From assembly GCA_964635055.1 (NCBI GenBank), contig CAZWMT010000020.1, positions 25,145 to 89,144 of the forward strand: a DNA stretch of 64,000 nt, written 5' to 3'. The stretch's first letter is position 1, and each line of letters begins with the position of its first letter. Positions 1-64,000 of this stretch are shown here, in pieces. Origin of the DNA: an uncultured Microthrixaceae bacterium (GTDB lineage Bacteria > Actinomycetota > Acidimicrobiia > Acidimicrobiales > DATDAH01). The notes beneath the pieces were generated by a model. The model worked only from the letters and a program-made list of their open reading frames with translations, was not told where the DNA came from and did not search any database. Made by a program: the position numbers and the translations under genes.

Positions 1-117
1 GGGCAACTCGGCGCCGATCCACCTGCCCTCGGCGGCCACGTCGACCCGCAGGTCCATGATGGCGTCGAGGTCGCCGGCCACCCCGGGCCGGACGGTGAAC
101 GCCGGCCGCTCAGCCAC
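1..117 (-). CDS. Probable GNAT-family acetyltransferase, N-terminal part (runs off window edge)
   Basis: Manual translation from GTG at 117: MAERPAFTVRPGVAGDLDAIMDLRVDVAAEGRWIGAELP. The 'VRP...DLDAI' start is typical of GNATs. Overlaps the stop of the upstream cold-shock gene. Confidence 0.55.
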   Translation of the reverse strand, partial: MAERPAFTVRPGVAGDLDAIMDLRVDVAAEGRWIGAELP

Positions 118-337
118 GGGGGCGCAGGTCCGCCGCTTCCCACTGCCCGAGCCGGCCCGGCACGACCTCGAACGCCACCGGCGCACCGACCTCGATGGTG
201 CGGGTGCCGTCGGCGATCGCGGTGCAGTGGAAGAAGTACTCGTGGCCGTCCTCGTCGGCGACCGTACCGATCCCCCGCGGGTCATCGAAGGTCGCCACGG
301 TGCCGGTTGCCCGCTCCACGGGGCCGCGTGCCGGCAT
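110..337 (-). CDS. Cold-shock domain protein
   Basis: GTVATFDDPRGIGTV and EYFFHCTAI resemble RNP1/RNP2; 75 aa. Confidence 0.8.
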   Translation of the reverse strand: MPARGPVERATGTVATFDDPRGIGTVADEDGHEYFFHCTAIADGTRTIEVGAPVAFEVVPGRLGQWEAADLRPRG

Positions 338-347
338 GGCGCGCGGC

Positions 348-818
348 TCAGCCCTTCGGGAGTTGGCGGAGCAAGTCGACCATCTCGATGGCCGTCACCG
401 CCGACTCATAGCCCTTGTTGCCGGCCTTGGTGCCGGCCCGCTCGATGGCCTGCTCGATGTTCTCGGTGGTGAGCACCCCGAACACGATGGGCACGCCCGT
501 CTCGAGCTGGGCCGCCTGCACACCCGACGCGCACTGGCCGGCCACCGCCTCGTAGTGGCCGGTGGCGCCGCGGATGACCGCGCCGAGGGTGATCACCGCG
601 TCGACCTCACCGGACGCGGCGAGGCGCTTGGCCACCAACGGCAGCTCGAACGAGCCAGGGGCCCACACCTCGGTGATCGACGCCTCATCGACACCGTGGC
701 GAACCAAGCCGTCGCGCGCCCCGGCCACCAGTCGCTCGGTGATCAGGTCGTTGAACCGGCCACACACCAGGGCGATGCGCATGCCCGAGCCGTTGAGGTT
801 GCCGGTGTAGGTCGTCAT
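348..818 (-). CDS. ribH: 6,7-dimethyl-8-ribityllumazine synthase
   Basis: [28 protein letters not shown] motifs; last gene of rib operon. Confidence 0.97.
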
Positions 819-854
819 CGTCGGGTCCTCCCGGTGGTATGGGCCACAGCCGCT

Positions 855-2087
855 TCACTGGACATCGTCGAGTCCCTCCAAGAGATGACCCATGCGCTCC
901 CGCTTGGTGCGCAGGTACTGGATGTTTTCGGGGTTGGGGATGGATTCCAGGGCGACCCGTTCGACCACCTCGAGCCCGAAGCCCTCGAGCCCACCGTACT
1001 TGGCGGGGTTGTTGGTCATCAGGCGCATCGTCGTGATGCCCAGGTCGACCAGGATCTGGCTGCCGATGCCGTACTCGCGGTTGTCGATGGGCAGGCCCAG
1101 CTCGACGTTGGCGTCGACCGTGTCGTGACCGGCTTCCTGCAGGCTGTAGGCCCGCAGCTTGTGGCCGATGCCGATGCCCCGGCCCTCGTGGCCCCGCAGG
1201 TACACGAGCACGCCCAGCTCCTCCTCGGCGATGCGGGCCATGGCCGCGTCGAGCTGCAGGCCGCAGTCACAGCGCAGGGAGCCGAAGATGTCGCCGGTGA
1301 GGCACTCGCTGTGCACCCGGACCAGCACGTTGTCCTCACCCTGCACCGCCCCCCGCACCATGGCCACGTGCTGCTCGCCGTCGAGCAGCGACTCGTAGCC
1401 GTAGCAGGTGAAGTCGCCCCACTCGGTGGGGATGCGGGCCTCGGCGATGCGCTTCACCAGCTTCTCGTTCTGGCGGCGGTGCCGGATCAGCTCGGCGATC
1501 GAGATCATCTTCAGGCCGTGCTCGGCGCTGAATTTCTGCAGGTCGGGCACCCTGGCCATCGTCCCGTCGTCCATCACCAGCTCGCACAGCACGCCCGCTG
1601 GGTACAGCCCCGCCATGCGGGCCAGATCGACCGCGGCCTCGGTGTGGCCGGCCCGCTTGAGCACGCCGCCCTCGGCGTAGCGCAGCGGGAAGATGTGGCC
1701 CGGTCGGGCCAGGTCGGCCGGCCGGGTGGCCGGGTCGATGAGGCTCTGGATGGTGAGCGCCCGGTCGGCCGCCGAGATACCGGTGCTGGTGCCGTGGCGG
1801 ACGTCGACGCTGTAGGTGAACGCGGTGCGCTGGGCCTCGGTGTTCTGGCTGACCATCAGGGGGATGTCGAGCTCGTCGAGGCGGTCGCCGGTCATCGGCA
1901 CGCAGATCAGCCCGGAGGTGTGACGCACGAAGAAGGCGATCTTCTCGGCCGTGGCGTGCTCGGCGGCCATGATCAGGTCGCCCTCGTTCTCACGATCCTC
2001 GTCATCGACCACCACCACGATCTCGCCGCGGGCGATGGCCTCGACCGCCTCGTCGACGGTGTTGAAGGGGTTCTTGTGCTCGGCCAT
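855..2087 (-). CDS. ribBA: Bifunctional DHBP synthase / GTP cyclohydrolase II
   Basis: DDEDRENEGD, RAGHTEA, RVHSECLTGD...RCDC, GHEGRGIG, TNNPAK. Confidence 0.97.
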   Translation of the reverse strand: MAEHKNPFNTVDEAVEAIARGEIVVVVDDEDRENEGDLIMAAEHATAEKIAFFVRHTSGLICVPMTGDRLDELDIPLMVSQNTEAQRTAFTYSVDVRHGTSTGISAADRALTIQSLIDPATRPADLARPGHIFPLRYAEGGVLKRAGHTEAAVDLARMAGLYPAGVLCELVMDDGTMARVPDLQKFSAEHGLKMISIAELIRHRRQNEKLVKRIAEARIPTEWGDFTCYGYESLLDGEQHVAMVRGAVQGEDNVLVRVHSECLTGDIFGSLRCDCGLQLDAAMARIAEEELGVLVYLRGHEGRGIGIGHKLRAYSLQEAGHDTVDANVELGLPIDNREYGIGSQILVDLGITTMRLMTNNPAKYGGLEGFGLEVVERVALESIPNPENIQYLRTKRERMGHLLEGLDDVQ

Positions 2088-2088
2088 G

Positions 2089-2718
2089 TCAGGCCTCCAG
2101 TGCGGGAATGTCCAGTGCGGCGCCGGGATCGGCGTCGTGAGTGAGCAGGCGCTCGGTGTACTTGGCGATCAGGTCGACCTCGAGGTTGACGAGATCGCCG
2201 GGTCGGCGGGTGCCGAGGGTGGTGACCTCGCACGTGTGCGGGATGACCGCGACGGTGAACCCGTCGGAGCGCGGCTCGACCACCGTGAGGCTGACGCCGT
2301 CGACGGTGATCGAACCCTTCTCGATGATGTAGCGGAGCAGATGTGCGGGCACTCGCACCGCCAGGTCGGGCACGGCCCGGACCACCTCGCCGACGTCGTC
2401 CACGTGGCCCTGCACAAGATGCCCGCCGAGGCGGTCCATGAGGCGCACGGGTCGCTCGAGGTTCACGGGATCGCCGGGCTGCAGCTTCCCCACGTTCGTG
2501 CGGGCCAGCGTCTCGTCGCTGACGTCGGCCTCCCACCAGGTGGGCGGGTCGGCCGGGTCGAGGGCGACGATGGTGAGGCAGCAGCCGTTGACCGCCGTCG
2601 AGTCACCCAGGCCGGCACCCTCGAGCACGGTGTGAGCGCCGATCCGGATCCGAGCGCCGTCCGGACTCGATGCGATCGACTCGACCGTGCCCAGCTCCTC
2701 CACGATGCCGGTGAACAT
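2089..2718 (-). CDS. ribE: Riboflavin synthase (alpha chain)
   Basis: MFTGIVEE start, VNLER, GGHLVQGHVD, GVSLTV. Confidence 0.97.
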   Translation of the reverse strand: MFTGIVEELGTVESIASSPDGARIRIGAHTVLEGAGLGDSTAVNGCCLTIVALDPADPPTWWEADVSDETLARTNVGKLQPGDPVNLERPVRLMDRLGGHLVQGHVDDVGEVVRAVPDLAVRVPAHLLRYIIEKGSITVDGVSLTVVEPRSDGFTVAVIPHTCEVTTLGTRRPGDLVNLEVDLIAKYTERLLTHDADPGAALDIPALEA

Positions 2719-3755
2719 CAGGCGCCTCTCCCTGTTCCGGTTGCCGATGCGGTGGCGGTACCGTCCGGTTTCGGGGCCAGGTCCAGGCGGACGTCCTCGC
2801 CCACTCGGCGGACGCTGCGGAGCTCACCCCGCCACACGTCGTCGATGCGGGACGCGCCGGCGCCGGCGAAGAGCGGGCGGGCGTCGGCGCCGCCGAAGAG
2901 GACCGGGGCGAGGTAGAGCACGTAGCGGTCGACCAGCCCGGCGCGGTGGAAGTCGCCGGCGACGGTGGCGCCGCCCTCGACCATGGCCTGCACCACGCCC
3001 CGGCGGCCCAGCTCGTCGAGCACGTCGGGCAGGGGGCCGTCCATCTCGAGCGCCGGGAGCACCTTGGCCCCGGCCGGAGCGCGGCCCAACACAACCCGCA
3101 ACGGATCGTCGCCGTCGGCGTCGCGGACGGTGAGCGACGGGTCGTCGGCCCGGACGGTGCCGGCACCCACAATGACGGCGTCGCTCTCGGCCCGCAGCGC
3201 GTGGGCGTCGGCACGGGCCTCGGGCCCGGTGATCCACTGGCTCGACCCGTCGGGGGCCGCCGTGCGGCCGTCGGCCGAGGCGGCCAGCTTCAGCACCACC
3301 CAGGGCCGGCCGGTCGTCCGGTGCTTCACGTAGGGCGCCAGCTGCTCGGCAACCGCATCGGCCCCCACGCCCTCGACCACCTCGATGCCGGCGGCCCGCA
3401 GTCGCTCGGCTCCCTGTCCTGCCACCTGTGGATCGGGATCACGCAGGGCGTACACGACGCGCGCCACGCCGGCGTCGATCAACGCGTCGGCGCAGGGCCC
3501 CGTGCGACCGGTGTGCGAGCAGGGCTCGAGGGTGCAGTGCACCGTGGCGCCGCGCGACCGCTCCCCCGCCGCGTCCAGGGCCACGCGCTCGGCGTGCGGT
3601 CCGCCGGGCGGCTGGGTGGCGCCCTCGAAGGTGGTGCCGTCGGCGTCGGTGAGCACGCAGCCGACCCACGGGTTGGGCGACGTGGTGGCGCGCACGGTGG
3701 CCGCGAGCGCCACCGCTCTGGCCATCACCTGCTCGTCGTCCGACCTGTCGTCCAC
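2718..3755 (-). CDS. ribD: Riboflavin biosynthesis deaminase/reductase
   Basis: PNPWVGC, HAE, TLEPCSHTGRTGPC, SQWITG, VEGG. Start set at GTG 3755, 7 nt after a GAGGAG SD; the longer track ORF runs through the riboswitch. Confidence 0.95.
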   Translation of the reverse strand: MDDRSDDEQVMARAVALAATVRATTSPNPWVGCVLTDADGTTFEGATQPPGGPHAERVALDAAGERSRGATVHCTLEPCSHTGRTGPCADALIDAGVARVVYALRDPDPQVAGQGAERLRAAGIEVVEGVGADAVAEQLAPYVKHRTTGRPWVVLKLAASADGRTAAPDGSSQWITGPEARADAHALRAESDAVIVGAGTVRADDPSLTVRDADGDDPLRVVLGRAPAGAKVLPALEMDGPLPDVLDELGRRGVVQAMVEGGATVAGDFHRAGLVDRYVLYLAPVLFGGADARPLFAGAGASRIDDVWRGELRSVRRVGEDVRLDLAPKPDGTATASATGTGRGA

Positions 3756-3814
3756 CCGGTTGCTCCTCAGCGTGCGCAGACAAGGGTGCGCGCGCCGGAG
3801 GGTCCGGCGTGTCG

Positions 3815-3944
3815 ACACCCTCGCTCCCATCCGGACTGTGACCGTCGGCTCCGGAACTTCCCCGGATCGGCCCTGGCCCGAGGGCCAGGGTTCGCAGGCT
3901 GTACTGCCGGTCGGGACTTTCACCCAAAACCCCGCGAGGGGTGT
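3815..3944 (-). ncRNA. FMN riboswitch (RFN element)
   Basis: Minus strand reads GGGTGAAAGTCCCGACCGGCAGTACAGCCTGCGA...GATCCGGGGAAGTTCCGGAGCCGACGGTCACAGTCCGGATGGGAG, with closing stem ACACCCCTCGC/GCGAGGGTGT; directly upstream of ribD. Confidence 0.95.
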
Positions 3945-3963
3945 GCATTCAGTTGTGGTTTGG

Positions 3964-3985
3964 AAATTAGAACAGATTCTAATTT
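3964..3985. promoter_or_regulatory. AT-rich palindromic operator (TetR/KstR-like) upstream of the FMN riboswitch
   Basis: Perfect 9-bp inverted repeat AAATTAGAA-CAGA-TTCTAATTT in a very GC-rich background. Confidence 0.7.
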
Positions 3986-4069
3986 TGCCGGGCCATCCGG
4001 TCAACCCACGCTACCGACGGCGGTCTCACGGCACGCAGTCGCTACCCGTCGACACCCATCGCGATCGCC

Positions 4070-4558
4070 TCAGTGCTCGCGGTTGCCGGCCAGCAGGCGG
4101 AGGGCGTGGGGGATGACGTCGAGGACGGCGTCAAGGGTCTCGATGCAGCCCTTGGTCGAGCCGGGGGTGTTGAGCACGAGGCTCACCCCCACTGTCCCCG
4201 CCACCGCTCTCGACAGGCGGCCGAGGGGGCTGACCAGGCGCATGGCCTCAGCCAAGCCCGGCGCCACCCGGTCGACCACTCGCAGCGTGCCCTCGGGCGT
4301 GAGGTCGCGTGGCCCGAAGCCGGTGCCACCGGTCGTGACGACCAGTCCGGGGAACCCGTCGGTCATCTCCGTCAGCGCCGCCGCCACCGGCTCGATGCCG
4401 TCCTCGGTGACGCGGCGCTCGACCACCTCGTAACCGTTGGCGGTGAGGTGCTCGGCCAACGCCACCCCCGACGTGTCCTCGCGGGTGCCCGCCACCACGC
4501 CGTCGGACACGGTCAGCACCTTCGCGTACCCGTTCTGGACCAGGTCACCTGTGCTCAT
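4070..4558 (-). CDS. mogA: MogA/MoaB molybdopterin adenylyltransferase
   Basis: VLTVSD, TTGGTGFGPRDLTPE, LSRAVAG, NTPGS. Confidence 0.9.
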   Translation of the reverse strand: MSTGDLVQNGYAKVLTVSDGVVAGTREDTSGVALAEHLTANGYEVVERRVTEDGIEPVAAALTEMTDGFPGLVVTTGGTGFGPRDLTPEGTLRVVDRVAPGLAEAMRLVSPLGRLSRAVAGTVGVSLVLNTPGSTKGCIETLDAVLDVIPHALRLLAGNREH

Positions 4559-4595
4559 GACCGCACCGTAGGCCCCGCCGACCGCCCGAATTCAC

Positions 4596-4647
4596 CGTTC
4601 TGGGACCAGATCTCCCGTCTCACCGGTCGATTTCTGTACCCGGAACG
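4596..4647. repeat. REP-like imperfect palindrome (GTTCTGG...CC(A/G)GAAC type), copy 1
   Basis: CGTTCTGGG...CCCGGAACG terminal inverted repeat between fmt and mogA; shares its ends with the element at 6691-6740. Confidence 0.55.
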
Positions 4648-4652
4648 ATCCT

Positions 4653-5558
4653 TCACGTGCCGAGGCGCTCGCCCTCGGTCCAGTGGGTGCCGTTGAACCA
4701 GGCGTTGGCGTCCTGGCGGCCCTTGCCCTCGGGCTGCACCTCCACGAGGCCCAGGGGGCCGTCGCCGGCGCCGACCAGGACGTCGCCACCGGCGTGCTCG
4801 ACGTCGCCCACGGCCACACCGGGCGCGGGCGGCGAGTCGACCACCTGCGTGCGGTGGACCTTGAGGCGCCGTCCCCGGAAGGTGGTCCAGGCGCCGCCGA
4901 TCCGCACCTGGCGGTGGATCTCGACCGCCGGCCGGGACCAATCGATCTCCCGTTCCTCCGGCTGGACCTTCTTCGCGTAGGTGACCTCGCCCACCTGGGG
5001 CCGGGGCTCGCCGAAGCCGTCGGCCAGCGCGTCGAGCAGCAGCGACGACCCCAGGTCGACCAGTTCGTCGCGCAGCTCCTCCAGGGTGACGTCGGGATGG
5101 ATCCAGCACTCCGTGCGGGCGTACACGCCGCCGGCGTCGAGCTCGGACACGACGGCCATCAAGCAGACGCCGGTGTGCTCGTCGCCGGCCAGGATGGCCC
5201 GCTCCACCGGCGCCGCCCCCCGCCAGCGGGGCAGCAGTGAGAAGTGCAGGTTCACCAGCGGCAGGGCCTCGAGCACGTGATCCTGCAGGATCTCGCCGAA
5301 GGCCACCACCACACCCAGGTCGGCACCCACCGACAGCACGTCGTCGACGTCGTGGCTGACCGGGATGCCGAGGTCCAGAGCGGCCTGCTTCACCGGGCTG
5401 GGCTGGAGGTCGCCGCCCCTCCCCCGCCGCTTGTCCGGGCGGGTGACGACCAGCGCGACGTCCCGGCCGTCGTCGACCAGTGCCTGCAGCGGGGGCACGG
5501 CCAGCGCGGGTGTGCCCAGGTACACCAGCCGCTGGGGCGACGGCGGCACCGGGATCAC
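4653..5558 (-). CDS. fmt: Methionyl-tRNA formyltransferase
   Basis: YLGTP, VVTRPD...GRG, NLHFSLLPRWRGAAPV, LDAG. Confidence 0.96.
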   Translation of the reverse strand: MIPVPPSPQRLVYLGTPALAVPPLQALVDDGRDVALVVTRPDKRRGRGGDLQPSPVKQAALDLGIPVSHDVDDVLSVGADLGVVVAFGEILQDHVLEALPLVNLHFSLLPRWRGAAPVERAILAGDEHTGVCLMAVVSELDAGGVYARTECWIHPDVTLEELRDELVDLGSSLLLDALADGFGEPRPQVGEVTYAKKVQPEEREIDWSRPAVEIHRQVRIGGAWTTFRGRRLKVHRTQVVDSPPAPGVAVGDVEHAGGDVLVGAGDGPLGLVEVQPEGKGRQDANAWFNGTHWTEGERLGT

Positions 5559-5580
5559 GGCGTGGCGGGGGTGATCGTGC

Positions 5581-6123
5581 TCAGGGGAGCCGCAGCCCGC
5601 CGGGTGCCGCCGCCGACCGCTCGGGGGCGCGAGGCGCCGCCAGGGTGAGCTCGCGCAGCGTGCGCAGGGCGTCCTTGCGCTGGTCGTCGTCGAGGCGCTC
5701 CAGCAGCAGCACCCCGTCGAGGTGGTCGAGCTCGTGCTGGAAGAGGCGGGCCAGCAGCTCGTCGGCCTCGACCGACACCTCGTTGCCGTCGAGGTCGTAC
5801 CCGGTCAGGTGGATCTGCTTCGGCCGGATGATCTCCCACGAGAGCCCGGGCACCGACAGGCACCCCTCGTCGAAGGCCCACTCGCCGCTGCTCTCGGAGA
5901 TCACCGGGTTGACCAGCACCGCGGGCCCGTCGCCCGCGTCGTAGACGAACAGCCGCTTCTGCACGCCCACCTGCGGGGCGGCCAGGCCCAGGCCAGGCGC
6001 CTCGTACATGGTGGTGAGCATGTCGTCGGCCAAGCGCGCCAGCGCGCCGTTGATGTCGTCCACCTCGGCTGCTCGCTGGGTGAGCACCGGGTCGCCGAAG
6101 ACGCGGATCGCGTAGGGAGCCAT
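5581..6123 (-). CDS. def: Peptide deformylase
   Basis: GLGLAAPQVG, EGCLSVP, QHELDHLDG. Confidence 0.97.
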   Translation of the reverse strand: MAPYAIRVFGDPVLTQRAAEVDDINGALARLADDMLTTMYEAPGLGLAAPQVGVQKRLFVYDAGDGPAVLVNPVISESSGEWAFDEGCLSVPGLSWEIIRPKQIHLTGYDLDGNEVSVEADELLARLFQHELDHLDGVLLLERLDDDQRKDALRTLRELTLAAPRAPERSAAAPGGLRLP

Positions 6124-6129
6124 ACGCCT

Positions 6130-6678
6130 TCAGGCTACCGAGTAGAAGCGCAGGGCCACATTGCCGTAGCGGCGGGAATCGTGCAGCTGCAGGTTGGTGA
6201 GCGGCGGCTCGTCCGCCTCCTCCCGGGGGTCCAACTGCAGCACTACGAGGCCGTCGGGAGCCAGCAGGGTCGGGTGGGCGTCGATCACCTCCAGCGAGCG
6301 GCCCCAGAGCCCGTGCCACTGCGGCGGGCCCGAGAACACCACGTCGAAGGGGTCGTGTGACCGCTCGAGCCACGAGAACACGTCGGCCCGCACGACGTCG
6401 GCGCCGTCGGTGAGCCGGGTCTTGGTCAGGTTCGCGCGGATGACGTCGACCACAGCCCGGTCCTGCTCGACCAGCACCGCCTCGGCGGCACCTCGGCTGA
6501 GCGCCTCGATGCCCACGCCCCCCGTCCCCGCGAACAGGTCGAGGAACCGCGTGCCCCGGATGGCCGGCCCGAGGATGTTGAACAGCGCCTCCTTGGCGCG
6601 ATCGCTGATGGGACGGGTGCCTTCCGACGGCGGCCCCTCGAGGCGCAGCCCGCGGGCCGACCCCCCTACGACACGCAC
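6130..6678 (-). CDS. rsmD: 16S rRNA m2G966 methyltransferase
   Basis: VRVVGGSARG start, TRP.SDRAKEALFN, LDLFAGTGGVGIEALSRGA; start trimmed to GTG 6678. Confidence 0.92.
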   Translation of the reverse strand: MRVVGGSARGLRLEGPPSEGTRPISDRAKEALFNILGPAIRGTRFLDLFAGTGGVGIEALSRGAAEAVLVEQDRAVVDVIRANLTKTRLTDGADVVRADVFSWLERSHDPFDVVFSGPPQWHGLWGRSLEVIDAHPTLLAPDGLVVLQLDPREEADEPPLTNLQLHDSRRYGNVALRFYSVA

Positions 6679-6690
6679 GACGAACTGCCC

Positions 6691-6740
6691 GTTCTGGCTC
6701 CCGATTCGACCGCCAGGGCGGTCGAATCGGGAGCCAGAAC
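6691..6740. repeat. Perfect 24-bp inverted repeat, REP-like, copy 2
   Basis: GTTCTGGCTCCCGATTCGACCGCC-AG-GGCGGTCGAATCGGGAGCCAGAAC between priA and rsmD. Confidence 0.85.
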
Positions 6741-6766
6741 CTCCACGTCGATGCCCACGGCCGCCA

Positions 6767-8497
6767 TCAGCGGAGGGGGTCCACGGCCAGGCGCAGACGG
6801 CCAGGGGGACGGGGCGTCGCCGCGAGGGCGTCGCACAGCGTTCGGTGGTCGGGGGCCCGAAGCAACCACACACCATCGCGGGGGCCCAGCACCTCGACGC
6901 CGAGCGGGGTGCCAAGGGCCTCGACGTAGGCCTCGGCCGCGGCGCCCGACACCGTCGCCGTGGCCGCGAAGGGCGGGTCGCCGAGGGCGACGCGCCGCTC
7001 GCGGTCGGCGGCCGCGACGCGGCCCGGATCGGCGTGCAGGGCGGCGCTCACCACCTCATGATGGGGCAGGCGGGTCTGCAGCACGAGCCGGCCTCCCTGG
7101 GCCCGGCCACCGAGCAGCCGCGCCGCTCGGGCCACCAGCGCCATCGCCTGCTCGCCGGCGCGGTAGCGGGGCGCCACCAGCTCCTGGTCGAGGTCGAGGA
7201 ACGCCACCACCGCGGCGTCGGGCACCTGGTGCAGCACCGCCTCGGTGCCGACGTAGATGCGACCCGGCGGCAGGTCGTCGCCCGCGGTCTTGGCGCTGAT
7301 CTCGACCACCGGCTCGCCGGCCAGGGCCTCGAGCTCCTCGCGGGCCCGGCTGATGCCGGCCCGCAGGTTCTTCAGCAGGGTGCCGTGGCAGGCCAGGCAG
7401 ACGACGGGGCGTTCGACCCCGCAGCTGCGGCAGGCCAGGGTGCCCTGCTCGTTCTCGACCGTCGATGCCCCGCAGCGCTCGCAGCGGGCCAGCTCGCCGC
7501 ACCGGGCGCACGCCAGCAGGCGCGCCCGGCCGACGCGGTTCAGGACGCAGACCACCCGCCCGGCGCCCCGCAGGCGCTGCACGAGCAGGGGCGAGTACAG
7601 GCCCGCCTTCACCGGATCCTCCTTGCGGCGGTCGACCACGTCGACCACCGGCCACCCCTGGCGCTCCGCCTGACGAGACGGCGCCAGCAGCGTCCCCCAC
7701 TCCTGGGCCTCGAGCGTGGGGCACGGCGACACCAGCACACACGGGACGCCGCCCCGGCGGGCCCGCTCGATCGCCACGTCCCGAGCGTTCCACGTGGGGG
7801 TGCGCTCCTCCTGCAGGCCCTCGTCGTGCTCATCGAGCACCACGACCGCCGCGAGGTCGTGTACCGGCGCCCACGCAGCGGCGCGGGCGCCGACCACGGT
7901 GGCGCCGCCGGCGGCGACCGCCCAGTCACGCGGCATCGAGGCGGTCGTCACCCCGGCCCGGCGCAGGCGCAGGACCAGGTGGCGCGCGCCGCCGAGCGAC
8001 GGCGTCACGATCAACGCGTTGCCTCGCCCTGCGGCCGCGAGGACGTACGGGAAGGCGTCGGCGGCGGGCGGCAGGCGGACGACGGCCCGATCCAGGGCCA
8101 GGGCGTCCTGGGCCACCTCGTCGGGGCTCACCGGCACCGGGGTGCCGGACCGAGGCGTCGGAGGCACCCGGGCGACCACTCGCTCGGGCGAGGCGGTGCG
8201 CAGGAACGGCACCCGACGCCCGGCCCACCGCCACGCCGCCCACCCAGCTAGATCGATGACGTCGGCCCGGGGCCCGCGCCCCGACACCTTGGCCAGGGGC
8301 CGGAGGGTGACGCCGGCCGCCGGCTCGACGCCGACGGCCGTCACCCAGCCGCCCACCCGGCGGCCCTGCAGGTCGATGCGCACGAGGTCGCCCACCTCGA
8401 CCGGTACGCCGGCCGGCACGAGGTAGTCGAACTCCTTGTCGATGGCCGACACGTCCGGCAGCACGCGCACCACCGGAACTCGAGGCTCGGCCGTCAC
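6767..8497 (-). CDS. priA: Primosomal protein N' (actinobacterial type, degenerate helicase motifs)
   Basis: EFDYLVP, VVGARAAAWAP, LDEHD, four CxxC pairs, LVLQT, PPF; downstream of metK. Confidence 0.88.
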   Translation of the reverse strand: MTAEPRVPVVRVLPDVSAIDKEFDYLVPAGVPVEVGDLVRIDLQGRRVGGWVTAVGVEPAAGVTLRPLAKVSGRGPRADVIDLAGWAAWRWAGRRVPFLRTASPERVVARVPPTPRSGTPVPVSPDEVAQDALALDRAVVRLPPAADAFPYVLAAAGRGNALIVTPSLGGARHLVLRLRRAGVTTASMPRDWAVAAGGATVVGARAAAWAPVHDLAAVVVLDEHDEGLQEERTPTWNARDVAIERARRGGVPCVLVSPCPTLEAQEWGTLLAPSRQAERQGWPVVDVVDRRKEDPVKAGLYSPLLVQRLRGAGRVVCVLNRVGRARLLACARCGELARCERCGASTVENEQGTLACRSCGVERPVVCLACHGTLLKNLRAGISRAREELEALAGEPVVEISAKTAGDDLPPGRIYVGTEAVLHQVPDAAVVAFLDLDQELVAPRYRAGEQAMALVARAARLLGGRAQGGRLVLQTRLPHHEVVSAALHADPGRVAAADRERRVALGDPPFAATATVSGAAAEAYVEALGTPLGVEVLGPRDGVWLLRAPDHRTLCDALAATPRPPGRLRLAVDPLR

Positions 8498-8580
8498 CTT
8501 CGACCGCCCGCCTCGTGCGCCGGCACGAGCTCGTCGAACTCCTTGTTGATGGCCGACACGTCCGGCAGGACGCGGACCAC
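8494..8580 (-). other. 28-aa micro-ORF duplicating the PriA N-terminus
   Basis: VVRVLPDVSAINKEFDELVPAHEAGGRR*; 8519-8580 is a diverged copy of 8412-8473; its stop overlaps the priA GTG (GTGA). Confidence 0.6.
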
Positions 8581-8629
8581 CGTGGGCTCCGCCCCGGGAG
8601 GCGGGTCGGGCGGTGCCCCGGGCGTCAGC

Positions 8630-9832
8630 TCAGAGCCCGAGGGCGGACTTCAGGCCGTCGACCCGGTCGAGGTTCTCCCAGGTGAAGCCGTCGCCCTCAC
8701 CCGAGCGACCGAAGTGGCCGTAGGCCGCGGTCTGCTGGTAGATCGGGCGGCGCAGGTCGAGGTCGCGCAGGATGGCGGCCGGACGGAGGTCGAACACCTC
8801 GCGGACGGCAGCCTCGATCTTGGCCTGCTCGACGGTCTCGGTGCCGAAGGTCTCGACCATGATCGACATGGGGTGGGCGACACCGATGGCGTAGGCCACC
8901 TGCACCTCGCAGCGGGAGGCGGCACCCGAGGCGACCACGTTCTTGGCCACCCAGCGGGCGGCGTAGGCGGCGGAGCGGTCGACCTTGCTAGGGTCCTTGC
9001 CCGAGAAGGCGCCGCCACCGTGGCGGCCCATGCCGCCGTAGGTGTCGACGATGATCTTGCGACCGGTGAGGCCGGCGTCGCCCACGGGGCCACCGATCAC
9101 GAAGCGACCGGTGGGGTTGACGAAGACCTCATAGTCGTCGTCGGCGAACTGGGCGGGGATGACCGGGCGGATGACGTGCTCGATCAGGTCGGGGCGGATC
9201 ATCGAGTCACGGTCGATGCCGTCGTTGTGCTGCGTGGACACCAGCACCGTGCGCAGGCGCACCGGCTTGTTGTCCTCGTAGTCGAAGGTGACCTGGGTCT
9301 TGCCGTCGGGGCGCAGGTACGGGATGGTGCCCGCCTTGCGCACCTCGGCGAGGCGCTCGGCCATGCGGTGGGCCAGGTGGATGGGCAGCGGCATGAGGAC
9401 GTCGGTCTCGTCGCACGCGTAGCCGAACATCATCCCCTGGTCGCCGGCGCCCTGCTTGTCGAGCTGGTCCTCCTCGCCGGCCTGGCCCGAGCGGACCTCC
9501 TCGGAGTCGTCCACGCCCTGGGCGATGTCCTGGGACTGCTCGTCGATCGAGATCATCACGCCGCAGGTGTTGCCGTCGTAGCCGAACGACTCGCGGTCGT
9601 ACCCGATCCCGTTGATGGTCTTGCGCACGACCCGGGGGATGTCGACGTAGGCGTCGGTGGTGATCTCGCCGGCCACGACGGCGAGGCCGGTGGTGACGAG
9701 GGTCTCGCAGGCGACCCGGCTGGCCGGGTCCTGGGCCAGCATGGCGTCGAGGATGGCATCGGAGATCTGGTCGGCCATCTTGTCGGGGTGTCCCTCGGTG
9801 ACCGATTCCGAGGTGAAGGTCCAGCTGGTCAC
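8630..9832 (-). CDS. metK: S-adenosylmethionine synthetase
   Basis: [35 protein letters not shown]. Confidence 0.98.
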
Positions 9833-11073
9833 GTGTCGCTCCCTGGGTTTTGAGGTGAGGATGGCAGGTCTTGGTGGTGGGCGGCTCGGCTCGAGACCAC
9901 GGCGTCGAGCACGGCTCTCGCCACGGCTCGCTTGTCGCTCAGAGGGATGTCCCGCTCGATTCCCGAACCCGACATGATTAGCACCTGGTTGGTGTCGTGT
10001 TCGAACCCGACCGACGGCGCGGAGACGTCGTTGGCCACGATCAGGTCGGCGCCCTTGGCCGCGAGCTTGGCCCCGGCGTTGGCCCGCAGGTCCTGGGTCT
10101 CGGCCGCGAAGCCCACGAGGGTCTGGCCGGGGCGCTTGCGGTGACCCAGCGCGGCGAGGATGTCGGGCGTGGGCTCGAGGGTGATCTCGGGCGTGCCGCC
10201 CGCCTTCTTGATCTTCTGGTCGTGGCGTTCGACGGGCCGGAAGTCGGCCACGGCGGCGGCCATGACCACCACGTCGGCGGCGTCGCTGCGGGTGAGCACG
10301 GCCTGTTCCATCTCGGCCGCGGTCTCGACCCGCACCACCTCGACGCCGGCGGCGACGGGGCGATCCACCGTGGTGACCAGCGCCACCTTGGCGCCGCGGG
10401 CGGCGGCCTCGTCGGCCAGGGCGTGGCCCTGCTTCCCGGACGACCGGTTGCCGAGGAAGCGCACGGGGTCGAGCGGCTCACGGGTGCCGCCGGCGGTGAC
10501 GAGGACCCGCAGGCCGGCCAGGTCCTGGGGCGAGAGGAGGGCGTCGACCGCGGCAACGATCACCTCGGGGTCGGCCAGCCGTCCCGCCCCGACATCGCCG
10601 CCGGCGAGGCGGCCCTCGGCCGGCGCCACGATGGTGACGCCACGCTCGGCCAGCGTGCGCAGGTTGTCCTGCACGGCCGGGTGCTCCCACATCTCGGTGT
10701 GCATGGCCGGGCAGACCACCACCGGCGCCCGGGTGGCGAGCAGGGTGGCGGTGAGCAGGTCGTCGGAGATCCCCGCGGCGTAGGCGCCGATCAGGCGGGC
10801 GGTGGCCGGGCACACCACGATCACGTCGGCCCCCTGGCCGAGGCGGGTGTGCGGGATCGGGTCGGCCTCGTCCCAGAGCGAGGTCTGCACGGGCTCGGAG
10901 GCCAACGCCGAGAACGTGACCTCCCCGACGAAGCGGGTGGCGCCCTCGGTGAGCACCGGCACCACGTGGGCGCCGGCGTCGACGAGGCGCCGGCACACCT
11001 CGACCGCCTTGTAGGCGGCGATGCCGCCGGTGACCCCGAGCACGATGCGGCGGCCCGCGACGGCCGCAGGCAT
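9829..11073 (-). CDS. coaBC: Phosphopantothenoylcysteine decarboxylase/ligase
   Basis: [49 protein letters not shown]. Confidence 0.97.
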
Positions 11074-11085
11074 GGGCGTGGTTCC

Positions 11086-11406
11086 CTACTCGGTGTCGGT
11101 GTCGGGTGCGTCGCCGGCGTCGTCGGCCTCACCCTCGACCACTTCGACCTCGACGACGGGCTCGGGGTGCACACCGACGATCTTGTCGGCGGCGATCTCC
11201 TCGAAGGCGATCGACAGCGGCTTGCGGGCCAGCGAGGTGACCTGCGGAGGAACAGCCGAGCCGAGGCCCTCGCCCAACTGGTTGAAGTACGAGTTGATCT
11301 GCCGGGCCCGCATCGACCCCAGGGTGACCAGGGTGAACTTGGAGTCGACCTTCGACAGCAGGGTCTCGATCGACGGGTTCATCATCGTGTTGTGGCGCGA
11401 CGCCAT
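11086..11406 (-). CDS. rpoZ: RNA polymerase omega subunit
   Basis: NPSIETLL..VDSKFTLV...RARQINSY, KPLSIAFEEI; ATG 11406 after a GGGAG SD. Confidence 0.95.
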   Translation of the reverse strand: MASRHNTMMNPSIETLLSKVDSKFTLVTLGSMRARQINSYFNQLGEGLGSAVPPQVTSLARKPLSIAFEEIAADKIVGVHPEPVVEVEVVEGEADDAGDAPDTDTE

Positions 11407-11555
11407 GTTGGTCTCCCTCGAGGCGGACACGAAAGGATACCAGCCGGTAACCGGGAATCCCGAGTCCCGGGGACCACGCCCCGCCGGCTCGGCGCGGGCC
11501 TTCAGCGGCGGCACCCCACGTCAGCGAGCGTCCAGGCGGCGCCCACGAGGACGCA

Positions 11556-12104
11556 TCAGGCGGTGGCGGGCCCGCCCCGAGCCTCGGCGACGAGCGCCTC
11601 GATCTCGTGCAGCGCCTGGGTGAGGTCGTCGTTGACGACCACGTGGGCCCCCAGGGCGCGGGCCAGGCGGTCCTCCTCGGCGGCCTTGGCCAGGCGCTTC
11701 TGGATGGTCGCCTCGTCGTCACCCCGGCCGCGTAGGCGTTGCTCCTGGATCTCGGCCGACGGCGTCGTCACGAACACGAACACCGCATCGGGGTAGTGCT
11801 CGAGGATGGCCTTGGCGCCGTGCACGTCGATCTCGAACACCACGTCGGCGCCGTCGGGCGGGGCGGGCAGCGGCGTCCCCTGGCGGTAGTCGAGGAACTC
11901 GACCCACTCCAGGAACTGCCCGGCATCGACCGCGGCCACGAAGGTGTCGTGGTCGACGAAGTGGTAAGCGTCCTCGGCCTCGCCGGGGCGCCGCGCCCGG
12001 GTCGTCCACGATCGGCTCAGCCACAGGTTGTCGTCACGCGCCATGAGGCGGTCGACCAGGGTGCCCTTGCCGGCGCCGCCCGGCCCGGAGATGACCAGCT
12101 TCAC
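11556..12104 (-). CDS. gmk: Guanylate kinase
   Basis: [33 protein letters not shown]. Confidence 0.95.
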
Positions 12105-12424
12105 GGCTGCGGCGGGAACGCGGCCAGCAGCTTCTCGCGCTGGTGCTCGCCCACCCCCCGCACACGACGGGAGTGGGCGATGCCGATGGTGTCCATCGTG
12201 CGGCGGGCCTTGACCTTGCCGACCGTGGGCAGCGACTCGAGGATCGTCAGGATCTTGGTGCCGGCCACGATCGCATCGTCGCCGGCCTGCACGAACACCT
12301 CCGCCAGGGTGACCCGTCCGGCCTTCAGCTCCTCCTTGAGCTGGGCCCGGGCCTGACGCGCGGCGAGGGCCTTCTCGCGGGCGGCGGCCCGCTGGGCGTC
12401 GGTCAGCGAAGGTGGTCGGGGCAC
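12101..12424 (-). CDS. mihF: Actinobacterial integration host factor (mIHF/sIHF)
   Basis: [43 protein letters not shown]; lies between pyrF and gmk. Confidence 0.92.
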
Positions 12425-12464
12425 GGCTCGGACCCTACCCGGGGCGCAGCGGTCCGCCGAACGG

Positions 12465-13172
12465 TCAGCGCAGGCCCGCGACCAGCGCCTCGGCGGCGGC
12501 GACGGGGTCGTCGGCCAGCGTGACCGGGCGGCCGATGACCATCAGGTCGGCACCGGCGTCGAGCGCCTCCTGCGGGGTGGCGGTGCGGCGCTGGTCGTTG
12601 GCGTCGGCGCCCGCTGGACGGATGCCGGGCGACACCCGATACAGCCGGGGGGCGTACTCGTGCACGTCCTTGAGGTCGGACGCCGCGCAGACGATGCCAC
12701 CGCAGCCCGCCTCGGCCGCCACCATCACCCGCTTCGGCACGATGTGGGGCGGGGCGTCGGCGTCGCTGGTCAACACGGTGACCGCGAGCGCCATCGGCGG
12801 CCGCAGCCCGGCGTTGGACGCGCCCTCGGCCAGGCCGGTGACCCCGGCGCGCAGCATCGGCACCCCGCCGTGGGCGTGGAGGGTCAGGTAACTCACCCCG
12901 AGCGACCCCAGCACCCGGGCGGCCTTCTCGACCGTGGTGGGGATGTCGTGCAGCTTCAGGTCGAGGAACACGTCGTAGCCCAGGTCCTTCAGCGCCCCGA
13001 TCGTGTCGGGCCCGACCGCGCTGAACAGCTCGAGGCCCACCTTCGCGACTCGGAAGTACGGCTGCAGGCGTCGGGCGAGGCGCATGGCCGCGACCAGGTC
13101 GTCCACGTCGAGGGCGAGGGCCAGGTGGTCCCGTGCGCCCGTGGCCGTGGCGGCCGTGTCGGTCTCAGTCAT
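12465..13172 (-). CDS. pyrF: Orotidine-5'-phosphate decarboxylase
   Basis: ALALD, KVGLEL, DLKLHDIPTTV, SPGIRP, DQRR, VIGRP; start ATG 13172. Confidence 0.96.
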   Translation of the reverse strand: MTETDTAATATGARDHLALALDVDDLVAAMRLARRLQPYFRVAKVGLELFSAVGPDTIGALKDLGYDVFLDLKLHDIPTTVEKAARVLGSLGVSYLTLHAHGGVPMLRAGVTGLAEGASNAGLRPPMALAVTVLTSDADAPPHIVPKRVMVAAEAGCGGIVCAASDLKDVHEYAPRLYRVSPGIRPAGADANDQRRTATPQEALDAGADLMVIGRPVTLADDPVAAAEALVAGLR

Positions 13173-14082
13173 GTGCTCCTCCGATGATGTCGTCGAGACG
13201 GTGCTGCGCCTGGCGTTCGGTCCACTCTGCCAATTCTTCCAGTACGCGTGCCGGTGCGCGTGGATCGGCGAAGGTGGCTGTCCCCACCTGCACTGCGGAC
13301 GCCCCCGCCAGCAACAGCTCCGCGGCGTCCGCACCGCAGGCCACGCCGCCCACACCGATGATCGGCAGGTCGGGGTGGGCGGCGTGGGTCTCGTAGACGG
13401 CCCGCACCGCCACCGGGTGGATCGCGGGGCCCGAGAGCCCGCCGCCACCGTTGCCCAGGCGCGGCCTCCGGGTGTCGGGGTCGATGAGCAGGCCCATCAG
13501 GGTGTTGACCAGCGTCACCGCCTCCGCGCCCCCGATCCGTGCGGCCGACGCGATGGCGGGCAGATCGGTGACGTTGGGGCTCAGCTTCGCCCAACGAGGT
13601 CGCCCGCAGCCCGCGGTGGCGGCCATGGCCTCGGTGGTCGCCGCCTCGGAGTGGGCGAACATCGAGTCCCGGCTCTCCACGTTCGGGCACGACAGGTTCA
13701 CCTCGACCGCCACCACCTGCTCGGGCGCGTCGGTCAGCAGGGCGGCGGCCCGCGCGTAGTCGTCCACCGAGCGCCCCCAGATGGAGACCACGACCCGGGC
13801 CCCGGTGGCCAGCAGGCCGGGCAGGTCGTCCTGGAGCCAGGCGTCGACGCCCGGGCCTTGGAGCCCGACGCTGTTCAGCATCCCCGCCGGGGTCTCGTGC
13901 ACCCTGGGCGCCGGGTTCCCCGCCCAGGGCCCGGCGGAAAGGGACTTGACCACCACTGCCCCCAGCGACGAGAGGTCCAGATAGGGCGCCAGCTCGGTGC
14001 CGTGGCCCGCCGTCCCCGATGCGGTCATGACGGGGTTCGGCAGGGTCACCGACCCGACCCTGGTGGTCAGGTCCATCCGCAC
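13165..14082 (-). CDS. pyrD: Dihydroorotate dehydrogenase, family 1 catalytic subunit
   Basis: NPVMTASGT, GNPAPR, NSVGLQGPG, NLSCPNV, KLSPNVTD, GGLSGPAI; ATG 14076 is an alternative start. Confidence 0.95.
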   Translation of the reverse strand: MRMDLTTRVGSVTLPNPVMTASGTAGHGTELAPYLDLSSLGAVVVKSLSAGPWAGNPAPRVHETPAGMLNSVGLQGPGVDAWLQDDLPGLLATGARVVVSIWGRSVDDYARAAALLTDAPEQVVAVEVNLSCPNVESRDSMFAHSEAATTEAMAATAGCGRPRWAKLSPNVTDLPAIASAARIGGAEAVTLVNTLMGLLIDPDTRRPRLGNGGGGLSGPAIHPVAVRAVYETHAAHPDLPIIGVGGVACGADAAELLLAGASAVQVGTATFADPRAPARVLEELAEWTERQAQHRLDDIIGGAHD

Positions 14083-14095
14083 CCTGGACCAGCGG

Positions 14096-17419
<3,324 letters not shown>

Positions 17420-17444
17420 CAGCGACCTGTGGCGGTGGGGGTCG

Positions 17445-18524
17445 TCATGCGAAGTCATCCATGAGGTCGTCGAACAGGTCGAAGAGGTACCGCGAGTCGT
17501 GGGGGCCCGGCCCGGCCTCGGGGTGGTACTGCACCGAGAAGGCGGGCAGGTCGCGCACCCGGATGCCCTCCACGACCCCGTCGTTGAGGTTGACGTGGCT
17601 CACGTCGGCCGAGGACAACGAGCCCTCCGCCACCGCGTAGTTGTGGTTCTGGCTCGTGATCTCGATCAGGCCGGTGTCGAGGCGGCGGACCGGGTGGTTG
17701 CCCCCGTGATGGCCGAACGGGAGCTTGTAGGTGCTGGCGCCGAGCGCGGTGGCCAGCAGTTGGTGCCCCAGGCAGATGCCGAAGATCGGCACCTCGCCCA
17801 GGAGCCCCCTGATGGCCTCGACGGTTCCCGTGACCGCGGCCGGGTCGCCCGGGCCGTTGGACAGGAAGACGCCGTCGGGGTTGCGGGCCAGCACCTCGTC
17901 CGCGGAGGTGGTGGCCGGTACGACCTCGACCGTGGCCCGCGCGCCGAGGTGGTGCAGGATCGTCGCCTTCATGCCGAGGTCGTAGGCCACCACCCGGCGC
18001 GGCCCGTCACCCACGACGTATGGATCCACGCAGGTCACCTCGGCGACCAGGTCGCGGCCGTCGGTGCCCGGCTCGGCCAGCGCCGCAGCCTTGAGCGCCA
18101 CCTCGTCGGCGGTGCCGAAGGCGGCGGGCATGGCTCCCGCCTCGCGGATGTGGCGGGTGAGGCGGCGGGTGTCGATCCCGGCGATCCCGGGCACCCCGTG
18201 GGCGGTGAGGAGGTCGTCGAGGCCGCCGGTGGCACGCCAGTTGCTGCGCCGCCGGGCCAGCTCCCGGACGACCACGCCCCGACAGAACGGCCGGCGGCTC
18301 TCGTCGTCGAGGGGGGTCACGCCGTAGTTGCCGATGTGCGGATAGGTGAACGAGATGATCTGCCCTGCGTAGGACGGGTCGGTGATGACCTCCTGGTAGC
18401 CGGACAGCACCGTGTTGAACACGACCTCGCCGGTGGCGATGCCATCGGGGGGCTCGGCACCGATGGCCTCACCCTCGAAGGTGCTGCCGTCCTGCAGCAC
18501 CAGCAGGGCGGGTCGGATGCTCAT
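17445..18524 (-). CDS. carA: Carbamoyl-phosphate synthase small subunit
   Basis: [36 protein letters not shown]. Confidence 0.98.
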
Positions 18525-18622
18525 CGTTGCGCTTCTCCCCGCGTGCCTGCGCCGCCTCCGGCGTCGCCCCTCCCGACTCGAGCGTGCGCGGCTGCGCCGC
18601 TCCGCTCCGCAGTGTCACTCAT
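18521..18622 (-). repeat. MIRU-like intercistronic insert encoding a 33-aa coupled micro-ORF
   Basis: Its ATG overlaps the pyrC stop and its stop overlaps the carA ATG (both ATGA); it ends in GEAQR* exactly as PyrC does. Confidence 0.65.
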
Positions 18623-19892
18623 CGCTGGGCCTCTCCATCGAGCACGACCGGTTCTCCGTACAGGAAGGTGTGGCGGACCCGGCCGGTCAGGCTCCGGCCC
18701 GCGTAGGGGTTGTTGCGGCTGCGGCTGGCCGATCGGCTCGGGTCGACCGTCCACGTGGCCGTGGGGTCGATCACGCAGAGGTTGGCGGGGCGACCGGCGA
18801 CGACGGGCCCGCCGTGCTGGTCGGACAGCCCGGCGATGGCCGCAGGCTGCCACGACAGCAGCGCGAGCACCGTCGCGATGTCGAGGTCGAGCTCGGTCAG
18901 CGCCAGTGCCAGCGCGGTCTCGAGGCCCAGCATGCCCGGCGGCGCCTGGTCGAACGCCTGCTCCTTGGCCTCCTGCGTGTGGGGGGCGTGGTCGGTGGCG
19001 ATGGCGTCGATGGCCCCGTCGGCCAGGCCGGACCGCACCGCCTGCACGTCGTCGTCGGGCCGCAGGGGCGGGTTGACCTTGAAGACCGGGTCGTAGGAGG
19101 CCACCGCGGCGTCGGTGAGCGTGAAGTGGTGGGTGGTCGCCTCAGCCGTGACGGCCAGGCCGCGGGCCTTGGCCGCACGGACCAGGTCCACCGACACCGC
19201 CGTGGAGAGGTGCTGGAAGTGCACCCGCATACCGGTGAGCCGGGACAGGACGACGTCACGCGCCACCATCAGCTCCTCGGCCTCGGCCGGCGCGCCAGGG
19301 ATGCCGAGGCGGCTCGACCACTCCCCCTCGTGCATGTGGCCCCCGACGGCGAGGGCCGCCACCTCGCAGTGCTGCGCCAGGGCGACGTCCTGTGGGAGGC
19401 CCGAGGCGTACTCGAGGGCCCGCCGCATGAGGCCCGCGTCCTGCACGCCGTCGCCGTCATCGGTGAACAGCCGCACGCCCAGGTCGGCCATCTCGGCCAT
19501 CGGCGCGAGCTGCTCGCCCTTGCGCCCGACGGTGATGGCACCGGACGAGTGCACGTCGCACGGCGCGGCGCGCCCGAGCTCGAGCACCTCACGGACGACC
19601 GACGCGCTGTCGATGACCGGATCGGTGTTGGGCATGGCCACGACCGCGGTGAACCCCCCGAGGGCGGCGGCCCTGGAGCCGGTCTCGACGGTCTCGGCTT
19701 CTTCCCGGCCTGGCTGTCGCAGGTGGGTGTGCAGGTCCACCAGGCCCGGGGCGACCACGCATCCGGAGGCGTCCACGACCCGTCCCCCGTCGAGGCCCGC
19801 TCCCACCGCGGCGACGGTGCCGTCGTCGTCGACGGCCACGTCTGCGGCACGCGCACCGGTGGCATCGATCACGGTGCCACCCTTGATCACGA

Positions 19893-19896
<4 letters not shown>
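18619..19896 (-). CDS. pyrC: Dihydroorotase
   Basis: [41 protein letters not shown] 19896 overlaps the pyrB stop. Confidence 0.96.
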
Positions 19897-20836
<940 letters not shown>

Positions 20837-20840
<4 letters not shown>

Positions 20841-21415
20841 TTGCGCATCTCCCCCAGGTCGACCCCGTCGGGGGTGACGTCGACCACCTCGTCGCGCCGG
20901 GTGGGGAGGTTCTTGCCGACGTAGTCCGGCCGGATGGGCAACTCGCGGTGCCCCCGATCGATCATCACCGCCAACTGGATGGCGCGGGGGCGGCCGTAGT
21001 CGGTGAGCGCGTCGAGGGCGGCCCGGATGGTGCGGCCGGTGAACAGCACGTCGTCGACGAGGACCACGTACTTCCCGGTGATGTCGAAGGGGATGTCGGT
21101 GACCGCCTCGGGTAGGACCGGTCGCAGTCCGATGTCGTCCCGGTAGAAGGCCACGTCGAGCGTGCCCAGCGGCACGGGCGGCGCGTCGGGCTCCTCGCCC
21201 ACGTCGTGCATGGCGGTGGCGAGCGCCTCGGCCAAGGCCACGCCCCCGGTCTGCAGGCCGATCACGACGGTGTCCACCACGCCCTGGTTGCGCTCGATGA
21301 CCTCGTGGGCCATGCGCCAGATGGCCCGACGGATGTCGTCGGCCTCCATCACTCGTGCCCGGGCAACGAAAACGCCCCCGTAGGGGGGCGTGATCCGGCG
21401 TTCTCGTTCAGCCAA
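20837..21415 (-). CDS. pyrR: Pyrimidine operon regulator / uracil phosphoribosyltransferase
   Basis: [55 protein letters not shown] 21415 has an upstream GAGAGG, but the start is uncertain. Confidence 0.95.
21365..21391 (-). terminator. Intrinsic terminator-like hairpin (putative attenuator) in the pyrR 5' region
   Basis: Minus strand ACGCCCCC-CTAC-GGGGGCGT followed by TTTCGTT. Confidence 0.65.
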
Positions 21416-21436
21416 GCGGCATCCTCTCTGTCCGTT

Positions 21437-21457
21437 CGGGCCTCACGGGACCCGATT
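21437..21457 (-). promoter_or_regulatory. PyrR-binding RNA hairpin
   Basis: AATCGGGTCCCGTGAGGCCCG matches the PyrR binding-loop core UCCnGnGAGGY; directly upstream of the pyrR SD. Confidence 0.8.
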
Positions 21458-21508
21458 CACGGTCAGGAGTGCACCGTAGCAGCTGCGCGGGTCGCGCCGA
21501 TCGGTCCC

Positions 21509-22723
21509 TCAGGGACAGACCCACCGGTCGGGCCCGGCGGCCCGGAACCCGGCGCGACGGAGCACCGCCGTCGACGCGCGATTGCGGGGGTCCACCCTTG
21601 CCCGCACCTGGCGCAACCCGTGCTGGTTGAGCGCCCACGCCGTCAGGAGGCGCACCGCGCGGGTGGCGTGACCCCGGCCACGGTGCTCCGGGCCGATCCA
21701 GTAGCCGATGTCGGCGCCGCCGTCGTCGTCGAAGGCCGACAGCGCCACCTCGCCCAGCACGACGGGCCTCGGCCCGATCGAGGCGATGACCAGGTCGAGG
21801 GCAAGGCCGCGTGCCCGCAGCGCCGGGGTGCCCGCGATCCAGCGCCGGGCATCGACGAGGGACCGCCGGGCGGGCGGGGCGCTCCAGCGACCCACCGCCG
21901 GGTCGGACCATGCCGCCACGAGCGCCGCGGCGTCGGCGGGTTGCCAGGGCCGCAGGCGGATCACGCCGTCACCCAGCGGCGGCTGGGGCAGACCGAGGGG
22001 CAGGAGCGGCCGGCCCGCTCCCGGCGGCGGCTCGGGATCCGTCCGCACCGACGCCGGCTCGGGCTCGCGCTCGGTGACCACCGGATCACCGACCGACGAC
22101 TCGGTGAGCACCGGAACGGCGACCAACGACTCGGCGCTCGACGACTCGGTGAGCACCGGCTCGGCGCGGGGCGGCTCAGCAGGCCGGCGCACCGCCTCGG
22201 AGCGGGCCACGACCGGCGCGGGCGAGGATCCGGGAGCGACCGGCAGCTCGAAGTCGGGGTCGACCCCGAGGTCGATCGTCTCGGTGGGCGCTCGCTCGGG
22301 GGGCAGGTGGGGCGGCGGCGCCTCGCCGCCGCGCGTCTCGGTGGCGATGCGGGCCAGCAGCCCGTTCACGAACCGGCCCGACTCGTCGGTGGAGTACTCG
22401 GACGCCAGCTCGACCGCCTCGGACACCACGGCGGCGGTGGGCACGCCGGGCTCGGCCAGCAACTCGTACACGGCGACCCGCAGCACCGCCCGATCCACCG
22501 CCGGCATGCGCTCGAGCCGCCAGCCCTTCGAGTACCGCGACAACAAGGCGTCGATCTCGTCGCCGTGCTCCTCGACGCCGCGCACCAGGCGGGCGGCGTA
22601 GGGGTCGGGCTCGACCGGCAGTTGGTCGATCACGGCCGCGGGGCTGTCGGACTTCGCCTCCGCCTCGTACAGCAGCGCCAGGGCCCGTTCACGTGCCTCT
22701 CGTCGGCTGCCGGCGGTGGTCAT
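21509..22723 (-). CDS. nusB: NusB fused via a Pro/Glu/Ser-rich linker to a RimJ/RimL-type GNAT domain
   Basis: N-terminal RREARERALALLYE, WRLERMPAVDRAVLR, FVNGLL; C-terminal IRLRPW, IGYWIGPEHRGRGHATRAV, NRASTAVLRRAGF; a single open frame. Confidence 0.88.
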   Translation of the reverse strand: MTTAGSRREARERALALLYEAEAKSDSPAAVIDQLPVEPDPYAARLVRGVEEHGDEIDALLSRYSKGWRLERMPAVDRAVLRVAVYELLAEPGVPTAAVVSEAVELASEYSTDESGRFVNGLLARIATETRGGEAPPPHLPPERAPTETIDLGVDPDFELPVAPGSSPAPVVARSEAVRRPAEPPRAEPVLTESSSAESLVAVPVLTESSVGDPVVTEREPEPASVRTDPEPPPGAGRPLLPLGLPQPPLGDGVIRLRPWQPADAAALVAAWSDPAVGRWSAPPARRSLVDARRWIAGTPALRARGLALDLVIASIGPRPVVLGEVALSAFDDDGGADIGYWIGPEHRGRGHATRAVRLLTAWALNQHGLRQVRARVDPRNRASTAVLRRAGFRAAGPDRWVCP

Positions 22724-22736
22724 GGGTGGGTCCCGC

Positions 22737-23300
22737 TCAGGCGCGGCTGAGGTACTCGCCCGTGCGCGTGTCGACCTTTATGCGATCACCCGGGCCCACG
22801 AAGAGGGGTACCTGGACCACGAGTCCGGTCTCGAGCGTGGCCGGCTTGCGGGCACCCGAGACCCGGTCACCCTGGATGCCGGGCTCGGTCTCGGCGATGG
22901 CCAGCTCGACGGCCGCGGGCAGGTCGACCCCCACGATCTCGTCCCGGTACATCTGGAGGATCGCGGCGTTGCCCTCGATGAGGTAGTTGGCCGAGTCGCC
23001 CAGCGCGGCCGGGCCCACGTTGATCTGGTCGTACGAGTCGTTGTCCATGAACACGTAGTCGTCGCCCTCGCGGTAGAGGAACTGCATCTCCCGCTTGTCG
23101 ATGACGGCGCGCTCGACCTTCTCACCGCCGCGGAAGGTGCGGTCGACGACGGCGCCGTTGCGCACGTTCTTCAGCGTGGTGCGCACGAAGGCGCCGCCCT
23201 TGCCGGGCTTGACGTGCTGGAACTCGACCACCTGGAACAGGCCGTCGTCGAGGTCGAGGCTCATGCCGTTCTTGAGGTCGTTGGTGGTGATGGTGGCCAT
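22737..23300 (-). CDS. efp: Elongation factor P
   Basis: [37 protein letters not shown]; start ATG 23300. Confidence 0.98.
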
Positions 23301-23359
23301 GGTGCGGTCCTTGTGGGCAGCGAGATCGGTGGTGCAGCGAGTGGTGCGGGCGCCGGGGG

Positions 23360-24478
23360 TCAGGCGGCCACGAGCGGCCGCTTCGGCGCGAGGGTGAGCG
23401 CCCGGCAGCCCTCGGCGGTGACCACGACGGTGTCTTCGACCCGCACCCCACCGTGCTCGGGCAGGTAGACGCCGGGTTCGACGGTGACGACGTGGCCAGC
23501 GACGAGCGTAGCAGTGGCCGTCGCCGCCACCCGTGGGTCCTCGTGGATCTGCAGCCCGACACCGTGGCCGGTCCCGTGCACGAACGCGTCCGCCCAACCG
23601 GCGTCGCCGATCACCGCCCGGCACGCCGCGTCGACGAGCGAGGTGCCGACACCGGCCCGCACGGTGTCGACCCCGGCTTGCTGGGCCTCGGCCACGACGT
23701 CGAGCATGCGCTGTTGGGTGACCGACGGCTCACCCACCATGAGCGTGCGGGTCATGTCCGAGCAGTACCCGTCCACCAAGGCCCCGAAGTCGACGACCAC
23801 CAGGTCGCCGGGGCGCACCTGGCGGTCGCCCGGCCGGTGATGGGGCTTGGCCCCGTTCGGCCCCGAGGCGACGATGGTCTCGAACGAGGTGCCCTCGGCG
23901 CCGAGGCGGCGGATCGCCGTGTCGAGCGCCAGCCCGAACTCCCGCTCGGTGGGACCGTCGAGCAGCAGGCCCCGCACCTCGGCCAGCGCGGCGTCGGCGA
24001 TCTGGGCGGCCCGTTCGATGCGGGCCACCTCGCCCCCGTCCTTCACGGCGCGCAGCGCCTCGACCAGGCCCTCGGTGGGCACCAGCTCGGCGTCGGGGAA
24101 CCACTCGGCGGCGTAGGAGCGCTGCTGTGCCCAGGTGACCGCGCCGGCCTCGAGGCCGAGCCGGGCGATGCCTGCGGCGCCGGCCTGCAGCAGGTCGCGC
24201 TGACCCACGCCCGAGATCTCGATGCGGGCATCCACCCCGGCGGCGGCCAACTGCTCGGCCGCCTGCTCGGCGTAGCGGCCGTCGGACACGAACAGCAGGT
24301 CACCGGGGCGCACGAGCAGCAGCCCTGCCGACCCGGTGAAGCCCGTGAGGTAGCGGATGTTCACCAGACTGGTGACGAGCAGGGCGTCGCAGCCGGCCTC
24401 GGCGAAGGCCGGCACCAACCGGGCCACGCGCTCGGCCACGGCCATGGGCGGCAGCGACCCGCCGGCGACGTCAGCCAC
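23360..24478 (-). CDS. pepQ: Xaa-Pro aminopeptidase (M24B)
   Basis: [48 protein letters not shown]. Confidence 0.9.
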
Positions 24479-24923
24479 CGGATCGGCTCAGCAGCTCGGC
24501 GACCGCATCGACGGCCAACCGGTAGCCGTTCCCGCCGAACCCCTGGATCGTTCCGGTGGCCACGGGGGCCACCACCGACGTGTGGCGCCACGCCTCGCGG
24601 GCGTTTGGGTTCGACAGGTGGAGCTCGACCACCGGGCCGTCGAACGCGGCGAGGGCATCGTGCAGCGACCATCCGTAGTGGGTGATGGCCCCGGCGTTGA
24701 CGATGATCGCCGCCGCCCGGCCCCGGGCGCCGTGCACCGCGTCGACGAGGTCACCCTCGGCGTTGCTCTGCAGGTGCTCCAGCTCGAGGCCGTGGACCTC
24801 GGCACGCGCCCGGGCCGTGGCCACGTGATCGTCCAGCGTGGCCGTGCCGTAGACCGCGGGCTCGCGCTCGCCCAGGAGGTTCAGGTTGGGCCCCGAGAGC
24901 AGCAGGACCAGTGGCGCCGTCAT
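24471..24923 (-). CDS. aroQ: Type II 3-dehydroquinate dehydratase
   Basis: GPNLNLLGEREPAVYG, QSN.EG, ELHLSN. Confidence 0.96.
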   Translation of the reverse strand: MTAPLVLLLSGPNLNLLGEREPAVYGTATLDDHVATARARAEVHGLELEHLQSNAEGDLVDAVHGARGRAAAIIVNAGAITHYGWSLHDALAAFDGPVVELHLSNPNAREAWRHTSVVAPVATGTIQGFGGNGYRLAVDAVAELLSRSGG

Positions 24924-25936
24924 CGCCCTGCCCCGTCACGCCACGCACCGAGGACGGCCCGCACCACCTCGGCAGGCACCTGCTCGACGATGGCCACGCC
25001 ATCGGGCCCGTCGAGGGCGAAGGTCAATCCGTCGACGGCCTTCTTGTCCCGCTTCATCAGCTCCACCAACTCGTCCAGGTCGTGGCCGGGGTCGAGGCGG
25101 TCCGGCAGCCCGTACCCGACGACCACGGCCTCGTGCGCCGCGACACGGTCCGCGTCGATGCGCTCGAGGCGCTCGGCCAGCCGGGCGGCGAACACCAGCC
25201 CGATGGCGACCGCCTCGCCGTGGCGCAGGTCGTAGTGCCCGGCCGTCTCGAGGGCGTGAGCCAGGGTGTGGCCGTAGTTCAGCAGCGCCCGCCGACCGCC
25301 CTCGCGCTCGTCCTCGGCGACGATCTCGGCCTTGATCTCGACGCACCGGGCCACGCGCTCGTCGAGGGGCAGCGCCCCGAGGTCGTCGCCGGTGAGGAAG
25401 TGGTACTTCGCCATCTCGCCGAGGCCGCTGGCGTACTCGCGTGGCGGGAGCGTGTCGAGCACCTCGGTGTCGCACAGGACCGCCGCAGGCTGCCAGAACG
25501 CCCCGACCAGGTTCTTGCCCTCGGGGAGGTTGACGCCGGTCTTGCCCCCGATGGCGGCATCGACCTGGCCGAGCAGGGTGGTCGCCACGTGCACGACGGC
25601 GACCCCCCGGTGGTAGACGGCGGCGGCGAAACCGGCCGTGTCGGTGACCACGCCGCCCCCGACGGCGACCACCACGTCGCGCCGCGTAAGGCCCCACTGG
25701 GCGAACTGGCGGCACAGGTGCTCGACGGTCGCCAGGTCCTTGGCGGCCTCGCCCTCGTCGATGACGAAGGTGCGGTGCTCGACACCCGGGTCGACGGGGA
25801 CCCCGACGCCGGCCTGGGTGACCACCGCCGCCCGGCGCGACCCCGCCGGCAGCACGTCGGCCAGCCGATGGCGGGCGCCGGCGCCGACGAGGACCTCGTA
25901 GCGATGCTCGCCCAGCTCGACGGGGACGGTGATCAT
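24920..25936 (-). CDS. aroB: 3-dehydroquinate synthase
   Basis: GGGVVTDTAGF, TTLLGQVDAAIGGKTGVN, KNLVGAF, LNYGHT, HGEAV; ATG 25936 overlaps the aroK stop. Confidence 0.96.
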   Translation of the reverse strand: MITVPVELGEHRYEVLVGAGARHRLADVLPAGSRRAAVVTQAGVGVPVDPGVEHRTFVIDEGEAAKDLATVEHLCRQFAQWGLTRRDVVVAVGGGVVTDTAGFAAAVYHRGVAVVHVATTLLGQVDAAIGGKTGVNLPEGKNLVGAFWQPAAVLCDTEVLDTLPPREYASGLGEMAKYHFLTGDDLGALPLDERVARCVEIKAEIVAEDEREGGRRALLNYGHTLAHALETAGHYDLRHGEAVAIGLVFAARLAERLERIDADRVAAHEAVVVGYGLPDRLDPGHDLDELVELMKRDKKAVDGLTFALDGPDGVAIVEQVPAEVVRAVLGAWRDGAGR

Positions 25937-26469
25937 CGGCCGACCTCGACCGCGTAGGCCGCGAGCACGCACTCCGCCACCTGTTCGGTGGTCAGGTCGT
26001 CGACCACCACGACCGCGTCGGCCACCTCGTCGTACAGGGACCGCCGCTCCTCGGCGAGGCGCTGGAGCACCGGTTCGACGTCGTCGCCGAGCAGGGGACG
26101 ATGCCCGCCGGGGGTCAACCGCGCGGCCAGGGTCGCCACCGAGGCCGACAGCCAGATCACCGCGCCGGCGTGGCGCAGGCGCTCGCGGTTGGCGGGGTCG
26201 AGCACCGCACCCCCTGCGGCGGCGATGACGGCCGGCACCGGCCACGAGGCTGCGGCCACGACGGCGTCGGCCTCGTGCCGACGGAAGCCCGCCTCGCCCT
26301 CCTGCTCGAAGAGCTCGGCCACTGTGCGACCCGAGCGCTGCTCGACCAGTGCATCCGTGTCGAGCAGCGGGCGGTCGAGCGCCTCCGCGACACGCCGGCC
26401 CACCGACGTCTTGCCCGATCCCATCATGCCCACGAGCACGAGGTGGTCAGGTGCGAGGTGGTCAGGCAC
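25933..26469 (-). CDS. aroK: Shikimate kinase
   Basis: [27 protein letters not shown]. Confidence 0.95.
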
Positions 26470-27643
26470 GCGCCGGGCCGGCCCCACCGTCCACCACGGC
26501 CAGGTACGCGTCGGCGTTGCGGACGAGCTCGGCCACCGAGTCGCCCCCGAACTTGCGGCACACCTCGTCGGCCAGCACCAGGGCCATCATGGTCTCGGCC
26601 ACCACCCCCATGGCGGGGACGGCAGTGACGTCGGTGCGCTCCTTGAACGAGACCGTCTCCTGCTTCGTCACCGTGTCGACGGTCTTCAGCGTCGGGCGGT
26701 TGAGGGTGGCCAGCGGCTTCATGGCCACCCGGGCGATCACCACCTCACCGGTGGAGATACCGCCCTCCACACCGCCGGCCAACGTCGACTCGCGCCGGTA
26801 GCGCTGGTCGTCCGCGTCCCAGGCGATGGGGTCGTGCGCCGCGCTCCCCCGTCGGGTGGCCACCTCGAAGCCGTCGCCGATCTCCACCCCCTTCACCGCC
26901 TGGATGCTCATGAGGGCCTGGGCCAGCAGCGCGTCGAGCTTGCGGTCCCAGTGCACGTGGCTGCCCAACCCGACGGGCACCCCGTAGGCCACCACCTCGA
27001 CCACGCCGCCGAGCGAGTCGCCGTCCTTGGACGCAGCCTTGATCTCGTCGATCATGGCCGCCTCGGCGTCCGGGTCGAAGCAGCGCACCGGCGACTCGTC
27101 GACCTGGTGGAGGTCGGCCGGCTCGGGTCGGGCGGATGCCTTCGACTCGACCGGGCCGATGGCGACGACGTGCGAGACGATCGAGATGCCCAGCTCGGAC
27201 AGGAGGCGCTTGGCCACGGCCCCGGCCGCCACCCGAGCCGCGGTCTCGCGGGCCGAGGCCCGCTCGAGCACGTTGCGGGCGTCCGTGAAGCCGTACTTCT
27301 GCATGCCGGCGAGGTCGGCGTGACCGGGGCGGGGCTGGGTGAGCGGCGCGGCGGTCTCGCCGGGGGCGGGCGACATCTCCTCCTCCCACTTGCGCTCCCA
27401 CTCGGTGTTGCCGATCTCGATGGCGACCGGTGAGCCGAGCGTGCGGCCGTGGCGGATGCCGCCGAGGAGGCGCAGCTCATCCTGCTCGAAGCGCATGCGC
27501 GGCCCGCGGCCGTAGCCGAGGCGCCGGCGGGAGAGCTCGGCCTGGATGTCGGCCGCGGTCACCTCGAGACCCGCGGGCAGGCCCTCGATCACGACCACGA
27601 GGGCCTGACCGTGCGATTCGCCGGCGGTGAGATAGCGCAACAT
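26462..27643 (-). CDS. aroC: Chorismate synthase
   Basis: [38 protein letters not shown]. Confidence 0.98.
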
Positions 27644-27715
27644 CACCCCCGAGGTTAGTTAGCCGTGCCCCTGATCCCGCTGTCCGATGCGTCCGAGGCC
27701 GCCGCCCGCCCCAAC

Positions 27716-27827
27716 CGTCAGGCCCGGCGAGCCAGGGCCGCAGTAGCCACCGACCCGGGCGTCAGGGCCCGGCGAGCGAGGGCCGCCGTAGCCACCGACC
27801 CGGGTGTCAGAGTCCGGCGAGCGAGGG
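27716..27827. repeat. Intergenic tandem repeat, about 45-bp unit, about 2.5 copies
   Basis: Unit (c/t)gtcag(g)gcccggcgagc(c/g)agggccgc(a/c)gtagccaccgacccggg at 27716 and 27760, partial copy at 27805. Confidence 0.85.
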
Positions 27828-27876
27828 ACGAGCGAGCCCTGATGATGCGATGAGCCGCCAGGCGAAGAGCGAGGTA

Positions 27877-29211
27877 TCAGGCGTTCTTGGGGAGCTCCGC
27901 GAAGGGCAGGGTCTTGTCGTTGTTGGGCTCCTTGGGGAGGCCGAGGACCCGCTCGCCGATGATGTTGCGCTGGATCTGATCGGTGCCGCCGTAGATCGAC
28001 GGACCTTGGGCGAAGAGCGCGGTGCCGGTGACCATGGGCAGAAAGGGGTTGCCGGTGGCCTCTTCGATAGCGGAGCCGTCCTGGCCCTCGTAGGCGTGGA
28101 GCATCCCGCCGGCGCCCACGATGCGCAGGCCCACGTCGCGGGTGAGCCGCATCATCTCGCTCATCGAGAGCTTGGCGATGTTGGGGATCCCGGGGATGTC
28201 CTTGCCGGCGGCCTTCGCCGCCTTCAGGCGCAGGCCGTTGAAGCGGCCGAGCTCGCCAAGGGTGTGCAGGCGCACCAGGTCCTGGCGGATGAGCGGGTCG
28301 GACACCGTGCCGTTGCCCTTGGCCAGGTCGGTGAGCAGCTTGGTACCGGCGGCGATGGGGCTGGCGGCGCGCCGACGGCTGCGGCGCTTGGCCTCCTCGC
28401 CGTCCGCGCTGACGAAGTCACCGGCCCGGCGGGTGAGCTGGCCCATGACGGTGCCCGGGACGGCTGCGCTACCTGCGGCGCTGCCACCACCGGAGCCGAG
28501 GGTGGCGCGCTCGTGCATGAGCGTGGTGTTGGTGACGGCCCAGCCCTTGCCCAGGCCGCCGATGAGGGCGCTGTCGGCCACCCGGGCCTCGCTGAGGAAC
28601 ACCTCGTTGAACATGGCGTGGCCGGTCATCTCGCGCAGCGGCCGTACCTCGACGCCCGGCTGGTGCATCTCGATCGCGAAGTAGCTGATGCCCTGGTGCT
28701 TGGGCACGTCGGGGTCCGTGCGGGCGATGAGCATGCCGAGGTCGGCCACCTGGCCGGCCGAGGTCCAGACCTTCTGGCCCTCGACGATCCACTCGTCGCC
28801 GTCCCTTGTGGCCTTGGTGGTGAGGCCGGCGAGGTCGGAGCCCGCACCAGGCTCGCTGAACAGCTGGCACCAGCCCTGCTGGCCGGTGACGATGTCGCGG
28901 ACGTACTTGTCGATCTGCTCCTGGGTGCCGTGGGTGGCGATGGTGGGGGCCGCCAGCATCAGGCCCAGGCCGCCCGGGGCACCCAGCGCGCCGTGGCGCG
29001 CGATCTCGTCCTGGACCCGCACCACGTCGTTGCGGGCCAGGCCGCGGCCGTAGGCGTTGACGGGCAGCCCCGGCGCCGACCAGCCGGCCAACCCGAGCCG
29101 CTCCCACCACTCGCCCACGGTGAGGTCGGGATCCCAGTTCTCCTCGAGCCAGGCACCCAGCTCGTCGATCACGTCGGTCGTCGCCGCTTCGTCCTGTGTG
29201 GCGTTGGCCAT
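27877..29211 (-). CDS. Acyl-CoA dehydrogenase family protein
   Basis: WCQLFSEPGAGSDLA, GQKVWTS, FNEVF, IYGGTDQIQRNIIGERVLGLP; start ATG 29211. Confidence 0.93.
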   Translation of the reverse strand: MANATQDEAATTDVIDELGAWLEENWDPDLTVGEWWERLGLAGWSAPGLPVNAYGRGLARNDVVRVQDEIARHGALGAPGGLGLMLAAPTIATHGTQEQIDKYVRDIVTGQQGWCQLFSEPGAGSDLAGLTTKATRDGDEWIVEGQKVWTSAGQVADLGMLIARTDPDVPKHQGISYFAIEMHQPGVEVRPLREMTGHAMFNEVFLSEARVADSALIGGLGKGWAVTNTTLMHERATLGSGGGSAAGSAAVPGTVMGQLTRRAGDFVSADGEEAKRRSRRRAASPIAAGTKLLTDLAKGNGTVSDPLIRQDLVRLHTLGELGRFNGLRLKAAKAAGKDIPGIPNIAKLSMSEMMRLTRDVGLRIVGAGGMLHAYEGQDGSAIEEATGNPFLPMVTGTALFAQGPSIYGGTDQIQRNIIGERVLGLPKEPNNDKTLPFAELPKNA

Positions 29212-29383
29212 CAGATCCCCCGGGGAGTCGTGGTCCCGCCGGCCTTGGCGGGAGCGCCGCCGATCGTACGGCGGGTGCTCGGCGGGCGACCAGTTCCCGG
29301 CCACCCAACCTCAGCCGATGCGCGAGACGCGATCGTGTGTGCGGGCCGGCACAGCCGGCACGGGCCACCGGCCATGAGCAGGA

Positions 29384-30262
29384 TCAGGACGTCCCCAGGA
29401 GCTGCTGGCTGAACAGCACCGCGATCACGGTGGAGGCCGCCAGGGCCGGGCCGAACGGGAAGGCCGCGTTCTTGCGGCGCACCAGGGCCAGGCCGCCGCC
29501 GATCACCACCCCCAGCACGCACCCGATCATCAGCGCGAACAGGACGAGGGTCACCGCCCGAATGCCGTCGGGGGCGATCCAACCGATGAACAGGCCCATC
29601 AACAGGGCCAGCTTCACGTCGCCGAAGCCCATGCCGGCCGGGTACACGAGATGCGCGAGGAACAACAGGATGAAGTAGGTCGCCGCCCCGATGAGGGCGA
29701 ACGAGATCGACCTGGAGGCGCCCTCGACGAACGACACCACCACGATCAACGGCAGCGACAACGCCAGCGCGGGGAAGACCACCCGGTCGGGGATGCGGTA
29801 GCGCTCGATGTCGATCACCGAGACGACCAGGAGGGCCGAGAAGAGCACCAGGAACGGCACCACGACCCAACTGGCACCCCACCGGATGCCGGCGAGCGCG
29901 AACAGCGCCGGGGTGAGCACCTCCACGGTCAGGCCCACGGCGCGCGCCGACAGCTGCGCCCCTTCGGCCTCGTCATCGGAGTCGTCGGCGCCCTCGTCGT
30001 GGGCGCCCTCGTCGTCGGCGCCCTCGTCGTCGGCGCCCACGTCATCGTCGCCCGCGTCATCAGTGGGCCGGCGGGCGCTGACGACCGACGCGGCCACCTC
30101 CGACGGGCTGGCGCGGAGCCAGAAGAGGAGGGGTGGATGGGCGACCGGGCTGGGCCACGACACCGGCCGCTTGTCGGGCACCTGAGCCACCAGCACGCTC
30201 AGGAAGGGGCCCACCACCAAGCCGGCCAGCACACACCCCACGACCACGGCGACATCCGACAC
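29384..30262 (-). CDS. A24 prepilin peptidase-like protein with acidic repeat insertion
   Basis: IDIERYRIPD and GMGFGDVKL catalytic Asp motifs, FPFGPAL, multiple TM segments; no Cys-pair zinc cluster. Confidence 0.88.
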   Translation of the reverse strand: MSDVAVVVGCVLAGLVVGPFLSVLVAQVPDKRPVSWPSPVAHPPLLFWLRASPSEVAASVVSARRPTDDAGDDDVGADDEGADDEGAHDEGADDSDDEAEGAQLSARAVGLTVEVLTPALFALAGIRWGASWVVVPFLVLFSALLVVSVIDIERYRIPDRVVFPALALSLPLIVVVSFVEGASRSISFALIGAATYFILLFLAHLVYPAGMGFGDVKLALLMGLFIGWIAPDGIRAVTLVLFALMIGCVLGVVIGGGLALVRRKNAAFPFGPALAASTVIAVLFSQQLLGTS

Positions 30263-30305
30263 GTCCGGGACCGTACCGGCGACGGGGTTGGAGCCGGTCG
30301 ACCCG

Positions 30306-31967
30306 TCAGGTCTGGACCGACGAGAGGAACTTCAACAGCAGACCGCGGTTGATCGGCTCGTCGCCCTCGGACGTCACCTCGGCCAGCGCCGCCTCACGTT
30401 CCTCGACCGTCGACGCCCTGGCTGCGGCGGCCACGGCCCGGGCGGCCTTGGGGCTCAGGTTGGCCAGCTGCCGGGCCACCTCGGCGGCGTCACCCGAATC
30501 GTCGGCCTGGCCGTCGAAGCCCGACGTTCCCGGCGCGAACAGGCCATCGCTGCCGTTGAGACCCGAGGCCGGGGGCACCGACGTCACCACGTCGTTGGCG
30601 AACAACGCCGCCCCCGATGCCGTGGATGCGGGTGCGTCGTACGGCGATCCGTCTGCGCTCGACCCGCCGAAACCGCCGAGGCCCAGGTCGCCGGTGGCGC
30701 CCGGTGCGGCGAACGAGAAGGCCGGGTCCGCGCTGGGATCCGAGGAGAAGCCGTTCTCGAACCCGTTGTCGAAGCCGTTGCCCGCCCCGAAGTCGTCACC
30801 GCCGGAGAAGTCGCCGCCCGACGAGAACTCAGCGGTGGAGAACCCACCCTCCGTCCTGGCGTCGTCGGACGAGAACGCGCCGGGCGCGGCGAACTCCGGC
30901 GCCACGTCCTGCAGCCCGAAGCCGGATGCCATCGCGTCCAACTCGGCGCGGGCGCTCGAGGGGGGGTTGGCGACCGGCGGGTAGGCGGTCTCGGTGTCGT
31001 AGCCGCCCTCGGCCATCACGGCCTCGTCCGCGGTCAGGCCGGCATCGGGGGGCGTCCCGGCATCGGACGCGTATCCACCGTCGGGCGCGTACCCCGCGTC
31101 GCTCGCGTAGCCCGCGTCAGGCGCGTACCCGGCGTCGGTCGCGTACCCCGCGTCGGGCGCGTAGGCCCCGTCGACCGCATACTCCGTTCCCGGAGTGGAG
31201 GTGCTGCCAGCCACGTAGCCGCCATCAGGCGTGTATCCGGTGTCGACCCCTGGAGCAGCCTGATTCGGCTCAGGGTCGGACGGGTAGCCGGCGGAATCGC
31301 TCGACCCGGGCGAGCCGGCATCCGGCGGCGACCAGACGTCCATCGCGACGCCTGCGCTGTCGACCCCGGACGCGGGTTGCCCGTCGTCGGACGGCTCGGC
31401 GGCGTGGGTGCTCGCCACCAGCTCGGTGACGACCACGAGACCGGCCTCGACCAGCTCCTTTGCCCGGCGGCACGCGGCGAACTCGTCGAGATCGAGGGCG
31501 TCGGCGATCGACGCCACCGACCGGCCGTCGGCGACAGCCACCAAGGCCTTCCAGCGCTTGGCGTCGATGACCACGTCGTCACTCGGGAGCTCTCGTGCGA
31601 AGGTCACGCCGACCGCCAGCGACGGCACGACCGCTTCGATCTCCTGCCACTCACCGAGCTGGCGCTCGGCGTCGTGGAGCAGCACCTCCACATCCTGAGG
31701 TGTGGTGGGGTCGGCGTTCGACAGGTCGTCGTCGTCGAAGCTGAACGAGCCCTCGGCGAAGCGGAGCAGCTCGAACACCACGGCCACGGTCGAGGCCCCG
31801 TCGCGCACGCCCGTCGCGTCCGCGCCCACGACCTTGCCGCCGTCGATCCACACGCTGCCCGACCCGCGGTCGCCGCTCACGCGCAGGCGCCCGGTCTTGC
31901 CCCCCGTGCCCAGCAGACGGAGAACCTCGGGCAACGCAAACGTCTCGATCGTGCCCTGTAGTGCCAC
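30306..31967 (-). CDS. DUF4388 (PatA-N-like) domain protein with long low-complexity region
   Basis: MALQGTIETFALPEVLRLL...KTGRL...G.VW..GG.V...GSFSF N-terminus; acidic Gly/Ala-rich middle; helical C-terminus INRGLLLKFLSSV. Confidence 0.8.
   Translation of the reverse strand: MALQGTIETFALPEVLRLLGTGGKTGRLRVSGDRGSGSVWIDGGKVVGADATGVRDGASTVAVVFELLRFAEGSFSFDDDDLSNADPTTPQDVEVLLHDAERQLGEWQEIEAVVPSLAVGVTFARELPSDDVVIDAKRWKALVAVADGRSVASIADALDLDEFAACRRAKELVEAGLVVVTELVASTHAAEPSDDGQPASGVDSAGVAMDVWSPPDAGSPGSSDSAGYPSDPEPNQAAPGVDTGYTPDGGYVAGSTSTPGTEYAVDGAYAPDAGYATDAGYAPDAGYASDAGYAPDGGYASDAGTPPDAGLTADEAVMAEGGYDTETAYPPVANPPSSARAELDAMASGFGLQDVAPEFAAPGAFSSDDARTEGGFSTAEFSSGGDFSGGDDFGAGNGFDNGFENGFSSDPSADPAFSFAAPGATGDLGLGGFGGSSADGSPYDAPASTASGAALFANDVVTSVPPASGLNGSDGLFAPGTSGFDGQADDSGDAAEVARQLANLSPKAARAVAAAARASTVEEREAALAEVTSEGDEPINRGLLLKFLSSVQT
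31038..31182 (-). repeat. Coding 18-bp tandem repeat (GYAPDA-type hexapeptide, about 8 units)
   Basis: EYAVDG-AYAPDA-GYATDA-GYAPDA-GYASDA-GYAPDG-GYASDA-GTPPDA. Confidence 0.85.
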
Positions 31968-32025
31968 GGAGCAACCTCCAACGACTGATTGACTCCGGTT
32001 CCATCGGCACGGGGGGTGGAAAAGT

Positions 32026-32883
32026 TCAGTTCCCGGGCGAAGACCGTTCGACCAGCCCGGCGACCGCCCCCGCGGTCATCTCGGCGAGGGGCGCGGCCTC
32101 GCCGGTCCACCGCGAGAACGCGTGGGCGGCCTGGTGCACCAGCATGCCGAGGCCGTTGGCCACCGACGCCCCGTTCGCCGCGGCGTGCGCCAGGAGCGGC
32201 GTGATCGACGGGTGGTAGATCAGGTCGACCACCAGCTGGCCGGCCCCGAGGCCGACGCCGGGCAGCGGCGAGGCGTCGCCGGTCATGCCGACCGGCGTGG
32301 CGTTGACCACGAGGTCCGCATCGGCGGCCTCGGCTGCGGTTCCCACCCGCCCCACCGCTCCGGCCAGCGCGGCGGCTGCAGCGGCCGGGCCTGGCGACCG
32401 GTTCACCACCACCACCTCGGCCGCCCCGGCCCCCGCCAGGGCGAACACAGCCGCTCGGGCGGCGCCGCCGGCACCCACGACCACACACCGGCGGCCGGCG
32501 GGGTCGAAGCCCTCGTCGACCCGAAGCGAGTCGAGCAGGCCCGGTCCATCGGTGTTCTCCCCCACCAGTTCGTCCCCGACCGGCACCACGCAGTTCACCG
32601 CACCGAGCACCTCGGCATCCGAGGACAGCCGGTCGACCGCCCGGGCGGCGCCGTCCTTGTGCGGCATGGTGACCGACAGACCGCCCAGGCCGAGTGCCCG
32701 CACCGACTCGATCGCCGCCGCGGTGGCGGTGGGCGTCACCTCGAACCCCACGAAGACCCAGTCGAGCCCCAGCGCCGCGAACGCCGCGTTGTGGATCGCG
32801 GGCGAGAGTGAGTGCCGCACCGGCCAGCCGATCACCGCCGCGACCGTCGTGTCGCCACCGGGCCCGGCGGGCCCGCTCAGCAC
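32026..32883 (-). CDS. aroE: Shikimate dehydrogenase
   Basis: IGWPVRHSLSPAIHN, SVTMPHK, AVNC, NTDG, GAGGAARA, NGLGML; start trimmed to the GTG overlapping the mltG end. Confidence 0.95.
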   Translation of the reverse strand: MLSGPAGPGGDTTVAAVIGWPVRHSLSPAIHNAAFAALGLDWVFVGFEVTPTATAAAIESVRALGLGGLSVTMPHKDGAARAVDRLSSDAEVLGAVNCVVPVGDELVGENTDGPGLLDSLRVDEGFDPAGRRCVVVGAGGAARAAVFALAGAGAAEVVVVNRSPGPAAAAAALAGAVGRVGTAAEAADADLVVNATPVGMTGDASPLPGVGLGAGQLVVDLIYHPSITPLLAHAAANGASVANGLGMLVHQAAHAFSRWTGEAAPLAEMTAGAVAGLVERSSPGN

Positions 32884-34277
32884 AGCCCGAGGTCCTGGCA
32901 GCGCCCCTTGGCCTCGAGGAACTCGTCGTAGCTGTCGGTGAAGAAGTGGTGCCCGTCCTGGCCGGCAAGCACGTAGTAGAGCCACGGTCCGTCCGCCGGG
33001 TGCATGGCCGCCTCCAGCGAGGCTCGCCCCGGGAGGGCGATCGGTGTCGGCGGCAGGCCTGCCACCTCGCGGGTGTTGTACGGCGAGTCGACGGCGAGCT
33101 GCGACGCGGTGAGGGTGCCGTCGGTCGCTCCCCCGACGGCGTACGCGATGCTGGCATCGATGCCGAGCGGGATGCCCTGCTCGAGCCGGTTGTAGATGAC
33201 GCGGGCCACCTTGGCCCGGTCCTCGTCGATGCCCGCCTCGCGCTCCACCAGCGACGCCACGATGATCGTCTCGTAGGCGCTGAGCCCGGTGGTGGCCTCG
33301 GCATCGTCGTACCCGGCCGCGGCGGCCACCTGGTCGAAGCGGTCGATCATGGCCTGCACGATGGTGGTCTCGGTGTCCTCCTCCTCGATCCGGTAGGTGT
33401 CGGGGAACAGCAGGCCCTCGAGGTTCCCCTGGTCGGCGGGTTGATACCTCGAGTGCAGCGCACCGCTGAGCAGCACGGCGCTGATCGAGTCGGAGGTGAA
33501 GCGGTCGACGGCGTCGTCCAGCGCCGTCACCATCGGGCCGGGCACCGGCAGCCCGGCACCGTTCCACACGCTGTAGCCCTCGGGGATCGTGACCTGGTCG
33601 TAGGGCGGGGCCTGTGGGCCGGCGTGGAGCGTTGCCAGCGTGGCGCCCATGGACGCGTGCTCCCGCAGCACGTAGTCACCGGCTTGGATGGGCACGTCGT
33701 TGCCGCGGAACTTCACGTAGTACTCGAAGATCGTGGCGTTGGTGACGATGCCCTCGTCGGCCAGCAGCCGGGCGATGCCGCTGGTCGAGGTGCCCTCCGG
33801 GATCGTGAGCGCCACTTCGTCGCCGGCGCCGCCCGGGTTGACCTGCTTCATCAACCAGACCGACCCCGCCGCGGCGGCGAGGGCGAACACGACCAGCACG
33901 CCGAGCACCACGAGGCAGCCGCGCCCGCGACGGCGCTCGTGCACGACCGCGCGCCTGCCACCTGGCTCGCCGGCACCGAGCGAGCCGGCGGCTGATCGAC
34001 CGGACGGAAGCGCCGCCTCGCGGTGCGCCGGGCCCGGTGGCAGCGCCGGCTCGGTGTGCGGCCGCCCGGCGGGCAGGGCCGGCTCGTCGTGGGACGGGCC
34101 GGCCGGAAGCGCTGGTTCACTGCGCCGGCCCCGCGTCGGCCCCTCGGCAGGCCCGGATGGGGGCGCCGCGGGTGTCGCCTCCCGCGGCGGGCGCGGTCGG
34201 CCCTTCGGGGCGGTCCGATCCCGGGGAGCGAGGAGCTCGGCGAGGATGTCGCTGCCGTCGTCGGTGGGGTTGCTCAC
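32877..34277 (-). CDS. mltG: Endolytic transglycosylase MltG with Pro-rich N-terminal extension
   Basis: Single TM, TIPEG, LEGLLFPDTY, ASLVERE, VIYNRL, SPYNT...GLPPTPI; GTG 34277 overlaps the ruvX stop. Confidence 0.94.
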   Translation of the reverse strand: MSNPTDDGSDILAELLAPRDRTAPKGRPRPPREATPAAPPSGPAEGPTRGRRSEPALPAGPSHDEPALPAGRPHTEPALPPGPAHREAALPSGRSAAGSLGAGEPGGRRAVVHERRRGRGCLVVLGVLVVFALAAAAGSVWLMKQVNPGGAGDEVALTIPEGTSTSGIARLLADEGIVTNATIFEYYVKFRGNDVPIQAGDYVLREHASMGATLATLHAGPQAPPYDQVTIPEGYSVWNGAGLPVPGPMVTALDDAVDRFTSDSISAVLLSGALHSRYQPADQGNLEGLLFPDTYRIEEEDTETTIVQAMIDRFDQVAAAAGYDDAEATTGLSAYETIIVASLVEREAGIDEDRAKVARVIYNRLEQGIPLGIDASIAYAVGGATDGTLTASQLAVDSPYNTREVAGLPPTPIALPGRASLEAAMHPADGPWLYYVLAGQDGHHFFTDSYDEFLEAKGRCQDLGLC

Positions 34278-34720
34278 TGGTGGTCCTGGGATCGGCGGTC
34301 GAGCCATGCCTGCAAGAGGACCGCCGCGGCGACCATGTCGATCACCTTGCGACGGTCCGGGCCACGCACGTTCTGCTCGGTGAGGGTGCGTTCGGCGGAC
34401 ACGGTCGTGAACCGCTCATCGTAGGTCTCGACGGGCAGGCCCGTGACCTCGGCCAGTCGCTCGGCCTCGCGTCGGGCCCCGATCGCGGCAGGGCCGTCCG
34501 AGCCGTCGAGCGACAGGGGCAGGCCCACCACCAGCAGGGTCGCCTCCCACTCGGCGGCGACCGCGGCGATCGCTCGCCGGTCGCGCGCGTCGTCGCCGCT
34601 GCGCTGGATGACCTGATCGGGCGAGGCCACCACCCGGTCGGGGTCGCTGACCGCGACGCCGATGCGCCGCGAGCCCAGGTCGATGCCGAGGACGCGTCCC
34701 GGAGACGAGGGTCGGGTCAA
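34274..34720 (-). CDS. ruvX: YqgF/RuvX family nuclease
   Basis: LGIDLGSRRIGVAVSD, VVGLP, DERFTT, ID..AA..LLQ. Confidence 0.95.
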   Translation of the reverse strand: MTRPSSPGRVLGIDLGSRRIGVAVSDPDRVVASPDQVIQRSGDDARDRRAIAAVAAEWEATLLVVGLPLSLDGSDGPAAIGARREAERLAEVTGLPVETYDERFTTVSAERTLTEQNVRGPDRRKVIDMVAAAVLLQAWLDRRSQDHQ

Positions 34721-37311
34721 GCCAGGCCCGCGGCGGCGCGGGCCTGGTCGAGGGCCTCGTCGAGCGCCGACGCGTCCTTACCGCCGGCCACCGCGAGGTC
34801 GGGGCTCTTGCCGCCCCCGCCTTTCACGGTGCGCGCCGCGTCGGCGATGAGCGCCGATGCGTCGAGCCCGCTGTCCTTGGCGGCGGCGGCGACCAACGCC
34901 ACCCCGCCCTCGTCCGGTGCGCCACCGAGCACGACGGCGCGGAGGCCGAGGTCGCGGATGGCGACCGCCAGGTCTCGCAGGTCGTCGCGGGGCACGCCAT
35001 CGGCCCGAGCGACCACGACACCGTCGACCGCGGTGGCGGCCAACTCCGACGCCCGGCCGGTGGCGGCCTGACGGCGCAGCGCCCTCAGCTCGTCGCGAGC
35101 CGTCTTCAGCTCGGCCAGTCGCTTCTCGAGGCCCTCGACCACCTCGTCGGGGGGCACACCGAGCAGGGCGGCAGTACGACCGAGCAGCGCCTCCTCGCGC
35201 CGGAGGCGCTCGATGGGGCCGGTACCGGTGACGGCCTCGATGCGGCGCAGGTTCGATCCGATCGACCCCTCGGAGATGATCTTCACCGGGCCGATGTCGC
35301 CGGTGGCCCGCACATGGGTGCCACCGCACAGCTCGACCGACTGCTTGCCCGCTTCGAGCACGCGCACGATGTCGCCGTACTTGTCGCCGAAGAAGGCGAT
35401 GGCCCCCACCGCCTCGGCGTTGGCCTTGGTGGTCTCGTAATGGCGAACGGGGTCGTTGGCCAGGACCTCACGGTTCACGAGGTCCTCGATGGCGACCAGC
35501 TCGACGTCGGTGACCGGCTCGTAGTGGCTGAAGTCGAACCGCAGGCGGTCGTCGGTGACCATCGAGCCCTGCTGCTTGACGTGGTCGCCCAGCACCCGAC
35601 GCAAGGCCCAGTGCAGCAGGTGGGTGCCGGTGTGGTTGCGACGGATCGCGTTGCGGCGGTCGACGTCGATGGCCGCGGTGGCCACCTGGCCGGCGGTGAT
35701 GTCGCCCTCGACGAGGCGCACGGAGTGGCGGTGGAGCCCGGGCAGGGCATAGGTGGTGTCGAGCACCTCCGCCCGACCGGTGTCGGTGCTCATCGTCCCC
35801 GTGTCGCCGACCTGGCCACCCGACTCGGCGTAGAACGGTGTGTGGTCGAGGAACACCGCACCCGTGGTGACCCCCTCGGTGTCGGTGGCAAGATCGGTCA
35901 CCGCCAGCACGCGCGCCGTCGTCTCGCTCTCCTCCCGACCGGTGAAGTCGGTGGGGCCGAACTGGTCGAGCACCTCGTGGTAGCGCTCGATGTCGCCCGC
36001 GGCGGGACCGGCCGCCTTCCGGGCGTCCTTGGCCCGGGCCCGCTGCTCGGCCATGGCGGCCTCGAACCCGTCGTCGTCGACGGCGATGCCCCGCTCGGAC
36101 GCGATCTCCTGGGTCACCTCGAGGGGGAACCCGTAGGTGTCGTGCAGCGTGAACGCCACCCGGCCGTCGAGGACCGCACTGCCCTCCAGGCGGGCCAGCT
36201 CCTCGTCCAACAGCACCGACCCGCTCTTCAGGGTCTGGCGGAACCGGCGTTCCTCACGGTCGACCACGCCCCGCACGAAGTCGTGGTTCTTGCGCAGCTC
36301 GGGGTAGTCGTCGCCCATGATCGCCACCACCTCGTCGACCAGCGCGGGGGTGACCACCTCCTCGACGCCGAGCAGGTAGGCATGGCGGACGGCGCGACGC
36401 ATGATGCGGCGCAGCACGTAGCCGCGGTCCTCGTTGGACGGGAACACCCCGTCGCTGATCAGGAACGTCATGGTGCGGGCGTGCTCGGCCAGGATGCGCA
36501 GCGACACGTCGGCGGCGGCGTCGCCGCCGTAGGTGACCCCCGAGAGCTCCGCCGCCCGGCCGATCAAGCGGGCCAGCTCGTCGGTGTCGAACACCGAGTC
36601 GACGCCCTGCAGCACCGCCAGGTTCCGTTCGAGGCCGAACCCGGTGTCGATGCTGGGCTTCGGGAGGGGCACCAGCGAGCCGTCGGCCTGGCGCTCGAAC
36701 TCCATGAACACCAGGTTCCAGATCTCGACGAAGCGTTCCTCGCCACCGTGGGCAGGGCCCCCGTCGGCCCCGTAGGTCGGGCCCTTGTCCCAGAAGATCT
36801 CCGAGCAGGGGCCACAGGGACCGGTGTCGCCCATGCGCCAGAAGTTGTCCTCGTCGAGGCGCTGGATGCGCTCGACGGGCACCCCGACCGCGTCGCGCCA
36901 GATGGCCTCGGCATCGTCGTCCGAGACGTGCACGGTGATCCAGAGCCGCTCCGGGTCGAGTGCCAGGGTCTCGGTGAGGAACTCCCAGGCCAACGGGATG
37001 GCCCGCGCCTTGAAGTAGTCGCCGAAGCTGAAGTTGCCGCACATCTCGAAGAAGCTGAGGTGGCGGGTGGTGCGACCGACCTCATCGAGGTCGTTCTGCT
37101 TCCCGCCGGCGCGCACGCACTTCTGCACCGAGGTCGCCCGCGGATAGGGCGCCGGTTGCTCCCCCGTCAGGTAGGGCGCGAAGGGCACCATCCCCGCGAT
37201 GGTGAACAGCACCGTGGCGTCGTGAGGGATGAGGCTGGCCGACGGCACCACCGTGTGGCCCCGCTCCTCGAAGTAGCCCAGGAAGGCCCGTCGCAGCTCG
37301 TTCGCCTGCAC
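34717..37311 (-). CDS. alaS: Alanine--tRNA ligase
   Basis: FFEMCGNFSFGDYFK, GPCGPCSE, EIWNLVF, HTGTH, ELCGGTH, GGGK. Confidence 0.98.
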   Translation of the reverse strand: MQANELRRAFLGYFEERGHTVVPSASLIPHDATVLFTIAGMVPFAPYLTGEQPAPYPRATSVQKCVRAGGKQNDLDEVGRTTRHLSFFEMCGNFSFGDYFKARAIPLAWEFLTETLALDPERLWITVHVSDDDAEAIWRDAVGVPVERIQRLDEDNFWRMGDTGPCGPCSEIFWDKGPTYGADGGPAHGGEERFVEIWNLVFMEFERQADGSLVPLPKPSIDTGFGLERNLAVLQGVDSVFDTDELARLIGRAAELSGVTYGGDAAADVSLRILAEHARTMTFLISDGVFPSNEDRGYVLRRIMRRAVRHAYLLGVEEVVTPALVDEVVAIMGDDYPELRKNHDFVRGVVDREERRFRQTLKSGSVLLDEELARLEGSAVLDGRVAFTLHDTYGFPLEVTQEIASERGIAVDDDGFEAAMAEQRARAKDARKAAGPAAGDIERYHEVLDQFGPTDFTGREESETTARVLAVTDLATDTEGVTTGAVFLDHTPFYAESGGQVGDTGTMSTDTGRAEVLDTTYALPGLHRHSVRLVEGDITAGQVATAAIDVDRRNAIRRNHTGTHLLHWALRRVLGDHVKQQGSMVTDDRLRFDFSHYEPVTDVELVAIEDLVNREVLANDPVRHYETTKANAEAVGAIAFFGDKYGDIVRVLEAGKQSVELCGGTHVRATGDIGPVKIISEGSIGSNLRRIEAVTGTGPIERLRREEALLGRTAALLGVPPDEVVEGLEKRLAELKTARDELRALRRQAATGRASELAATAVDGVVVARADGVPRDDLRDLAVAIRDLGLRAVVLGGAPDEGGVALVAAAAKDSGLDASALIADAARTVKGGGGKSPDLAVAGGKDASALDEALDQARAAAGLA

Positions 37312-37336
37312 CCCGACAATGTAGGGGGTGCGCTGG

Positions 37337-37624
37337 TCAGTTCGGAGACGACTTGACGGCCAGGGCCGGGCGCTCCGTGGTCGCGGCGCGGCCGCGCTCG
37401 AACTCGGTGCGAAGCTCGGCCTCGCGCTCGCGCATGGCCAATCGCCCTTCGAACACGGCGTCGTGCAGGTCGTCCCACCGGTCCCGCAGGCGCGCGCCCA
37501 CCGCGCCGGCCACCTGCACCGGTGCCAGCTGCCGGGCTTTCGACCGGGCCACGGTCAGCCCCCACAGGGTGGTGGCGCTGCCCACGACCGCGCCCATCAC
37601 GAACCAGGTCAGCCGCTTGATCAC
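37337..37624 (-). CDS. Small membrane protein (conserved-type gene upstream of alaS)
   Basis: VIKRLTWFVMGAVVG... TM then amphipathic helix, EGRLAMREREAELR; start trimmed to GTG 37624. Confidence 0.7.
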   Translation of the reverse strand: MIKRLTWFVMGAVVGSATTLWGLTVARSKARQLAPVQVAGAVGARLRDRWDDLHDAVFEGRLAMREREAELRTEFERGRAATTERPALAVKSSPN

Positions 37625-37632
37625 ACCGCTCC

Positions 37633-37989
37633 TCAGCTCGTTCGACGCAGCCGCTGGGCGGCGCGGTTGGTGCCGGCGGCGATGGCCAAGGCCTTGATCA
37701 CCGGCGTGGACAGGGCATCGGTGGTCAGGCGGGCCCGCGCCTCGGCGGCCGCGGTGATGCGCTCGGCCGCGTCGAGCAGCCCGTCGGTGCGGTCCATCTC
37801 GGACTCGGCGTGGCCGACCGCGTGCTGCAGGGCGTCGACCGTTGCCGCGGTCTCCGACCGGAGGTGCTCGACCTCGGCGTTCAACGCCCGCACCGCCCGG
37901 GCCAGCCACGCGACGACGGCCACCAGCAGGCACAACGCGATCGTGCTGGCCACCGCCACGACCAGCGCGGTGATCTCGACGGCGCTCAC
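37633..37989 (-). CDS. DUF948-like membrane-anchored coiled-coil protein
   Basis: N-terminal TM, heptad-like helix, PVIKA motif; GTGA overlap with rarA. Confidence 0.7.
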   Translation of the reverse strand: MSAVEITALVVAVASTIALCLLVAVVAWLARAVRALNAEVEHLRSETAATVDALQHAVGHAESEMDRTDGLLDAAERITAAAEARARLTTDALSTPVIKALAIAAGTNRAAQRLRRTS

Positions 37990-39308
37990 GTGTCGCGGTC
38001 CCGTCCGCGCATGCGCTCCGCGATCTCCTCCTCCGCACCGTGCGGTGTCGGCTCGTAGTAGACCCTGCCCGCCAGGTGCTCGGGCCGGTAGTCCTGCGGC
38101 ACCCAGCCTCGCGGGTCGTCATGAGGATACCGGTAGCCCGCGCCGTGGCCGAGACGGGCGGCCCCCTGGTAGTGGCTGTCGCGCAGGTGGGCCGGCACCT
38201 CGCCCCGGGGCTGGTCGCGCACATCGGCCTCGGCCCGGCCGAGGGCCACCATCACGCCGTTCGACTTGGGCGCCGTGGCCAGGTAGATGGTGGCCTGGGC
38301 CAGGTTCAGCTTGGCCTCGGGCAGCCCCACGAACTCGAGGGCACGCGCCGCCGCGTCCGCTACCACCAGGGCGTGGGGGTCGGCCATGCCCACGTCCTCG
38401 GACGCCAGGATGACGAGGCGGCGGGCGATGAACCGGGCGTCCTCCCCGGATGCGAACATGAGGGCCAGCCAGTAGAGGGCGGCGTCCGGGTCCGAGCCGC
38501 GGATGCTCTTGATGAGCGCGCTCACGACGTCGTAGTGGTCGTCGCGCCCGTAGCGGTGTGCCTTGGTGTCGAGCGCGGCCTCGGCGTGGGTCACCGTCAC
38601 GTGCGGTGGGCCCGCCGCATCACTGGCTGCATCCCCGGCTGCATCGACCGCCAGCGCGACCGCCACCTCGAGCGCGGTGAGCGCGTGGCGACCGTCGCCC
38701 GCCGAGCGCAGGATGAGCAGGTCGAGGGCGCCGTCGTCGGCGGTGGCGCCCTCGGCCTCGAGCCCCCGCTTCAGCAGGACCCGCAACGAGGCGTCGTCGA
38801 GCGGCTCGAGCCGGAACAGCGTGGACCGCGACAGCAGCGGCGGGTTGACCTCGAAGTAGGGGTTCTCCGTCGTGGCCCCGACGAGGACCAACAGCCCGGT
38901 CTCCACCACAGGGAGGAGCGCGTCCTGTTGGGTCTTGTTGAAGCGGTGCACCTCGTCGAGGAACAAGATGGTGCCCTGGCCGTGCTCGCCGAGCCGGCGC
39001 TCGGCGGCGAGGATCACCTCGCGGACGTCCTTCACGCCGGCGGTCACCGCGGACAGCGCCACGAACGCCTTCGACGAGCGTGAGGCCAGCAGCCGGGCCA
39101 GGGTGGTCTTGCCGGTGCCCGGCGGGCCCCAGAGGATCACCGACGACAGCCGGTCGGCATCGACCAGCGCCCGGAGCGGCCGCCCGGGGCCGAGCAGGTG
39201 GTCCTGGCCCACGACGTCGTCCAGCGATGCGGGCCGCAGGCGGTCGGCCAGCGGCGCGGACCGGCGCAGGCGTTCGTCCGCCGCGGCGCCGAAGAGGTCG
39301 TTGGCCAT
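37986..39308 (-). CDS. rarA: Replication-associated recombination protein A (MgsA)
   Basis: [51 protein letters not shown]; start ATG 39308. Confidence 0.96.
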
Positions 39309-39397
39309 CTCCGCGGAGGGTACCCCGCCCGCCCGCCAGGCCGTAGCCCACCCGCCCACCCGCCGGTGCCCGGTCCGGCGTGTGCCACGATCATGGG

Positions 39398-40105
39398 GTG
39401 CCGACGGCGCTCGTGGTGCTCTTCTACCTGTGGTTGGCCGTCTCGGTCGTGATCCTGGTGCAGCGGGTGATCACCCGCAGGCGGCGCCGCACCCCGGTGG
39501 CCAGGACCGCGCCGGGTGCGCCGATCATCCCGGCGGACTGGGCACCACCCGATCAGCCGCTCGCACCGCCCGAGCCCGGGGTGTCTCCCGGCCCGGCGGC
39601 GTCTCCCGACCCGGTGGTGGCACCGCGCGACCCGGCGTCGCCGGTGGTCGCCACCCCCACCGACCGCCCGCCCGCGAACTGGCCGCCCGCACCGGCGCAA
39701 CCCGGGACGACACCGCCACCACGGCCCCCGGGCCTGTCGTCGAGCGCGGCCGCCACCCGTCCCGGAGCCGGCTCGGCCTCGCTCATGGAGGCCCTGGCGG
39801 GGATCACCCTGCCGTGCGACCTGGTCCCGCTGACCTCGGCCGAGGGACGTGTGCTCGGCAATCGCGACCTGCTCCTGATCACGTCGGGCCACTCCGGCTT
39901 CGAGGTCGGACGCGCCCTCGGCCAGGCGATCGAGGCCCTTGGCTACACGCTCACGCCGATGGCCAACAACGACCTCGTGGCCGTCCGTGGCAACGACCGC
40001 ATCACCATCGACGTCCACGAGCACCCGGAAGCGCTCTTGTCGGGCAAGCGCCAGGAGTTCCCGACGGCCAAGGCCGGCGACGTGGTGGTGGAGCTGCGCC
40101 TCTAG
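39398..40105 (+). CDS. Hypothetical protein: N-terminal TM, Pro-rich linker, small C-terminal domain
   Basis: [21 protein letters not shown] hydrophobic segment followed by RRRRR; fills the gap between rarA and aspS. Confidence 0.7.
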
Positions 40106-40117
40106 CGCCGCCTCAGG

Positions 40118-41869
40118 TCACGCCTTGGGGGGCAGGAGGCGCAGGCCCAGCTCGGTGAGCTGATCGGCGTCGATGGGTGTGGGGGCCGAGGTGAGCGGGT
40201 CGGCTCCGGACTGGGTCTTCGGGAAGGCGATGACCTCGCGGATGTTCTCCTCGCCGGCAAGGAGCGCCACCAGCCGGTCGATGCCGAAGGCGAAGCCGGC
40301 ATGGGGCGGCGCCCCGTAGCGGAACGCCTCCAGCAGGAAGCCGAACTTCAGCGTCGCCTCCTCCTCGGTGATGCCGAGCGCGGCGAAGATCTTGTGCTGC
40401 ACGTCACTGCGGTGGATCCGGACCGAGCCCGAGCCCAGCTCCCACCCGTTGAGCACCAGGTCGTAGGCCTGTGAGCGGATCTCCAGCAGTGCCTCGCCGC
40501 CCTCGTCGAGCCGGTGCAGGTCGTCGAGGTTGGGCATGGTGAAGGGGTGGTGCGCCGACACCGGGCGGCCGTTCTCGTCGATGGACTCGAACAGGGGGAA
40601 GTCCACCACCCACAAGAAGTTGAGCCCGCCCTCGGTGACCGGCGGGCGGCCCAGCGCGAGTCGCAGCAGGCCGAGCACGTGGCGCACCGCCGGGCGCTCG
40701 TCGGCCACCAGCAGCAGCAGGTCGCCGGGCTCGGCCTCGGTGGCGGCGACGAGGCCCGACAGCTCGTCGTCGGAGAGGAACTTGGCCACGGGAGACGCCA
40801 GCGTCCCGCCCTCCTCGACCTTCATCCACACCAGGCCCTTGGCCCCGAACCGCTTGGCGTCGTCGGTCAGGCTGTCGAGCTGGTTCCTCGTCGTGGTCGC
40901 CGCCCCCGGCACCCGGATGCCCTTCACGCACGGCGCCTTGAACGCGTTGAACCCCGTGCCCGCGAACAGCTCGGTGAGCTCGACCAGCTCCATCCCGAAG
41001 CGCACGTCGGGCTTGTCGCTGCCGTAGCGCTCCATGGCCTCGTGCCACGTGATCGTGGGGATGGCGCCGGGGCGCTCACCCGTGACCGCCTCGACGGCGT
41101 CGAGGACGGCCTCGGTGGTGAAGGCCAACACGTCGTCCTGGGTGACGAAGCTGGCCTCGAGGTCGAGCTGCATGAACTCGAACTGGCGGTCGGCGCGCAG
41201 GTCCTCGTCCCGCAGGCACCGGGCGATCTGGTAGTAGCGGTCGAGGCCGCCCACCATGCACAGCTGCTTGAACAGCTGCGGGCTCTGCGGCAACGCGTAG
41301 AAGGTGCCCGGACGCTGTCGCGACGGCACCACGAAGTCGCGAGCGCCCTCGGGCGTCGACGCGATCAGCATGGGCGTCTCCACCTCGGTGAACCCCTGGC
41401 GGGCCATCGCCAGGCGCAGGGACTGGTTCACGGTGGCCCGTATGGCCAGGTTGCGCTGCAGGCGGTCGCGGCGCAGGTCGACGTAGCGGTGCCGCAGGCG
41501 CAGGGTCTCGTCCGTGTCGCCGCGCTCGCCGATGGGGAACGGCGGCGGCTCGGCCTGCGACAGCACCTCGACGGTCGCGTCGCCGATCTCGACCTCACCG
41601 CTGGGTAGGGCCGGGTTGGCGGTGCCCTCAGGACGGCGACGGACGGTGCCGGCGATGCGCACGACGTACTCGGAGCGCAGGTCGTGGCTCCCGTCCACCA
41701 CGCACTGGATCACCCCGGTGCGGTCACGCACGTCGATGAAGGCCAGGTGCTCGCCGTGCTCGCGCCGGGTGGCCACCCAGCCGCACACCGCCACCTCGCG
41801 CCCGGCGTCCTCGGCGCGGAGGTCGCCGCAGTAGTCGGTTCGCATGCCTGCTGCTGGTACGGCGGTCAT
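40118..41869 (-). CDS. aspS: Aspartate--tRNA ligase (likely non-discriminating)
   Basis: [49 protein letters not shown]; His in RREHG and Gly in RPEG suggest the ND type. Confidence 0.97.
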
Positions 41870-41961
41870 CTGGGGTGATCTTCTCCTCGCCCACCGCGGC
41901 GGGCCGGGCACGGCGTCCGAGGCTACCGGACCGCCCTGTCGGCCCCGCAGGCCGTTGCGGC

Positions 41962-43542
41962 TCAACCCGTGAAGGCGGGTGCGGTGGCGAACGGGTCGGC
42001 GACCGGCGCCACGGGGAACGACGGGCACGTGGCCGACGGCGGCGACGGCGGCTGGGGCGCCACAGGGCCGGGATCGCCGGCGCGGCCGACCGTCACCGTC
42101 ACCTGCTCGACGCCGGGATCGGCGACCACCGTGAGGCGGCGGTCGCCAGGCGCCGACGTGACCTCACCGCCGACCACGCGCACGTCGTACCCGGTGGGAT
42201 ACGCCCGGGTGTTCGTGTCGATCACCGTCGTCGTCCCGTCGGGGAGCGCGGCGCCGTCGGGCGCCGTGGTCGACCAGGTCACCTGGTAGGTACCGCCGAC
42301 GGCGTCGTAGTGGGCGCCGAGCGGGGTGCCGGCCACCGCCACGGCATGGGGCCGGGCCAGTGCATCGACGACCGGGCCGTTCACGTTCGCGCCCGTGGCC
42401 GGCGCACCCAGGTCGTGCACGAACTGCTCGTCGTAGGACCAGAACATCCACGGCACCAGCGCCGACTCGAACAGGGCGGTCTGGCGCTGCAGCGTGGCCA
42501 CGTCGCCCGTCGCGCCGAACTCCGTGTTGAGCAGCGCCCCACCCGTGCAGTCCGTCCAGTCCACCGCGTTGGCCACCACCGCGGGGTCGAACGCGGGGTC
42601 CGTGGTGTACACGTGGAAGCTCATGCCGCCGGCGGCGTCGCCTCCGGGCACGTCGATCGACGTGGTCGACTGGCCGAAGTTGAACAGCACCCACGGCTCG
42701 CCGAACACCAGATGCTCAGCGTCGTGGCGGCGCAGGGCCGCGGTGGCGCGGGCGTAGTAGGCGTCGAGCTCCTCGTGGTCGAGGTCGGGGCAGCCCTGCG
42801 GCTGGGTCACGCACGCCAGATACGTGGTGCCCGGCCAGGGCTCGTTGAGCAGGTCGTAGCCGAGGACGGCGTCGTTGCCGGCGAAGCGGGCGCCGACCGC
42901 CTCGAACCAGGCCGCGGCCCGGTCCTGCAGGCGCACGCCGCCGGGGCCGGGGATGTTGTCCCAGAAGCTCTGGAAGGCGGCCTGGATGGCCGGGTTGGTC
43001 AGGTAGTAGAGCGGGAAGGGCGTGCCCGTGTCGGTGGCGCCGTTGGTGAAGGTCATCCACACCGGGAAGCCGTTGTCGCGGAAGGCCGGGCCCCAGCCGT
43101 CCTGATGGAAGTCGAGCAGCACCCGCAGGCCGTGGCTGGCGAGCGTGTCGACGGTGGCCGCGATCTGGTCGAGGTAGGCGTCGTCGATCTCGCCCGGTGC
43201 CGGCATGAGCGCGTAGGCCTCGATGCCAAGTCGCACGGCGTCGAAGCCGCTGTCGGCCAGCAGTTGCGCGTCGTCGTCGTCGAACCCCGCCTCGGCCGGG
43301 TCGAGCGGTGGCGTCTTGCGCACCAGGTTCACGCCACGCAGCAGGAGCACCCTGCCCTCGGCATCGGTCAACCAGCGGCCCACGTGGCCGACGGGCCCGG
43401 CCGGCAGGCCTTCGGGGTGATCGGACCCCTGTGCCGCCGCCGGCGAGGCCAGCGGGCCGGCCAGGGCCGCCATCAGCAGCGCGACGGTGAGCAGCACCCC
43501 GACGGCGGTGTGCGCCGCTCGGGCCCCGCCCTCGTGGCTCAC
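41962..43542 (-). CDS. Secreted GH5 endoglycoceramidase-like glycoside hydrolase
   Basis: Signal peptide, GRVLLLRGVN, LLDFHQD, YDLLNEP (acid/base), NTEFG (nucleophile), C-terminal beta domain; GTG overlaps the relA stop. Confidence 0.88.
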   Translation of the reverse strand: MSHEGGARAAHTAVGVLLTVALLMAALAGPLASPAAAQGSDHPEGLPAGPVGHVGRWLTDAEGRVLLLRGVNLVRKTPPLDPAEAGFDDDDAQLLADSGFDAVRLGIEAYALMPAPGEIDDAYLDQIAATVDTLASHGLRVLLDFHQDGWGPAFRDNGFPVWMTFTNGATDTGTPFPLYYLTNPAIQAAFQSFWDNIPGPGGVRLQDRAAAWFEAVGARFAGNDAVLGYDLLNEPWPGTTYLACVTQPQGCPDLDHEELDAYYARATAALRRHDAEHLVFGEPWVLFNFGQSTTSIDVPGGDAAGGMSFHVYTTDPAFDPAVVANAVDWTDCTGGALLNTEFGATGDVATLQRQTALFESALVPWMFWSYDEQFVHDLGAPATGANVNGPVVDALARPHAVAVAGTPLGAHYDAVGGTYQVTWSTTAPDGAALPDGTTTVIDTNTRAYPTGYDVRVVGGEVTSAPGDRRLTVVADPGVEQVTVTVGRAGDPGPVAPQPPSPPSATCPSFPVAPVADPFATAPAFTG

Positions 43543-45746
43543 GACCCGGGGAGCACCCGGTAGGCGTCGTAGACGCTCTCGATCCCCTTGATGGAGCTGA
43601 TCACCGAGTCGAGATGGGACGGGTCTCCCAGCTCGAAGTCGAAGTGCATCTTGCACACCCGGTCGGCACCCGTCCGGGTGGTCGAGCTGAGGATGTTCAC
43701 CTGGTGCGCCGCGAACGCCGACGACACCTCGCCCAGCAGCGAGCGGCGGTCGAGCGCCTTCACCTCGATGGAGGCCACGAACATGCCGTTGTGGGCCCGG
43801 TCCCATTCGACCTCGATGAGGCGGTCGATCTGGCCGGCCATCAGCGACACGGCGTTGGCGCAGTCCGTGCGGTGCACCGACACCCCCCGGCCTCGGGTGA
43901 CGAAGCCCATGATCTCGTCGCCTGGCACCGGCGTGCAGCACCGGGACAGTCGCACGAGCACGTCGTCGAGGCCCTCGACGTGCACGCCGGCGCCGTCGGC
44001 CGACTTCCGCCGGCGGCGCACGGTGGTGGGCAGCTGCTCCTCGCGCTCGGGGTCGCCGCCGTGCAGCAGGCGGGTGGCCCGGGCCGCCACCGCCTGGGGG
44101 GACACGTGGCGCTCCCCCACCGCGGCGTAGAGCGCGTCGAGGTCGGCGTAGTTGAGGCTGGCGACCACGTCGGCGACCAACTTGGCGGCCGCCGGCGTGC
44201 GGATGGGGACACCCGCTCGGCGCAGGGCCTTCTGCACCTCGTCGCGGCCGGTGTCGATGGCGTCCTCACGCCGCTCCTGGCTGAACCACTGGCGGATCTT
44301 GTTGCCCGCCCGGCGGGTGACCACGACGTTCAGCCAGTCGGCCGAGGGGCCCGCGCTGCCGGTCTTGGCGGTGAAGATCTCCACGGTGGCACCCGACCGC
44401 AACGGTGTCTCGAGCGAGACCAGGCGACCGTCGACCTTCGCGCCGATGCAGGCGTGGCCCACCTCGGTGTGGATCGTGTACGCGAAGTCGATGGGCGTGG
44501 CGCCGTTCGGCAGCGTCACGACGTCGCCCTGCGGGGTGAAGACGTAGACCTCGTCCTGGTCGAGGTCGATCTTCAGGTTGGCCATGAACGCCGACGGGTC
44601 GGAGGTCTCCTCCTGCCAGTCGATGATGCGGTTGAGCCACACGGCGTCGCCGGCCGGCGACGGATCCTTGTAGCTCCAGTGGGCGGCCACCCCGATCTCG
44701 GCCCGGCCGTGCATCTCACGGGTGCGGATCTGCACCTCGAGCGGCTTGCCCTGCGGCCCGATCACCGTGGTGTGCAGTGACTGGTACAGGTTGAACTTGG
44801 GCATGGCCACGTAGTCCTTGAAGCGACCCTGCACCGGGTGCCACGTGCCGTGGATCGAGCCCAGAGCGGCGTAGCAGTCCTTCACCGTGCCGACGATCAC
44901 CCGGATGCCGACCAGGTCGAAGATCTCGTCGAACTCCCGCCCCTTCACCACCATCTTCTCGTAGATGCTCCACAGGTGCTTGGGTCGACCGGTGACCTCG
45001 GCGTCGATGCCCAACTCACCGAGGCGCTGGCGCACCTCTTCGAGGACCTGGGTGAGGTAGAGCTCGCGCTCGGGGGCGCGGATGGAGACCATGTGGTCGA
45101 TCTCGGCGTAGCGCTTGGGATGCAGCGCGGCGAAGGCCAGGTCCTCGAGCTGTTGCTTCATGTCCTGCATGCCGAAGCGGTGGGCCAGCGGTGCGTAGAC
45201 GTCGAGCGTCTCCTGGGCGGTGCGCTCCTGCTTCCACTCGGGCATCGCCGCGATGGTCCGCATGTTGTGCAGCCGGTCCGACAGCTTGATGATCAGCACC
45301 CGCAGGTCCTCGGCCACCGCCACGAGCATCTTGCGGATGGTGGCCGCCTGCTGCGCCTCCTTCGTCTCGAAGTCGAGACGTTCGAGCTTGGTGACCCCGT
45401 CGACGATCGAGGCGACCGTGGGGTTGAAGTCCCGCTCGATCTCCTCGAGGCTCACCAGGGTGTCCTCGACGGCATCGTGCAGCACCGCCGCGGCCACGGT
45501 GTCCTCGTCGAGGCCGAGGTCGGCGACGATGGTGGCCACCGCCAGCGGATGGGTGATGTACGGGTCGCCCGACTTGCGGAACTGGCCCTCGTGGGCATCG
45601 GCCGCCAGTGTGTAGGCCGCCTCGATGAGGGCGGTGGAGGCCTTGGGGTGGTGCCGCCGGAAGGTGTCGACCAGCGGCTTCAGCTCGATCGCCGCAGGGA
45701 CGCTGTGCCGCCGCCACGGGAGTACGCGATCGACGGTCGTGGCCAC
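43539..45746 (-). CDS. relA: Bifunctional (p)ppGpp synthetase/hydrolase
   Basis: H.GQ.RKSGDPYITHP, LHDAVED, YQSLHT, EVQIRT, TGS, CC.PVPGD, ACT domain. Confidence 0.97.
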   Translation of the reverse strand: MATTVDRVLPWRRHSVPAAIELKPLVDTFRRHHPKASTALIEAAYTLAADAHEGQFRKSGDPYITHPLAVATIVADLGLDEDTVAAAVLHDAVEDTLVSLEEIERDFNPTVASIVDGVTKLERLDFETKEAQQAATIRKMLVAVAEDLRVLIIKLSDRLHNMRTIAAMPEWKQERTAQETLDVYAPLAHRFGMQDMKQQLEDLAFAALHPKRYAEIDHMVSIRAPERELYLTQVLEEVRQRLGELGIDAEVTGRPKHLWSIYEKMVVKGREFDEIFDLVGIRVIVGTVKDCYAALGSIHGTWHPVQGRFKDYVAMPKFNLYQSLHTTVIGPQGKPLEVQIRTREMHGRAEIGVAAHWSYKDPSPAGDAVWLNRIIDWQEETSDPSAFMANLKIDLDQDEVYVFTPQGDVVTLPNGATPIDFAYTIHTEVGHACIGAKVDGRLVSLETPLRSGATVEIFTAKTGSAGPSADWLNVVVTRRAGNKIRQWFSQERREDAIDTGRDEVQKALRRAGVPIRTPAAAKLVADVVASLNYADLDALYAAVGERHVSPQAVAARATRLLHGGDPEREEQLPTTVRRRRKSADGAGVHVEGLDDVLVRLSRCCTPVPGDEIMGFVTRGRGVSVHRTDCANAVSLMAGQIDRLIEVEWDRAHNGMFVASIEVKALDRRSLLGEVSSAFAAHQVNILSSTTRTGADRVCKMHFDFELGDPSHLDSVISSIKGIESVYDAYRVLPGS

Positions 45747-45751
45747 AGTGG

Positions 45752-46282
45752 TCAGTCGTAGGTGAGCAGGGACATGACGTCCTTGCCGTCGAGCCTGCTG
45801 CGGCCGTCGAGGAACGCCAGCTCCATCAGGAAGCCCATGCCCACCACTTGGCCCCCGAGCTTCTCGACCAGGCTGGCCGTGGCCGCCGCGGTGCCGCCGG
45901 TGGCCAGCACGTCGTCGATGATGGCCACCCGGTGGCCGTCGCCGACGGCGTCGCGGTGCACCTCGAGGGTGTCGGTGCCGTACTCCAGCTCGTACTCCTG
46001 GAACTCGGTCTCGTGGGGCAGCTTGCCCGGCTTGCGCACCGGGACGAAGGCCGCGCCCAACGTGTAGGCGACCGGCGCCCCCAGGATGAACCCGCGGGCC
46101 TCGATCCCGATCACCCGGTCGACCTCATGGCCGGCGAAGTGCTCGGCGAGGGCGTCGATGGTGAAGCGGAAGGCCTCGACATCGGCCAGCAACGGCGAGA
46201 TGTCCTTGAAGATGATGCCGGGCGTGGGGAATCCCGGGATGTCGCGGATGTGGTCCTTGAGCCATTCGGAGTCGGCCGCCAT
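45752..46282 (-). CDS. apt: Adenine phosphoribosyltransferase
   Basis: [33 protein letters not shown]. Confidence 0.97.
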
Positions 46283-46326
46283 CCGCCCATCTTAGGGGGG
46301 CCCGGGGCCGGCTCAGACGACGGCGC

Positions 46327-47493
46327 TCACCGCTTCTTCTTCTTGCGCGGCCGGGGCGGGATCACCGTGCCCCCGGGAGTGGTCGACGGTCGTGCCAGCG
46401 GGTCGACGGGGGCGTCGGATCCCCCCTTCGCCGTCTTGGCGCCGCCCTTGGCCGCGCCGACCCCTGCGGGCACGGGCGCACCCCGCAGCGACGACACCGA
46501 CGCGTGACGGATCCCGGTCACCGGCACCGGCCCGCCGTAGGCCCGCTCGAGGCGCTCGCGGAGCGCCCGGTTCCGGGGCTCGCGCTCCTTCAGGTGGGAG
46601 ACGAGGCTGGCGGCGACGACCAGCGAGGAGTACGCGCCGCTGAGCAGGCCGACGAACAGCGCGAACCCGAACTCCTCGAGGCTCACCGCACCCAGCAGGT
46701 ACGCACCGATGAGCAGCAGCGAGATCACCGGCACGATGGTGACGAAGGTGGTGTTGAGCGACCGCATGAGGGTCTGGTTCAACGACAGGTTCATCAGCCC
46801 GGTGTAGGTGGTGCGGTTGGCCAGGCCGACGCGCGCCTGGTTCTCCCGCACCTTGTCGAACACCACGATGGTGTCGTAGAGCGAGAACCCGAGGATGGTG
46901 AGGAACGCCACCACCGTGGCCGGCGTGACCACGATGGCGAACACCGAGTAGACGCCGACGCAGATGACGATGTCGTGGACCACCGCGACGAGCGCGCCGA
47001 TGGCCATGCGCCACTCGAGGCGCAGGGCGATGTACAGGCCGAGCACGATGAAGAAGATGACGAGGGCGCGCACGGCCTTCTCGGTGATGTTGTCGCCCCA
47101 CGAGGGGCCCACCGTGCTGACGCTGATCTCGCCGGGCTCCACCTGCGCGGTCTCGGAGAGGAGCTCGGTGATCTCGCCGCTGCGGTCGACCGCATCGACG
47201 CCGGCCTGCACCCGGATCACCTGGTCGCCCGACTGGTTGGTGAGCGTCTGGATCTTGGCGTCGCCCTCGTCGACGGTCACCATCGCGCTGCGGACGTCGG
47301 CGATGGACGTCTGCTCGCTGGGGAACTCCCAGACACCGCCGCCCGAGAAGTCGATGCCCAGGTTGAGGCCCCGGGTGAACAGCGACACGACACTGATGAT
47401 CACCAGCACGATCGACAGCGGGATGCCCACCCGCCACAGCTTGCGGAAGTCGTAGTCGTTCTCGCCCCGATAGAGGCGGGACACCGTGCTCAT
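46327..47493 (-). CDS. secF: Protein translocase subunit SecF
   Basis: GIDFSGG, VGPSWG, HD, SLYDTIVVFDKVREN, RSLNT. Confidence 0.96.
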   Translation of the reverse strand: MSTVSRLYRGENDYDFRKLWRVGIPLSIVLVIISVVSLFTRGLNLGIDFSGGGVWEFPSEQTSIADVRSAMVTVDEGDAKIQTLTNQSGDQVIRVQAGVDAVDRSGEITELLSETAQVEPGEISVSTVGPSWGDNITEKAVRALVIFFIVLGLYIALRLEWRMAIGALVAVVHDIVICVGVYSVFAIVVTPATVVAFLTILGFSLYDTIVVFDKVRENQARVGLANRTTYTGLMNLSLNQTLMRSLNTTFVTIVPVISLLLIGAYLLGAVSLEEFGFALFVGLLSGAYSSLVVAASLVSHLKEREPRNRALRERLERAYGGPVPVTGIRHASVSSLRGAPVPAGVGAAKGGAKTAKGGSDAPVDPLARPSTTPGGTVIPPRPRKKKKR

Positions 47494-47558
47494 GTCTCCC
47501 GCTCCTGTTCGCTTCGCTCACGGGCCTCTCGGGCCACGCCCTCGTGCCTCGGCCTCAT
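47490..47558 (-). repeat. MIRU-like 65-bp unit encoding coupled micro-ORF MRPRHEGVAREARERSEQERET
   Basis: ATGA overlaps with the secD stop and the secF start; homologous to the ruvA/ruvB units. Confidence 0.8.
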
Positions 47559-49348
47559 GTCGCGGCCTCCTCGGCCAGGTCGGGCGCGACAGGGTCGGTG
47601 TCACGCCGCTCGGGGATGCCGAACCAGGCCGGGTGCGTCCCGAACCGCCGGCTGCGGACCATCAGCGCCACCATCGGGCGCAGCAGGAAGTAGAACGCGA
47701 TCAGGTCGAGGAGGGCGGCCAGGCCCAGGTAGAAGGCGAAGCCCCGCACCGCGCCCACGGTCAGGAAGTACAGGATGGCGGCGCCGATGAGCGAGGCCGA
47801 GTCGGCCTTGACGATGGTGGAGAACGCCGACGAGAACGAGCGGTCGACCGACGAGCGCAGGGTGCGCCCGTTGTACACGTCTTCTTTGAGGTGCTCGTAG
47901 TAGACGACGTTCGAGTCCAGGGAGATCCCGATCGACACGATGATGCCGGTCACGCCGGCGAGGGTGAGGGCCAGGCCCCGCGTCTCGCCCAGGTAGGCGA
48001 TGATCGTCCAGAGCATCATGGCGCCGGACAGCAGGCTGATTATGGCGACCACGCCGAGCAGCCGGTAGTAGAGCACCATGAACAACGTGGCGATGCCGAG
48101 GCCGATGAGGCCGGCGATGAGGCCGGCGTGCAGTGCGTCGGTGCCGAGCGTGGCCGAGACCGTCTGGGTCTGCTGTGGTTCGAGCTCGACCGGCAGCGCG
48201 CCGTAGCGGAGCACCAGGGCGAGGTCCTTGGCGCTGCTCTCGTCGAAGTTCCCGGTGATCTGGATGCGGTCGCGCTCGAAGGAGGGCTGGTTGATGGTGG
48301 GGGCGGAGATCACGATGCCGTCGAGGACGATCGCCAGCTGGCGGGAGGGGCAGGTGGGTGCCCCGGTGTTGCACTCGGCCGCGACGATGTTGAACTTGTC
48401 GATGCCGTCCTCGCCGCCCTTGAAGATCGGGTTGACCACCCAGGAGTTCTGCGGGAACGTGGCGCTGGCGTCGCTGAGGGCGTCGCCCTTCAGCGCGGTG
48501 GGGCCCAGCCAGTAGAGGTTGACCCAGCACTTCGTCGGATCGGCGGGGTCGGCGTCGCACTTGGGGTCGACCTCGGGCAGGATCACGGATTGGCGGGCCT
48601 TGTCGTCCACCCGCCTCGTGATGCCGTTGCGGTTCACGTCGGTGGGCGGGGTGGTGCAACCGGCCGCGGCGTCGCCGGCGGCCGCGGGGTCGGCGGGCAG
48701 GGCCGTGGTGTCCGTGGTCGACGCCGCCGTCGTCGGGGTGGTCGCCGTCGGATCGGTCACCGCCGGCGCGGTCGCGGTGGTGGCCGGCGTGGTCGTGGTG
48801 GTGTCGGCCTGGAGGCCGGCCGCGCTCTCGCCGACCACCGCTCCGGCCCTAGGCAGCCCCACCTCGTTGTCGGTGGCGGAGGAGCCGGTGGTGGCCACGG
48901 TCGTGGTGGTGGATCCGCCGGCCGTCGTCGAGGTCGTCCCTCCGGGTGCAGTCGTGGAGGTCGTGGACGAGGAGGTGGCGTCGGCCCCGGTGCCAGGCAC
49001 CGGAAGCACCTGGCACACAGGACGGAACCGCAGCTCGGCGGTCTGGCCCACCAGGTCGAGCGCCCGGCTCTGGTTCTCCACGCCGGGCAGCTGCACCAGG
49101 ATGGTGTCGCCCTGGCGCGAGATGTCGGGCTCGGCCACGCCGAGCGCGTCGACGCGACTCCGGATGATGTCGATGGCCTGGTCGAGCTGGTCGCTCGGCA
49201 CGTCGTTCGCCGGTTGCAGCACCACCGACACCCCGCCCTGCAGGTCGAGGCCGAGCAGCGGCTTGTAGCCGGCGACGAGGACGGCCACGAACGACCCGAC
49301 GGAGATGACCAGGAACGCGATGAGACCGCCGACGCCCTTGCGCTTCAT
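47555..49348 (-). CDS. secD: Protein translocase subunit SecD
   Basis: LGLDLQGG, RVDALGVAEP, VQLPG, LRYGALP, VSATLG, DSNVVYYE. Confidence 0.96.
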   Translation of the reverse strand: MKRKGVGGLIAFLVISVGSFVAVLVAGYKPLLGLDLQGGVSVVLQPANDVPSDQLDQAIDIIRSRVDALGVAEPDISRQGDTILVQLPGVENQSRALDLVGQTAELRFRPVCQVLPVPGTGADATSSSTTSTTAPGGTTSTTAGGSTTTTVATTGSSATDNEVGLPRAGAVVGESAAGLQADTTTTTPATTATAPAVTDPTATTPTTAASTTDTTALPADPAAAGDAAAGCTTPPTDVNRNGITRRVDDKARQSVILPEVDPKCDADPADPTKCWVNLYWLGPTALKGDALSDASATFPQNSWVVNPIFKGGEDGIDKFNIVAAECNTGAPTCPSRQLAIVLDGIVISAPTINQPSFERDRIQITGNFDESSAKDLALVLRYGALPVELEPQQTQTVSATLGTDALHAGLIAGLIGLGIATLFMVLYYRLLGVVAIISLLSGAMMLWTIIAYLGETRGLALTLAGVTGIIVSIGISLDSNVVYYEHLKEDVYNGRTLRSSVDRSFSSAFSTIVKADSASLIGAAILYFLTVGAVRGFAFYLGLAALLDLIAFYFLLRPMVALMVRSRRFGTHPAWFGIPERRDTDPVAPDLAEEAAT

Positions 49349-49382
49349 GCTCTGGTCCCGTCAGGTCGTGCCGGCAGGGCCA

Positions 49383-49676
49383 TCACGCCTTGCCGTCGGC
49401 GTCGTCATCGGTGTCGTCGTCGGGCGACTCGTACTCGACCAGCTCGGCGATGGCGTCGCGGGACATGTGGACCTCGACGCCGTCGGCCACCTCGAGCCGC
49501 AGGACGTCGCCGTCGATGGCGGTGACCACGCCGTAGATGCCACCGGTCGTCATGACGTCATCACCCACTTCCAGGGATGCGACCAGCTCTCGGTGGTCCT
49601 TGACCTTCTGTTGCTGGGGGCGGATCAGCACGAAGTAGAAGACCCCCATCATCACGACGATCAGGACGATATTCAC
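49383..49676 (-). CDS. yajC: Preprotein translocase subunit YajC
   Basis: FYFVLIRPQQ, GDDVMTTGGIYG. Confidence 0.95.
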   Translation of the reverse strand: MNIVLIVVMMGVFYFVLIRPQQQKVKDHRELVASLEVGDDVMTTGGIYGVVTAIDGDVLRLEVADGVEVHMSRDAIAELVEYESPDDDTDDDADGKA

Positions 49677-49744
49677 AGCGAATCCGGGAGGGTCGGCGAC
49701 AGGGGCGAGCCGGGACGAGAGGCCCCGGCGAACGGCGGGTCAGG

Positions 49745-50863
49745 CTAGCCCCAAACGGCGCGGATGTCGGATCGCAGCGCGGCGAGTGTGCCCGCCCGGA
49801 TCGCGGCCCGAGCGGCGCGCACCAGCGAGAACGTCCATGCGAGGTTGTGCAGCGTCACCAGGCGGGCCCCGGTGGGCTCCGACACCATGAGCAGGTGGCG
49901 CAGATATCCCCGCGACCACCGGGCACAGACCACGCAGCTGCAGTCCCCGTCGAGCGGGCCGTCGTCGGCGGCATTGGCCGCCGCCTTCAGGTTGTACCGG
50001 CCGGCCCCGGTGAGGATCGTGCCGTGGCGGGCGAAGCGCGTGGGCAGCACGCAGTCGAACAGGTCGACGCCGAGCGCGATCGCCTCGACCAGCCCGACGG
50101 GGTCGCCCACCCCCATCAGGTACCTCGGCTGGTCCTCCGGGAGCATCGCGGTGGTGGCCGCCAGCGCCGGCAACATCAGGTCGCGAGGCTCGCCGACCGA
50201 CAGCCCGCCGATCCCGTAACCGTCGAAGCCGACCGCCACCGTCGCCTCGGCGCTCTCGGCCCGGAGCCCGGGGTCGACGCCACCCTGCACGATGCCGAAC
50301 TGCGCCTGGCCTGCGGGCGCCCGCCCGGAGGCGACCGCGTCGCCGTGCGCGACGCGGGCCCGGCGGGCCCAGTCGGCGGTGCGACGCACGGCGGTGCGCA
50401 CCGCGTCCTCCGGTGCCGGCCAGGGCGGGCACACGTCGAGCACCATCGTGATGTCGGCCCCGAGGGCGGCCTGCACGTCGACCGCGTCCTCAGGGGTGAG
50501 GCGGTGGGTGCCGCCGTCGTAGGTCGAGCGGAAGGTGACGCCCTCGTCGTCCACCGACGGGTCGAGCGAGAACACCTGGTAGCCGCCCGAATCGGTCAGC
50601 ACGTGGCCGTCCCAGCCCATGAACCGGTGCAGGCCGCCGAGTCGCTCGACCACCGTCGCTCCGGGTCGCAACATGAGGTGGTAGGTGTTGGCCAGCACGA
50701 CCGATGCACCCAGGTCCTCCAGGTCGGGGCTGGCCAGTGTGCGCACCGCGCCACGGGTGCCCACCGGCATGAACGTGGGCGTCTCGATGGTGCCGCGGGC
50801 GGTGTGCACGGTTCCCACCCGGGCCGGGCCGTCGGTGGCGGCGATGGCCATGGTCAGGGTCAT
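49745..50863 (-). CDS. tgt: tRNA-guanine transglycosylase
   Basis: TPTFMPVGT, NTYHL, TDSGGYQVFS, GGLSVGE, RYLMGVG, FDCVLPTR, CxCxxC...H; ATG 50863 overlaps the queA stop. Confidence 0.97.
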   Translation of the reverse strand: MTLTMAIAATDGPARVGTVHTARGTIETPTFMPVGTRGAVRTLASPDLEDLGASVVLANTYHLMLRPGATVVERLGGLHRFMGWDGHVLTDSGGYQVFSLDPSVDDEGVTFRSTYDGGTHRLTPEDAVDVQAALGADITMVLDVCPPWPAPEDAVRTAVRRTADWARRARVAHGDAVASGRAPAGQAQFGIVQGGVDPGLRAESAEATVAVGFDGYGIGGLSVGEPRDLMLPALAATTAMLPEDQPRYLMGVGDPVGLVEAIALGVDLFDCVLPTRFARHGTILTGAGRYNLKAAANAADDGPLDGDCSCVVCARWSRGYLRHLLMVSEPTGARLVTLHNLAWTFSLVRAARAAIRAGTLAALRSDIRAVWG

Positions 50864-51918
50864 CGTGGCGGACCGTCGGCAGAGGGGGGCCCGGGCAGGA
50901 ACATGGCGTCGCCGAACGACAGGAACCGGTACCCGGACGCCAATGCAGTCTCGTAGAGCAGCCGCCACCGCTCGCCGACGAACGCGTCGATCATCACGAG
51001 CAGCGACGACCGGGGCACGTGGAAGTTGGTCAGCAGGCCGCCGACCACCTGGAACCGGTGCCCATGGCGGATGTAGAGGTCGGTCGGGCCCTCGAGCGCG
51101 CCGGTGACCGCCGCGCTCTCGAGCGCCCGCACCGTGGTGGTGCCCACTGCGACCACTCTGGTCGCCGCCCGGCACGCCGCCATCGTCTCGGCCGGCACCC
51201 GGTAGTGCTCGGTGTGGACCCGGTGGTCGGACACGTCGGTCGCGGTGATCGGGCGGAACGTGCCCAGCCCCACCGCCAGGTCGAGCGTCGCGATCGTCGC
51301 GCCGCGCGCCACGCACCGGTCCAGCACGTCCTGGGTGAGGTGCAGCCCCGCGGTCGGGGCGGCCACCGAGGCGGCTCGGCGGTTGTAGACGGTCTGGTAC
51401 CGCTCGGGGTCGGTCAGCCGCTCGTGGATGTAGGGCGGCAGCGGCACCTCGCCGGCGGCCAGCACCTCCGCCTCGGGACGCAGCAGGCGCACCGTGCGCC
51501 GGCCCTCGCCGAGGGCCCGGCCCACCTCCACCAGCTCGACACCGTGTCCCGCCGGGGAGGCGGCCGCACACAGCCGTACCCCGGCGGCCACCCGCCGGCT
51601 GGGACGCACCAACGCCTCCCACCGGTCGTCGTCGAGGCGCTCCAGCAGCAACACCTCCACGTGGCCGCCGGTGGGCTTGCGCAGCGTCAGCCGAGCCGGG
51701 AGCACCCGGGTGTCGTTGAGCACCAGCAGGTCGCCGGGGCCGAGCAGCTCGGGCAGGTCTCGGATGTGGCGGTGGCCCGGCTCGGCGCCCGTGCCGGCAT
51801 CGACCAGCAGGCGCGCCGCGTCGCGGGGTTCGATGGGCCGCTGCGCGATCGCCGAGGGCGGGAGGTCGTAGTCGAACGCGCTTGTCGACGTGGCGCGCTC
51901 AGGCACCTCGATACGCAT
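50860..51918 (-). CDS. queA: S-adenosylmethionine:tRNA ribosyltransferase-isomerase
   Basis: FDYDLP..IAQ, NDTRV, PLPPYI, YQTV, AAPTAGLH, TNFH.P.SSL, YRFLSFGD; start approximate. Confidence 0.96.
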   Translation of the reverse strand: MRIEVPERATSTSAFDYDLPPSAIAQRPIEPRDAARLLVDAGTGAEPGHRHIRDLPELLGPGDLLVLNDTRVLPARLTLRKPTGGHVEVLLLERLDDDRWEALVRPSRRVAAGVRLCAAASPAGHGVELVEVGRALGEGRRTVRLLRPEAEVLAAGEVPLPPYIHERLTDPERYQTVYNRRAASVAAPTAGLHLTQDVLDRCVARGATIATLDLAVGLGTFRPITATDVSDHRVHTEHYRVPAETMAACRAATRVVAVGTTTVRALESAAVTGALEGPTDLYIRHGHRFQVVGGLLTNFHVPRSSLLVMIDAFVGERWRLLYETALASGYRFLSFGDAMFLPGPPSADGPPR

Positions 51919-53164
51919 CGAGCGCCCTGAGGGCGGTGTGGGTGAGCAGTCGCACGCCCAGCCCGATCGCCGCCTCGTCCACATCGAACGTGCTGGCGTG
52001 CAGATCGAGGCGCCGGCCGGCGCCCGGGGGACGCACCCCCAGGCGGGCGTACGACCCGGGTGCCCGGTCGAGGAACCACGAGAAGTCCTCGTTCCCCACG
52101 CTCTGGGCGGTGGGGACGACGGCATCGGGGCCGAGGGCCAACCGGGCGCCGTCGGCGAACACCTCGGTGGCCGTGGCGTCGTTGTCGGTGGGCGGCGAGC
52201 CCCGCACGTAGTCGAGCTCGTAGGTGGCGCCGAAGGGGTCGACGATCGACGCCAGCAGTCGCTCGATGATCGTCGGCGCATCGTCCCAGGTGGCCCGGCC
52301 CTGCGACCGCAGCGTGGCCTGCAGCACCGCGCTCGACGGGATCACGTTGGCCGCGTGCCCGCTCTGCACCGAGCCGAACACCAGCGTGGGAGCGTCGCGG
52401 AGATCCGAGAGCTTGGCGAACCCCGCCGGGAGGTCGCAGATGATGCGCCCCGCGATGTGGACGAGGTCGGCGGTGAGGTGCGGGCGCGCCGTGTGCCCTC
52501 CGGGCCCCTGCAGCCGGATGGTGATGCGGTCGGCCGCCGCGGTGATCGGCCCGACCCGCATGCCCACCAGACCGACGTCGAGCGACGGGTCGCAGTGCAC
52601 CGCGTAGATGACGTCGACGCCGTCCATCACGTCGGTGCGGGCCAGGAGGTCGGCGCCGCCCGGCATCGCCTCCTCGGCGGGCTGGAACAGCAGTCGCACC
52701 CGGCCGGGCAGCGCCCGTTCGGCCTGCAGCTCGGCCAGGGCGAGGGTGGTGCCGAGGAGGATCGCCGTGTGCACGTCGTGTCCGCAGGCGTGGCACACCC
52801 CTGGCACCGTCGAGCGGTAGGGCACGTCCTTCTCGTCATCGAGGGGCAGCGCGTCGATGTCGGCCCGCAGCGCCACGGTGGGGCCGGCGGTGGCGTCACC
52901 GAGATCGAGCACGAGGCCCGTGTCGGTCGCGAGCGCACGCGGCGCCAGGTCGGCCACCACCAGCCGCGAGCTCACCAGCGCGGTGGTCTCGTGCTCGTCC
53001 CAGCTGAGCTCCGGGTGGGCGTGCAGCTGGCGCCGGAGGGCGATCAGCTCCTCCTCGTGGCCGGCCAGGAACTTGTCGAGGTGCTCGTCGAGGCGTGCGG
53101 GCAGATCGTGGTCCGCGCCGACACCGGGGCCCCCGTCGATGGATGCCTGCGGGTTCGCGGTCAT
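51899..53164 (-). CDS. M20D family amidohydrolase
   Basis: RRQLHAHPELS, LRADIDALP, HACGHDVH, FQPAEE, GGHTARPH, EDF. Confidence 0.92.
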   Translation of the reverse strand: MTANPQASIDGGPGVGADHDLPARLDEHLDKFLAGHEEELIALRRQLHAHPELSWDEHETTALVSSRLVVADLAPRALATDTGLVLDLGDATAGPTVALRADIDALPLDDEKDVPYRSTVPGVCHACGHDVHTAILLGTTLALAELQAERALPGRVRLLFQPAEEAMPGGADLLARTDVMDGVDVIYAVHCDPSLDVGLVGMRVGPITAAADRITIRLQGPGGHTARPHLTADLVHIAGRIICDLPAGFAKLSDLRDAPTLVFGSVQSGHAANVIPSSAVLQATLRSQGRATWDDAPTIIERLLASIVDPFGATYELDYVRGSPPTDNDATATEVFADGARLALGPDAVVPTAQSVGNEDFSWFLDRAPGSYARLGVRPPGAGRRLDLHASTFDVDEAAIGLGVRLLTHTALRALDAYRGA

Positions 53165-54306
53165 GGGGTCGCTCCGGGCTCATCGGTGGCCAACTCGTGG
53201 ACGAGCGAGTCCACGACCGCGACCAGCGAGCCACGGTCGGCCATGACCGCCCGTTGACGGTCGTAGCTCGCGCCGCGCTCGAGGATCTGGTGCACGTCGT
53301 CGAGCTCGTCGGGGCACCCGAGCCGCTGTGCGATCGGGTGCAGTTCGTCGAGCAGTTCCACGATCGCCTCGCGCAAGGGGCGGCACGCGCCCTGGTCGTC
53401 CACGATCAGGGCGGCATCGAGCCCGTGGCGGGCCGCCCGCCACTTGTTCTGCCGGAGCACCCACTCACGCGGCACCGGGAGCTGATAGCCCCGGTCGTGC
53501 AACGTGTCGAGCCAGTGCACCAGCGACTGGGCCAGCGCGGCGAGGGCGGCCACCTCCCGCAGCGTGGGGATGCCGTCGCACATGCGCAGCTCGACGGTGC
53601 CGAAGTCGGGGTGGGGACGGATGTCCCACCACACCTCGCGGACGGTGCCGATGGCCTCGGCGGACACCAGCGTCTCCATGAACTGCTCGAACTCCCCCCA
53701 GTCGACGATCTGCTCGGGCAGCCCGGCGGTGGGCAGGCCCTCGAAGATCTTGCTGCGACTCGAGGCCAGCCCCGTGTCGTGGCCCTCCGAGTACGGGCTC
53801 GACGCCGACAACGCCAGGAGGTGCGGGATGTAGCCGGACAGCGCGTTGGCGATGGCCACCACCTTCTCGGGCGATCGCACGCCGACGTGGAAGTGCACGC
53901 CGAAGATCTGGAGGCGCTGCGCCATCCAGGCCATCTCCGCCATCAGGATGCGGTAGCGCTCGTCGTCGGTCACCACCTGGCGCCGCCAGTCCGAGAACGG
54001 GTGGGTCCCCGAGCACAGCAGATCCAGGCCCCGGGCGTCGGCGCAGGCCCGCACCTCGGCCAGGGTGGTGCCGAGGTCGGCCTTGGCCTCCTCGACGGTG
54101 GCGCAGATGCCGGTGATCACCTCGATCGTGCACTCGAACAGCTCGTGCTTGGCCTTGGGGTGCTCCCCGCCGGGATGGCCGGCCCCGATCGTGTCGAGGA
54201 TCGCCGACGCCGCGCTGGACAGTTCCCGGGTTTCGCGGTCGACGAGCTCGAATTCGACCTCGACCCCCAGGCTGGGGCCCACTGAGCTGTTGAAGTCGAT
54301 GTGCAG
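53161..54306 (-). CDS. YbdK/GCS2-family carboxylate-amine ligase (glutamate--cysteine ligase 2)
   Basis: LGVEVEFELVD, IEVITG, GTHPF, FGVHFHVG, ALSASSP, WWDIRP, GTVELR, NKWRAARHG; start extended to CTG 54306 (the first GTG is at 54282). Confidence 0.9.
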   Translation of the reverse strand: MHIDFNSSVGPSLGVEVEFELVDRETRELSSAASAILDTIGAGHPGGEHPKAKHELFECTIEVITGICATVEEAKADLGTTLAEVRACADARGLDLLCSGTHPFSDWRRQVVTDDERYRILMAEMAWMAQRLQIFGVHFHVGVRSPEKVVAIANALSGYIPHLLALSASSPYSEGHDTGLASSRSKIFEGLPTAGLPEQIVDWGEFEQFMETLVSAEAIGTVREVWWDIRPHPDFGTVELRMCDGIPTLREVAALAALAQSLVHWLDTLHDRGYQLPVPREWVLRQNKWRAARHGLDAALIVDDQGACRPLREAIVELLDELHPIAQRLGCPDELDDVHQILERGASYDRQRAVMADRGSLVAVVDSLVHELATDEPGATP

Positions 54307-54318
54307 AGGAGTTCGAGA

Positions 54319-55389
54319 CTACTCCGGCGCGAGGTCGTCGAAGAGACCGGGCCCCGGCGAGGACGACCCACGGGGTGGCGGCGGCACGGCCAGGCCCAGG
54401 TGACGCCACGCCGCGGGGGTGACGATGCGGCCCTGCGGGGTGCGCATCAGCAGGCCCTGCTGGATCAGGAAGGGCTCGTACACGTCCTCGACGGTCTCGC
54501 TCGGCTCGCCCACGCTGATGGCCAGCGTCTTGAGGCCCACCGGGCCCCCGCCGAAGTGGCCGCAGATGGCGGTGAGGATGGCCCGGTCGACCTTGTCGAG
54601 GCCCATGGCGTCGACGCCGAACAGGGCCAGCCCCTCGTGGGCGGTGGCCTCGTCGACCACGCCGTGGGCCCGCACCTCCGCGAAGTCACGCACGCGACGC
54701 AGAAGCCGGTTGGCGATGCGGGGCGTGCCCCGAGAGCGCGAGGCGATCTCGTGGCGGCCCGCCGCGTCGATGGGCACGCCCAGGATCTCGGCGGTACGCC
54801 CGACGATGGCATCGAGCTCGTCGGCCTCGTAGTAGTCGAGTCGGGCCACCAGGCCGAACCGGTCGCGCAGTGGCCCGGTGATCAGCCCGGTGCGGGTGGT
54901 GGCGCCCACGAGGGTGAAGCGGGGGAGGTCGAGCCGGATGGAACGGGCGGCCGGGCCCTTGCCCAGCACGATGTCGAGCTGGAAGTCCTCCATCGCCGGG
55001 TAGAGCACCTCCTCGACGGCGCGGGCCAGGCGGTGGATCTCGTCGATGAACAACACGTCACCCTCGGCCAGCTTGGTGAGGATGGCGGCCAGGTCGCCCG
55101 CTCGTTCGAGGGCGGGGCCCGACGTCACGTGCATGGCCACGCCCATCTCGGTGGCCACGATGCCCGAGAGCGTGGTCTTGCCGAGGCCCGGCGGGCCGGC
55201 GAACAGCAGGTGGTCGGCGGCCTGGCCCCGCTTGCGGGCCGCCTCGAGGATCACCCGCAGGCGCTCCTTGAGCTCGCGTTGGCCGACGAACTCGTCGAGG
55301 TTGCGGGGCCGCACCCCGACCTCGTCGAGCACCTCGTCCTCGGCGACCTGGGGTGCCAGCAACTCGTCGCGCAACAGCTCCTCTCTCAT
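54319..55389 (-). CDS. ruvB: Holliday junction branch migration helicase
   Basis: [47 protein letters not shown]. Confidence 0.98.
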
Positions 55390-55533
55390 GTGCGGCGCCT
55401 CACGTCATCGGCTCCTGGCTCCTCCGTCGCCGGGCCGCTCGGGCCCCGGCCCCGTTCCTCGGCCTCACGTCATCCGCTCCTGGCTCCTCCGTCGCCGGGC
55501 CGCTCGGGCCCCGGCCTCGTTCCTCGGCCTCAT
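55386..55533 (-). repeat. Two tandem MIRU-like 65-bp units plus a 14-bp stub, forming a chain of coupled micro-ORFs
   Basis: Micro-ORFs 55465-55533, 55400-55468 and 55386-55403, each linked by ATGA/GTGA from the ruvA stop to the ruvB start. Confidence 0.85.
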
Positions 55534-56141
55534 GACGCCACCGCCAGTCGTTGGAGGGCGACCCGCAGCAACAGGGCGGCGTCGCCCTCGCCGGGCAGGT
55601 CGTGGAGCACCTCGCGGATCTCCTCGGGGCCGTAGCCCAGGCCCGAGAGAGCGTCGTGCACGTCCCGGCGGGTGGTGGGGCCCTGGCCCGTGGCCGCTCC
55701 GTCCAGGCGGGTCACGTCGAGATCACCCAGGTCGAGACGGGACTTCAGCTCGACCAGCAGGCGCGTGGCCGTCTTGCGCCCCACGCCCGGGACGAGGCAG
55801 AGCGCGTCGAGGTCGTCGTCGGCCAGCACCTGCTGGAGGCCCCGGGGATCGTGCACCGACAAGATGGCCAGGGCCAGCGCGGGGCCCACGCCGTGGGCAC
55901 CCAGCAGCGCTTCGAAGCAGCGCCGCTCGTCGGCGGTGGTGAAGCCGTACAGGGTCTGGGCGTCCTCGCGGATGTGGTGGTGGATGTGCAGGAACGCCTC
56001 GTCGCCCACCTCGCCCACCGCCACCGCGGTCGCCGGCGCCACCGTGACGCGGTAGCCGACCCCGCCGACCTCGACCAGCACCTCCGAGGCACTCGGGCCC
56101 AGGCCGCGGTCGAGCAGTGTGCCCCGCAGCGACCCGATCAC
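55530..56141 (-). CDS. ruvA: Holliday junction DNA-binding protein
   Basis: VIGSLRG, VGGVGY, IREDAQTLYGF, GVGP, VPGVGRKTA; GTG overlaps the ruvC stop. Confidence 0.96.
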   Translation of the reverse strand: MIGSLRGTLLDRGLGPSASEVLVEVGGVGYRVTVAPATAVAVGEVGDEAFLHIHHHIREDAQTLYGFTTADERRCFEALLGAHGVGPALALAILSVHDPRGLQQVLADDDLDALCLVPGVGRKTATRLLVELKSRLDLGDLDVTRLDGAATGQGPTTRRDVHDALSGLGYGPEEIREVLHDLPGEGDAALLLRVALQRLAVAS

Positions 56142-56638
56142 GAGTCCGCCCGGGCGACGGCGAGCCTCGTCGGCTCGTAGGCCAGATGGCACAACGCCAG
56201 TGCGGCGGCGTCGGCGGCGTCGGCGGGCCGGGGTGGGGCGGGGAGACGCAAGAGGGTCTGCACCATCTGCTGCACCTGTTCTTTGTCGGCGGCGCCGTGA
56301 CCGGCCACCGCTTCCTTCACCTGGTTGGGCGTGTACTGGGCGACCAGGCACCCGGCCGCGACCGCCTCGGCCATCGCGATGCCGCTGGCCTGCCCGACCG
56401 ACATGGCCGTGCGCACGTTGACCTGGAAGAACACCCGCTCGACGGCCACGGCCGCCGGCGCGAGCTCGGCCAGCAGGAGCCGGAGCTCGCGCTGGAGCTC
56501 GGCCAGGCGTTGGGGCAACGGGTCGGTGGGCGGGGTGGTGATGACGCCGATCGCCACGGCACGGGGACCCTCGGCACGGGCCTCGACACAGCCGTAACCG
56601 CAGCGCGAGAGGCCGGGATCGATGCCGAGCACGAACAT
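56138..56638 (-). CDS. ruvC: Holliday junction resolvase
   Basis: LGIDPG...GYG, AVERVFF, YTP.QVK, G.ADK.QV, DAADA. Confidence 0.96.
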   Translation of the reverse strand: MFVLGIDPGLSRCGYGCVEARAEGPRAVAIGVITTPPTDPLPQRLAELQRELRLLLAELAPAAVAVERVFFQVNVRTAMSVGQASGIAMAEAVAAGCLVAQYTPNQVKEAVAGHGAADKEQVQQMVQTLLRLPAPPRPADAADAAALALCHLAYEPTRLAVARADS

Positions 56639-56645
56639 ACGTACG
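56632..56645. promoter_or_regulatory. Probable LexA (SOS) box overlapping the ruvC start codon
   Basis: CGAAC-ATAC-GTACG, one mismatch to the Gram-positive consensus CGAAC-N4-GTTCG. Confidence 0.65.
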
Positions 56646-56678
56646 CCAAGATAGCCCCCCGGGGCGGCTACAGCGCGG

Positions 56679-57800
56679 ATGGCTGGTGCCGATGCAACCA
56701 GGGTGACTCTCACCACGGCGCGTCCCCGGCCGGCCGCACCCACGCCCGAGAGCCCGGCGGACCTGGCGGTTGAGCTCCGCTCGGTGTCGCGGGGCTTCGG
56801 CGACGTGCAGGCCCTGGCCGACCTGAACCTCTCCGCCCCCCGGCAGAGCATCACGGTGCTGCTCGGGCCCAACGGTGCCGGGAAGACCACGGCGATCCGC
56901 ATGATCACCGGAGCGCTGAACCCCGACACCGGCCACGTGCGGGTGTTCGGCCTCGACCCGGCGATCGACGGCGAGGCCGTCCGGACCCGCTGCGGTGTCG
57001 TGTCGGCCAAGCCTGCGCTCTACGACCGGCTAACCGGGTGGGACAACCTGGCCTACTCCGCCGAGCTGTACGGCCTCGGCCGCGGAGACGCCGCGGCGGC
57101 GGCGATTCGCTCGTCGGCGGCGCGGTTCGGCATCGACGGCGCCCTCGACCACCAGGTCGGGGGCTACTCGACCGGCATGAAGACCCGCCTGGCCCTCGCC
57201 CGGTCGGTGATGCACGGCCCCGACCTGTTGCTCTTCGACGAGCCCACGTCGGGGCTCGACCCCGAGTCGTCCCACGCGGTGCTCGAGCTGATCCGCGAGA
57301 TGGCCGACACCGGGTCGACCGTGGTGATGTGCACGCACCTGCTGCTGGAGGCCGAGGGCCTGGCCGAGCAGGTGGTGGTGCTCGACGGCGGCACCGACCT
57401 GATCGCCGGCTCGCCCGACGAGCTGACCCAGCGGTTCTGGCCGGGCGCGGTGGTGCGACTGGACGCCGAGGACCCCGCCGACCTCGACCGCCTGGCCGGG
57501 GCCGAGGGGGTGCTGTCCTACGAGCGCGACGAGCGCGGCCTGGCCGCCTCCGGCGCCGGGGGCGCGGCCGTCACGGTGCAGCTCGATGACCTGTCCCGGG
57601 TGCCCGACCTCGTGTTCGACCTGGCCCGTGCCGGAGTGCGGGTCACCCGCGTCGAGCCCCGCATCCCCTCGCTCGAGGACCTCTACTTCGCGGTGCGCGA
57701 CGGGCGGGAGGCCTTCTCCGAGAAGGGCCGGGGCACGAGCGCACGGGCCGACGGCACCGGGGCCGACGGCACCGGCGAGGGCGACGAGGTGGCGGCATGA
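56679..57800 (+). CDS. ABC transporter ATP-binding protein (ABC-2 exporter type)
   Basis: GPNGAGKTT, YSTGM signature, LLFDEPTSGLD, CTH. Confidence 0.93.
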   Translation: MAGADATRVTLTTARPRPAAPTPESPADLAVELRSVSRGFGDVQALADLNLSAPRQSITVLLGPNGAGKTTAIRMITGALNPDTGHVRVFGLDPAIDGEAVRTRCGVVSAKPALYDRLTGWDNLAYSAELYGLGRGDAAAAAIRSSAARFGIDGALDHQVGGYSTGMKTRLALARSVMHGPDLLLFDEPTSGLDPESSHAVLELIREMADTGSTVVMCTHLLLEAEGLAEQVVVLDGGTDLIAGSPDELTQRFWPGAVVRLDAEDPADLDRLAGAEGVLSYERDERGLAASGAGGAAVTVQLDDLSRVPDLVFDLARAGVRVTRVEPRIPSLEDLYFAVRDGREAFSEKGRGTSARADGTGADGTGEGDEVAA

Positions 57801-58621
57801 ACTGGGGACGCGTCCGCACGGTGGCCCGGACCGACCTGCGCCAGCTCATCCAGGCCAAGGACTTCTGGCTGCCGATGATGATCCTCGGTGCCATCTTCTT
57901 CTTCTTCGTGCCGACCATCCTGCTGCTCGCCATCACCCGGGTGGGCGACATCAACGCCGTGCAGCAGCTGTCCAACGCCCTGGAGGTGCTGCCCCAGCAG
58001 GCCCAGCAGCAGATCCAGGGCCAGACTCCGGCCGGTCGGGCCGCCTACGCCATGGCCGTGTTCCTGTTCGCGCCGGTGGCGGTGGTGGTGCCCCTCACCA
58101 TCTCGACCGCGGTCGGCGCCGCGACCATCGTCGGCGAGCGCGAGCGGGGCACCGGCGAGTTCCTGGCCCACTCCCCCGCCAACGTGCGCGAGATCTACCT
58201 GGGCAAGCTGATCGCCAGCCTCATCCCCGGCTACCTCACGACCCTCGTGGGCTTCGGGGTGTACTCACTGGTGGTCAACCTGATCGTCGGACCCGAGGTG
58301 GGCGGCTGGTTCTTCCCGACCAAGCAGTGGTGGGTGCTCATGTTGTGGGTGGTGCCGCCGTTCCTCGCGCTGACCCTGTCGCTGGTGCTACGCCTGTCCG
58401 CCCGGGTGAAGAGCACCGCGGCGGCGCAGCAGGCATCGGGCCTGGTGACGCTGCCCCTCATCATGGTGGCCTACAGCCAGTCCACCGGCGCCCTGTTCGG
58501 CGCCGGCTCGGCCTCGGTGTGGATCGGGGCCATCGCCTGGGCGGTCGCCCTCATCGGCCTCACCCGCGGCATGCGCGTGGTCACCCGGGCCCGCCTCCTC
58601 GGCGTGGCCGACGGCATCTGA
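57797..58621 (+). CDS. ABC-2 type permease
   Basis: About six TM segments, IVGERERGTGE.L..P, YLGKL; ATGA-coupled to the ATPase. Confidence 0.88.
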   Translation: MNWGRVRTVARTDLRQLIQAKDFWLPMMILGAIFFFFVPTILLLAITRVGDINAVQQLSNALEVLPQQAQQQIQGQTPAGRAAYAMAVFLFAPVAVVVPLTISTAVGAATIVGERERGTGEFLAHSPANVREIYLGKLIASLIPGYLTTLVGFGVYSLVVNLIVGPEVGGWFFPTKQWWVLMLWVVPPFLALTLSLVLRLSARVKSTAAAQQASGLVTLPLIMVAYSQSTGALFGAGSASVWIGAIAWAVALIGLTRGMRVVTRARLLGVADGI

Positions 58622-58718
58622 GGGGATCGACGACTCTGACGTAGCGTCTGGACCCACCAGCCTGACGGCCCTCGTCGGGCGACGGTCGCACCGAAGGGCA
58701 GGGGGCTACCATCACCAG

Positions 58719-59288
58719 GTGATCCCTACGAGATCGGCACGTGGGGGATCGGCACGCCGCATGGCCGCAGGCATGTGCGTGGCCATCACGGCCATGATCT
58801 GCTGTCCCGCGGCCCACGGATTGGGTGCGCAATACCCCGAGGACGCTCTTGGTGCCTCGGTCAGCGACAGCACCGTCGCGAGCGGCGACACCGTCACGGT
58901 CATCGCGAATGTGTGCGATGTCGGGACCACTGTGGATTTCTTCCTGGACGGGTCAAGCGTGGGGAGCGCGATCACCGACACGAATGGCATTGCCGAGGCG
59001 CACGTCGTGATCACTGGGACCCCAGGTACGCACTCGATCTCGAACAACTGCAACACATCGGTGTTGGCGATCACCGTCGGCGAGGGCTCAGGCGCATTGC
59101 CGAGGACCGGGACCGACCCGACGACCACCGTGGCCGCTGACGACTCAGAGGCGCACTCGGCTTCGGACAGTAACCTCACGATCCTCGCCGCGGCGACGGG
59201 AATGGCGCTTCTTGCCATGGGGGCGGCACTGATCTACCGGGCCGGACGCCGACGCGGTGCCGTCGGCGCCACACCACAGGACTTCTGA
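58719..59288 (+). CDS. Small secreted Ig-like protein with LPXTG-type sorting motif
   Basis: Signal-like N-terminus, beta-rich domain, LPRTG (59097-59111), C-terminal TM followed by RRR; TACCAT 6 nt before GTG 58719. Confidence 0.7.
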   Translation: MIPTRSARGGSARRMAAGMCVAITAMICCPAAHGLGAQYPEDALGASVSDSTVASGDTVTVIANVCDVGTTVDFFLDGSSVGSAITDTNGIAEAHVVITGTPGTHSISNNCNTSVLAITVGEGSGALPRTGTDPTTTVAADDSEAHSASDSNLTILAAATGMALLAMGAALIYRAGRRRGAVGATPQDF

Positions 59289-59346
59289 CTCGGCACCGAC
59301 GGTGTTCGCGCCGAATCCGCTGTCGAACACCCCGTAGTCTTCTGGC

Positions 59347-61497
59347 GTGCTGCAGCTCCGGGGGGTGATCGACGGCGTCGAGCGGACCTTCGTCCTCGAC
59401 CGGCCCGAGACCACCATCGGCCGGGGGGACGACAACGACATCGTGCTCGCCGACCGCGTCACCTCCCTGCACCACGCCTCGGTGCGCTACGCGGACGACA
59501 GTTGGTGGATCAGCGATCACGCCAGCCGCTACGGCGTGCGGGTGAACGGTGACGTCGCCGACGAGACCGAGTTGCTGGCGGGCGACGTCGTCACGATCGG
59601 CACGGTCGACCTGACCGTCGAGCCGGTGCTCGCCGCCGCAAGCCCGGCGGGCCCCGCGAGCGGGCCCGCTTCGCATGCCGGCGACGAGGACGACGATGAT
59701 GATCCCGTCCTGCTGAGCGCCGACCTCGACGACCTCCTCGATGCCGGGCTCGACGCCGGGCTCGGTGCCGCTGCCGGTGCCGGTGGCGGTCACCCCGACG
59801 ACGACGATCCCATCCTGCTCACGGCCGACGACGAGGACGAGGACGCCGATCCGGTCCTGGTCTCGGCCGACGAGGACGACCTGGATGGGGACGACCTCGA
59901 CGACGACGATGCCGTCCGGGCCACCCCGCACGAGGAGTCGGTGCCCGCCGCCACCGAACCCATGGTCGGGACCGGTGCGGCGGCGATCACCGGCGAGCAC
60001 CCCCCGAGCGGAGCGGTCGGCCCCGCCGACATCGCCACGCGCCGGGCACAGCCCGACGAGGTGCCTCCCGCCCAGGTCGCCACCCACGACCTGCGGGACG
60101 CCGACACCGCGACCGCGACCGCAGCGATGTCGCCGGCCGACCTCGCCGAGCACGGGATCGGCGCCGACGCCACCGATGCCCCCGACGACGACGAGCCGGT
60201 GGTGGTCCTCGGCCTCGTGCGGCCGATCGAGGACTTCGCGGTCTCGCTCGGCTTCACGGGCACCGAGTCACCTGACGTCGCGCCACCGGTCTCCGAGGCG
60301 GTCGAGGACACGCCGATCAGCGAGTCCCACGCGTACTCGGGCCTGGCGGTCGGCTACCTCAGCCGCCTGGCCCACGAGTTGCGGACCGCCCCTGACATCG
60401 ACGAGGCCGCACGGCGCACCCTCGACGTCGTCTTCGCGGCGCTGCCCGTGGACCGCGGATGGATCCTGTTCACCGACGCGGACGGCCAGATCACCGACCG
60501 CGTCGAGCGCGTCGGCGACACGGTTGCCCATCCCGGCGGCGACCTCCCGATCTCCATGAGCATCGTCCACCGGGTGCTGCGTGACCGCGTCTCGGTGACG
60601 ACCGGCGACGTGGCCATCGACGCCGGGTCGGCCAGCCTCTCGATGATGGCCCACCACATCCGGGCGGCCATGTGCGCCCCGCTGTGGTCGGCCGACCAGG
60701 TGTGCGGTGTCATCTACGTCGACTCCCTGCTCGCCCGGGGGGCGTTCACCGAATCGGCGCTCGACCTGCTGACCGCGATGGCGAACTACGCGGCCGTCGC
60801 CGTGGGTGGGCTGCGCCACGCCCTGGCGGCCGAGCGCGAGCGTCAGGCCCGGCGCCACCTCGAGCGCTACCACTCCCCCGCCATGATCGAGGCCCTCCAG
60901 CGACGCGAAGCGGTCGAGGGCGTCAGCCGCCTCCGTCAGGCGGACGTCACGGTGATGTTCGCCGACGTGGTCGGCTTCACCTCCGTGTCCGAGGAGCTGA
61001 GCCCCGATGGCGTGGCCCGGCTGCTCGACGGGTTCTTCACCGAGGCGGTCGAGGCGGTGTTCGCCCATGGAGGGACGCTCGACAAGTTCATCGGCGACGC
61101 CGTGATGGCCTTCTTCGGCGCCCCGGTGGCCGCCCACGACCACGCCGAGCAGGCCATTCGTGCCGCGCTCGACCTGCGCTTCCGCGTGGCCCGCTGGAAC
61201 CAGCGCCAGGTCGATGCCGGCGGCAGCCCGATCGAGATCAGGATGGCCCTCAACAGCGGTCCGGTCGTGGTGGGCGACGTGGGCAGCAGCCGGCGCGTGG
61301 ACTACACCGTGCTCGGCAACACCGTGAACGTGGCCGCGCGCCTCGAAGGTGTGGGCGGGCCCGGCGAGATCGTCCTGGGGGCCGGCACCCGCGACCGCCT
61401 GCCGGCCGACTTCCCCCTCGAGTCGCTCGGCGAGATCGACCTGCGGGGCCTGCGCCACCCGATCGCGGTCTGGCGGGTGGCCACCCACCCTGCGTGA
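59347..61497 (+). CDS. FHA - acidic linker - GAF - class III adenylate cyclase
   Basis: FHA: IGR...S.HH...SRYG..VNG; GAF: AMCAPL...GVIYVD; cyclase: FADVVGFT, DKFIGDAVMAFFG, DYTVLGNTVNVAARLE. Confidence 0.92.
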   Translation: MLQLRGVIDGVERTFVLDRPETTIGRGDDNDIVLADRVTSLHHASVRYADDSWWISDHASRYGVRVNGDVADETELLAGDVVTIGTVDLTVEPVLAAASPAGPASGPASHAGDEDDDDDPVLLSADLDDLLDAGLDAGLGAAAGAGGGHPDDDDPILLTADDEDEDADPVLVSADEDDLDGDDLDDDDAVRATPHEESVPAATEPMVGTGAAAITGEHPPSGAVGPADIATRRAQPDEVPPAQVATHDLRDADTATATAAMSPADLAEHGIGADATDAPDDDEPVVVLGLVRPIEDFAVSLGFTGTESPDVAPPVSEAVEDTPISESHAYSGLAVGYLSRLAHELRTAPDIDEAARRTLDVVFAALPVDRGWILFTDADGQITDRVERVGDTVAHPGGDLPISMSIVHRVLRDRVSVTTGDVAIDAGSASLSMMAHHIRAAMCAPLWSADQVCGVIYVDSLLARGAFTESALDLLTAMANYAAVAVGGLRHALAAERERQARRHLERYHSPAMIEALQRREAVEGVSRLRQADVTVMFADVVGFTSVSEELSPDGVARLLDGFFTEAVEAVFAHGGTLDKFIGDAVMAFFGAPVAAHDHAEQAIRAALDLRFRVARWNQRQVDAGGSPIEIRMALNSGPVVVGDVGSSRRVDYTVLGNTVNVAARLEGVGGPGEIVLGAGTRDRLPADFPLESLGEIDLRGLRHPIAVWRVATHPA

Positions 61498-61536
61498 CCC
61501 GACCCCCGGTCGCCGATCGGGACGCGGCTCGGTCGC

Positions 61537-62286
61537 TCAGGCTTCGATGGACTCCAGGATCTCGGTGGGGACGTCGAAGTTGGCGTAGACGTCCTGCACG
61601 TCGTCGAGGTCGTCGAGGGCGTCGATGAGGCGCAGCACCGACTTGGCCGCCTCGGCCGTGTCCAGCTCGACCACGTTGCTGGGCACCATGGTGACCTCGG
61701 CCGAGTCGAAGTCGATGCCCGCCTCCTCCAGCGCCGCGCGCACCGCCGTCAACTCGCTGGGCGCGGACGTGACCCGCCAGGTGTCGCCCTCGTCCTCCAG
61801 GTCGTCGGCGCCGGCCTCGAGGGTGACCTCCATGAGGGTGTCCTCCTCGACCGTGCCGGGGAGCACCACCACGCCCTTGCGCTCGAACAGCCAGTTCACC
61901 GCGCCGGGCTCGGCCAGGTTGCCGCCGCTGCGGGTGAACAGGCTGCGGATGTCCGAGCCGGTGCGGTTGCGGTTGTCGGTGAGCACCTCGACCAGCACGG
62001 CCACCCCGTGAGGCGCGTAGCCCTCGTAGGTCACCTGCTCGTAGATCACCCCTTCGAGGTCGCCGGTGCCTCGCTTGATGGCGCGCTCGATGGTGTCGAG
62101 CGGGACCGAGGCGTCACGGGCCTTCTGGTACATCGTGCGCAGCGTGGCGTTGGCGTCGAGGTCGCCCCCACCCTCGCGGGCGGCCACCTCGACCTGGCGG
62201 ATCAGCTTGGCGAAGAGCTTGCCGCGGGCCTTGTCGGCCGCGCCCTTCTTGTGCTTGATCGTGGCCCACTTGGAGTGTCCGGACAT
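61537..62286 (-). CDS. yebC: YebC/PmpR family protein
   Basis: MSGHSKWATIKHKK, YEGY, TDNRNRT, DDVQDVYAN. Confidence 0.97.
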   Translation of the reverse strand: MSGHSKWATIKHKKGAADKARGKLFAKLIRQVEVAAREGGGDLDANATLRTMYQKARDASVPLDTIERAIKRGTGDLEGVIYEQVTYEGYAPHGVAVLVEVLTDNRNRTGSDIRSLFTRSGGNLAEPGAVNWLFERKGVVVLPGTVEEDTLMEVTLEAGADDLEDEGDTWRVTSAPSELTAVRAALEEAGIDFDSAEVTMVPSNVVELDTAEAAKSVLRLIDALDDLDDVQDVYANFDVPTEILESIEA

Positions 62287-62289
62287 CGC

Positions 62290-62916
62290 TTACCCCTGGT
62301 CGTTCGTTGTGGAGGAGCTCGGGCTCCCCGCAGACGCGCCGTGCGACGCTACGTGGTCGAGGAACAGTCGGTGCAACCGCAGGTCGTCCGAGAGCTCGGG
62401 GTGGAAGGCCGCCACCAGCACCGGACCCTGCCTGCACAGCACGGGCCGCCCGTCGACCGACGCCAGCACCGCCACCCCGGGCCCGGCCCGTTCGATGACC
62501 GGCGCCCGGATGAACACCGCGGGGAAGTCGCCTCCTTCGATGCCGGCCACGGCCAGGTCGGCCTCGAAGGAGTCGATCTGGCGACCGAAGGCGTTGCGGC
62601 GCACGTCGACGTCGATGGCACCGAAGCTGCGTTGGTCGTCCCGGCCGTCGAGCACCTGGTCGGCCAGCAGGATCATCCCCGCGCAGGTGCCGAAGGCCGC
62701 CATCCCGGCTGCCAGTCGTTCGGCCAGCGGCTCGAACAGGTGGTTGGCCTCGAGCAGCATGGAGATGGTGGTGGACTCGCCGCCGGGCAGGACGACGGCG
62801 TCCACCGACGCCAGCTGCTCGGGCGTCTTGACCGCCACCGGCTCGGCCCCCAGGGCCCGCAACGCCGCCGCATGCAACGACGACGCCCCCTGGAGGGCGA
62901 GCACGCCGACCTTCAC
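62290..62916 (-). CDS. pdxT: PLP synthase glutaminase subunit
   Basis: VGVLALQG, PGGESTT, GTCAGMI, RNAFGRQ, FIRAP, FHPE; start GTG 62916. Confidence 0.96.
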   Translation of the reverse strand: MKVGVLALQGASSLHAAALRALGAEPVAVKTPEQLASVDAVVLPGGESTTISMLLEANHLFEPLAERLAAGMAAFGTCAGMILLADQVLDGRDDQRSFGAIDVDVRRNAFGRQIDSFEADLAVAGIEGGDFPAVFIRAPVIERAGPGVAVLASVDGRPVLCRQGPVLVAAFHPELSDDLRLHRLFLDHVASHGASAGSPSSSTTNDQG

Positions 62917-62923
62917 GCTGCTG

Positions 62924-63838
62924 TTACCAGCCCCGGTCGGCCAGCTTGGTGTCGAGCGCGTCCATCTCCAGGCCGGGCATGGCCTTGCCGAGGCCACGAC
63001 TGACCTTGGCCAGGATGTCGGCGTCGGCGTAGTTGGTGGTGGCCTCGACGATGGCCTTGGCCATCACCGACGGCTGGTCGCTCTTGAAGATGCCGGACCC
63101 GACGAACACCGCCTGGGCGCCGAGTTGCATGACCAGCGCCGCGTCGGCGGGCGTGGCGATGCCGCCGGCGCAGAACATCGGCACCGGCAGCGTGCCGGTC
63201 TCGGCGACCTCCTGCACGAGGCCGACGGGCGCCTGCAGCCGCTTGGCCCAGTCGTAGACCTCGGCCGAGTCGGCCTGGGTGATCTTGCGCATGTCACCCA
63301 GGATCGAGCGCAGGTGACGCACCGCCTCCACGATGTTGCCGGTACCGGCCTCGCCCTTCGAGCGGATCATGGCCGCGCCCTCGCTGATGCGGCGCAGGGC
63401 CTCGCCCAGGTTGGTGGCGCCGCACACGAAGGGCACCGTGAACGCCCACTTGTCGATGTGGTGGGCCTCGTCGGCGGGGGTGAGCACCTCGCTCTCGTCC
63501 ACGTAGTCCACCCCCAGCGCCTGCAGGACCTGGGCCTCGGCGAAGTGGCCGATGCGGGCCTTGGCCATGACCGGGATGGTGACCGTGGCCTTGATGCCCT
63601 CGATCATCTCCGGATCGCTCATCCGGGCCACGCCGCCGTCGCGCCGGATGTCGGAGGGCACCCGCTCGAGGGCCATCACCGCGACCGCACCGGCGTCCTC
63701 GGCCACCTTGGCCTGCGCGGGGTCGACGACGTCCATGATGACGCCGCCCTTCAGCATCTCGGCCAGACCACGCTTCACGCGCATCGTGCCGGTCTCGCGC
63801 CCGATCGAACTGGTCCCCGTTGCCTCGTTGTCACCCAT
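62924..63838 (-). CDS. pdxS: PLP synthase lyase subunit
   Basis: [43 protein letters not shown] end. Confidence 0.98.
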
Positions 63839-64000
63839 GGCCCGAGTCTAGGAGGGCCACCCTGTCACCCGGCGACCCGTATCGGCGCGAGATCGGACCG
63901 GGCCGGACCCTCACCGGCCGCTCATTCGGTCCGAAGGCGCGCCGCCGGTTCGTGACAGACGACCCGGTGAGCCGGCCACCAGGCGACGGCCGCCGCCGAG

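Follow-up and report, generated by a model that had tools for sequence, protein, structure and literature searches.

Mycobacterial interspersed repetitive units (MIRUs) lie in sense orientation and duplicate their DTGA target. According to the review by Brown and Wade (PMC12548453), they are apparently mobile, insert at start codons, and carry an ORF coupled at −4, which likely limits the harm of insertion; a 53-nt class is mentioned in PMC4213456. Termination–reinitiation at ATGA overlaps has been tested for other gene pairs (PMC6728339). REPs, in turn, are small hairpins whose caps read GCGNAGC or whose stems read GA-GC...GC-GA, at least in the entries of PMC2817692 Table 1 and in PMC3733652. 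Besides MIRU, no element living in coupling sites was found in searches of the open-access literature, and the initial annotation was likewise not aware of such a family outside mycobacteria. The repeat family that occupies the ruvA/ruvB junction in a member of the Acidimicrobiia is different from MIRU and apparently undescribed.

The window considered here is a stretch of 64,000 nt from an uncultured Microthrixaceae bacterium (contig CAZWMT010000020.1), and the genome that carries it, designated G000, is 94% complete. The identities of ruvC, ruvA, and ruvB were assigned by NCBIfam, with ruvA (55530–56141) matching TIGR00084 and ruvB (54319–55389) matching TIGR00635, both above the cut-off; these genes and all the junction features below are on the minus strand. 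RuvB is 58% identical to that of M. triplex, 67–77% identical to its counterparts in same-order genomes, and 69% identical to that of Ca. Aldehydirespirator, so the host is not a Mycobacterium. ruvC and ruvA are joined by an empty GTGA overlap (56138–56141).

Between ruvA and ruvB, the initial annotation had described a chain of two units and a linker held together by four 4-nt (A/G)TGA overlaps, and this chain is confirmed. The ruvA stop (TGA, 55532–55530) forms the entry overlap, ATGA (55533–55530), with repeat unit 1 (55465–55533), which has a 65-nt period and a 22-codon micro-ORF reading MRPRNEAGARAARRRRSQERMT before its stop. Unit 2 (55400–55468) has the same period and again a 22-codon micro-ORF, and it is followed by the linker VRRRT (55386–55403, 14-nt period), whose TGA is overlapped by the ruvB ATG at 55389. 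The three periods, 65, 65, and 14 nt, are all of the form 3n+2. The initial annotation also gave each unit its own AGGAG word before the next start, and this holds: the Shine–Dalgarno-like (SD-like) AGGAG of unit 1 (55477–55481) and that of unit 2 (55412–55416) stand 8 nt upstream of the GTG of unit 2 and of the linker, respectively. The second AGGAG serves VRRRT, and the only SD-like word upstream of ruvB is a GAGG within the linker, 8 nt before the ATG. Such a −4 overlap with an SD site inside the upstream frame, and a short ORF that would deliver ribosomes, resemble the coupled systems presented in PMC6728339 and PMC12548453; the difference is that the upstream frame here is a repeated, probably mobile unit, with up to several relays chained.

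Units 1 and 2 are identical at 62 of 65 bases, and TRF reports a period of 65 with 2.1 copies (score 258). The two-unit array is real rather than an assembly artefact, since a mismatch-free contig of 82–84 nt spans the unit 1/unit 2 junction in runs X3, X7, and X9, which belong to three further studies, as well as in X13, possibly from the source study; contigs of RNA runs show sequence, not expression. The same junction contig is not listed for runs X14–X17, which represent a variant strain. In runs X14, X16, and X17, this strain differs over window positions 55363–55469 by substitutions only, one of them at the free base of a GNA loop. The VRRRT linker, present in a nearly identical form in the congener G005, is likely a relic of an older unit that has kept the frame, as suggested by two remnants at other G000 sites (23 and 14 nt) that keep the frame. 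No promoter or terminator consensus was detected at the junction by a scan limited to sigma-70, and Rfam models gave no matches at E≤1 in window positions 54000–57000.

The initial annotation had supposed a dispersed family, placed in sense at RTGA coupling sites, and the genome-wide check bears this out. With an iterated nhmmer profile, 76 units are recovered from G000 at E≤1e-3, and none from the reversed genome; the census by this profile together with three extra motifs comprises 58 arrays, with up to nine units in one array, although one of the 58 (C5:196154) is probably a false match. Gene calling relied on an in-house hexamer model, which gave 5178 genes and 463 overlaps at −4, and start choices therefore carry some error. 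A complete bridge from stop through micro-ORF to gene is formed in 35 of the 51 non-edge arrays, one of them being an in-frame extension and three passing through extra non-family linkers; the other 16, which are not complete bridges by the script rule, include eight start-only sites, N-gap or CTGA-ended arrays, and a small number of decayed copies. Within the co-directional gaps of 45–350 nt, bridging is seen in 29 of 34 that hold the family and in 108 of 1422 others matched in length (Fisher p 2e-26), and the orientation in such gaps is sense in all 34 cases and antisense in none. A shuffle null that keeps the gap length and both ends gave 12 of 31 bridged against 25 observed; it overstates chance bridging, and the length-matched comparison was used instead.

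Chained micro-ORFs of any kind bridge 213 of the 2075 co-directional gaps of 5–400 nt in G000; in several of these, the junction itself is repeated locally in tandem, as at C28:58863 with its three 17-nt frames. The genome also holds another repeat family, built around a GCGSAGCGGAGCGGA core, at C13:13292 (minus), C31:65110 (plus), C9:149282, C11:10394, C36:34795, C56:34493, and C83:754. At least two copies of this second family, 86 and 92 nt long, likewise span RTGA overlaps while keeping a frame open.

Family sites comprise 35 overlaps and 8 start-only sites, while overlaps make up only 428 of the 1660 RTGA starts in the genome (p 4e-14). This preference for overlaps is not explained by the DNA target alone; either copies survive better where their frame matters, or overlaps may truly be targeted. 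Four of the eight start-only sites have a TANNNT box 7–8 nt upstream, as is the case for leaderless starts. Of 40 selected units, 32 have the same N in the NTGA of either end (p 5e-6 for the A/G table), with one TTGA/TTGA and one CTGA/CTGA unit among them, and this agreement fits target duplication. Templating of the first unit bases by the target gained no support, a 4-base match being seen in 11 of 42 cases. The predicted 3n+2 length holds for 84 of the 85 units that match a frame-blind pattern, of which 74 belong to the 65-nt class and so are not independent. At C4:86019–86123 of G000, two units start with ACGA rather than ATGA; the upstream frame enters the unit, and the chain re-forms in another frame at an internal GTGA.

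The window holds a second copy of the repeat, a single 65-nt unit (47490–47558, minus strand) that bridges the secD stop and the secF start. In congeners, the secD/secF junction has an 89-nt unit in G005 and no unit in G002, G003, G006, and G007. At 37986–37989 (minus strand), the window has an empty GTGA site, whose orthologous site in G005 holds one unit. A 45-nt tandem repeat at 27716–27827 (2.5 copies, 91% matches) is not of the ruvA/ruvB family by profile.

The empty ATGA site that the initial annotation suggested looking for at ruvA/ruvB in relatives does exist: a plain −4 overlap with no unit is seen in G001, G002, and G006 of the same genus, as well as in G020 and G026 of the same order. 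Among the six same-genus genomes in which the locus is available, three are thus empty and three have unrelated or decayed fillers, namely a 38-nt frame ending in the nearly identical linker in G005, a 29-nt frame in G007, and four chained 17-nt micro-ORFs unrelated to the family in G003 (locus L006). Frames of 59 and 77 nt precede the ruvB start in G012 and G015, and the filler frames at this junction are 3n+2 across all these relatives. At a further locus, L018, ruvB starts 8 nt inside ruvA, and there is no true micro-ORF chain.

A broader comparison started from the 32 top-scoring arrays of G005, 25 of which have orthologous flanks in G000. Of these 25 G000 sites, 12 are filled (locus L232 being counted as such after reading by eye), 9 are clean empty, 3 bear short remnants, and 1 is rearranged. 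Eight of the nine clean empty sites consist of a single RTGA. At the shared filled sites, the subtype or the number of units mostly differs between the two genomes, so copy number varies between close genomes, in line with the expected tandem expansion. Since six of the nine empty sites read RTGAGC, like the start of the unit itself, some of them may be losses rather than pre-insertion states, and single sites may have arisen through loss with a footprint.

Each unit is built in the order RTGA, hairpin 1, hairpin 2, hairpin 3, AGGAG, spacer, and RTGA. In unit 1, hairpin 1 (55513–55529) has a 4-bp stem, a tandem GA/GA, one further pair, and a GNA loop, and both sides of its stem differ from the family majority; hairpin 2 (55497–55512) is the nearly invariant core common to Acidimicrobiia, and hairpin 3 (55482–55496) has a variable stem capped by C-GNA-G. 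Over 85 units from G000 and its relatives, hairpin 1 keeps the GNA loop in 72, with a closing pair of G-C in 63 and C-G in 18, and the tandem GA/GA in 80; its stem shows four kinds of two-sided change and about as many one-sided breaks. The three-hairpin structure as named has 85% of cells paired and six pairs changed on both sides, as compared with 27–41% when it is slid, in a set of 23 related sequences; the covariation counts thus take in related sequences. Hairpin 3 is diverse, with 71 forms in 129 metagenome matches; in its 60 distinct odd-length forms, 287 of 320 stem positions are Watson–Crick, and the GNA loop is kept in 41. By standard energy models, the stability is not out of the ordinary (z between −1.0 and +0.35), sheared G-A pairs and GNA loops being left unscored by them. 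GCGNAGC-type mini-hairpins are far more stable as DNA than as the matching RNA, as reported in PMC13037366, and hairpins with a free middle base in a G-N-A loop would fit such a DNA-type signature. Terminal inverted repeats, as in MITEs, are lacking in the G000 units, and degenerate inverted ends were recognised by eye in the long copies of G031, G197, G261, and G273.

The initial annotation regarded the family as one of this lineage. A genome-wide family is indeed present, but the core is spread over the class, often in a non-coupling REP-like form. Model R1 has matches in all 17 same-family genomes (2–95 copies) and in 2 of 13 others, and the 15-nt core occurs in at least ten exact copies in 29 of 300 sampled Acidimicrobiia genomes from nine families, with at most six copies in the reversed control; across the class, copy number ranges from 0 to >150. 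The upper end is represented by G031 (Ca. Aldehydirespirator, Acidimicrobiales, one chromosome), which has >150 copies and gives 52 profile matches in 400 kb. Its copies, often with degenerate inverted ends, do not bridge overlaps, are mostly preceded by YYAG and sometimes by a TAG stop, and occur in both orientations (22 sense, 13 antisense, and 9 mixed in 44 rows).

Among 50 copies from 12 more distant genomes read by eye, five are full bridges and six are other RTGA-bounded micro-ORFs, in six genomes. In metagenome contigs, where 63 of 121 loci are too short to assess, 17 of the 58 assessable loci hold a frame bounded by RTGA that leads into a start, and a stop gives entry to 8 of the 17 as well. 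Judged by the core that bridging and non-bridging copies share, the relay form recurs as one variety of a broader REP-like element. In other lineages, the core is read in three different frames, and the peptide is therefore not what is kept. Viral contigs gave no matches to the core pattern.

Taken as a whole, the units are probably a dispersed, hairpin-rich mini-element, likely a non-autonomous mobile repeat, that enters RTGA starts, chiefly those overlapping a stop, and likely survives by rebuilding translational coupling. It would thus be a selfish mini-element, likely tolerated because the coupling is rebuilt. We infer that mobility is enzyme-driven, that the element is recognised as single-stranded DNA, and that the units are translated. 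Insertion would duplicate NTGA, so that the old stop overlaps the first codon of the element and the TGA of the element overlaps the restored start. A ribosome ending ruvA would then reinitiate on the unit, translate its 22 codons into a throw-away peptide, terminate, and start again at the following RTG with the aid of AGGAG. Slippage between direct repeats or unequal exchange could add or remove whole units, and only 3n+2 lengths, along with remnants that preserve the frame, would survive selection. A trans-acting enzyme would likely read the C-GNA-G and tandem-GA hairpins as single-stranded DNA, in the manner in which RAYTs read REP hairpins.

The search for such an enzyme covered several candidates. 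Y1_Tnp (RAYT/IS200, PF01797) is encoded in none of G000, G002, G003, G005, G031, and G033. The core was not found at 36 of 37 loci with matches to IS110, DUF559, GIY-YIG, or reverse transcriptase (RVT_1), and the only copy near such loci lies beside a UvrC-sized GIY-YIG gene. When the neighbours of the copies were clustered (428, then 542 proteins), the largest clusters contained only housekeeping proteins, for example, ABC, epimerase, and dehydrogenase.

That no mobiliser has been found is what could be expected if the units spread with no dedicated enzyme, copies and short RTGAGC-like sites exchanging sequence through homologous recombination or gene conversion and the hairpins only aiding slippage and template switching. 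The exchange of unit subtypes at the same sites between G000 and G005, the two alleles of the ruvB-side unit that exist side by side in runs X16 and X17, and the unrelated 17-nt tandem chains at the same junction in G003 are all compatible with this route. The clean empty sites, however, share only about 4–7 bases with the unit, which is too few for RecA-type exchange, and recognition by a protein is suggested by the polarity of the element, its fixed ends, and the covariation of its hairpins across the class, so spread without an enzyme seems quite unlikely to us.

The mini-element reading has also to be weighed against a host-selected regulatory cassette, in which the number of units or their hairpins would determine how much downstream protein is made relative to the upstream one, in this case RuvB relative to RuvA. 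The strong bias to coupled junctions, the difference in copy number between close genomes, and the SD-like site in each unit could all be accommodated by regulation, and promoter activity has been reported for the MIRU-bearing senX3-regX3 region in PMC4213456. Nevertheless, the occupied junctions belong to unrelated operons, and presence is patchy: ruvA/ruvB is empty in G001, G002, and G006, secD/secF is unit-free in four of five congeners, and 13 of the 25 orthologous G005 sites have no full unit in G000. Neither the lack of a promoter or terminator consensus at the junction in the sigma-70 scan nor the occurrence of the core in both orientations in G031 favours a cassette, which we rate as very unlikely. 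The suggestion of the initial annotation that the units tune RuvA:RuvB stoichiometry is accordingly unsupported, ruvA/ruvB being one of dozens of unrelated junctions, empty in three of six congeners, with a peptide that is not conserved.

The mini-element shares with MIRUs its short dispersed intergenic units, tandem at some loci (58 arrays, up to nine units), its insertion at start codons, where its ORF is coupled to the next gene at −4 (35 full bridges, 8 start-only sites, and empty orthologous RTGA sites), and its sense orientation with apparent target duplication (34 sense and 0 antisense; NTGA agreement in 32 of 40). It differs in the host class, Acidimicrobiia, in its modular three-hairpin build with 50–125-nt variants and an invariant core that mycobacterial units do not have, in a more tightly kept frame (39 of 58 units are 3n+2 in the mycobacterial sample), and in having non-bridging sister forms. 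The comparison set consists of MIRU-type units of non-tuberculous mycobacteria, recognised by length and by one two-component locus rather than from published type sequences; 34 of the 58 units from named mycobacteria are 53 nt long, and one unit of the set, L089, has a histidine kinase gene on one side and that of an OmpR-type regulator on the other, presumably senX3-regX3. Three units of the mycobacterial type also occur in tandem at L074 (CAWCXI010000001.1), in a bin labelled Alphaproteobacteria, which may reflect a wrong label or a transfer.

Both kinds of units have GAGCGNAGCGA followed by AGGAGYGG about 5 nt before RTGA, in the same frame, and a pattern of the family 3′ half retrieved 118 loci, 117 of the mycobacterial 53-nt type and 1 of this family; the list is partly a product of design, since the gap and degeneracy of the pattern were set with a MIRU motif in mind. 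Apart from these short words, there is no significant cross-match between profiles: model R1 gives a best E of 0.03–0.29 in four genomes with the mycobacterial type, with all nine inspected weak matches falling off those units, and the mycobacterial-unit profile gives a best E of 1.6 in G000, with one family match among 29 at E 10. The independence from MIRUs assumed in the initial annotation thus stands at the level that profiles can test. That the units are true, very diverged MIRU homologues belonging to one Actinomycetota-wide family is highly improbable, as the shared words amount to a mini-hairpin that is stable as DNA plus an SD site, either of which could have arisen by convergence, and GCGNAGC appears also among the enterobacterial REPs of PMC2817692 Table 1. 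As far as sequence can tell, the family works like a MIRU, and it is not shown to be one.

The likeness to REP/RAYT systems is of another kind, comprising short imperfect palindromes in high copy between genes. An inner GAGCTTGCGA is common to the Coxiella REP listed in PMC2817692 Table 1 and the short form of G031, and G031 copies mostly follow YYAG and sometimes a TAG stop, GTAG REPs often supplying a stop themselves. In contrast to REPs, the family has no GTAG or CGTC head (RTGA in G000, mostly YYAG in G031) and no Y1_Tnp flanked by the repeat in any of the six genomes, and the G000 units are direct, sense-only, 50–125 nt long, and coding, rather than inverted doublets.

It is conceivable, though on balance doubtful, that this family and MIRUs form a coupling-adapted branch of a wide class of orphan single-stranded DNA hairpin elements, served by an undescribed trans enzyme whose site choice is tied to coupled stop/start junctions, with Acidimicrobiia holding REP-like and relay forms of one element. 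If so, the shift between the REP-like and relay lifestyles, as well as the mobiliser, could be traced by genome comparison. Since copy number varies from 0 to >150 within one class and the core is common to bridging and non-bridging forms, the mobiliser can be searched for by phylogenetic profiling, and this in organisms that are harmless.

Nothing new is learned about RuvAB from the repeat. The arrays are ready strain markers for an activated-sludge lineage, and the units are a natural source of short ribosome-relay cassettes. Finally, with a second, sequence-distinct family, translational-coupling sites prove to be a hiding place that selfish DNA can adopt repeatedly, and not a mycobacterial oddity.
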